Assembly (NCBI GenBank): GCA_016700375.1
Contig: CP065016.1
Coordinates: 450,001 to 482,000 of the forward strand
Source: Candidatus Saccharimonadota bacterium
Lineage (GTDB): Bacteria > Patescibacteriota > Saccharimonadia > Saccharimonadales > UBA4665
Direction: 5' to 3'
Length of the DNA: 32,000 nucleotides
The position numbers and the translations under genes were made by a program. Position 1 is the first letter of the stretch; each line of letters starts with the position of its first letter. The notes below the pieces were generated by a model, which saw nothing but the letters and a program-made list of their open reading frames with translations, did not search any database and was not told the DNA's origin. Shown here in pieces: positions 1-32,000 of this stretch.

Positions 1-243
1 AGCACCACCCCAAATTGCTTGGATGGTTTCATGCTTAATAGCTTGCTTGCTTGATGAGTTTGAGTACGGCCTTAATATCCGTCGGCTTATGGGGCTTCGA
101 TGCGCGAATTGCTATGGGATTACCTGGTATTTTTATGACCGTTTCGTTCATACTTCTATGGTCTCACACACTCTGCTCGAGCGCAACCGCAACGCATACC
201 GAGAGGTGCGCATACCGCATACATAAAAAGACCACCGAGAGAG

Positions 244-356
244 TGAGGATTGCCAGTGGCAATCCTCAAGGCCAGAAACTGATTGCGAGCTATGCTTGCA
301 GCCAGTTGAGGCGAGGTCGCAACTGATTGCCAGCTTGCTGGCAGTAGGATTGTGAC
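244..356 (+). repeat. Hairpin-rich intergenic element, copy A (same family as 2065-2149, which is inverted)
   Basis: Perfect hairpin GAGGATTGCC-AGT-GGCAATCCTC (245-267). Hairpin GCGAGC-TAT-GCTTGC (285-299). Hairpin TGCCAG-CTTG-CTGGCA near 328-344. The reverse complement of 2065-2149 aligns to it over most of its length by eye. Confidence 0.5.
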
Positions 357-379
357 TGGGCACCGTATCTGCGACAAAC

Positions 380-424
380 AAAAAAGGTCAGTAGAGGGGG
401 TGGGCACCGCTACTGACCTTTTAT
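380..424. terminator. Bidirectional intrinsic-terminator-like hairpin
   Basis: A6 tract (380-385), 9-bp stem GGTCAGTAG (386-394) / CTACTGACC (410-418), then TTTTAT (419-424). The U-tract reads correctly on both strands. Confidence 0.55.
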
Positions 425-796
425 GGAGCCGAACACGTCGGCTCCCTCCACCCTTCAACCCACCAAGATGAGTGAAGCATCGAAACATCTATGAAATCAA
501 CGATGTCGTGCCTCTCCCGCTTTCGCAGAAAGAACCGTTCAGGCTCACTACCAGTATCTGGGGCCGACTGGTGCAAGCACCTGTCGAACCTAGTTAAAGG
601 GGTTAGTTTGTTTTAGAACGCTTCCGGCTGGTTAAAGCCAGAGAACGCCAAGAGAAAAGTGGAGGGTAACAACTTTTGGTATGGCACGTTCTAAAACAAT
701 CTAACAATTTCCTCTGGCGACAAGTCACCGGAGGCGTTAGAATGGGGATATAAGGTGCAAAAGTGGTCACTACAAGAGTGACAGACACTTATGAGT
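385..796 (-). ncRNA. Candidate ~400-nt unclassified structured RNA (promoter to terminator)
   Basis: Bounded by a near-consensus minus-strand promoter (801-829) and the terminator at 380-424. No convincing ORF; the only one is a 61-aa low-complexity GTG ORF. Contains an 11-bp long-range helix, GTTTTAGAACG (610-620) with CGTTCTAAAAC (697-707), enclosing two small hairpins. A GAAA tetraloop hairpin reads on the minus strand near 517-530. tmRNA and RNase P signature motifs were not found. Confidence 0.3.
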
Positions 797-800
797 TGCT

Positions 801-829
801 ATTTTAGCAAAAAAGTGTCACAGTGTCAA
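801..829 (-). promoter_or_regulatory. Sigma70-like promoter reading leftward
   Basis: On the minus strand: TTGACA (824-829), 17-nt spacer, TAAAAT (801-806). Confidence 0.5.
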
Positions 830-848
830 TACTTATTCATTTTTTGGT

Positions 849-1712
849 ATGAAAGTAAATAAAGTTACATTAAAGGATAATGCTTATCCTACAGTTCTAA
901 AGGACATAGCGTCACCGCCAAAAGAACTATTCTACCTGGGGGCAGAGCCAGATGCTTGGCTGAGTCGGCCTCGTGTTGCCGTAGTCGGTAGCCGTGGAGT
1001 AACACCATACGGACGTACCGTGACCGAACAGCTTGTGGGGCAACTTGCAGAGCGGGGCATTACTATTGTGAGCGGCTTAGCACTGGGCGTTGACGCCATC
1101 GCTCACGAGGCAGCCTTGAGGCACGGTGGCCTACACATAGCTGTGCTCGCAAATGGACTCGACGAAATATACCCGGCCAGCAACACCAATCTCGCACGTC
1201 GTCTCCTGGAGCAGGGCGGTGCGATTATTTCAGAATATCCGGTGGGCACACCGAGCCTAAAGCAGCATTTTATTGCACGTAACCGGATTGTTGCCGGTCT
1301 GAGTAATGCGCTCCTAATCATCGAGGCAACCGACAAGAGCGGGACCCTACACACCGCACGTTTTGCGCTCGAGCAAGGGCGAGATGTGCTTGTTGTGCCG
1401 GGTAATATTACCAGCCCGAACAGCGTGGGGTGCAATCAGCTAATAAAATCAGGAGCAACTCCTGTCACCTCTGTTGATGACATCCTGTTTGCGCTAGGGA
1501 CAAAAAACCTCACCACAACCTCGTATGTACACAAGGGTGACACTGCCGACGAGCAGGCAATCCTTGACCTCCTCTATAACGGTGTCAGCGACGCGCATGA
1601 CCTCCTTGAGCAATCAAAGTTGAACCCAGCGCTTTTCACCCAAACACTCACCATGCTCGAACTCTCCGGCAAAATCCACCCACTCGGCGCAAACCACTGG
1701 GCGCCAAGTTAA
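849..1712 (+). CDS. dprA: DNA-processing protein DprA/Smf
   Basis: 287-aa ORF with DprA Rossmann-fold motifs: VAVVGSRGVTPYGR, GLALGVDAIAHEAAL, FIARNRIVAGLS, EATDKSGTLHTARFALEQGRDV. Confidence 0.85.
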   Translation: MKVNKVTLKDNAYPTVLKDIASPPKELFYLGAEPDAWLSRPRVAVVGSRGVTPYGRTVTEQLVGQLAERGITIVSGLALGVDAIAHEAALRHGGLHIAVLANGLDEIYPASNTNLARRLLEQGGAIISEYPVGTPSLKQHFIARNRIVAGLSNALLIIEATDKSGTLHTARFALEQGRDVLVVPGNITSPNSVGCNQLIKSGATPVTSVDDILFALGTKNLTTTSYVHKGDTADEQAILDLLYNGVSDAHDLLEQSKLNPALFTQTLTMLELSGKIHPLGANHWAPS

Positions 1713-2064
1713 GGAGGACCTTGTCCTCCTCGCTGGTTCGGAATGAATCCGAACTCAGCTCTCCTCCTGCCCTAAAGCTCGGCTATCGCCTCGTTCGTGT
1801 GGGGTTATCAGGAAGCTTGTCTTAAGGAGGACCTTGTCCTCCTCGCTGGTTCGGAATGAATCCGAACTCAGCTCTCCTCCTGCCCTAAAGCTCGGCTATC
1901 GCCTCGTTCGTGTGGGGTTATCAGGAAGCTTGTCTTAAGGAGGACCTTGTCCTCCTCGCTGGTTCGGAATGAATCCGAACTCAGCTCTCCTCCTGCCCTA
2001 AAGCTCGGCTATCGCCTCGTTCGTGTGGGGTTATCAGGAAGCTTGTCTTAAGGAGGACCTTGTC
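1709..2064. repeat. Perfect 113-bp tandem repeat, 3 full units plus 17 bp
   Basis: Units start at 1709, 1822, 1935 and 2048 and are identical by eye. Each unit has hairpins GGAGGA-CCTTG-TCCTCC and GTTCGGA-ATGAA-TCCGAAC. The first unit overlaps the dprA stop codon. The fourth unit resumes at 2150-2165 after an 85-bp insertion. Confidence 0.9.
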
Positions 2065-2149
2065 ACATCCTGCGACCCCGCAACTTCACTGTGGCAAGCA
2101 TAGCTTGCGCCAGAAGGTTGCCTTGCGATTCGCCACCGGCGATTCTCAC
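2065..2149 (-). repeat. 85-bp element inserted into the fourth tandem-repeat unit (copy B of the 244-356 family)
   Basis: The repeat unit reads ...GGACCTTGTC | insertion | CTCCTCGCTGGTTCGG... The reverse complement of the insertion aligns to 244-356, sharing the GCAAGC-ATA-GCTTGC hairpin and a GATTCGCC-ACC-GGCGATTC hairpin at the same relative position. Confidence 0.55.
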
Positions 2150-2191
2150 CTCCTCGCTGGTTCGGTAAAAATCACGACTACCTGTAGCCAC

Positions 2192-2220
2192 TTGACGTAT
2201 CCTCATTTCCCAGCTATGCT
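2192..2220 (+). promoter_or_regulatory. Putative topA promoter
   Basis: TTGACG (2192-2197), 17-nt spacer, TATGCT (2215-2220), about 45 nt upstream of the topA ATG. Confidence 0.35.
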
Positions 2221-2266
2221 TGGTCGCTAGCTATATATAATAAAGTGAGTATACTGTAATAAGTTT

Positions 2267-4771
2267 ATGGCAAAAACCGCAAAGAATTTGGTAATCGTTG
2301 AAAGTCCAGCAAAAGCAAAAACCATCGAGAAATATCTCGGTGGCGACTTTACGGTACTAAGCAGCATCGGCCACATTCGTGCCATCCCGAAGAAATCCAA
2401 AGACGGCTCGCCGGTTATAGATATACAAAACGGCTTCAAAACGCAGTATGAAGTCGACCCAGAGAAAAAGAAGGTCATCGCCGAGCTAAAAAAAGCCGTG
2501 AAAGCCGCCACAACCGTCTGGCTTGCAACCGATGAAGACCGCGAAGGGGAGGCTATCGCATGGCACCTGTGTGAGGTTCTTGAGCTTGACCCGGCAAAAA
2601 CCAACCGGATTGTCTTCCACGAAATCACCAAATCGGCCATAGAGGAGGCCGTGAAGCACCCGCGCACTGTCGATATGAAGCTTGTCGAAGCACAACAGGC
2701 ACGGCAAATCCTCGACCGGATTGTCGGGTTCGAACTGAGCCCTGTGGTGTGGCAGAAAGTCCCCGGTGGCAAGAGTGCCGGGCGCGTCCAAAGCCCAGCT
2801 GTCCGGCTGCTCGTGGAACGTGAGCGTGAAATTATGGCATTTGAAAGCCAGTCCGACTTCAGAGTCACTGCCGAGTTTAGCCATAATGACGAAATGTTCA
2901 AAGCCGAGGTGCCGACGCGCTTTGCCACCGAAACGGCCGCCCATGATTTTCTCACCAACCTACCAGGCAGCACGTTTTCCGTCTCGGATGTCTCTACCAC
3001 CCCTGGAACACGTAACCCGGGAGCACCATTCACCACCAGCACGCTCCAGCAGGAAGCAAACGCCAAGCTCGGTTTCGGTTCTCGCGCTACCATGACCAGC
3101 GCCCAGAAACTGTACCAGGCAGGGAAGATAACCTACATGCGTACCGACTCTATGACGCTCAGTGCCCAAGCCATCGCCGCTGCAGCGAGCTACATAGAGA
3201 AGACTTACGGCAAAGCCTACGTCCAGGCCCGCACATTCAAAACAAAGAGCAAGGGTGCGCAGGAAGCGCATGAGGCCATTCGCCCAACTGATATGAGCCT
3301 TGAGGTCGCCAGCAGTGACCCCTATGACCAAAAACTGTACGAGCTCATCCGCCGTCGCACGCTCGCCAGCCAAATGGCGCCTGCCAAGCTCGAGCGCACC
3401 GAAATTACCATTTCGGCGCAGAGTCAAGAGTCAAGAGTCAAGAGTCAAGATTGCCACTTCGTGGCGAAGGGCGAAGTCATAACCTTCGATGGTTTCCTCA
3501 AAGTCTACGGACGAAGTAAAGAAGATGCCATTCTACCTCTGTTGGCCGCAGGTAACGAAGTGAAACTTCAGTCTGCAACTGCTCGCCAGGTCTTTGCCCG
3601 TCCACCGGCGCGCTACACCGAAGGTTCTCTGGTGAAAAAACTGGAAGAACTCGGTATTGGCCGCCCAAGCACCTACGCCACCATTATCGGCACCATCCAA
3701 ACCCGCGGCTACGTCGAGCGCGGCGACAGTGAAGGCACCCCCCGCGACGTTATACAACTTACACTAGATTATGGTGCACGGGAATACGAGCGCACAGCGC
3801 GAGCGGGCGACGAAAAGTCGGCCGGGGGAGTGCGGGCTGTCAGTGAGCAAAGCGATACTGACACCAGAAGAGGGGCGAGCCCCTCTTCAGAAACGCAACC
3901 CCAGCAACACGGACCTTTCACCCTCCAGCGCAACATAGTTCAGGAAAACACCGGCAGCACAAAAGGCAAGCTTGTCCCCACACCGAGCGGCCAGCTCATA
4001 GCTAACTTTCTTACAGATTACTTTGAACCAGTTATAGACTATGGTTTTACTGCTAGCGTCGAAGAGCACTTCGACGACATCGCCGAAGCAAAACTAGAGC
4101 GAAACGCCATGCTCAGCAGCTTTTACGAGCCATTTCACGCCCTTGTGGCCAAATCTGGCGATATAGACCGCAGCACTGTGGCGCAGGCTAGGGAAGTCGG
4201 CGTCGACCCAAAGAGCGGCAAAACCATTTACGCCCGGTTTGGCCGGTTTGGTCCATACCTTCAGCTCGGTGAGGCAGGGGACAAGGCAAACAAATCAGAA
4301 AAGCCCCAAAACGCACCGCTGCCAAAGGGCGCGCGCATAGAAACCATCACCGTAGAGGAAGCCTTGGTCGCATTCCAACTTCCACGGCTCGTCGGGCAAA
4401 CGGAAGACGGGCAAGATATTCGGGCAAACATCGGTCGTTTTGGACCCTATGTACAAGTAGGGAAGCTGTTTGTGAGCACGAAAGACGAAGACCCCCATAC
4501 AATTACGCTTGAAAAAGCCCGAGAACTCTACGCCGCTAAGCTGGTCGCTGAAGCCGAAAAGAACATTGCTGACTTCGGTGACGGCGTAAAAGTCCTAAAG
4601 GGCAGGTGGGGGCCATACGTTACCGATGGCAAGAAGAATGCTAAGATAGACAAAAACACCGACCCGACTACCATCACCCACGAAACTGCTCTCAAACTAC
4701 TCGCCGAAGCCCCAGAAGGCAAGCGCCGCCCACCTTTCCGCCGCAAAAAAAAAGTAACTGCTCGCAATTAG
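2267..4771 (+). CDS. topA: DNA topoisomerase I (type IA), zinc-finger-free C-terminal repeats
   Basis: 834 aa. Toprim motifs LVIVESPAKAKTIEKYLG and ATDEDREGEAIAWH. Catalytic-Tyr region ITYMRTDS. Three C-terminal GRFGPY/GRWGPY repeats and a Lys/Arg tail, with no Cys4 fingers. Confidence 0.95.
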   Translation: MAKTAKNLVIVESPAKAKTIEKYLGGDFTVLSSIGHIRAIPKKSKDGSPVIDIQNGFKTQYEVDPEKKKVIAELKKAVKAATTVWLATDEDREGEAIAWHLCEVLELDPAKTNRIVFHEITKSAIEEAVKHPRTVDMKLVEAQQARQILDRIVGFELSPVVWQKVPGGKSAGRVQSPAVRLLVEREREIMAFESQSDFRVTAEFSHNDEMFKAEVPTRFATETAAHDFLTNLPGSTFSVSDVSTTPGTRNPGAPFTTSTLQQEANAKLGFGSRATMTSAQKLYQAGKITYMRTDSMTLSAQAIAAAASYIEKTYGKAYVQARTFKTKSKGAQEAHEAIRPTDMSLEVASSDPYDQKLYELIRRRTLASQMAPAKLERTEITISAQSQESRVKSQDCHFVAKGEVITFDGFLKVYGRSKEDAILPLLAAGNEVKLQSATARQVFARPPARYTEGSLVKKLEELGIGRPSTYATIIGTIQTRGYVERGDSEGTPRDVIQLTLDYGAREYERTARAGDEKSAGGVRAVSEQSDTDTRRGASPSSETQPQQHGPFTLQRNIVQENTGSTKGKLVPTPSGQLIANFLTDYFEPVIDYGFTASVEEHFDDIAEAKLERNAMLSSFYEPFHALVAKSGDIDRSTVAQAREVGVDPKSGKTIYARFGRFGPYLQLGEAGDKANKSEKPQNAPLPKGARIETITVEEALVAFQLPRLVGQTEDGQDIRANIGRFGPYVQVGKLFVSTKDEDPHTITLEKARELYAAKLVAEAEKNIADFGDGVKVLKGRWGPYVTDGKKNAKIDKNTDPTTITHETALKLLAEAPEGKRRPPFRRKKKVTARN
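3431..3458. repeat. Heptanucleotide microsatellite (GAGTCAA)x4 inside topA
   Basis: Four perfect consecutive GAGTCAA units, read directly. They are translated as QSQESRVKSQ. Confidence 0.9.
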
Positions 4772-4972
4772 TTTACATGATAAGGTCAATCGCTCTCTAG
4801 TGTTCAGGGGCGATACTGGGTCAGGACACGACTTTGTCCACAGCCAAAACATGAGCTTATTAACTTTCACAACATACTGTGTGTATGAACGTCAATTTAT
4901 GTGCTACAATAACACAGCAAGCGCACATTATAAGATGGGCAACAAAAAAGTGGTGGATTAGTAAAAAAGTCG

Positions 4973-5001
4973 TTGACTTTATATATTAAAAGTTTTATAG
5001 T
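4973..5001 (+). promoter_or_regulatory. Putative promoter of the sigma-r4/HARE-HTH gene
   Basis: TTGACT (4973-4978), 17-nt spacer, TATAGT (4996-5001). The ATG at 5012 implies a very short leader. Confidence 0.4.
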
Positions 5002-5011
5002 AGAGGTAATT

Positions 5012-6040
5012 ATGTCAGAAAAAACCGCCGTTCTCAACACCGAAGCCATTGTTCAGAGTGTTTTAGGCAGTGTAGACCGTGAAAGAGAACGCGAAATCAT
5101 TGCACGCCGCTACGGCTTGTTCGACCGCAAAGAAACGCTAGAGCAAATCGGTGAACTTCTTGGCATTACCCGTGAACGCGTCCGTCAGCTCGAGAAGTCA
5201 GTCATGACAAAACTTCGTCAAACGGGCGTTGACCTACCCCACGTTAGTGAAGTTGAAGCCGCACTGCTAACAGCACTGGGCGAGGCAGGCGAGACGGCCC
5301 GCATAACGACCCTCTCAAGCAAGCTAACTGCGGAAAATACCCGCACCGACCAGTCGCGACTCGCTTTTCTTACAGAACTCTGTCCAAACATCAGCGTTAT
5401 TTCAGAAGACGACACATACTTCCAGGCGGCAGGGAACAGCAAAGTCCACGACACTTTGCAGCTCAAGAAAGAAGTCGCCACCGTCGTTGACGCCATTAAA
5501 AAAACCGGTAAGCCTGTCGACAAGAAAGATTTAGCCAAACTAACTGGTTTTGAAACCGATACATTTGTAGCCGCACTTGCCAGCATTAGCAAACAGCTTG
5601 CGACCCTCAACGGTCGCTGGGGCCTCGTAAAGTGGCCTACCGTAAACCCAAAGAACATCCGTGACAAAATCTACGTTATTCTCAGCGAAAACAAGAAGCA
5701 CATGCACTTCAACGAAATTGCCGAAGCTATAAAAGCCAGCGACTTCAAACGCAAAGATGTCACCACACAGGCTATTCACAATGAACTTATTAAAGACAAG
5801 CGGTTTGTACTCATTGGCCGCGGTCTGTATGCACTAAAAGAGTGGGGCTACCAAAAGGGAACAGTCGCCGACATTATTAGCGAAGTTCTCCGTGACGCAA
5901 AAGAACCCCTCCACCGCGACGAAATTGTCCAGCGTGTACTGAAGAGCCGTTTCGTGAAGGAAACAACCATCCTCCTCAACCTCCAAAGCAAACCACAATT
6001 CAAACGCGTCGCCAAAGCCACTTACGAGCTCAGCGAGTAG
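5012..6040 (+). CDS. Sigma-70 region-4 plus HARE-HTH domain protein (sigma-like DNA-binding protein)
   Basis: N-terminal region-4 HTH: EREIIARRYGLFDRKETLEQIGELLGITRERVRQLEKSVMTKL. C-terminal HARE-HTH-like pattern: MHFNEIAEAI...IHNELIKDKRFVLIGRGLYALKEWGY. Start moved to the ATG at 5012, which has GAGG upstream. The ORF track starts at 4973. Confidence 0.7.
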   Translation: MSEKTAVLNTEAIVQSVLGSVDREREREIIARRYGLFDRKETLEQIGELLGITRERVRQLEKSVMTKLRQTGVDLPHVSEVEAALLTALGEAGETARITTLSSKLTAENTRTDQSRLAFLTELCPNISVISEDDTYFQAAGNSKVHDTLQLKKEVATVVDAIKKTGKPVDKKDLAKLTGFETDTFVAALASISKQLATLNGRWGLVKWPTVNPKNIRDKIYVILSENKKHMHFNEIAEAIKASDFKRKDVTTQAIHNELIKDKRFVLIGRGLYALKEWGYQKGTVADIISEVLRDAKEPLHRDEIVQRVLKSRFVKETTILLNLQSKPQFKRVAKATYELSE

Positions 6041-6048
6041 CCTATACC

Positions 6049-6654
6049 ATGCCCCCCAGAAACTTCAGGAGTAGTAGCGAAACTCTGCAAGGACAGGCTC
6101 CGTACCCCAATCCAGACGAACTTCATAATAAGTTGTCGAACATGTTGCTTCGATGGGCTTTTCCGTCAATTGACGGACGCCATCTAAATTTACCCGTTTA
6201 CGGCACACGTCTCTATGCTAATATAACTACCTATTTTAATTTGTTGCGGACAGACCACCAGCAACTACCTCCATCTTCACCCCCCGAGGATATAGTAGCT
6301 GAGAGGGGAAGATTTGACACCGACTCACTCAGAGCCGGAACGGCGCTAATAACTATTGGTTTTAAGCAATTTGACCCACTAAGCGACCCGGACAAACCGT
6401 CTGCGATGCATCACACACTTCCTGTAGCCGATTTACATATTGGCACTCCAACAGTCGCTAAGCGTCTCAGACCCGTTGGAATATTCGTGGCTGGGTTGTT
6501 TGCAACTCTTGAGCCAAATACTGCTATTCATGCCGCACCAGTCGTGTATGACGATAAAGATGCGGACGGCAAACCCCTGGCATCATACCCTACGTATGAT
6601 GAATTTATGAAAAACACACATCTTGCCGAATTTTTACATCACCTAACAACTTGA
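6049..6654 (+). CDS. Hypothetical protein
   Basis: 201-aa ORF beginning 9 nt after the preceding stop. No recognisable motif. Confidence 0.45.
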   Translation: MPPRNFRSSSETLQGQAPYPNPDELHNKLSNMLLRWAFPSIDGRHLNLPVYGTRLYANITTYFNLLRTDHQQLPPSSPPEDIVAERGRFDTDSLRAGTALITIGFKQFDPLSDPDKPSAMHHTLPVADLHIGTPTVAKRLRPVGIFVAGLFATLEPNTAIHAAPVVYDDKDADGKPLASYPTYDEFMKNTHLAEFLHHLTT

Positions 6655-6873
6655 GCATTGCTATTCGTCAGTCCAGAACTATAAAAATCTTGTACAAAAT
6701 ACGAACATTAAGTAGGCGTACCTAGAACGGGGAGCGAACTGGAAGCGCTATATGCGAACTGGTTAGGAGTCACAGAGCAGTGTAATAATCAAAAACATAA
6801 AAAGATTTTGCAGTAAGGCAAAATAACCAGGCGGAATGAGTTGGTAGGTGAATGGAAAACGAACAGTGATTAT

Positions 6874-6901
6874 ATGTCGCACAATGTATATTTTGCGACG
6901 T
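6874..6901. other. Candidate dif-like Xer recombination site
   Basis: ATGTCGCACAA-TGTATA-TTTTGCGACGT: inverted arms GTCGCA/TGCGAC around a 6-bp TGTATA core. The inner 16 nt match E. coli dif at 14 of 16 positions, and the full 28 nt at 18 of 28. It lies where + strand and - strand gene blocks converge. Confidence 0.4.
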
Positions 6902-7107
6902 GAATATTAGTTATATAGTTGATTAGGCATACCCCTCCTAACGGGGGAGTTTTGGCAATAAGTCCCATTAACTGCTAGGACGATGCTCCGTGTTTTTACT
7001 TGGGACGGCAAAATCATATCTGTTGCGTTCACTTGGGTTGGCGTAGATTGCTGGAAGTACCTAATATACCTAGTGTTTGCTTTTTTGTTATTACGCTAGT
7101 TTCGTAT

Positions 7108-7260
7108 GTTTTTATTTGACTTTTCCACAGGTACCTTGTGAAAACATTTGCTTTTTCACGTATTTGACTTTTTTATAACCCTTTCCCCTTTTTCGTCCGC
7201 TCTGCCCTATTTTATTTGACATTCCCCTTTTTTGCTATGTTTATATATTTTTTGTGATTA
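7108..7260. repeat. AT-rich tract with three spaced TATTTGAC motifs
   Basis: TATTTGAC at 7113-7120, 7161-7168 and 7213-7220 (spacing 48 and 52 bp), each in a T-rich context. One DnaA-box-like TTTTCCACA at 7121-7129. Confidence 0.5.
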
Positions 7261-7340
7261 GTACATATGTAACATGCGAACATTTTGTGAACACACAATG
7301 GGGCAGCACTAGGGGGATTTGCGCGACTTGTCTCGGCATC

Positions 7341-8246
7341 TTACCGGTAGTACACCCTGCCAAGTACACGCATATCCACGTACTCACGCGGTAGCTGTGG
7401 GGCGGTAATCTTACGCAGGGCAGCCACAGCTCCCCCGCTCTGTTGCAGCGCATCTGCCTGAAGATTAAATCGTAGATAGTACGGTTTCGCGATAAGGCGT
7501 ATCCGCAGTTCGTACGGGGCGTCTGATGGGAGTTCTACTTTTGCAACCGCCATACCAGCTTGGTTTAACTGATAGCTCACCGTCTTCGCAAACGAAACAG
7601 TTGAGGCGGGTAAAAACTGCTTGCCAATAGCGGGTTGTCGCCGGCCTAATTCACTCAGCGTCGTAAGCCCATCTTGGGGAGCAGAAAGCTTTGCCAGTAC
7701 GTATCCGGTGTCTGCCATAGTGTATAGACCATTCGGTGATTCAATCACAAAAGAGGCGCGCAGCGGCTTCACATATACAACGGGGCGATTCCCAACAAGC
7801 GGTACCGTTACGACCACACTAGAAAGCTCGGGGAATTTCCTTTGCAAGTCGCGGGCAACACCTTTGGTGTTCAGGGTTATTTTGTTCGAGTTTAACAAAC
7901 TGCTTTTCAAAGACTCGTTGACTACCCCGGCGTAGGTGACAGTTGGCAACTCTAACGACTGTTGATTTTCTGTAACAATAATCTTACTATCCCCTGAAAG
8001 TGCCAAGATTTTTACAGCACAAACAACTCCGACGAGTACGCACACGAACAGCATCAAGGTGTACATACGCGACTGAGGCGCACTAGTGGCCGTTTGTGGT
8101 TCACGGGAGTCTCTCCCCCGCTCTGTTGCAGCGGCGGGCCGGCGCTGCCCGTAGTACGAATACAGCGGACTCCCTTGGGCCTTGGCCGGACGGTCTCTCC
8201 CTGGTATGAGTGGCGTCTTTGGTCTTTTTTTAACGCTCCACCGCAT
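7341..8246 (-). CDS. ftsQ: Cell division protein FtsQ/DivIB-like
   Basis: 301 aa: basic N-terminus, a single TM segment (LMLFVCVLVGVVCAVKILAL), then a POTRA-like region. Sits directly downstream of murG in the dcw cluster. Confidence 0.65.
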   Translation of the reverse strand: MRWSVKKRPKTPLIPGRDRPAKAQGSPLYSYYGQRRPAAATERGRDSREPQTATSAPQSRMYTLMLFVCVLVGVVCAVKILALSGDSKIIVTENQQSLELPTVTYAGVVNESLKSSLLNSNKITLNTKGVARDLQRKFPELSSVVVTVPLVGNRPVVYVKPLRASFVIESPNGLYTMADTGYVLAKLSAPQDGLTTLSELGRRQPAIGKQFLPASTVSFAKTVSYQLNQAGMAVAKVELPSDAPYELRIRLIAKPYYLRFNLQADALQQSGGAVAALRKITAPQLPREYVDMRVLGRVYYR

Positions 8247-8253
8247 AGTAGTC

Positions 8254-9414
8254 CTATCGTTCCTGCCCAGTTCGTAGCACTAGAGCCGCCAGCTCCGAAG
8301 CGGCCTGCGGATGCGCTAGTTTGCCAATTTCACGGGCAAGCCGCTCACGTTCAGCCGGGTCTTCCAGAAGTGCCGCAAGCGCACGACCAAGCCGCTCGGG
8401 CTGCTCGGCTTGTTCTTCGCTCAGCTCCATAACAGCTCTTTGTGCAGCAAGTACGTGGCTGTTTTTTACATTCCAACCCAGCTGCTTCGAGGGAACAAGT
8501 AGACACGCTTTTTGCTGCAACGCAAACTCTGCAATACTGCTCATACCGCCCCGGGCAACAACAATGTCCGCGGCACCGCTGTAACGGTAAAAATCTGACT
8601 CAAAACCATGCACCCGTACGCGCGTGCGAGCCCCGCCAAGCTCGAGCTCATCATAGACAGCACTTGTCTCATCTTCGAGCTCACGACCCGAAAAGTGTAG
8701 AATAACGAGACTAGGAAACGCCGCAAGAAGGAACCGTGCATTCGCAGCAATTGCAGCATTTAACGCCCGAGCGCCATTACCTCCGCCCGTGACCGTAATA
8801 ACCTCATCGTAGCGAGCAATCCCTAGCTCTTTACGGTACTGCCGCTGAAGTTCAGGGGTCACAACGCGGTGATTGTGACCGGTTGGCGTGCCAACTTCAA
8901 CGATTTTTTCTTTTGGATATGGATATAGCTTGGCGGGAAGCGCTACCGCATGCAGCGAAGCCCACCGAGCAATGATGCGGTTTGCTAAGCTCGGGACGCT
9001 ATCAGCATCGTGCGTGATGTACGGAATACCCCGCAACTTTGCCGCCAAGGCAACCGGAACGCTTACAAAGCCACCTCGACTAAAAACTACCGCCGGCTGC
9101 AACTGTTTCAGTATGCGAAAACTTTGGCCTAGGCCATGTAGCGTCCGGAACATGTCACGTACATTCAGCGCCTGAGACTTCACATCGAGCAGCTGACGCC
9201 ATCCTTCACCGCTATAGCGGCGCAATTTTCCCGCCCAAACCGTTCTTACCTCGTCAACCGCTGCGTGTTGCTTTACCACATCGAGCAAAGCATCACCGCG
9301 TTGGCCAATGTAAATAATGCGGCTCTTTGGTGACTGTTTCTTTAGCTCATGGGCGACTGCGAGTACCGGAGCGATATGCCCCCCCGAACCGCCGCCCGTC
9401 AGGACTATGTTCAT
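8254..9414 (-). CDS. murG: UDP-N-acetylglucosamine--lipid I transferase MurG
   Basis: Begins MNIVLTGGGSGGHIAPVLAV (G-loop), with a GT28 C-terminal region. Start chosen at the ATG at 9414. The ORF track extends to 9513. Confidence 0.85.
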   Translation of the reverse strand: MNIVLTGGGSGGHIAPVLAVAHELKKQSPKSRIIYIGQRGDALLDVVKQHAAVDEVRTVWAGKLRRYSGEGWRQLLDVKSQALNVRDMFRTLHGLGQSFRILKQLQPAVVFSRGGFVSVPVALAAKLRGIPYITHDADSVPSLANRIIARWASLHAVALPAKLYPYPKEKIVEVGTPTGHNHRVVTPELQRQYRKELGIARYDEVITVTGGGNGARALNAAIAANARFLLAAFPSLVILHFSGRELEDETSAVYDELELGGARTRVRVHGFESDFYRYSGAADIVVARGGMSSIAEFALQQKACLLVPSKQLGWNVKNSHVLAAQRAVMELSEEQAEQPERLGRALAALLEDPAERERLAREIGKLAHPQAASELAALVLRTGQER

Positions 9415-10603
9415 ATACTTTCCTATCTCGTTGCCTCGTAGCGGTAACGCGGCGGGTCGTAAAGCTGGTGTAGTGTGAAACCTGAAACACCAAGCCAAGC
9501 GCCGCACCGACAAACAAGACGCTCGTACCGCCGTAACTGATGAGCGGCAGCGTAATGCCCTTTAGTGGCAACAATCCTATCATAGCACCTATATTGATAA
9601 TTGCCTGCGTACTGAGCCACGCAAGTACTCCAACAACGACTAGCCTGCTAAACATGTCCGGAGCACGTTCGATAATGAGCCTCAGGCGCGCAAAAAGCGT
9701 CATAAACAGCGCCAGTAGCGCCACAGACCCCAAAAACCCAAACTTCTCTGCGTAAATAGCGAAAATTGAGTCATTCTGGGCTTCGGGCAAATAGCCATAC
9801 GCCTGCACGCTCTTGCCCAGGCCAAGCCCGACCAGACCACCCGAACCAACCGCAATAAGCGCCTGGCATGCCTGATGGCCAGCATCTGTCGAGCAATTTG
9901 CTTCAGGGTGCAAATATGTGTTTAGTCGGTCGCGCCGGTATGGCGTCGAAGCGATTGCCAGAATCGTACCAAGCGCTACAACAGCTCCTATAAGCACAAT
10001 TCTGCGCATAGGCATACCGGCTACAAATGCCATAACAGTCGCCATCACCACAATAACACCGGCGGAGCCAAGGTCGCTCTGCACAAAAGCAACAACAAAC
10101 CCAATAACCCCCACCGCAATGGCAAGCGGCTTTAGTGTTTTACTGTAGTCGCTCATTGCACCCTGTTGCACCCGATGCGCCAAAAATCCGCTTATAGCAA
10201 TAATAAGCGCAAATTTGAGGACTTCGACCGACTGCAACGAAAAGCTGCCAAGACGTATCCAGCGGTGCTGCGGATACGCCGGTATTGCCGGTGTTACGAG
10301 CGCTACCAGCGTTCCCAGTGCCGCCGCACCTAAGAGCCACCATTGCCAGCGCTGCCACTGCGCAAGCGGTATACGAGCAGTAATAAAGAACGCAACTATA
10401 CTGAGCGCTATAGCCACAACTTGATGTGCAACAAAGTTCCCGCCGCGCAGTTCAGACAGTGCCGGGCTAATAGAGTACACCACAATAAGACCCACCGCGA
10501 GCAGGCACGCCACTATGACAAGAAGCCAGTAGTCTGGTCGATGTTTCCGGAGCGCCTCAGCCGTCTGACGGCCTCGGCTAAAGTTCATAAAGCGCTCAGC
10601 CAT
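9347..10603 (-). CDS. ftsW: SEDS-family peptidoglycan polymerase FtsW
   Basis: 418 aa and polytopic. SEDS motif region: GSGGLVGLGLGKSVQAYGYLPEAQNDSIFAIYAEKFGFLG. Confidence 0.85.
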   Translation of the reverse strand: MAERFMNFSRGRQTAEALRKHRPDYWLLVIVACLLAVGLIVVYSISPALSELRGGNFVAHQVVAIALSIVAFFITARIPLAQWQRWQWWLLGAAALGTLVALVTPAIPAYPQHRWIRLGSFSLQSVEVLKFALIIAISGFLAHRVQQGAMSDYSKTLKPLAIAVGVIGFVVAFVQSDLGSAGVIVVMATVMAFVAGMPMRRIVLIGAVVALGTILAIASTPYRRDRLNTYLHPEANCSTDAGHQACQALIAVGSGGLVGLGLGKSVQAYGYLPEAQNDSIFAIYAEKFGFLGSVALLALFMTLFARLRLIIERAPDMFSRLVVVGVLAWLSTQAIINIGAMIGLLPLKGITLPLISYGGTSVLFVGAALGLVFQVSHYTSFTTRRVTATRQRDRKVYEHSPDGRRFGGAYRSGTRSRP

Positions 10604-10642
10604 TTCGAACGCCTCTTAACCTACTTGCACTTTTTATTCCAT

Positions 10643-10718
10643 TGTCATCCCGACCGAAGTGGAGGGATCCCGTTAGATGCAAATACGATGAGATCTTTCG
10701 ACTTCGCTCAAGATGACA
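10643..10718. repeat. Imperfect 27-bp inverted repeat element
   Basis: TGTCATCCCGACCGAAGTGGAGGGATC (10643-10669), 22-nt spacer, GATCTTTCGACTTCGCTCAAGATGACA (10692-10718). It lies in the 233-bp ftsW-mraY gap. Confidence 0.7.
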
Positions 10719-10836
10719 CCCAAATGCACGTGGGCCAGAGACGCCTCGCCTCGCTTGGGTAGCTTGCAGATGAAAATTGTGTTGATTTAGTATTGTTTTC
10801 ATATTTATTTTTCGTGTCGGCAACAAATGCTAGCGC

Positions 10837-11889
10837 TTACCCGTATCGCCCCATAACAAATAGCGCCAGTCCAATAAACGCAGCAACCTGTCCAATAACC
10901 CAAAATCGCATGGTAACTTTTGCTTCCGGCCAACCAATAGCTTCAAAATGGTGGTGAATAGGCGCAATCCGAAATATTTTTTTGCCATTTCGCAGCTTTT
11001 TCGAGGTAACTTGCAGTATGACCGACCCTGCTTCTGCTACAAATACAAACCCAATTATGGGCAACAGCAGCACGGTATCGGTATACATAGCCACCACACC
11101 AAGCGCCGTACCGAGTGCAAACGAGCCAACATCCCCCATAAAGAAACGCGCCGGAAACACATTGAACCACGTGTAGCTCATAAGCGCACCGACCATGGCC
11201 GCGCAGAAACCGGCTATACCGTATTTATGCTCTAACACCGCTATGACGGTGTAGCACGCAAATGCAATTGTTGTCAGACCGCCCGCCAGCCCATCAAGCC
11301 CATCGCTAATGTTCACCGCATTTGCCGTCGCCACCACCACGAAGGTAAACAGCGGAATAATCCACCAGCCAATGGTCAGTGACGTTTGGTGGAGGCCGGG
11401 TAGCTGAATGCTGTTGAACCCGAGTTTATAGTAGAAATACCAACCGCCCGCAGCCGCAACAATCGTAATAAGGAGCATTTTTAACCGTGATGGTAGACCC
11501 GCCTTCCCTGTACCGTCGCCGCGGAGGTTAATGACGTCATCGACAAACCCAATCAGCGCTGCCCCAACAAACGCCGCCAGCGGCAACCACGTTTCTGCTC
11601 GCGACCAGTTTGCGCTGAGCGTCAAAACAGCAACCGTAATAATGAATATTATCCCCGCCATGGTAGGTATATGCCGCTTATGTTTTTCGCCGTGCAGCTT
11701 CATGAACACGGTGGCCTTGGCGCCGGTTACCGTCTCGGTCCGCGGCTTTTTCCATAGTTTCCAGCGGTAAGCAACCGTTGTGTACAGCGGTGTCAGCGCC
11801 ATCGACAGCAAAAATCCTCCTACGCCCAGCAGTAAAATTTTGAGCAAACTTGAGCCTTGTAGGGTTGTAGACAACACTTGTGTATCCAT
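10837..11889 (-). CDS. mraY: Phospho-N-acetylmuramoyl-pentapeptide transferase MraY
   Basis: 350 aa and polytopic. Motifs NAVNISDGLDGLAGG and PIHHHFE. Confidence 0.9.
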   Translation of the reverse strand: MDTQVLSTTLQGSSLLKILLLGVGGFLLSMALTPLYTTVAYRWKLWKKPRTETVTGAKATVFMKLHGEKHKRHIPTMAGIIFIITVAVLTLSANWSRAETWLPLAAFVGAALIGFVDDVINLRGDGTGKAGLPSRLKMLLITIVAAAGGWYFYYKLGFNSIQLPGLHQTSLTIGWWIIPLFTFVVVATANAVNISDGLDGLAGGLTTIAFACYTVIAVLEHKYGIAGFCAAMVGALMSYTWFNVFPARFFMGDVGSFALGTALGVVAMYTDTVLLLPIIGFVFVAEAGSVILQVTSKKLRNGKKIFRIAPIHHHFEAIGWPEAKVTMRFWVIGQVAAFIGLALFVMGRYG

Positions 11890-11950
11890 GGCGTTATTCG
11901 TTTCCTTCTGGTTTTTGTACAGTATAGCGCATTATATTCTTTCGGTCACC

Positions 11951-13729
11951 TTAGGACTTCTTTGGTTTTACATCATAGTTATTAATAAGCATGTGAGCAA
12001 TTTCCGCAAATACTGGCTGGCCCGTTTGAGCACCGGCAAAACCGCCGTAGCCACGGGGCTCAATGTTATACACCACTATCGTGTACTGAGGCGTATCACC
12101 CCCTACATAGCCCAAGAACGTACCATTGAAGGCGTCCTCGCGGTACAGCCCAGTTTTTTCATCTGTTATTTGTGCGGTGCCGGTTTTGCCCCCTACGCTA
12201 TACCGACTGTCAAACCGCATGTACGGAAAGCCACCGGTGTGAGCTTCGGTCACGTAATCGAGTAATTCCACCATACTACGGCTTGTCTTTTCAGAGACGA
12301 CACCGCGCTGCAGTACAACTGGTTTTTTTATCGTGACGTTGCCACTGGCATCGCTCGTTTCCGCGACCAGCCGTGGTTGATAGTATGTGCCGCCGTTTAC
12401 AACCGCGCTGAGCGCACCCGCCATTTGCAGCGCAGAGGCTGAGTAGGCCTGGCCAAATGACATGTTGGCATAGGTGATGTTTATACCGTTGTCTTTATCT
12501 TCTGGGGCAGGCACAAACCCAGAACCCTCGTACCCCTGCTCTATACCAGTTGTTTTGGCAAGCCTATAGTGGTTGACGAAATAATCATGAAGCTTTGTAC
12601 GACCCCCATCGTTCAGCTTACCGCCGCCCATTTGCATCAGCGTCCAGGTTGCGCCCGTGTTCAGCGATAAGTTTAGCAGGCTTTTTATACTCTGCGTTCC
12701 AGAGCCAGTACCCTCGGCCACATTCAGCACTTTTGCGCCGTCTATGGTCCACTTGCCCGGGTCATAATACGATGTGTCTTTTGTGATAACCCCGGTGTCT
12801 ATTCCGGCGGCAACGGTTAGCACTTTCGTAATGGAACCGGGCTCAATCGGTGTAGCAACGCTGTAATTCTGAAATACCGTTCCATCTTCAACCGTTTGGT
12901 AATTTGCAGGGTCAAATGTGGGGTAGTTCGCCATTGCTTTTACCGCACCCGTGTTTGTTTCCATAACAATGGCACTCACGTTTTTAGAACGGAATTTTTC
13001 TTGCGCTGCTTTCACTATATTTTCTACTTGCGCCTGCATGCCCATATCGAGCGTCAGCGTCACGTTCTTGCCCGCTACTGGTTGAATGAGAAGGTTTTCG
13101 CTGCTTGCCGCCAGGGGCACGCCATTTACATCGGTGATTGCTTTCAGGCGACCTTTTTTTCCACCTAACGTCGCGTCTAGCGATTCCTCTAGGCCGTACT
13201 TGCCCTCTCCGTCGTTATTCACAAAGCCAACCACCTGTGCTGCCATACTACCTTGCGGGTACACCCGGTAGTTCATCTGTTGCGAAGCAATGCCTGGATA
13301 TTGGAACGCCAAAATCTTCTTGTTTACTTCCGCACTCACCCGACGTTGCAACACAACGTACTTTGTTTTTTTGGTTCGGAGCTTCTCTTCCACCGACGAA
13401 GCGTCTTCGTTCAGCAGCGGCGCAATCGCCTTGGCAGTTTCAGCCGGTTTTTTGATAATACTGGGGTCGGCAAAAATGGTGTATCGTTTCTGGTTGAGCA
13501 CCAGAGGAATAGTTTTCCCGTTTAGTTGAGCATACATGGCACCACGCTCGGGGAGCACATCATACTCGCGAACTTGGTCGCTTAGTGCCAGTGATTTGTA
13601 GTGGTCGTACCGAATAACTTGTGTATAAAAAAGCCGTACGGCAAATACCGCAAAGACAACGACGAGCAGCGCATACCACAATCGGGTGCGCTGAATAGGG
13701 TCAGACTCATAACCACGTTTCGTGTCCAT
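11951..13729 (-). CDS. ftsI: Class B penicillin-binding protein (FtsI/PBP2-type transpeptidase)
   Basis: 592 aa with an N-terminal TM anchor. Transpeptidase triad SITK, SLN and KTGT. Confidence 0.85.
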   Translation of the reverse strand: MDTKRGYESDPIQRTRLWYALLVVVFAVFAVRLFYTQVIRYDHYKSLALSDQVREYDVLPERGAMYAQLNGKTIPLVLNQKRYTIFADPSIIKKPAETAKAIAPLLNEDASSVEEKLRTKKTKYVVLQRRVSAEVNKKILAFQYPGIASQQMNYRVYPQGSMAAQVVGFVNNDGEGKYGLEESLDATLGGKKGRLKAITDVNGVPLAASSENLLIQPVAGKNVTLTLDMGMQAQVENIVKAAQEKFRSKNVSAIVMETNTGAVKAMANYPTFDPANYQTVEDGTVFQNYSVATPIEPGSITKVLTVAAGIDTGVITKDTSYYDPGKWTIDGAKVLNVAEGTGSGTQSIKSLLNLSLNTGATWTLMQMGGGKLNDGGRTKLHDYFVNHYRLAKTTGIEQGYEGSGFVPAPEDKDNGINITYANMSFGQAYSASALQMAGALSAVVNGGTYYQPRLVAETSDASGNVTIKKPVVLQRGVVSEKTSRSMVELLDYVTEAHTGGFPYMRFDSRYSVGGKTGTAQITDEKTGLYREDAFNGTFLGYVGGDTPQYTIVVYNIEPRGYGGFAGAQTGQPVFAEIAHMLINNYDVKPKKS

Positions 13730-13750
13730 TGTTTCCTACGGCCGTTCCGT

Positions 13751-14095
13751 CTATTCTACCGTTCCACTTGGGGCAACTGCAACCAGTGACTTCGCCTCAG
13801 ATGAATTCTTAACCGTGTCAAGTGATTGCAACCGCGCGGAAGCAGCTGCCAGGTCATCGCGCTCATTTTGGAGCGCAGTATGCTCAACTTGTAGTTTGTT
13901 CATGGAGTACCCATACGCGTTTGTTTTTGTCACCTGCGTCAGATACAACAGCCCAAGTAAACAGGCCAGCACAATGAGCACAATAGTGTTGCTGACTGGT
14001 CCGAGCCGTCTACTCGCAGGCCGAAACGTGACCGAATTTTGCCCGCGTACAGCGAGCTGTTGGCGTCCAAGCGCCAGACTTGATGAATATGTCAT
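13751..14095 (-). CDS. ftsL: FtsL-like septal protein
   Basis: 114 aa: a single TM segment (IVLIVLACLLGLLYL) followed by a short coiled-coil-like segment. Canonical position between rsmH and ftsI. Confidence 0.55.
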   Translation of the reverse strand: MTYSSSLALGRQQLAVRGQNSVTFRPASRRLGPVSNTIVLIVLACLLGLLYLTQVTKTNAYGYSMNKLQVEHTALQNERDDLAAASARLQSLDTVKNSSEAKSLVAVAPSGTVE

Positions 14096-14143
14096 ATGTT
14101 TGTTTTTTTGTTTGTTCGAGCTACAGTGAACCCAAACTTGGTT

Positions 14144-14170
14144 GCCAGCGGAGCGGTTTGCTCCGCTGGC
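14144..14170. other. Perfect 11-bp GC-rich stem-loop between rsmH and ftsL
   Basis: GCCAGCGGAGC-GGTTT-GCTCCGCTGGC. No U-tract follows on either strand. Confidence 0.6.
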
Positions 14171-14263
14171 GTTTGCCCCTACCGACCCACTTTAACGTGG
14201 ACTTTGTAGGTCCGGGAGCTACTTTTTACCCGTATTGGCATGTGAGTTCCCTTTCTTTTTTGT

Positions 14264-15136
14264 TTATTTTCGCTGCAAGACGCGAAGCTTAGCGCTTCGT
14301 GCTCGCGGATTAGAAACTGTTTCAGTGTCGTCGGCCACGACTGGATGTTTGGTCAACAAGCGGTAGTCTGCGTCGTAGCGGTCACCTGCCACATCGGCAA
14401 ATGCCTGCTTGACTATGCGGTCTTCAAGACTATGGAAGCTAATAACACCGAGTCTACCGCCTGGCTTCAATAGCTGAAACCACATAGGCAAACTGCGCTC
14501 GAGCTGTCCAAGCTCATCGTTTACCGCAATCCGTATCGCCTGAAAGCTTCGTGTTGCCGGGTGAACCTTACTTCCCCTCGGCATTACGTGCGCAATGGCT
14601 TCTGCTAGCGCAGTCGTCGTCGAAAACGGACGATTATTCACTATGGCGGCCGCAATCGTTCGAGCCCGCGGCTCCTCACCATACCGGCGAAGAATCCCCT
14701 CTAGCTCGACTTGGCTATACGTATTTACAACTGTTGCCGCTGTCAGCTCTGCGCGCTGGTCCATCCGCATATCAAGCGGACCGGTTGAGCGAAACGCAAA
14801 GCCCCGAGACGACGTGTCAAGGTGCAGCGACGATACGCCCAAATCCGCCAGTATCATATCGAAGCGTTCGCCCCCACTCTGTAGTGTGGCTGATGCCTCT
14901 TCGAAACTGGCATGCAATACTGTTGCACCCTGTCTCTCGAACGACGTGAGCGCGTTCACCGCAGTCTCGTCGCGATCGACCAGCGTCATCTGTGATGGCG
15001 CTTGGGTATGTTCCAGCACCGCTCCTGCGTGTCCGCCGTAGCCCGCCGTCAGGTCGAGGTAAGAGTTCCCTCGTTCTGGCGCAAGATACGTCAGCACCGC
15101 CCCGAGCAGTACGGGCTTGTGTATTGTTTGATGCAT
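14264..15136 (-). CDS. rsmH: 16S rRNA (cytosine1402-N4)-methyltransferase RsmH
   Basis: Motifs HKPVLL, DLTAGYGGHA, DLGVSS and ISFHSLEDRIVK. Start set at the ATG at 15136 (MHQTIHKPVLL). The ORF track extends to 15226 through an AT-rich low-complexity stretch. Confidence 0.85.
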   Translation of the reverse strand: MHQTIHKPVLLGAVLTYLAPERGNSYLDLTAGYGGHAGAVLEHTQAPSQMTLVDRDETAVNALTSFERQGATVLHASFEEASATLQSGGERFDMILADLGVSSLHLDTSSRGFAFRSTGPLDMRMDQRAELTAATVVNTYSQVELEGILRRYGEEPRARTIAAAIVNNRPFSTTTALAEAIAHVMPRGSKVHPATRSFQAIRIAVNDELGQLERSLPMWFQLLKPGGRLGVISFHSLEDRIVKQAFADVAGDRYDADYRLLTKHPVVADDTETVSNPRARSAKLRVLQRK

Positions 15137-15524
15137 AGTGCATGTCGCAACTTTGTTTTTATATTTGTATTTGTTTTGGTGATTTTTGTTTTTTTGGAGT
15201 AATTGGTTCCGGTTAGATTCGTACATCTATCCGTCCATCCGACTACCCGACTATTTATCACCTATTCAGCAGCCAACTTTTTGTTTTGTATCTAGTTTTT
15301 GTTTTTGTTGGTGTTCTTGGTCCGTATGTAAGGAAGCTTATAGTTTAGTAAGATTTCAAAAATCTTGTAATGCTTCCGACTTCCCAAGAACAAAGTGAGA
15401 GACTTATGTGTGAGGTGGAGTTTTGGGAGGTGTTTTATGGAAAGAACGAGGGCTTTTTTATGCAGTGGTGCCTTATGAATATCCACTGGTTGACTGCCGA
15501 ATAGGTGACACTAACGCTTCGCGG

Positions 15525-15650
15525 TAATGAGACACCCCTTCGGGGTTTCTCATCGTGCGGGGTCGCGGAATAAATCCGCCGACTCCGACTGCTCTTCCCC
15601 GTCCGTAGACGGTTCTTTGCATCGAAGGTTAGACTCATTCGTGTTTGCAT
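15525..15650 (+). repeat. Single copy related to the 113-bp tandem-repeat unit (hairpin-rich element)
   Basis: Same order of parts as the 1709-2064 unit. GC-rich hairpin GAGACACCCC-TTCG-GGGGTTTCTC. Second hairpin with apex CGGAATAAATCCG (unit: CGGAATGAATCCG). CT-rich tract. Box CTCATTCGTGT (unit: CTCGTTCGTGT). Confidence 0.45.
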
Positions 15651-15729
15651 GATTCATGATTCATTCTTCATGATTCTTGCGCTTTAGGTTGTTAAGGTTT
15701 TTTCAAATGAGCCAGGTCTCTATGCCTGC

Positions 15730-16089
15730 TCACGCTGCCAGAATGCGCCAATAATTTCCGACACTTACTGCGGTGACATCTTTTTTGATGCCGGCATAGT
15801 CAAGTAAGTGCTGCTCAAGCGTTATCCGCCCCTGTTTGCCATCGAGTGATTGCTCTACCTTGCCCATGCGGAATTGCACGTTCAGGTCAGCGATACGCTC
15901 GTCTAGGATGTCTCCGGCCAGCCGAGGCTCAACCATCGTATCCCAGACCCCTTTCGGGTACAGGTGCAGATACTGTCCAAATCCACGGGTAATGACCGCT
16001 CCACCGGCAAATGTTTCGCGAAGTTCGGTCGGTATGGTTAACCGCCGTTTATCGTCGAGTTTGCGCTGGAAGTAATCCACCTGTGTCAT
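15730..16089 (-). CDS. mraZ: Transcriptional regulator MraZ
   Basis: Two MraZ-type repeats, LDDKRRLTIPTELRE and LDGKQGRITLEQHLLDYAGI. First gene of the dcw cluster. Start set at the ATG at 16089; the ORF track extends to 16167. Confidence 0.8.
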   Translation of the reverse strand: MTQVDYFQRKLDDKRRLTIPTELRETFAGGAVITRGFGQYLHLYPKGVWDTMVEPRLAGDILDERIADLNVQFRMGKVEQSLDGKQGRITLEQHLLDYAGIKKDVTAVSVGNYWRILAA

Positions 16090-16284
16090 ATGATTATTTT
16101 TTAAGTGTGCGGTGAGTTTTTTGTTTTTCTCTTTCCTCCGGAGCTTCCCCTTCTCAGCAGTCTGCAATCAGATTATTGAGATGGGTGTCGCGTAGGAGGA
16201 TTTTTTGCCGAAAAGTTCTTCGAGAGAATTCTTTTGGCGACTTGAGAGGTAGTTCGCCGTTCTTTTACGCGGGTTACCTACTTT

Positions 16285-16325
16285 TACCCACTGCTAACAG
16301 TCTACTACCCACTGTCACCCACTAC
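16285..16325 (-). promoter_or_regulatory. Three GTGGG direct repeats upstream of mraZ (candidate MraZ operator)
   Basis: On the + strand, CCCAC at 16287-16291, 16308-16312 and 16318-16322 (spacing 21 and 10 bp) within TACCCACTG / TACCCACTG / TCACCCACTA. This reads as GTGGG on the mraZ strand. Confidence 0.5.
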
Positions 16326-16340
16326 AATACACATAATGCG

Positions 16341-16368
16341 AAAAAAGTGGTGCTTTTTACACCACTTC
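16341..16368 (-). terminator. Intrinsic terminator after ORF 16396-17037
   Basis: On the minus strand: AAGTGGTG-TAAAAAG-CACCACTT followed by TTTTTT. Confidence 0.65.
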
Positions 16369-16395
16369 CCCACAGTCTAGCTAACGGTCTTCTGT

Positions 16396-17037
16396 TTAAG
16401 TTCCAGCTATTTCAACACCCAACCGAAAGGGGTGACCATCCTTAGGAGGTTGCGAGGGGTCAACGAATACTCCTTCGTTCGAGACAACAGATGGAACACT
16501 CGCAGGATTATTATCATTGCCCAGCCATTCAGCATATGGTTTGCCATCCGGATCTGTTTGACCTATGACGCCCATCTTAATCCAAGCCTTCTCTCCATTA
16601 CTACCTGTAAACCCTAGCCACTGCGTTCCGTCGGGATCGTTATATTCAACCGGGTTTGCTATTGCTCTATTGACCCCAACAGCATCGCTAGGAACTTCAT
16701 TTCCATCTACATACTCCCCGGCGCCGACATCGTGCCTACCCTTTGTATCAGGGGCAGCATATGTCTTTACGCCAGGATGAAGTTGCAACGTACCGGACTT
16801 GTAAGAGTGCACCCGAGCCCCTGCAATCGCATTTTGTTCAGCAACACCCTGCCCAAGGCTAGTTTGGACATACTCAACAAACTTGGCAACAATCGGTGTC
16901 CCAATAATAGCTGTAGCAGCCAAAAAAGGGATACCTCTTCGAACAATCTTCTGACCACGCGTCAATTCTTTTGGATCTGCAGAGGCTGTTGGTCTTTTCA
17001 TGTGTCTTATTATATTCCCTTTATGCTTATTTGTCAA
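16396..17037 (-). CDS. Hypothetical membrane-anchored/secreted protein
   Basis: 213 aa with an N-terminal hydrophobic anchor (IPFLAATAIIGTPIV) and a Gly/Asp/Pro-rich remainder. No motif recognised. Confidence 0.5.
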   Translation of the reverse strand: MTNKHKGNIIRHMKRPTASADPKELTRGQKIVRRGIPFLAATAIIGTPIVAKFVEYVQTSLGQGVAEQNAIAGARVHSYKSGTLQLHPGVKTYAAPDTKGRHDVGAGEYVDGNEVPSDAVGVNRAIANPVEYNDPDGTQWLGFTGSNGEKAWIKMGVIGQTDPDGKPYAEWLGNDNNPASVPSVVSNEGVFVDPSQPPKDGHPFRLGVEIAGT

Positions 17038-17047
17038 TAGTGCAATA

Positions 17048-17302
17048 TTATGTTCCGCTTACGCGGGCGGGGCGAGCAAAGCTGAGTTGAGCGTGGCCTA
17101 TGTGGGTTTCTGCTTCACGCATATGGGTGTTGTGTAGCATTTCACCGCTGCCATGGGTATTTTGGCTATACACCACCGCTATCATGCCCTGACTCGTTTT
17201 CATTGCAGTTATTAGCAACGCGGCGATTGCAACATACAGCCCCACTTGAAAATGCAGCGAGTGCAAACGGTTCTTTAACTTTTTTTTAGTATTTTTTGAC
17301 AT
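17048..17302 (-). CDS. Small hypothetical membrane protein
   Basis: 84 aa: Lys-rich N-terminus, one TM segment (VGLYVAIAALLITAM), His-rich tail. Confidence 0.35.
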   Translation of the reverse strand: MSKNTKKKLKNRLHSLHFQVGLYVAIAALLITAMKTSQGMIAVVYSQNTHGSGEMLHNTHMREAETHIGHAQLSFARPARVSGT

Positions 17303-17375
17303 GATGTGTTTGTTATTACTGAACTAACCTATCATATCAAAACATAACCATTTTGTCAACATTATGTGACCCGAA

Positions 17376-18158
17376 TCACGAAACTACCCTCATCTGGTAG
17401 CCGAGTAGTACGCGCACGTAGTGCGTGAAGTAACCCTTAACACTTCTTGGGAACGAAGTGACCAAGAAGTGGTGTTCCTTGAGTTTGCCGAAGGTAGCTT
17501 CTATCTTTGGTCTCATGTGGAGCAAAAGCATTTGCCAGTCTGCGGCTAATTTCTTTCTTTGAGTATGATGCGGTGGTGCGATCACTATAGTTTTATGTTT
17601 CTTCCAGAGTCGCTTGCGCATGACGCTGCCACCGTAGTGACTATCGCCGACAAGTATCTTCGTGTGGTCATTCACGAGTTGTTCGATGTGCTGATTGTCG
17701 TGTTCATTAGCAGGAGTAAATACAACAGCTGCTAACCTGTTGTTGTAATCTATGGCCGCATGGAGCTTGAACCCGTAGTGCCACCCTTGCCAGTTCTTGC
17801 CAAAGTCGGCTACACCCTTGGCTACTTTGTGTCTGTTAGCACGTATGGGCTTACAGACGGGGAGCATTGTGCTGTCGACAAAGCGGAGCGGTGCTCCGCT
17901 TGCTAGAAGCGTCTGTAGCAACCAAACCATCTGTGGCAGTAATCGATGCACGTGAGCCACAAAGTTTTGGTACTTGGGCATATGAGGAAAACAATCCGAG
18001 TACTCTCTGCAAGCCCAGCCGTACAAACTCGAAAGGTTTTTGTGGGGTTCGGTGAGGCCATCCCATATGAGGATAGTGAGGAGTTCACTGTCTTTAAGGG
18101 CCGGATGCTGACCTCGTTTGTTTGGTTGGACGACTATGTCGTCTACCCAAACAAACAC
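17376..18158 (-). CDS. IS982-family-like DDE transposase (canonical ATG replaced by TAG; GTG start)
   Basis: 260 aa. Motifs DSTMLPVC, FGKNWQGWHYGFKLHAA, TPANEHD, GDSHYGG and IEATFGKLKE. Roughly 60 percent identical by eye to the 18234-19037 ORF. The codon aligned to the partner's ATG is TAG. Confidence 0.65.
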   Translation of the reverse strand: MFVWVDDIVVQPNKRGQHPALKDSELLTILIWDGLTEPHKNLSSLYGWACREYSDCFPHMPKYQNFVAHVHRLLPQMVWLLQTLLASGAPLRFVDSTMLPVCKPIRANRHKVAKGVADFGKNWQGWHYGFKLHAAIDYNNRLAAVVFTPANEHDNQHIEQLVNDHTKILVGDSHYGGSVMRKRLWKKHKTIVIAPPHHTQRKKLAADWQMLLLHMRPKIEATFGKLKEHHFLVTSFPRSVKGYFTHYVRVLLGYQMRVVS

Positions 18159-18233
18159 ATCTACGATATTATTCCTCTGTAAAGCACGCTATACTTTTCA
18201 CTGTTAATCGCTTAAACAAACAGGAGAAAAGAA

Positions 18234-19037
18234 ATGCGTGCTTTACAGAAACAATATATCGTAGATGTCTTCGTTTGGGTAGATGACCTGGTGACTCAGC
18301 CAGTCCGTCCCGGCCAGAAACCAATCCTGAAAGATAGTGAGCTACTCACCATTCTCATCTGGGATGGATTAACCGAGCCGCATAAAACCCTCAAAAGCCT
18401 GTACCGCTGGATTGAACGTGATTATGCTGACTGTTTCCCAAAACTCCCCAAGTACCAGAAGTTTGTTCGTCATTGCCATCGTTTGCTTCCAACACTGGTT
18501 TGGTTCTTGCAGTTAACCCTAGCGAATGATGCACCGCTCAGGTTCTGTGACAGCACGATGCTACCCGTATGTAAAACGGTGCGGGCTGACCGGCATAAGG
18601 TAGCCAAAGGTGTAGCTCAGTTTGGTAAGAACCACCAGGGTTGGTGGTATGGCTTTAAGCTGCACGCGGCCGTCAATCTCAAAGGGCAATTGGCAGCTCT
18701 TTGCTTTACGCCAGCCAATGAGTACGATGCCCAACATCTTGAGAAGCTCGTCAACCACGCGACAAAGGTCGTCGTCGGCGATAGCCACTACGCCGCCAGT
18801 CCGATGCGTAAGCGTCTCTGGAAGAAGTATGGCATCGTCGTCGTGGCAAACAACAGAAAACGAGCACTGATGACAGATTGGCAATACTTCCTGCAAACCT
18901 TGAGACAGAAGGTAGAGGCCAGCTTCGGCAAGCTCAAGGAGAACCACTGCTTAGTAAGCTCATTTCCAAGAAGCGTACAGGGCTACTTCGTTCACTACAT
19001 CCGAACACTCATTGGGTACCAGTTGGCTAATGGGTGA
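18234..19037 (+). CDS. IS982-family-like DDE transposase
   Basis: 267 aa. Motifs DSTMLPVC, FGKNHQGWWYGFKLHAA, TPANEYD, GDSHYAAS and VEASFGKLKE. Confidence 0.7.
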   Translation: MRALQKQYIVDVFVWVDDLVTQPVRPGQKPILKDSELLTILIWDGLTEPHKTLKSLYRWIERDYADCFPKLPKYQKFVRHCHRLLPTLVWFLQLTLANDAPLRFCDSTMLPVCKTVRADRHKVAKGVAQFGKNHQGWWYGFKLHAAVNLKGQLAALCFTPANEYDAQHLEKLVNHATKVVVGDSHYAASPMRKRLWKKYGIVVVANNRKRALMTDWQYFLQTLRQKVEASFGKLKENHCLVSSFPRSVQGYFVHYIRTLIGYQLANG

Positions 19038-19096
19038 TTGGGGTTATGTAAATACTACACTACCCCTCCCCGCGACTACCGGCCACTAAATATATC

Positions 19097-19311
19097 ATCG
19101 CGTCAGCGATACAGCTAGAAATGGCACTACGGAAGCTTCCCGGCATGACTGTTGTGACGCGCTACAACACATGCGAAATTGCGACGTGGCAGTGATTTCG
19201 CGTTGTAGTCTGTCACAACAGTCACCGAGAAGTTGGAGATGTGCCTGGTTTCTTTGCTTACTTTCTGTGGCAGCACAGAAAGTAAGTCGCCCTACCGGGC
19301 GAGACCGGCAT
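19097..19311 (+). ncRNA. Structured element X (paralogue of 21136-21396), family unrecognised
   Basis: Colinear with Y, with compensatory stem changes (see findings). Hairpins at 19097-19110, 19147-19223 (nested), 19257-19286 and 19295-19308. Strand was assigned from the GNRA-type loop GCAA in copy Y and one T-G pair, so it is tentative. Confidence 0.45.
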
Positions 19312-19496
19312 ATAGTTTGGTAGCAAAAGATCCTGGTCGGCTGGCAATCCGAGAGGTGCCGGTGCCTGAGTGAGAGTTTAGCGAGACTGCGAGGTAAGGT
19401 GCACGCACGAACGTCCGAGGAGCGCATGGATTCCCGCCGGAGTTTACCCTCAACTTGGGTTGTGGGGCGGGAATGACAGAGATAGTTGTAGAGTGA

Positions 19497-20147
19497 CTAC
19501 CGGATATCAAGCTCTATTGCCACGCCCTGCTGTAGCTTCAGCAGCGTGATTCCTTGCGCGGCTAGCACCTGGGCCATCCCCTCATACGTCCACTCCCGTG
19601 CCGTATCACTCAAAAACCAGTCATGGACCGGCAAAACGTACTTTGGCTTTAGTTCTAGGGCAAGTTCTACTGCGCGGCGAGTAGAGCCCCACGGCGCCAC
19701 CACTGGTAGCGCCAGCACCGGCATGGCTGCGGCAAAACTATGGCTGTCACCAGGGTGCGTGTACACACCCAGGAAATGTATGCCAATTTCTTCCGGCACT
19801 ACTGCGCCGAATGGACGTACTTCTTCGTGGGGAGATGCAAATGCGGCCGCCCCCGTAGGAACAATATCTGCTGCCTGGTGAATCCCTTGCTCGCGCAGCA
19901 GTTTGACTACATCAGTTGGTGCAGTAATACGCACATCTGGGAACTTTGCCGCTATTTGCTGCAGCTTGCTCGGGTCACAGTGGTCACCGTGTATATGAGA
20001 AACAAACACGTCATCAATCCACCCAATTGTGTCCAAATCTAGCTCGCTCCAGCCACCGGGGTCAAACAACGCCACCCTCGGCTTGCCCCGCTCCTCGGCT
20101 TCCACGAGCACACAACTATGCCCGTATTTCGTTATCTTCACTTGCAT
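19497..20147 (-). CDS. MBL-fold metallo-hydrolase
   Basis: 216 aa with the HxHxDH motif SHIHGDHCD and further His/Asp ligand positions. Confidence 0.75.
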   Translation of the reverse strand: MQVKITKYGHSCVLVEAEERGKPRVALFDPGGWSELDLDTIGWIDDVFVSHIHGDHCDPSKLQQIAAKFPDVRITAPTDVVKLLREQGIHQAADIVPTGAAAFASPHEEVRPFGAVVPEEIGIHFLGVYTHPGDSHSFAAAMPVLALPVVAPWGSTRRAVELALELKPKYVLPVHDWFLSDTAREWTYEGMAQVLAAQGITLLKLQQGVAIELDIR

Positions 20148-20153
20148 ACCCCC

Positions 20154-20181
20154 ATTTTACACCTCTTTCACCCCCTCTCAA
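20154..20181 (-). promoter_or_regulatory. Putative promoter giving a leaderless MBL mRNA
   Basis: On the minus strand: TTGAGA (20176-20181), 16-nt spacer, TAAAAT (20154-20159), then 6 nt to the ATG at 20147. Confidence 0.35.
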
Positions 20182-20274
20182 CTTACCGCCCCGTCCTGCC
20201 TTCCAGTTTTTCTTCACCATATCCCGAGCCTGCCGTCCACTTCACCGCCCACTACATTTACCCCTGATATTTTT

Positions 20275-20296
20275 AAACCGTACGGCCGTACGGTTT
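20275..20296. promoter_or_regulatory. 22-bp perfect palindrome AAACCGTACGGCCGTACGGTTT, copy 1
   Basis: Self-complementary over all 22 nt. Sits between the NYN stop and the MBL start. Followed on the + strand by ATTTT. Confidence 0.8.
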
Positions 20297-20365
20297 ATTT
20301 TGGCATGCGTGGATACCCAAATAGTGCGTCATTTAGCGTTTGGCGGTCATGGAGTTCGAGAAAGG

Positions 20366-21064
20366 CTATTTGTTTTTCGGTTTACGGTAGGTGCGGTAGG
20401 CAAGCTCGCCCCTGTGTTGGTCTAGACCTTCTATGTATTCGTCAAATTCTTGCAGCAAGGTAGAGAAACGGCGGTTGGGTGCCAGTACTTTTAGAAGTCT
20501 CTTTTGGTCGCGGAGATATTCTATAAGGCTAAAAAAGTCGCCGTCGCCGCTCACAATAACCGCTTTGTCGTAATGTGGCAACTCTTTCATGGCGTACAGC
20601 ACAAGGTCAGCATCTATGTTCCCTTTCACCTGGGGCTTCTCTGCTTCCTCTGTTTTGCCTAGGTCATTTTCACCCGGACGAGCATGTTTCGCTCTATCGT
20701 TGATGGCTGATGGTTGATTGTTTGCTGAACGTTGAACGTTGGTCGTTGGTCGTTGTTTTATGTCAACCGTGGGCTTTAGCACCACCAAAAACCCATGGGC
20801 ATACATCTGCTCGTACAGCGATTCGTTGTCGGGCAAATAGCCTATAAACATGTAGGCCTGTGTCACGTTGTATTCGCTGCGCAGCCACTCGCGAAACTTG
20901 TGCCAGTCCATCTTCCAACCAATCTTCTGCACCCCCAGGTTCAGGTTCTGGCTATCGATAAACGCGTAATTTCCCTTTGGCTTCGCTGGCGCAGACGGCT
21001 TTTTCTGTTGCCGCCCAATCCACCACGGTTTCCTCCCCTGCCCCTGTTTTTGATTTTCACTCAT
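20366..21064 (-). CDS. NYN/LabA-like domain protein (predicted RNase fold)
   Basis: NYAFIDSQNLNLG near the N-terminus and GNIDADLV...AVIVSGDGDFFSLIEYL near the C-terminus. A low-complexity insert lies between them. Start set at the ATG at 21064 (MSENQKQ); the ORF track extends to 21166. Confidence 0.7.
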   Translation of the reverse strand: MSENQKQGQGRKPWWIGRQQKKPSAPAKPKGNYAFIDSQNLNLGVQKIGWKMDWHKFREWLRSEYNVTQAYMFIGYLPDNESLYEQMYAHGFLVVLKPTVDIKQRPTTNVQRSANNQPSAINDRAKHARPGENDLGKTEEAEKPQVKGNIDADLVLYAMKELPHYDKAVIVSGDGDFFSLIEYLRDQKRLLKVLAPNRRFSTLLQEFDEYIEGLDQHRGELAYRTYRKPKNK

Positions 21065-21070
21065 GAGTTT

Positions 21071-21099
21071 ATTATACAGAGTTAAGAGATAAGAGTTAA
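21071..21099 (-). promoter_or_regulatory. Putative extended -10 promoter giving a leaderless NYN mRNA
   Basis: On the minus strand: TTAACT (21094-21099), 17-nt spacer ending in TG, TATAAT (21071-21076), then 6 nt to the ATG. It overlaps a 14-bp x2 direct repeat GAGTTAAGAGATAA (21079-21106). Confidence 0.4.
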
Positions 21100-21135
21100 G
21101 AGATAAGAACGCGGCCGTAGGCCGCTCAGAAAATA

Positions 21136-21396
21136 ATCGCGCAAGCGATACAGCCGAGACGGCCATGCGAAGGCTCTTGGCTCAGGTGTTGTCAGGCTCT
21201 ACAACTTCCGAAAGGCAAGGCGACTTGTTTGAAGAAGTAATCAATTGCCAGTGGCAATTGATTACTGACGAGTTGTCGCGTTGGCTGTAGAACTGACAAA
21301 GCCTGACCAAGATGCTGGAGTTCTGGCCTGGTTTCTTTTGCCTTCTTTCTTTGACAGCAAAGAAAGAAGGTCGCCTGCAGGCGCGAGAGCCTGCAT
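21136..21396 (+). ncRNA. Structured element Y (paralogue of 19097-19311), family unrecognised
   Basis: Hairpins at 21136-21149, 21182-21306 (nested, with an extra 13-bp hairpin around 21238-21266), 21341-21370 and 21376-21395. It abuts the helicase stop codon at 21397. Confidence 0.45.
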
Positions 21397-22908
21397 CTAA
21401 CTAGCTAGGATTTCCAGCAACTGAGCCCCATATTTTTCATGCTTCATCTTACCCATACCTTTTACTGCCAAGAGTGCCTGAGTGGTCTGTGGGCGGCGGG
21501 CGGCAAGCTCTTGGAGCGTGGTGTCGTGAAAAACCATGTAGGGCGGGATTTTTTCTTTGGCTGCCTGCCCCGTGCGCCATTTTTTGAGTGTGCTTAGTAG
21601 TGCTTCGTCGAGTGCCGATTCCACCTCATTTTTTTCGGCCTCTTCGGTAAAATCAGCTGTTTTTAACGCCATTTGTTCCGAAGCCTCCCGCAGCCACAGG
21701 TCAAACTCATGTACGACCGGGTGCATAGCAAGCGCCGTGTGGTTGATGCCCACCAGAAATATGCCGTCCATACTTCGCACGCGGCTCAGCGCCACGTAGC
21801 CCATACCGGGCGTAAAACTCCGGCTCAGGTCAATCTCGGCGGCATCCAGGCTCATGCCTTGGCTTTTATGGATGGTGATGGCCCACGCGAGCCGGAGCGG
21901 GAGCTGCGTCACCTCAGCTTTCACGCGGCCATCTTCCTCAAGCGACCAACTGTGCAGCTCTACTAGCACTTCGCGGCCGCCGGTCGTAACCACCAGAGGT
22001 GCGCCGTTCACAAAGTCTACCACCACGCCCCGGGTGCCATTTACAAATTTGCCTTTTTGGCTGTTGGCTACAAACATAACTTCGGCGCCTTTTTTTAGCT
22101 CCAACACCTCCGGTGCGAGCACACTTTTCATAAGCTGTTCGCGTTTGGCAGCCGCACCTTTTGCCTCCATAGTGTAACGGCGCGCGGGCTGCTGAATGGC
22201 CTGGAGGTGGCAATGATTTATGGTATCGACATCTACGTTGTGAGCATACAGTCGAGTCACCGCCTGAGCGTCTTGTATGGACCGATTCATACGTTCTCGA
22301 AGTGCTAGCTCGTGAAACTCATTTACGTCGCCGCGGCGCATGGCACCCAGCAAGTCCAAAAGCGTATCTCCGGCAGCTTGCCGGTGCTGTTCGTTCAGAT
22401 AGCATATAACGGGGTTGAGTTCTTGCCAGGTTACACTTTGGTGGGCAAAATCTGCTGTGTCGCTCCCCCGTGTTACCGGTGGTAGCTGAAACAAATCACC
22501 CACCAACACCACCTGCAGGCCGCCAAACGGGGCGTCACTGCGCCGAATCTTTTTTGCAACCGCGTTCACCATATCGAGCCGCCGACCGTGCAGCATTGAC
22601 ACTTCGTCTATAACGAGTATATCGGTGCTATTGTAGCGCTTCACCAAGTTCGATTTGGCGCTCAGGCGAGCGAGGTCGTGCTGGCTCAAGCTATCAAGTA
22701 TTCCTAGCCCAGACCAGCTGTGTATAGTGCTACCTCCTATGTGCGTCGCGGCAATCCCCGTACTGGCCGTAACGGCTACATTCTTGCCCCGCTGCTTGGC
22801 AAGACGCACAAACTGGTTCAAAACGTATGTCTTCCCCGCCCCAGGCGCACCCGTCAAAAAAACCGACTGGCCCTGCATCATTAGATTGAGTGCTTGTGAC
22901 TGTCTCAT
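21397..22908 (-). CDS. PIF1/RecD-type SF1 helicase with C-terminal HRDC-like domain
   Basis: 503 aa. Walker A GAPGAGKT, Walker B LVIDEVSM, LVGDLFQLPPV, and TIHKSQG...ALSR. The C-terminus KKWRTGQAAKEKIPPYMVFHDTTLQELAARRP is HRDC-like. AAGGAG SD lies 9 nt upstream. Confidence 0.8.
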   Translation of the reverse strand: MRQSQALNLMMQGQSVFLTGAPGAGKTYVLNQFVRLAKQRGKNVAVTASTGIAATHIGGSTIHSWSGLGILDSLSQHDLARLSAKSNLVKRYNSTDILVIDEVSMLHGRRLDMVNAVAKKIRRSDAPFGGLQVVLVGDLFQLPPVTRGSDTADFAHQSVTWQELNPVICYLNEQHRQAAGDTLLDLLGAMRRGDVNEFHELALRERMNRSIQDAQAVTRLYAHNVDVDTINHCHLQAIQQPARRYTMEAKGAAAKREQLMKSVLAPEVLELKKGAEVMFVANSQKGKFVNGTRGVVVDFVNGAPLVVTTGGREVLVELHSWSLEEDGRVKAEVTQLPLRLAWAITIHKSQGMSLDAAEIDLSRSFTPGMGYVALSRVRSMDGIFLVGINHTALAMHPVVHEFDLWLREASEQMALKTADFTEEAEKNEVESALDEALLSTLKKWRTGQAAKEKIPPYMVFHDTTLQELAARRPQTTQALLAVKGMGKMKHEKYGAQLLEILAS

Positions 22909-22978
22909 CGTACCTATCTCCTTACGCTATGCGTTTACATCGTGCTTCGTCGGCGTCACTGCCCCCGAAAGTACTTCT

Positions 22979-23006
22979 AGTATACCCTCCTGCCCCAGCC
23001 TTGCAA
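22979..23006 (-). promoter_or_regulatory. Putative helicase promoter
   Basis: On the minus strand: TTGCAA (23001-23006), 16-nt spacer, TATACT (22979-22984). Confidence 0.4.
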
Positions 23007-23086
23007 CTACAACAGAACTAATTTTCAACAAACCCACCCCCCTGATTTCCTTTCATACCTTAAACGAAGTATCAAACCGTCATTTT

Positions 23087-23108
23087 AAACCGTATGGCCG
23101 TACGGTTT
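23087..23108. promoter_or_regulatory. 22-bp palindrome, copy 2 (one mismatch)
   Basis: AAACCGTATGGCCGTACGGTTT. It overlaps the stop codon of the PaaX-like gene and lies upstream of the helicase promoter. Confidence 0.75.
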
Positions 23109-23688
23109 ATTTTCCCTCAGGGGCAAACACGGTTTTGAAACGGTCTATGAGTACGGCTTCGTGGTCTATATGGGCGGTGATTATGTATGTGACGAATCGG
23201 CTGATATCTAGCTTTTCGGCCACGAGCGTAATTTCACGGCGTGATTCAAACGGGTGCACCCAAACGCTTTGCTGCAAGTATCGGTAGCCCATCTGCTTTA
23301 TCTTGTCGGTAAATAGCCGCCGCGCCCGCTTTTGCTCTTCTGGTATATCGAAGAGTACGAGTCGCCACTGTCCATCCCACACCTCTGGGACGGGTATAGC
23401 CAGATTATCGTACTCAAGCCGCTTGAGGCGGAGTCTGCCGAGAGTTGTGATTTCGAGCCCATTCTCATAGTTCTCTGCGAGCAGTTTTTTACTGCGCATA
23501 TAGGCGAGCACTCGTGTTATCTCCCGCTCTTGCGCGCGCCTGTCCAGCGCGTCGAATGCTCGCTTCATAGGTCCTTCCAGACCAATGAGCGCATTTGGCG
23601 CAAGTACAAGCGCCGTTAGTGCCGTCCCAAAGACGGCCGTTCTGAGTACTGCGTCTACCAGCGCGCTGGTTTGTGCATTTTTTGCCAT
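23107..23688 (-). CDS. PaaX-like regulator (wHTH plus Cas2-like ferredoxin-fold domain)
   Basis: 193 aa. WDGQWRLVLFDIPEEQKRARRLFTDKIKQMGYRYLQQSVWVHPF matches the PaaX-family middle-domain pattern. A wHTH-like segment (ITRVLAYMRSKKLL) precedes it. The N-terminus is hydrophobic. Confidence 0.55.
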   Translation of the reverse strand: MAKNAQTSALVDAVLRTAVFGTALTALVLAPNALIGLEGPMKRAFDALDRRAQEREITRVLAYMRSKKLLAENYENGLEITTLGRLRLKRLEYDNLAIPVPEVWDGQWRLVLFDIPEEQKRARRLFTDKIKQMGYRYLQQSVWVHPFESRREITLVAEKLDISRFVTYIITAHIDHEAVLIDRFKTVFAPEGK

Positions 23689-23692
23689 ATTT

Positions 23693-23723
23693 AAATTGTA
23701 CGGCCGTACGGTTTATTTAACAA
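23693..23723 (-). promoter_or_regulatory. 22-bp palindrome copy 3 embedded in a promoter for the PaaX-like gene
   Basis: Palindrome variant AAATTGTACGGCCGTACGGTTT (23693-23714). On the minus strand: TTGTTA (23718-23723), 17-nt spacer, TACAAT (23695-23700), then 6 nt to the ATG at 23688. This is a leaderless configuration. Confidence 0.5.
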
Positions 23724-23786
23724 GAAGCTACGAAAGCGTTCTCGTGCCGGTTATGGATGTTAGGACTGTGAACGGCAGGTGGAGCG

Positions 23787-23999
23787 TTACTTACGGCGAC
23801 GTTTTTGGGCATTTTGACGAACCACTTCTCCGCCCGCCGCCTGAGCGAGGTTAACGGCGCCCAGAACGTTCGCTGCTACCGCCACAGCAGGCGCAAACGC
23901 TCCAACGGCAAAACAGGCTGCTGCGCCCAGCGCATTGACGTTTCGGTACCACCGAGCGGCTTTTTCGGTTTTTCCTTCTCTGGGCTGTGTTTCTGACAA
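23787..23999 (-). CDS. Small Ala-rich hydrophobic protein (TTG start)
   Basis: 70 aa. It begins 2 nt after the stop of the upstream gene, has one or two hydrophobic segments, and ends KRRRK. Confidence 0.3.
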   Translation of the reverse strand: MSETQPREGKTEKAARWYRNVNALGAAACFAVGAFAPAVAVAANVLGAVNLAQAAGGEVVRQNAQKRRRK

Positions 24000-24001
24000 A
24001 A

Positions 24002-25033
24002 CTACACCTCGGTTTCGTCGTCTTTGACTTTCAAGGGGCGTTTTTTAATGATTTCGTAGCGTTCGCCGGTTAGCGGCGATTCCCAGTAGTCTTCATTTAT
24101 GATGTTCACAAACGTGGTGAGGTCTTTTTCGTCCATGATGATGATTTTTCCTTGGTCATCTGGCATGAGCTCCAAATCCATGTCTTCGGCGTATTCGAGT
24201 GCCTTTTCTTGGCTGACCTTGCCCACTTCGAGCTTTTGCAGTTTTTGTATGAGCTGCTTTTTCCCTTTCAGCAGTGCATTCATGCCAACGCCCTCCGGGA
24301 AACTCAGCCCGTACACTTCCATAATCTCGCGCACCTTGGCTTCGGCTATACTGGCTTCTTTGGCATCGTAGCCAAACAGCGTTTTCAGCTTACTCTGGCT
24401 AAAAACATACAGGTCTTGGTCGAGCACCAGTAACTGCGGGTCTGTCGGAAGACGCAGCGCCGCCTCTGCGTCAAATGGGACAAACTTATCAGCGCGAAGC
24501 ATCCAGCCCTGCTTGCCCTTCATGACCTGAGATTTTGGCAAAACTTTTGCCAGGTAAAACGGCTTATCCATCTCTGGGTGCGAAACGCGTGCCAAGACGC
24601 CCTTCATATGGTTAATATCATGTTCTTCGTCTTTAAACAGTACAATTTCTCGCTCTTGTGTGTGCAACCAACCAAGTGTTTCGCGGAGTTTCTCTACGTT
24701 GAAAACTTGGGTGCGCTGCAGAACATTGCTTTCAGCCTCAGCATCTTCAAAGCCGCGAACTATGAGCCCTTTTTCGGCTCCCTCGAGTACAAAGTCGAGT
24801 AAATCATCTATAAATATTGGTTCGAGCTGTTTCTTCAGCCCATCAGCCATAGCCGTCCTATAAAGAACATAGTTCTTCGAAATAAAAAATAGCTCAATCT
24901 TGAGCTCGTCTTTGTATTGCACGAGGTTATTTGCCCAGGCGAATACATCGGTTTCTTGGTACGAATCGATTTCTTTTTGTCGCTGCGCCTCTACGGTGTT
25001 TTCATCCATAGCAAGCATTGTACCACTGAACAC
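24002..25033 (-). CDS. Hypothetical protein, possibly DUF4868 (KwaB-like); unverified
   Basis: 343-aa acidic soluble protein. Size and overall pattern fit my recollection of DUF4868 proteins. No diagnostic motif could be checked. Confidence 0.35.
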   Translation of the reverse strand: MFSGTMLAMDENTVEAQRQKEIDSYQETDVFAWANNLVQYKDELKIELFFISKNYVLYRTAMADGLKKQLEPIFIDDLLDFVLEGAEKGLIVRGFEDAEAESNVLQRTQVFNVEKLRETLGWLHTQEREIVLFKDEEHDINHMKGVLARVSHPEMDKPFYLAKVLPKSQVMKGKQGWMLRADKFVPFDAEAALRLPTDPQLLVLDQDLYVFSQSKLKTLFGYDAKEASIAEAKVREIMEVYGLSFPEGVGMNALLKGKKQLIQKLQKLEVGKVSQEKALEYAEDMDLELMPDDQGKIIIMDEKDLTTFVNIINEDYWESPLTGERYEIIKKRPLKVKDDETEV

Positions 25034-25057
25034 TTGGTTATGCTGCTGTGTTATATA

Positions 25058-25636
25058 CTATTTTTTGCGCAAGAAAAGCTTTAGAAAACCCAACAGGAGG
25101 GCAAGGAGGCCAGCGTTTTTCTTGTTGAACAAGCCAGATACGGCGTCGCCTATGCCGGCGTCTCCCTTCCCGCTCTTTTGCCCGAGCAAAATGTTCACGA
25201 GACCACCCACATCCAGACCGTCTGATTGTTTCTGCTTGCCAAGCTGGCCGAGAACAATCGGTGCAAGTGTTGTCAGTATATCACTCGCAGCAGCACCGCT
25301 CACCCCTGAGTTCTGCGCCACACTGTCCGTAACTTTACCCGTATTTTTTCCAAAAATATGTTCAAGGATTTTACCGCCGTCTAATTTTGTCGAATCACTG
25401 CCGACCGCACCCGCAAGGTCATCGAGAATGGAGCCGTTATGGTCTTTGGCAAGAGCAGTATCGAGCTTTTTTGCTCCTTTACTGCTACCGGCCTCCTGCT
25501 GCAAGCCACTAAGTATAGCCGTGAGCGCCGAATCCATCGCAGAATTTGTGCTGTTTCCATCCAGTCCGTTCCGTGAGCCTAATTTTTCAGCGGCAGCACC
25601 AGAGAGTTGTTCAAGGAGTACCTGTTTTATATCCAT
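25058..25636 (-). CDS. DUF937-family protein
   Basis: Gly/Ser/Leu-rich with typical DUF937 features: MDIKQVLLEQLSG, KDHNGSILDDL, GGKILEHIFG and LAPIVLGQLGK. Ends in a hydrophobic basic tail. Start set at 25636; the ORF track starts at 25651. Confidence 0.6.
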   Translation of the reverse strand: MDIKQVLLEQLSGAAAEKLGSRNGLDGNSTNSAMDSALTAILSGLQQEAGSSKGAKKLDTALAKDHNGSILDDLAGAVGSDSTKLDGGKILEHIFGKNTGKVTDSVAQNSGVSGAAASDILTTLAPIVLGQLGKQKQSDGLDVGGLVNILLGQKSGKGDAGIGDAVSGLFNKKNAGLLALLLGFLKLFLRKK

Positions 25637-25638
25637 AG

Positions 25639-26274
25639 CTATTTCTCGCACGCAATGCCGTCGCTGTCGCGGTCGAGACGCGGTTCGTAACTTGCGTTTG
25701 AACGCTTGATGTTAAAGACGCCTGCTTCAAATGCGGCTGTACAGTTTTCAAACTTGCGGCCGCCAGAATCTTTACTTTCCTTCTGAGCCGCAACTTTCTG
25801 CTTCGCCTCGGCACTTGGTGTATTAAGCGGGTCAGCCTTACCAGCTACTTCGCCATTTGGCTGGGTTTGAAGCGGTGAGTATTTACCGTTTACATTAGCC
25901 TGGGACGGATTTGTCAGAATAACCCCCGCGTACCCAGCCCATGCCACTGCCAGGCCGAGCAACGCTTTTGCCCACGGGCTTTTTTTGAATCCTTCTGGGT
26001 CACGCACGTACCAAATCACTGCCGCCACTATTGGAATAATTGGTAGCACAATAAGCCACAGCAACCAGCCGACGATGATAGTACGACTCGTTGTCCAGTT
26101 TTGGTACTTATGTCGTGTCAGCGGAAAGCGCGACACAATCCAAACAGCCCCACGCAGGAAAAATCCGGGATGCTCATAGGCGTTTCGTTCTTTCAAAACC
26201 CGTGCATCTGTTGTATCAGCACTGTAATCAGTCTTGTCGACTTTCTCGGTTTTTTTCAGTTTATGTTCTGACAT
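25639..26274 (-). CDS. Membrane protein with C-terminal Excalibur calcium-binding domain
   Basis: 211 aa with two to three TM segments. C-terminal FENCTAAFEAGVFNIKRSNASYEPRLDRDSDGIACEK matches the Excalibur Cys...DxDxDGxxCE pattern. Confidence 0.7.
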   Translation of the reverse strand: MSEHKLKKTEKVDKTDYSADTTDARVLKERNAYEHPGFFLRGAVWIVSRFPLTRHKYQNWTTSRTIIVGWLLWLIVLPIIPIVAAVIWYVRDPEGFKKSPWAKALLGLAVAWAGYAGVILTNPSQANVNGKYSPLQTQPNGEVAGKADPLNTPSAEAKQKVAAQKESKDSGGRKFENCTAAFEAGVFNIKRSNASYEPRLDRDSDGIACEK

Positions 26275-26342
26275 GGTTTTGCTCCTTATATCACCCTACT
26301 CTCACAAATGTACCATAATTTGTACTCAGTACACAGACCTAT

Positions 26343-26885
26343 TTACACATCTGTTACCATATTATCGCGGCTGCGAAAATCCGTTACCAAGAAAACGCCA
26401 TCAGACTCCTGGCGAAACTGTATGTCGTGCGGGTTCATAAAATAGTCGTTTGAACCGATGATTTGATACATCAGCTCTGCCCGCGCGTCTGGTCGAGTGT
26501 GAATGGAATGCCCCTGGTACACAAGAAACTCGGCACTGCCATGTGGCGCAAGGTTTCGGTCAAGCTCAACCACACGGCCAAGCAACCGGATTTTATCGAG
26601 TTGGATGTCAAAGTGAGATTCGTTATGTATATGAACTCGTAATTCACTGTGGTCACCGCTCCGGTGAAAATGCGCACTTGCCACCTTTACCACTGGGTAG
26701 ACCTTGCGGCCAGATGCCTGCAAATACGGATTAGTTCCGTTATGCGCAACCCCGTCGTGCTCCTTTGGATCATCTTGCCCATGTTCAACCTGCGCCACCT
26801 CAAAGGCTGGTCGACCGCTTATAATACGTTTCAAAACCGCAAACGGCCCATTGTTTACTTCTGGTTTTTGATTATTTTGTTGCAT
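26343..26885 (-). CDS. Hypothetical protein
   Basis: 180-aa ORF 19 nt downstream of the RND gene. No motif recognised. Confidence 0.45.
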   Translation of the reverse strand: MQQNNQKPEVNNGPFAVLKRIISGRPAFEVAQVEHGQDDPKEHDGVAHNGTNPYLQASGRKVYPVVKVASAHFHRSGDHSELRVHIHNESHFDIQLDKIRLLGRVVELDRNLAPHGSAEFLVYQGHSIHTRPDARAELMYQIIGSNDYFMNPHDIQFRQESDGVFLVTDFRSRDNMVTDV

Positions 26886-26904
26886 AGCTTATGGTGACTC
26901 TTAA

Positions 26905-29664
26905 TTACGCTCGGCGTAAACGTCGCTTCAGCGGCACAGAAACACGGCGGCGAAATACTCCGCGCAAGAACTCACCAGCCAAGTAGTAGTATGGAAATAC
27001 CGTCACGACCATGAGCGTACTTGAAAGCAAGCCAAACATGAGCACCACAGCGAGCCCCTGCCAGAAGGGACTAGTCAAGGCAAGCGGGATGATTGAAACA
27101 ATAGCCGTCAAGCTTGTTGCGACCAGTGGACGGAAGCGTTCGGCCAGAGCCTCATGAGCCGCCTCAACCGGATTCATCCCTGCCCTGCGTGATTGGTTTG
27201 CGTAATCAGTGAGCAAAATGGTGTTTTTTATGCTTAGTCCAATCAGCGCAAAGAACCCAAGCATAGCAAAGAAACTAAACGCATTGTCGGTCAGCCAGAG
27301 CCCCAGTGTAATCCCAAACAGGCTAAACGGTATGGCCATAAAAATGAGAAGTGGCTGGAGCAGGCTGCGGAACTGAACCGAAAGCACCAGGTAAATCACC
27401 AGCAGCACCGCAGGAAATGCGATGGCAAGCGTCTTGAAGCTGTCTTGGTTTTCACTTTCCTGGCCGAAGTTAAAGCTCACCGCGTCTTTTGGCAAGCCAT
27501 AGCCCGCAACCTTCTCGGTCGTAAAGGTATCTTCAACCGCCTTTTGTGTGGCGGTCACCAGTGCCGTTGTGTCGGTATCGACAAACTTTGCCGTAATACC
27601 AATAAACGCTTTACTATCCGCACGAGTCAATACATCCGCGTTGTCGACCAAAACGGTTTCAAACTTGATTTTGCTGTCGTCTATGCGCCGAATATCAGCA
27701 GCTCGTAAATATGCTGCGATATCGCTTGCCAGCTTCTCGGCCGCCGGCCGATTCGCATCAGCTGAAACTCGAGCCGTAAAGTCCGAAGCTGGCGGACCGG
27801 CGTCAATAGTCGTAACACTAAACTGCGCCTCTTTAAAGTCCTTGAACTCAGCCTTTAAGCGGTCAATGTACTGCGGCGCAGTGGTTTTGCGTTTGTTGTA
27901 GTCTTTTAGGTCTATGAAAAATTGTGCACTCTGGGCGTTAGCAATCCCATAGTTCGCGCCCGACACAAAATCTTCACCGAGAACGGTTTTGATTTTTTGC
28001 ATGGCTGCGTCATTAATCACCTCGGCCCGAGCAATAGTGGTTCCGGTCGGAAAACGAAGCGTTGTCGCGATTTGGTTGGTGTCTTTGGATGGCGGGAAGA
28101 TGTTGAACGTTACCTTCTGGAACAAGTAACCGCCCGCGCCAATGAAGACAAAGCTGAGGACAATTGCTGCTAGTCCTACACCAAACAGTTTGCGTTTACT
28201 GTGCTGCGCCCACAGCATGGGAGCCGCTAGCCACCGCGCGACACGCGCCTCAAAATCGGCTGCCAGTTCATGCTCGGCCTTGGCGCCGACATGTTTTTTG
28301 CCAAGCATAATAAACCGCGCATAAAACGGTATGAAGACCAGCGCAACGAGCAGACTAATAAGCAGCGCCGATATAATTGTGATAGGCATAACTCGTATGA
28401 ACCCGCCCAGTATACCGCCCACAAAAAGAAGTGGCGCAAAGCTAAGTGCCGCCGTAGATGTCGCGGCTATCATAGCACGCCCAACCTTGCCAATGGCCGT
28501 TTTCACGATATCGCGAGCATCATTTTTCCGCTTTCGCTGGGCATCGAGCGCCTCGACCACAATAATGGTGTCGTCGACTATAAGCGACAAGCTCAAAATG
28601 AGCGCAAACAGCGAAATGGTATTCAGGGTGTAGCCAATGAGCTCAAGCACCCCAAGGGTGGCAAAAATTACCGTCACCATAGACAGCACCGTGATAACAG
28701 AGGCGCGCACTGCAATCACAATGGAACCAATCACTAGCACAGCGAGCAATCCTTCAAGCAACGTTTTTTGCAGCTCGCTAATTTGTTGGCGAATGCTCGG
28801 TGCAAAACTGGCGCTCACCCGCATAGCGTAGCCCGTGGATTCACTACTGCCGTTGTAGGCATCGACCGCCTTTTGCAGCTGGTCGCCAAACTCCACGACA
28901 TCACCGCCTTTCATAATAGAAGCGCCTATGGGTACTGAACTGTAGAACGACGTTTTGTCGTCCACACGTTCACCAAACCGCTCAAAACGACTCTGAACAT
29001 TCTGTACTTCTCCGGTCAGAGGGTTCTGCGCCTGTTCTATGGGCGATATGATTGAAGCGTCCTTAATGAGACTCAGTTTTTGGTCTCGTATAAAGGCTGC
29101 GGCGCGCGTTGCGGCCGCGACAAGCTCTGGCTCTGGTAGTGCCGCGTTATTTTTTGAGAAGAACGACACAACCGCATCATCTCCCCGTTCGGTAAATCCA
29201 AATTGGGCGGCCTGAAACTTCACGTTCGCTCCAGCCGGAAGAATTTTTTGTTCGACCATAGCGTTCTGCAAAGCGCGGCTCCTATTTGCAGCATCGGTTT
29301 TTTCCTCGTACTGCACTATCACCGTTGCGAAGTTTCCGAGGCTATTGGTCTGGACCGTTTTCACGTCATTTTGTTTCATGAGGTATTCGCTAACAGGCCT
29401 CGCAAGTTCGCGGTCTACCTTACTAGCATCATTCACAAAATAGGTCGCCTGCCCTATGGCGTAGGGAATGTTGATGGGCGGGAAACCTTCGCGCTTAAGT
29501 AGTGTTGAGTAGCTTAGCACGCCAAATCCGGCAATTATGAGCGCCAAAAACGCTGTCAGGCGAGGACGACTAAAGAAAAATAACGCAAACCGTTGCAATG
29601 GTCTCAGGCTTTGCGCTGCACTCGATTTTTTAGAACGCACAGCGCTCACTTTTTTCTGCACCAC
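26905..29664 (-). CDS. RND-superfamily transporter permease (AcrB-like)
   Basis: 919 aa with two blocks of clustered TM helices separated by large soluble loops. No adjacent membrane-fusion or outer-membrane partner. Confidence 0.75.
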   Translation of the reverse strand: MVQKKVSAVRSKKSSAAQSLRPLQRFALFFFSRPRLTAFLALIIAGFGVLSYSTLLKREGFPPINIPYAIGQATYFVNDASKVDRELARPVSEYLMKQNDVKTVQTNSLGNFATVIVQYEEKTDAANRSRALQNAMVEQKILPAGANVKFQAAQFGFTERGDDAVVSFFSKNNAALPEPELVAAATRAAAFIRDQKLSLIKDASIISPIEQAQNPLTGEVQNVQSRFERFGERVDDKTSFYSSVPIGASIMKGGDVVEFGDQLQKAVDAYNGSSESTGYAMRVSASFAPSIRQQISELQKTLLEGLLAVLVIGSIVIAVRASVITVLSMVTVIFATLGVLELIGYTLNTISLFALILSLSLIVDDTIIVVEALDAQRKRKNDARDIVKTAIGKVGRAMIAATSTAALSFAPLLFVGGILGGFIRVMPITIISALLISLLVALVFIPFYARFIMLGKKHVGAKAEHELAADFEARVARWLAAPMLWAQHSKRKLFGVGLAAIVLSFVFIGAGGYLFQKVTFNIFPPSKDTNQIATTLRFPTGTTIARAEVINDAAMQKIKTVLGEDFVSGANYGIANAQSAQFFIDLKDYNKRKTTAPQYIDRLKAEFKDFKEAQFSVTTIDAGPPASDFTARVSADANRPAAEKLASDIAAYLRAADIRRIDDSKIKFETVLVDNADVLTRADSKAFIGITAKFVDTDTTALVTATQKAVEDTFTTEKVAGYGLPKDAVSFNFGQESENQDSFKTLAIAFPAVLLVIYLVLSVQFRSLLQPLLIFMAIPFSLFGITLGLWLTDNAFSFFAMLGFFALIGLSIKNTILLTDYANQSRRAGMNPVEAAHEALAERFRPLVATSLTAIVSIIPLALTSPFWQGLAVVLMFGLLSSTLMVVTVFPYYYLAGEFLRGVFRRRVSVPLKRRLRRA

Positions 29665-29735
29665 TATAAAATCCTCCTCTTTTCTACTATTGTACAGAGG
29701 TTAATCAAGAAAAACCACCGCGGTTTTCAGATGCA

Positions 29736-30161
29736 TTAAGGCTTCAGCAGGCCAATGATGACCGCCATAACCAGTATGGTCGCAAGTTCGTTTCCAAAAG
29801 TGAGCAGCGTCAGTTTACTCGGACGTGCCTCAAACAAATCGTGTGTGAGTATACGTGCAGCCGTAAAGCCCAGCCACACCCAAAACGCCGTTTGCAAAGC
29901 ACTCGAGAGGAAACTTCCGCCGAAAAAGTGATTGCTCAGATACGTCACGTGCGCAAGCACGTAGGCTGTTGCTAGCGAAGCTAGAAATGCTAGTCCCATG
30001 AGCTTCGTCATGTCGGCCGAGCTCATTTTTTTGTCTAAGTCGACATGCGCAAGCTTTGCCCATTTACTCCCAAAGACACCCTTTGCATACCAAATGCTGC
30101 CCACTACCATGCTTGATGCTCCTGCAAGTAATACCGCAAGATAATTTACCTGTACTTCCAT
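29736..30161 (-). CDS. DUF1761-family membrane protein
   Basis: MEVQVNYLAVLLAGASSMVVGSIWYAKGVFGSKWAKL plus three further TM segments. GGAGG SD lies 4 nt upstream of the ATG at 30161. The ORF track extends to 30263. Confidence 0.65.
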   Translation of the reverse strand: MEVQVNYLAVLLAGASSMVVGSIWYAKGVFGSKWAKLAHVDLDKKMSSADMTKLMGLAFLASLATAYVLAHVTYLSNHFFGGSFLSSALQTAFWVWLGFTAARILTHDLFEARPSKLTLLTFGNELATILVMAVIIGLLKP

Positions 30162-30280
30162 GCAACCTCCTTTTACATATTTCAGTATGTCATAAACTTC
30201 AAAAAAGAATGTAAGCAAAGTTACAGGCTGCACCTCGTTGTGGAGGTATAATTGAGCATACACTAAACAAGGAGGTACTC

Positions 30281-30511
30281 ATGAGTTTATTCGACGATAT
30301 CAAGGCCAAGGCTGACATAAATGGCGACGGCAAAATTACGGCCGCCGACCTAGAAGGCCTAAAAGACGGCGTCAATAACGGCACACTCGACCAGTTAAAA
30401 GCCAAAGCAGACGGAAACGGTGATGGCAAACTTGACCTGAGTGATTTGAAAGACCTCGGTGGCAACGCCGGTGGATTGCTAAGTGGCCTCAAGGATAAAT
30501 TGTTCAAGTAA
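30281..30511 (+). CDS. Small protein with two EF-hand/dockerin-type calcium-binding loops
   Basis: 76 aa with DINGDGKITAADL and DGNGDGKLDLSDL. AAGGAGG lies upstream. Confidence 0.65.
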   Translation: MSLFDDIKAKADINGDGKITAADLEGLKDGVNNGTLDQLKAKADGNGDGKLDLSDLKDLGGNAGGLLSGLKDKLFK

Positions 30512-31670
30512 GCAGTTCTTTGGCGTTCGGATAGCTGTTGTAGCCTTTGTGGCTCATGCTGCGGCAGTAAGCGCCAGTGTCGTATATGGCGACCGTGTCG
30601 CCAATGTTCGCGCGGCGCAGCTCGCGTGATTCAATTCCTTCTGGGTCACCCAGTGCTGGCGTCAGTATATCGCCCGTTTCGCAGTTGTGCCCCACCACCA
30701 CATACTCCTGCTTTTCTGTCGCATCATTCAGAACGGCTATGGTGTGTTGCGCTCCGTACATCCCTGGCCGCGCAAAATCATTCATGCCGGTGTTGAGCCT
30801 AAGGAACGTATGACCGTCTGCCCCCGTGTCTACTACGTCAACAACACTGGCCAGTAGCACACCGGCGTGGCCGACCAGCCATGTTCCCGGCTCTATTTCT
30901 AGGCGCAGTTTTCGTCCCGTTTTGTCTGCGAACCTCTGTAAAAGTTGGGCAAATTTCACCCCGACTGCTGCCATGTCAGTTTCGTGTTCGTCGCCGTAGC
31001 GGTGTATTTTATACCCGCCTCCCATGTCAAGGCTTGTCACATCTGGCATGGTTTCGGCAATTTCTAGCGCCGTTTCCATCATCTTCCCCCACATGGCTGG
31101 GTCAGCGCCCGAACCAATGTGTATATGGAGCCGGTCAATCTTCACCCCGTGCGCAGCTGCAAGTTCAAGCGCCTCTGGCACATACGCCTGCCATAAACCA
31201 AAGCTGCTATTTGCCCCACCAGTCGTGGTGCGGTTATTGTGCCCCGCCCCAATCCCGGGGTTCACCCTGAGCCCAACTGATGTCGGGTGATTTTCGCTGG
31301 CGACAAAAAGCTCCAACTGGTGCAATGACGATGCGACATACAGCACCCCGACAGCGAGCAGCGCTGACAAATTATGCGCCGGCTGCTGACTAGACAAGCT
31401 TATTTTGTCGCCGGCAATTCCAAGTTCTAGCAGCTCTTGCGCTTCATAGCTTGAGCTAGCATCGAACTGTAGCCCGCTTTCATGAAACAGACGTATCACC
31501 TCCGGGTGATTGTTCGCTTTCACGGCGTATCTGGCAGTAAGCCCAAATGGCAGTTCCAGATTGAGCAACTTTTTTGCACGTTCTACAAGCATATCCCGCG
31601 AATATACATATAGCGGTGTCCCCTGCTCTCGAGCCAATTCTCTCAGCCGCGCATCATCCCAGCTATTCAC
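30504..31670 (-). CDS. lysA: PLP-dependent decarboxylase of the Orn/DAP/Arg family, diaminopimelate decarboxylase-like
   Basis: 388 aa. PLP-lysine motif YAVKAN, HIHIGSG, and CETGD near the C-terminus. The substrate assignment is tentative. Confidence 0.6.
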   Translation of the reverse strand: MNSWDDARLRELAREQGTPLYVYSRDMLVERAKKLLNLELPFGLTARYAVKANNHPEVIRLFHESGLQFDASSSYEAQELLELGIAGDKISLSSQQPAHNLSALLAVGVLYVASSLHQLELFVASENHPTSVGLRVNPGIGAGHNNRTTTGGANSSFGLWQAYVPEALELAAAHGVKIDRLHIHIGSGADPAMWGKMMETALEIAETMPDVTSLDMGGGYKIHRYGDEHETDMAAVGVKFAQLLQRFADKTGRKLRLEIEPGTWLVGHAGVLLASVVDVVDTGADGHTFLRLNTGMNDFARPGMYGAQHTIAVLNDATEKQEYVVVGHNCETGDILTPALGDPEGIESRELRRANIGDTVAIYDTGAYCRSMSHKGYNSYPNAKELLT

Positions 31671-31968
31671 CGCTCACCTCTACTCCGCGCCAGAAGGCGA
31701 CGTAGCCACTAAAGTCTTTATGCACTCGCTCAATGGCCGTCGGCAGTGGCTCTGGGTAGCTCCAGGCAGCATCGGCGTTTGTTTGACCGTCTACCGTGAC
31801 TGTGTAGTACTGACACTTGCCCTTCCAAGGGCAGGTATAGGGCGTTGGGCTTTCGCTCAGTAGCTCATGCTGCACACTCGTGGGAGGAAAATACCAGTTC
31901 CCCTCTATGTATATAAGATCATTTTTATCTGCCTCTGCTATGACTGTTCCGTTCCATACTGCTTTCAT
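31663..31968 (-). CDS. DUF427-family protein
   Basis: 101 aa. WNGTVIAEA...IEGNWYFPP...CPWKGKCQYY fits the DUF427 pattern. It overlaps the decarboxylase start by 8 nt. Confidence 0.65.
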   Translation of the reverse strand: MKAVWNGTVIAEADKNDLIYIEGNWYFPPTSVQHELLSESPTPYTCPWKGKCQYYTVTVDGQTNADAAWSYPEPLPTAIERVHKDFSGYVAFWRGVEVSGE

Positions 31969-32000
31969 GATTTGCTACTCCTTTGTAGTCCTTACAGTAT

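Follow-up and report, generated by a model that had tools for sequence, protein, structure and literature searches.

The window analysed here is a 32,000-nt stretch of a Candidatus Saccharimonadota genome (contig CP065016.1, positions 450,001 to 482,000). It contains a helicase-NYN-MBL gene cluster with two elements on the + strand, X (19097-19311) and Y (21136-21396). The two elements are homologous, non-coding and very strongly folded. X has folding z values of -9.5 on the + strand and -8.3 on the - strand, and Y has -8.9 and -7.0. All sequences quoted for them in the initial annotation were found in their places. Y adjoins the stop codon of the helicase gene (21397-21399, - strand) at a distance of 1 nt and then overlaps it, and X lies after the MBL gene. 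X and Y were 78% identical over the 3' 95 nt (E 1e-12). The homology exceeded the limits given above. Upstream it takes in a further hairpin, P0, which has decayed in X, and beyond the 3' end of X it runs to about position 19482.

On the + strand, the element comprises from 5' to 3' P0, a second hairpin P1, a long rod whose sequence is free and whose pairing is kept, and a 3' cassette. P0 of Y is a GC hairpin (GCGGCC-GUA-GGCCGC, 21111-21125), and a hairpin of this kind precedes nearly all Saccharibacteria copies. Its stems are altered among copies, to AGCGGC/GCCGCU in L004a and by G-U pairs in L003 and L007. P1 was located by pattern match as ATCGC-GTCA-GCGAT in X (19097-19115) and ATCGC-GCAA-GCGAT in Y (21136-21154), followed in both by the conserved ACAGC. 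This shared start, which had already been pointed out, occurred in the window at X and Y only, with 0.1 occurrences expected. In other copies the P1 stem was swapped for ATCCCGCC/GGCGGGAT, ATCCACC/GGTGGAT or ATCCTGC/GCAGGAT.

The rod of X (19123-19245) is closed in the MFE fold by a GGCAC/GUGCC helix and has a GGA/GGA internal loop, inward of which lie the outer helix 19147-19158/19212-19223, the inner helix CUACAAC/GUUGUAG and an apical part of the short type. The rod of Y (21161-21328) was recovered by both the MFE fold and alifold. It is closed by GGCCA/UGGCC, contains a CC-GAAA-GG hairpin and carries an apical motif made of CUUGUUUGA, a 14-bp hairpin (21237-21267) and GAGUUG, in agreement with the extra hairpin previously ascribed to Y. 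The outer helices were also as described, paired perfectly in X and with one U-G pair and one G-A mismatch in Y (21182-21195/21293-21306). The inner CTACAAC/GTTGTAG helix had been reported for both elements and was exact in X, but Y has GCTGTAG and thus one A-C mismatch. The apical UGUYUGA...GAGUU of Y is common to the copies in Ralstonia, Variovorax and L010. A K-turn reading of this motif was rejected because its presumed C-stem is unpaired, and only the tandem G-A was retained.

In the 3' cassette, a U-rich strand is followed by a 13-bp polypyrimidine/polypurine hairpin, the linker GUCGCC and a GC hairpin whose loop reads GCGARA. In X these are UUUCUUU (19249-19255), the hairpin CUUACUUUCUGUG-GCAG-CACAGAAAGUAAG (19257-19286) and a 3' end made of the linker UCGCC, the hairpin CCGG-GCGAGA-CCGG and CAU (19287-19311). 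In Y they are UUUCUUUU (21332-21339), CCUUCUUUCUUUG-ACAG-CAAAGAAAGAAGG (21341-21370) and UCGCC, the hairpin UGCAGGC-GCGAGA-GCCUGCA and U (21371-21398), the last part overlapping the helicase stop codon. The 13-bp hairpins of X and Y differ at three positions, each compensated on the partner strand, and both 3' hairpins have the GCGAGA loop on the stems first reported (CCGG/CCGG in X, TGCAGGC/GCCTGCA in Y).

Local alignments to L004a, L025, L026 and L027 located the remnant of an older copy behind X (19316-19482, + strand). In L004a, which occupies the corresponding position in a related MAG, the aligned part was the 3' cassette and tail. The remnant retains the end of the 5' arm, the loop, the 3' arm AAAAGAUCCUGG, UCGGC, a hairpin with a CCGAGA loop and a tail ending in GGCGGG-AAUGACAG. 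The same arrangement recurs in L030. In the L030 locus the IS is absent and the same X is accompanied by an intact P0; P0 in the window has therefore decayed by point changes, and truncation of X by IS982 was rejected. A decayed helicase C-terminus downstream of X was rejected as well, the spacer being the remnant of another copy of the element.

Coding potential was rejected on two grounds. Neither the 110-aa ORF across X nor one of 118 aa across the L028 copy had a Pfam match, and a coding sequence could not accommodate the indels and compensatory changes. ORFs placed on these elements by gene callers are spurious. No sigma-70-type promoter was found on the + strand upstream of X or Y, and a scan found no + strand terminator at their 3' ends; in L006, UUUUGGUUGU follows the last hairpin. 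Shine-Dalgarno or anti-SD mimicry was dropped, GGAGG being present only in L010 and there without a following start codon. A literature search on sequence strings of the element returned nothing relevant.

Covariation was measured in an alignment of 16 Saccharibacteria copies with 39 consensus pairs. Two-sided changes were found in 30 of the 39 pairs. Paired cells amounted to 93.5%, against 72.3% in shuffled alignments (0/500). The covariation score reached 0.569; shuffles gave 0.206 and slid controls 0.05-0.15. Helices 1-5, which form the rod, were 89-99% paired with two-sided change in 15/22 pairs. Helix 6, the 13-bp hairpin, was 93% paired with two-sided change in 10/12 pairs, and in helix 7, the 3' GC hairpin, all five pairs (5/5) had changed on both sides. 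The strong covariation supports the proposal that X and Y are true paralogs under selection on a fold, and it speaks against a recent duplication or a decaying duplicated flank as the source of their similarity. The + strand, which had been thought to fold better, was indeed the more stable strand in 18 of 20 copies tested, by 4-19 kcal/mol, and in all ten Saccharibacteria copies among them (10/10).

X and Y had been described as two paralogous elements. They are not an isolated pair but belong to a dispersed repeat family whose members occur in four bacterial classes from at least three phyla. A pattern scan gave six Saccharibacteria loci, and nhmmer together with MBL synteny gave at least ten more. 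About 18 additional copies are present in Saccharimonadales genomes, as single units only, with three to four copies per genome sampled and up to three per 10-kb locus (L027). The length of the unit is 215-360 nt. Locations were conserved across diverged Saccharimonadales, and the copies of one genome were 60-80% alike, which shows that they do not stem from recent bursts. Decayed copies and replacement of one copy by another were also seen. Viral contigs, a phage collection and E. coli genomes contained no copies.

Outside Saccharimonadales, the 3' cassette is conserved in Beta- and Gammaproteobacteria and in a fusobacterium, namely in Ralstonia, Burkholderia, Paraburkholderia, Variovorax, Caballeronia, Pasteurella, Pseudoalteromonas and Ilyobacter. 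The 13-bp hairpin stretch of X alone gave blastn matches of 83-87% identity in Ralstonia, Variovorax and Caballeronia. The body preceding the cassette varies. In B. cenocepacia it is a short hairpin alone, and in Pseudoalteromonas (L033) a TwoAYGGAY RNA (261-374) lies immediately upstream. The rod is wholly free to vary in sequence even within one genome, as seen in the left and right copies of GMI1000. The patchy occurrence across phyla of a near-identical cassette suggests horizontal spread.

The stretch CCTGGTTTCTTT occurs at only two sites, 19244-19255 in X and 21327-21338 in Y. The initial annotation had called CCUGGUUUCUUU conserved and unpaired; it is conserved, but part of it pairs with the rod's 5' side, and CCTGGTTTCTTT is unlikely to be unpaired. 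UUUCUUU and the 5' arm of the 13-bp hairpin form a mirror repeat, and in several lineages UUUCUUU has changed in step with both arms. It looks like the third strand of a triplex with a U•A-U / C+•G-C signature. The corresponding third strand of Y, UUUCUUUU, was proposed by mirror-repeat comparison. Parallel matches between third strand and purine arm, with U opposite A-U and C opposite G-C, gave 4-8 triples in 21 of 22 variants. Such a match was present wherever the cassette was recognisable. Asymmetric variants kept the mirror symmetry and not the direct symmetry. Examples, given as third strand, 5' arm and purine arm, are UUCUUUU, UUUUCUU and AAGAAAA in Vario_L; UUUCUUUU, UUUUCUUU and AAAGAAAA in Burkholderia, Paraburkholderia and Pasteurella; and UUUCUC, CUCUUU and AAAGAG in L027b and L028. 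The C and the G-C pair were lost jointly in L004a, L027c, L027a and L025el. This support amounts to three or four independent sequence events. Two observations count against a triplex: the third strand is poorly kept in L022X, and a linker of 0-2 nt must span a basal helix of 5 bp. The mirror symmetry is equally compatible with a purine-motif triplex of the opposite strand or with H-DNA. Watson-Crick pairing between the upstream U-strand and the purine arm, as in a direct-repeat switch, is disfavoured by the asymmetric variants, which are mirror repeats.

X and Y are old copies of a previously uncatalogued element. The reading we prefer, with a confidence that falls a little short of even, is that they are diverged copies of a dispersed, strand-specific structured element with an RNA 3' cassette. 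Copies of the family are gained, lost and replaced and have multiplied in Paraburkholderia. The element would act as RNA from the + strand, alone or within longer transcripts. UUUCUUU may occupy the hairpin's major groove, oriented parallel with the purine arm, in about seven U•A-U / C+•G-C triples. The clamped hairpin and the GC hairpin would then make a rigid, nuclease-resistant 3' end or a barrier to processing, and the cassette might stabilise the RNA body upstream of it in the manner of REP, BOX or ENE elements. Such a role would account for the attachment of the cassette to different bodies in different taxa. It is also possible, if doubtful, that the cassette is a natural bacterial RNA triplex of about seven consecutive triples, a portable 3'-end protector like ENE/MALAT1 carried on repeats that cross phyla, possibly by way of an RNA or single-stranded intermediate that needs the structure.

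The copy numbers of near-identical sites in Paraburkholderia, together with head-to-head dimers, point to mobile DNA, in which the fold might be used for transposition and not as RNA. At least 40 cassette sites per replicon were found in seven replicons, the best of them 100% identical, and head-to-head dimers, which in the proteobacteria are inverted repeats as wholes, occur in Ralstonia, Variovorax, L010, Caballeronia, Paraburkholderia and Ilyobacter. The presence of the element varies among Ralstonia strains, with an empty site in T95, a deletion from hairpin to hairpin in UW386 and an insertion within the cob operon. The decayed and replaced copies in Saccharibacteria and the patchy occurrence of a near-identical cassette across phyla fit the same picture. 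The elements may accordingly be non-autonomous mobile DNA of the REP, REPIN or MITE kind with the RNA fold as a by-product, a reading that we consider possible but hold to be rather improbable. In this case single-stranded or supercoiled DNA would adopt the hairpins together with a T•A-T / C+•G-C triplex or H-DNA, and a transposase or recombinase provided in trans would recognise these structures. However, X and Y have no terminal inverted repeats of the MITE type, their ends being unrelated, and the 5' GTAG head of REP/REPIN, which are imperfect palindromes of 20-40 nt, was absent at both ends of both elements. No clear target-site duplication was seen when the filled and empty Ralstonia sites were compared. 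For the P. caribensis dimer, no clean example of an empty site turned up. No RAYT gene was found in any locus read, no transposase was consistently near the element, and the phage collection gave no matches. Nor did the elements resemble integron attC sites, with no GTTRRRY cores of the R''/L''...L'/R' architecture at the ends, no integrase in the window and no tie of the element to each ORF. The positions kept across diverged Saccharimonadales and the divergence of copies within a genome also argue against mobility. So do GNRA-like loops and the asymmetry of about 31 G-U to 8 A-C in conserved helices, both of which favour one strand. That strand in the window is the presumed leading-strand template, whereas IS200/REP-type systems use the lagging-strand template.

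The genes flanking the element are unrelated between loci and showed no association with a partner protein (purH/glgB, SHMT/purD, lactate permease, MBL and helicase). This would suit a set of independent trans-acting sRNA paralogs with their own promoters, acting by protein sequestering or base pairing like CsrB/RsmZ, 6S and the TwoAYGGAY candidates, with the cassette as a terminator or stability module. The strong covariation, the conserved GGA/GGA internal loop, the purine-rich loops and the TwoAYGGAY RNA, a proposed CsrA sponge, in front of one cassette are in keeping with such sRNAs. We regard them as unlikely, since no promoter was found, X and Y had no score against TwoAYGGAY, and it is unusual for sRNA genes to come in 40 or more copies, as dimers or in decayed form. 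The freely varying rod within GMI1000 speaks against a conserved base-pairing seed.

A function on the gene (-) strand, in which the elements serve the helicase and MBL genes as structured 3' UTRs or terminators, would fit the window itself. Y begins 1 nt past the helicase stop codon, X follows the MBL gene, and every copy in the helicase-NYN-MBL cluster is antisense to the genes and occupies the position of a gene-strand terminator. The - strand also folds strongly. Weak terminator-like calls were obtained on it at the reverse complements of P0 and P1 (e.g. GCGGCCUACGGCCGC and GUUCUUAUCU), directly followed by the NYN promoter; the elements would end at P1/P0 just ahead of the next promoter. 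This is nevertheless very unlikely. The - strand was less stable in all Saccharibacteria copies tested, the G-U pairs turn into A-C mismatches on it, and a 260-nt multi-helix element with covarying stems far exceeds the needs of a terminator. Sense-oriented copies exist between purH and glgB (L005), after purD (L002) and after the lactate permease gene (L007), most proteobacterial single copies are sense-oriented too, and the relatives L023, L024 and L029 have the same gene cluster without any element. The remnant behind X shows that duplication and decay occur at this site. Chance similarity or unselected decay of duplicated flank is nevertheless refuted for X and Y by homologs in more than 15 loci of several phyla and by two-sided changes far above the shuffled and slid controls.

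If the preferred reading is correct, a conserved non-coding element has gone almost unnoticed across Saccharibacteria (CPR), Beta- and Gammaproteobacteria and Fusobacteria. A triplex-type third strand would be unusual for bacteria; if real, it would represent a long major-groove RNA triple helix beyond riboswitches and introns and a model for how triplexes protect or shape RNA 3' ends. The repeat would also be tractable for the study of spread and domestication, being high-copy in Paraburkholderia and old and low-copy in Saccharibacteria. For annotation, it matters that spurious ORFs get placed on these elements.

The initial annotation had assigned X and Y to no RNA family. This held for X and Y themselves: the whole window gave no match to Rfam 15 at gathering scores, and at E<=10 the region 18900-21600 gave only chance miRNA, OxyS and lncRNA matches far below threshold. 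It did not hold for distant relatives. When the window and 13 related loci were searched at gathering and permissive scores, the only families to appear were RF02421, matched by the 3' half of the Burkholderia cassette, and TwoAYGGAY, matched by the body of one Pseudoalteromonas copy. RF02421 (Bp1_684; Bp1_Cand684_SIPHT) overlaps the cassette on the same strand, its model spanning the 3' purine arm AGAAAAGUGACC, the GC hairpin and the tail. With membership set at a CM score of at least 44 bits, B. cenocepacia (L020, 92.9 bits) and Caballeronia (L021, 51.3 bits) scored above the gathering score, and lower matches in L021 (38.8), L035 (39.6) and L034 (35.6 bits) fell below it. X and Y had no match to it at E<=10 and share only about the first 30 model positions. 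The model is a SIPHT-predicted fragment that starts in mid-hairpin and includes neither the third strand nor the 5' arm nor the rod, and its tail (GCUAAUAGACCG...) is specific to Burkholderiaceae. This truncated Burkholderia fragment is the only trace of the family cassette in Rfam. Bp1_684 was RT-PCR positive in B. pseudomallei, which is not strand-specific evidence for the cassette part, and a trans role was proposed for it from its unrelated flanking genes, a feature it shares with the element (Khoo et al. 2012, PMC3521395). TwoAYGGAY (RF01731) resembles the element in its outer helix enclosing two hairpins and its tandem G-A pairs. The Pseudoalteromonas match reached 51.3 bits (gathering score 43) and links TwoAYGGAY to the family at one locus; X and Y had no match to the model and none of its two terminal AYGGAY loops.

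REP/BIME, REPIN, ERIC, BOX and Correia repeats are thought to affect mRNA stability or termination when transcribed. The X/Y family resembles them in being multi-copy, extragenic and strain-variable, with hairpins, inverted pairs and locations within operons, and like BOX elements it is modular. It differs in its much greater length (220-360 nt), its covarying multi-helix architecture, its triplex-type mirror repeat and the conservation of its cassette across phyla, whereas REP/BOX-type families are confined to a genus or family. Triplexes listed for bacteria in one review are those of riboswitches and group II introns only. The U•A-U triplexes of H-type pseudoknots (telomerase RNA, SAM-II, preQ1-II) are comparable to the cassette, as is the ENE of PAN, MALAT1 and transposable-element RNAs. 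Like the ENE, the cassette would have U•A-U runs with one C+•G-C at the 3' end of a non-coding RNA, in which two U-rich strands surround one A-rich strand. The ENE clamps a 3' A-tract with a U-rich internal loop, whereas the third strand of the cassette lies immediately 5' of a simple hairpin.

X (19097-19311) and Y (21136-21396), both on the + strand, are old members of a non-coding element family that is new and widespread; its members are dispersed, structured and strand-asymmetric. The sequence features that the initial annotation listed for them were all found in place except for one detail. The CTACAAC/GTTGTAG inner helix claimed for both stood in X, and Y instead reads CUACAAC/GCUGUAG with one A-C mismatch. 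The two elements aligned over the 3' 95 nt (78% identity, E 1e-12) and also over the 5' hairpin, and they were the sole occurrences of two anchor motifs in the 32-kb window. Folding of the + strand gave -109.6 kcal/mol for X (z -9.5 vs shuffled sequence) and -128.1 kcal/mol for Y (z -8.9); the - strand folds gave z -8.3 and -7.0, respectively. As the initial annotation had supposed, neither fitted a known RNA family: no Rfam family was matched at gathering scores and nothing meaningful was found at E ≤10. The rod contains a 3x3 internal loop (19131-19133 with 19234-19236 in X; 21169-21171 with 21316-21318 in Y). This loop is GGA opposite GGA in most copies and GAA/GGA in Y, and it may form tandem G-A pairs or a protein-binding site.

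RNAalifold analysis of 16 aligned Saccharibacteria copies yielded 39 pairs in 7 helices, 30 of which showed double-sided change. Paired cells reached 93.5% compared with 72.3% in shuffles (0/500), a figure biased in favour of the structure because one alignment supplied both. This shared origin does not account for the double-sided changes (133 cells vs 41 in shuffles) and the slid controls (covariation score 0.569, compared with 0.206 for shuffles and 0.05-0.15 for slid partners). The alignment was poor at the small hairpin P1 and at the rod apex; the P1 stem swaps between copies from ATCGC/GCGAT to ATCCCGCC/GGCGGGAT and ATCCACC/GGTGGAT. The selection on a fold proposed from X and Y alone is thus upheld by the double-sided changes and by the far lower shuffled and slid controls. 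The suggested preference for the + strand was also borne out: the + strand was the more stable in 18 of 20 copies, including 10/10 Saccharibacteria copies tested, the conserved helices contained more G-U than A-C pairs (about 31 to 8), and the + strand loops are purine-rich (GCAA, GCAG, GCGAGA). A sequence scan found no promoter-like site on the + strand upstream of X or Y, which counts against a separate gene on that strand.

When species-representative genomes were scanned for the pattern, six true loci emerged, every one of them in Saccharimonadales. Further copies were obtained both by a profile search with these six loci and, separately, from loci fetched via MBL protein homologs. About 18 copies were read besides X and Y, a tally of loci read and not a genome-wide count, in which several copies are orthologs and not independent events. 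One MAG carried four copies (L003, L004a, L004b, L005), and three lay in the single 10-kb locus L027. Copies occupied the helicase-NYN, NYN-MBL and MBL-downstream gaps as well as unrelated sites (purH/glgB, purD/SHMT, 3' of a lactate permease gene), with orientation relative to neighbouring genes mixed between loci. Decayed remnants were found in the helicase-NYN gaps of L022 and L025, and no copy at all in the related loci L023, L024 and L029.

The host of X and Y is a Saccharimonadales (TM7) genome. On the - strand the order is KwaB-like, PaaX_M, PIF1/HRDC helicase (21397-22908), Y, NYN, MBL (19497-20147), X, two IS982-type genes, mraZ and mraW, and GC skew suggests that the genes are co-oriented with replication. 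This order is kept in many relatives. The cluster of KwaB-like, PaaX_M (Cas2-like), PIF1-HRDC helicase, NYN and MBL genes adjoins mraZ-mraW across Saccharimonadales (L022, L023, L025-L030; window 14264-25033). For NYN the probable start codon is ATG 21064; a TTAACT-17-TATAAT promoter site (window 21064-21099) ends 7 nt upstream of this ATG, which suggests a leaderless mRNA. The NYN ORF contains a low-complexity insert (20700-20760) similar to short repeats that flank elements elsewhere. The two IS982-type transposase genes (17376-19037) are head-to-head with a mutual identity of just 67.5%. The closest relative, L030, has the same X with the upstream hairpin P0 intact and lacks the IS982 pair; the pair is therefore a lineage-specific insertion beside X. 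Behind X, positions 19316-19482 hold the 3' two-thirds of another cassette with its tail, orthologous to L004a, the copy at the same position in a related MAG, so X stands before the stump of an older copy.

ORFs overlying element copies are probably spurious: 110 aa over X (19095-19427, - strand; no Pfam match), and 43 aa (L025 3580-3711) and 118 aa (L028 4519-4875; no Pfam match), both called by gene callers. Other repeats were also observed. A 113-nt unit occurs in three exact tandem copies at 1709-2064; a fourth copy is matched in part at 2149-2173. The 31-nt A/T-flanked palindrome TTTTAAACCGTACGGCCGTACGGTTTATTTT is intergenic at 20271-20301, 23083-23113 and 23689-23719 and resembles a bidirectional-terminator family. 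Many element copies are adjoined by short, low-complexity tandem repeats whose composition is strand-biased (upstream of Y at 21080-21110; L006 1280-1345; L007 5797-5835; L008 1355-1430; L017).

Relatives were found in other phyla. One GC-rich contig from a metagenome scan, L010, carried a head-to-head pair of copies. Blastn of X against plasmids and chromids, a collection of secondary replicons only, matched Ralstonia, Variovorax and Caballeronia with 83-87% identity over the hairpin cassette, and other queries added Burkholderia, Paraburkholderia, Chitinibacter, Ilyobacter (Fusobacteria), Pasteurella, Pseudoalteromonas and Aeromonas. The cassette is common to these relatives, joined in Betaproteobacteria by an apical UGUYUGA-hairpin-GAGUU atop the rod. 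The rod sequence is free; the two GMI1000 copies carry wholly different, perfectly paired 22-bp segments. In Proteobacteria a C/A-rich tail lies 3' of the cassette and could be a putative Rho loading site. No copies were found in the phage collection, viral contigs or E. coli.

The UUUCUUU strand of the cassette, taken as conserved and unpaired in the initial annotation, fits a Hoogsteen third strand parallel to the purine arm of the 13-bp hairpin (U with A, C with G) in 21 of 22 sequence variants. The hairpin follows it after 0-2 nt, or after 4 nt in two copies, and the match covers 4-8 positions adjoining the loop. Because UUUCUUU mirrors itself, only asymmetric variants can discriminate between the mirror-repeat reading (triplex) and the direct-repeat reading (alternative hairpin). 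The clear asymmetric variants were mirror repeats in every case. Third strand, 5' arm and purine arm read UUCUUUU / UUUUCUU / AAGAAAA in the Variovorax left copy, UUUCUUUU / UUUUCUUU / AAAGAAAA in Burkholderia, Paraburkholderia and Pasteurella, and UUUCUC / CUCUUU / AAAGAG in L027b and L028. By our simple count, and with few events, the chance of three such matches is about 1 in 800. The third-strand C and the G-C pair were lost together in L004a, L027c, L027a and L025el; the weakest case, L022X, kept just UCUU. Separating the triples from the linker is a basal helix of constant length (5 bp), which suggests a geometric constraint and which the short linker would have to cross. The mirror symmetry would be equally compatible with H-DNA or with a purine-motif triplex formed by the opposite strand.

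We infer that the elements most likely act at the RNA level, where the cassette would be a triplex-clamped hairpin forming a stable 3' end or a processing barrier. The strongest competing reading, a mobile element working at the DNA level, draws real support from copy number, dimers and strain polymorphism. Seven Paraburkholderia replicons each carried a 57-nt core at 40 or more sites, the best ones identical, and four full cassettes were seen in 190 kb of Paraburkholderia. The Ralstonia cobaltochelatase/cbiE junction is an empty site in strain T95, holds a dimer in GMI1000, and in FJAT15249 (L017) shows an adjacent 11-nt repeat, GGTGTTGGGTT, expanded about 20-fold. UW386 has a deletion there between two palindromic hairpins: inverted cassettes recombined within these hairpins (L018 640-720) and about 430 nt between them were lost, so the cassette hairpin is a recombination hot spot. 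RNA-level action and DNA mobility are not mutually exclusive, since REP, ERIC, BOX and Correia elements combine mobility with a role in transcripts. A pure terminator of the gene strand is unlikely: P0 and P1, read as reverse complements, were called weak terminators in a - strand scan and are followed by the NYN promoter, but the elements are strand-asymmetric and sense-oriented copies exist. Chance similarity and decaying duplicated flank, the latter raised in the initial annotation, are excluded.

Among known systems, one review places bacterial RNA triplexes in riboswitches and group II introns only. Rfam RF02421 (Bp1_684) matches B. cenocepacia and Caballeronia on the same strand, starting at the hairpin's purine arm and extending past it; this model captures a truncated cassette, and neither X nor Y is matched by it. 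Bp1_684 was a SIPHT prediction detected by RT-PCR, and a trans role was suggested since its neighbours are unrelated (Khoo et al., PMC3521395). In Pseudoalteromonas sp. NC201 (L033), a TwoAYGGAY RNA (RF01731, 51.3 bits; 261-374), a family for which CsrA binding has been proposed, is directly followed by the cassette (401-470). This arrangement, together with bodies that differ by taxon, suggests that the cassette is a modular, portable 3' module.
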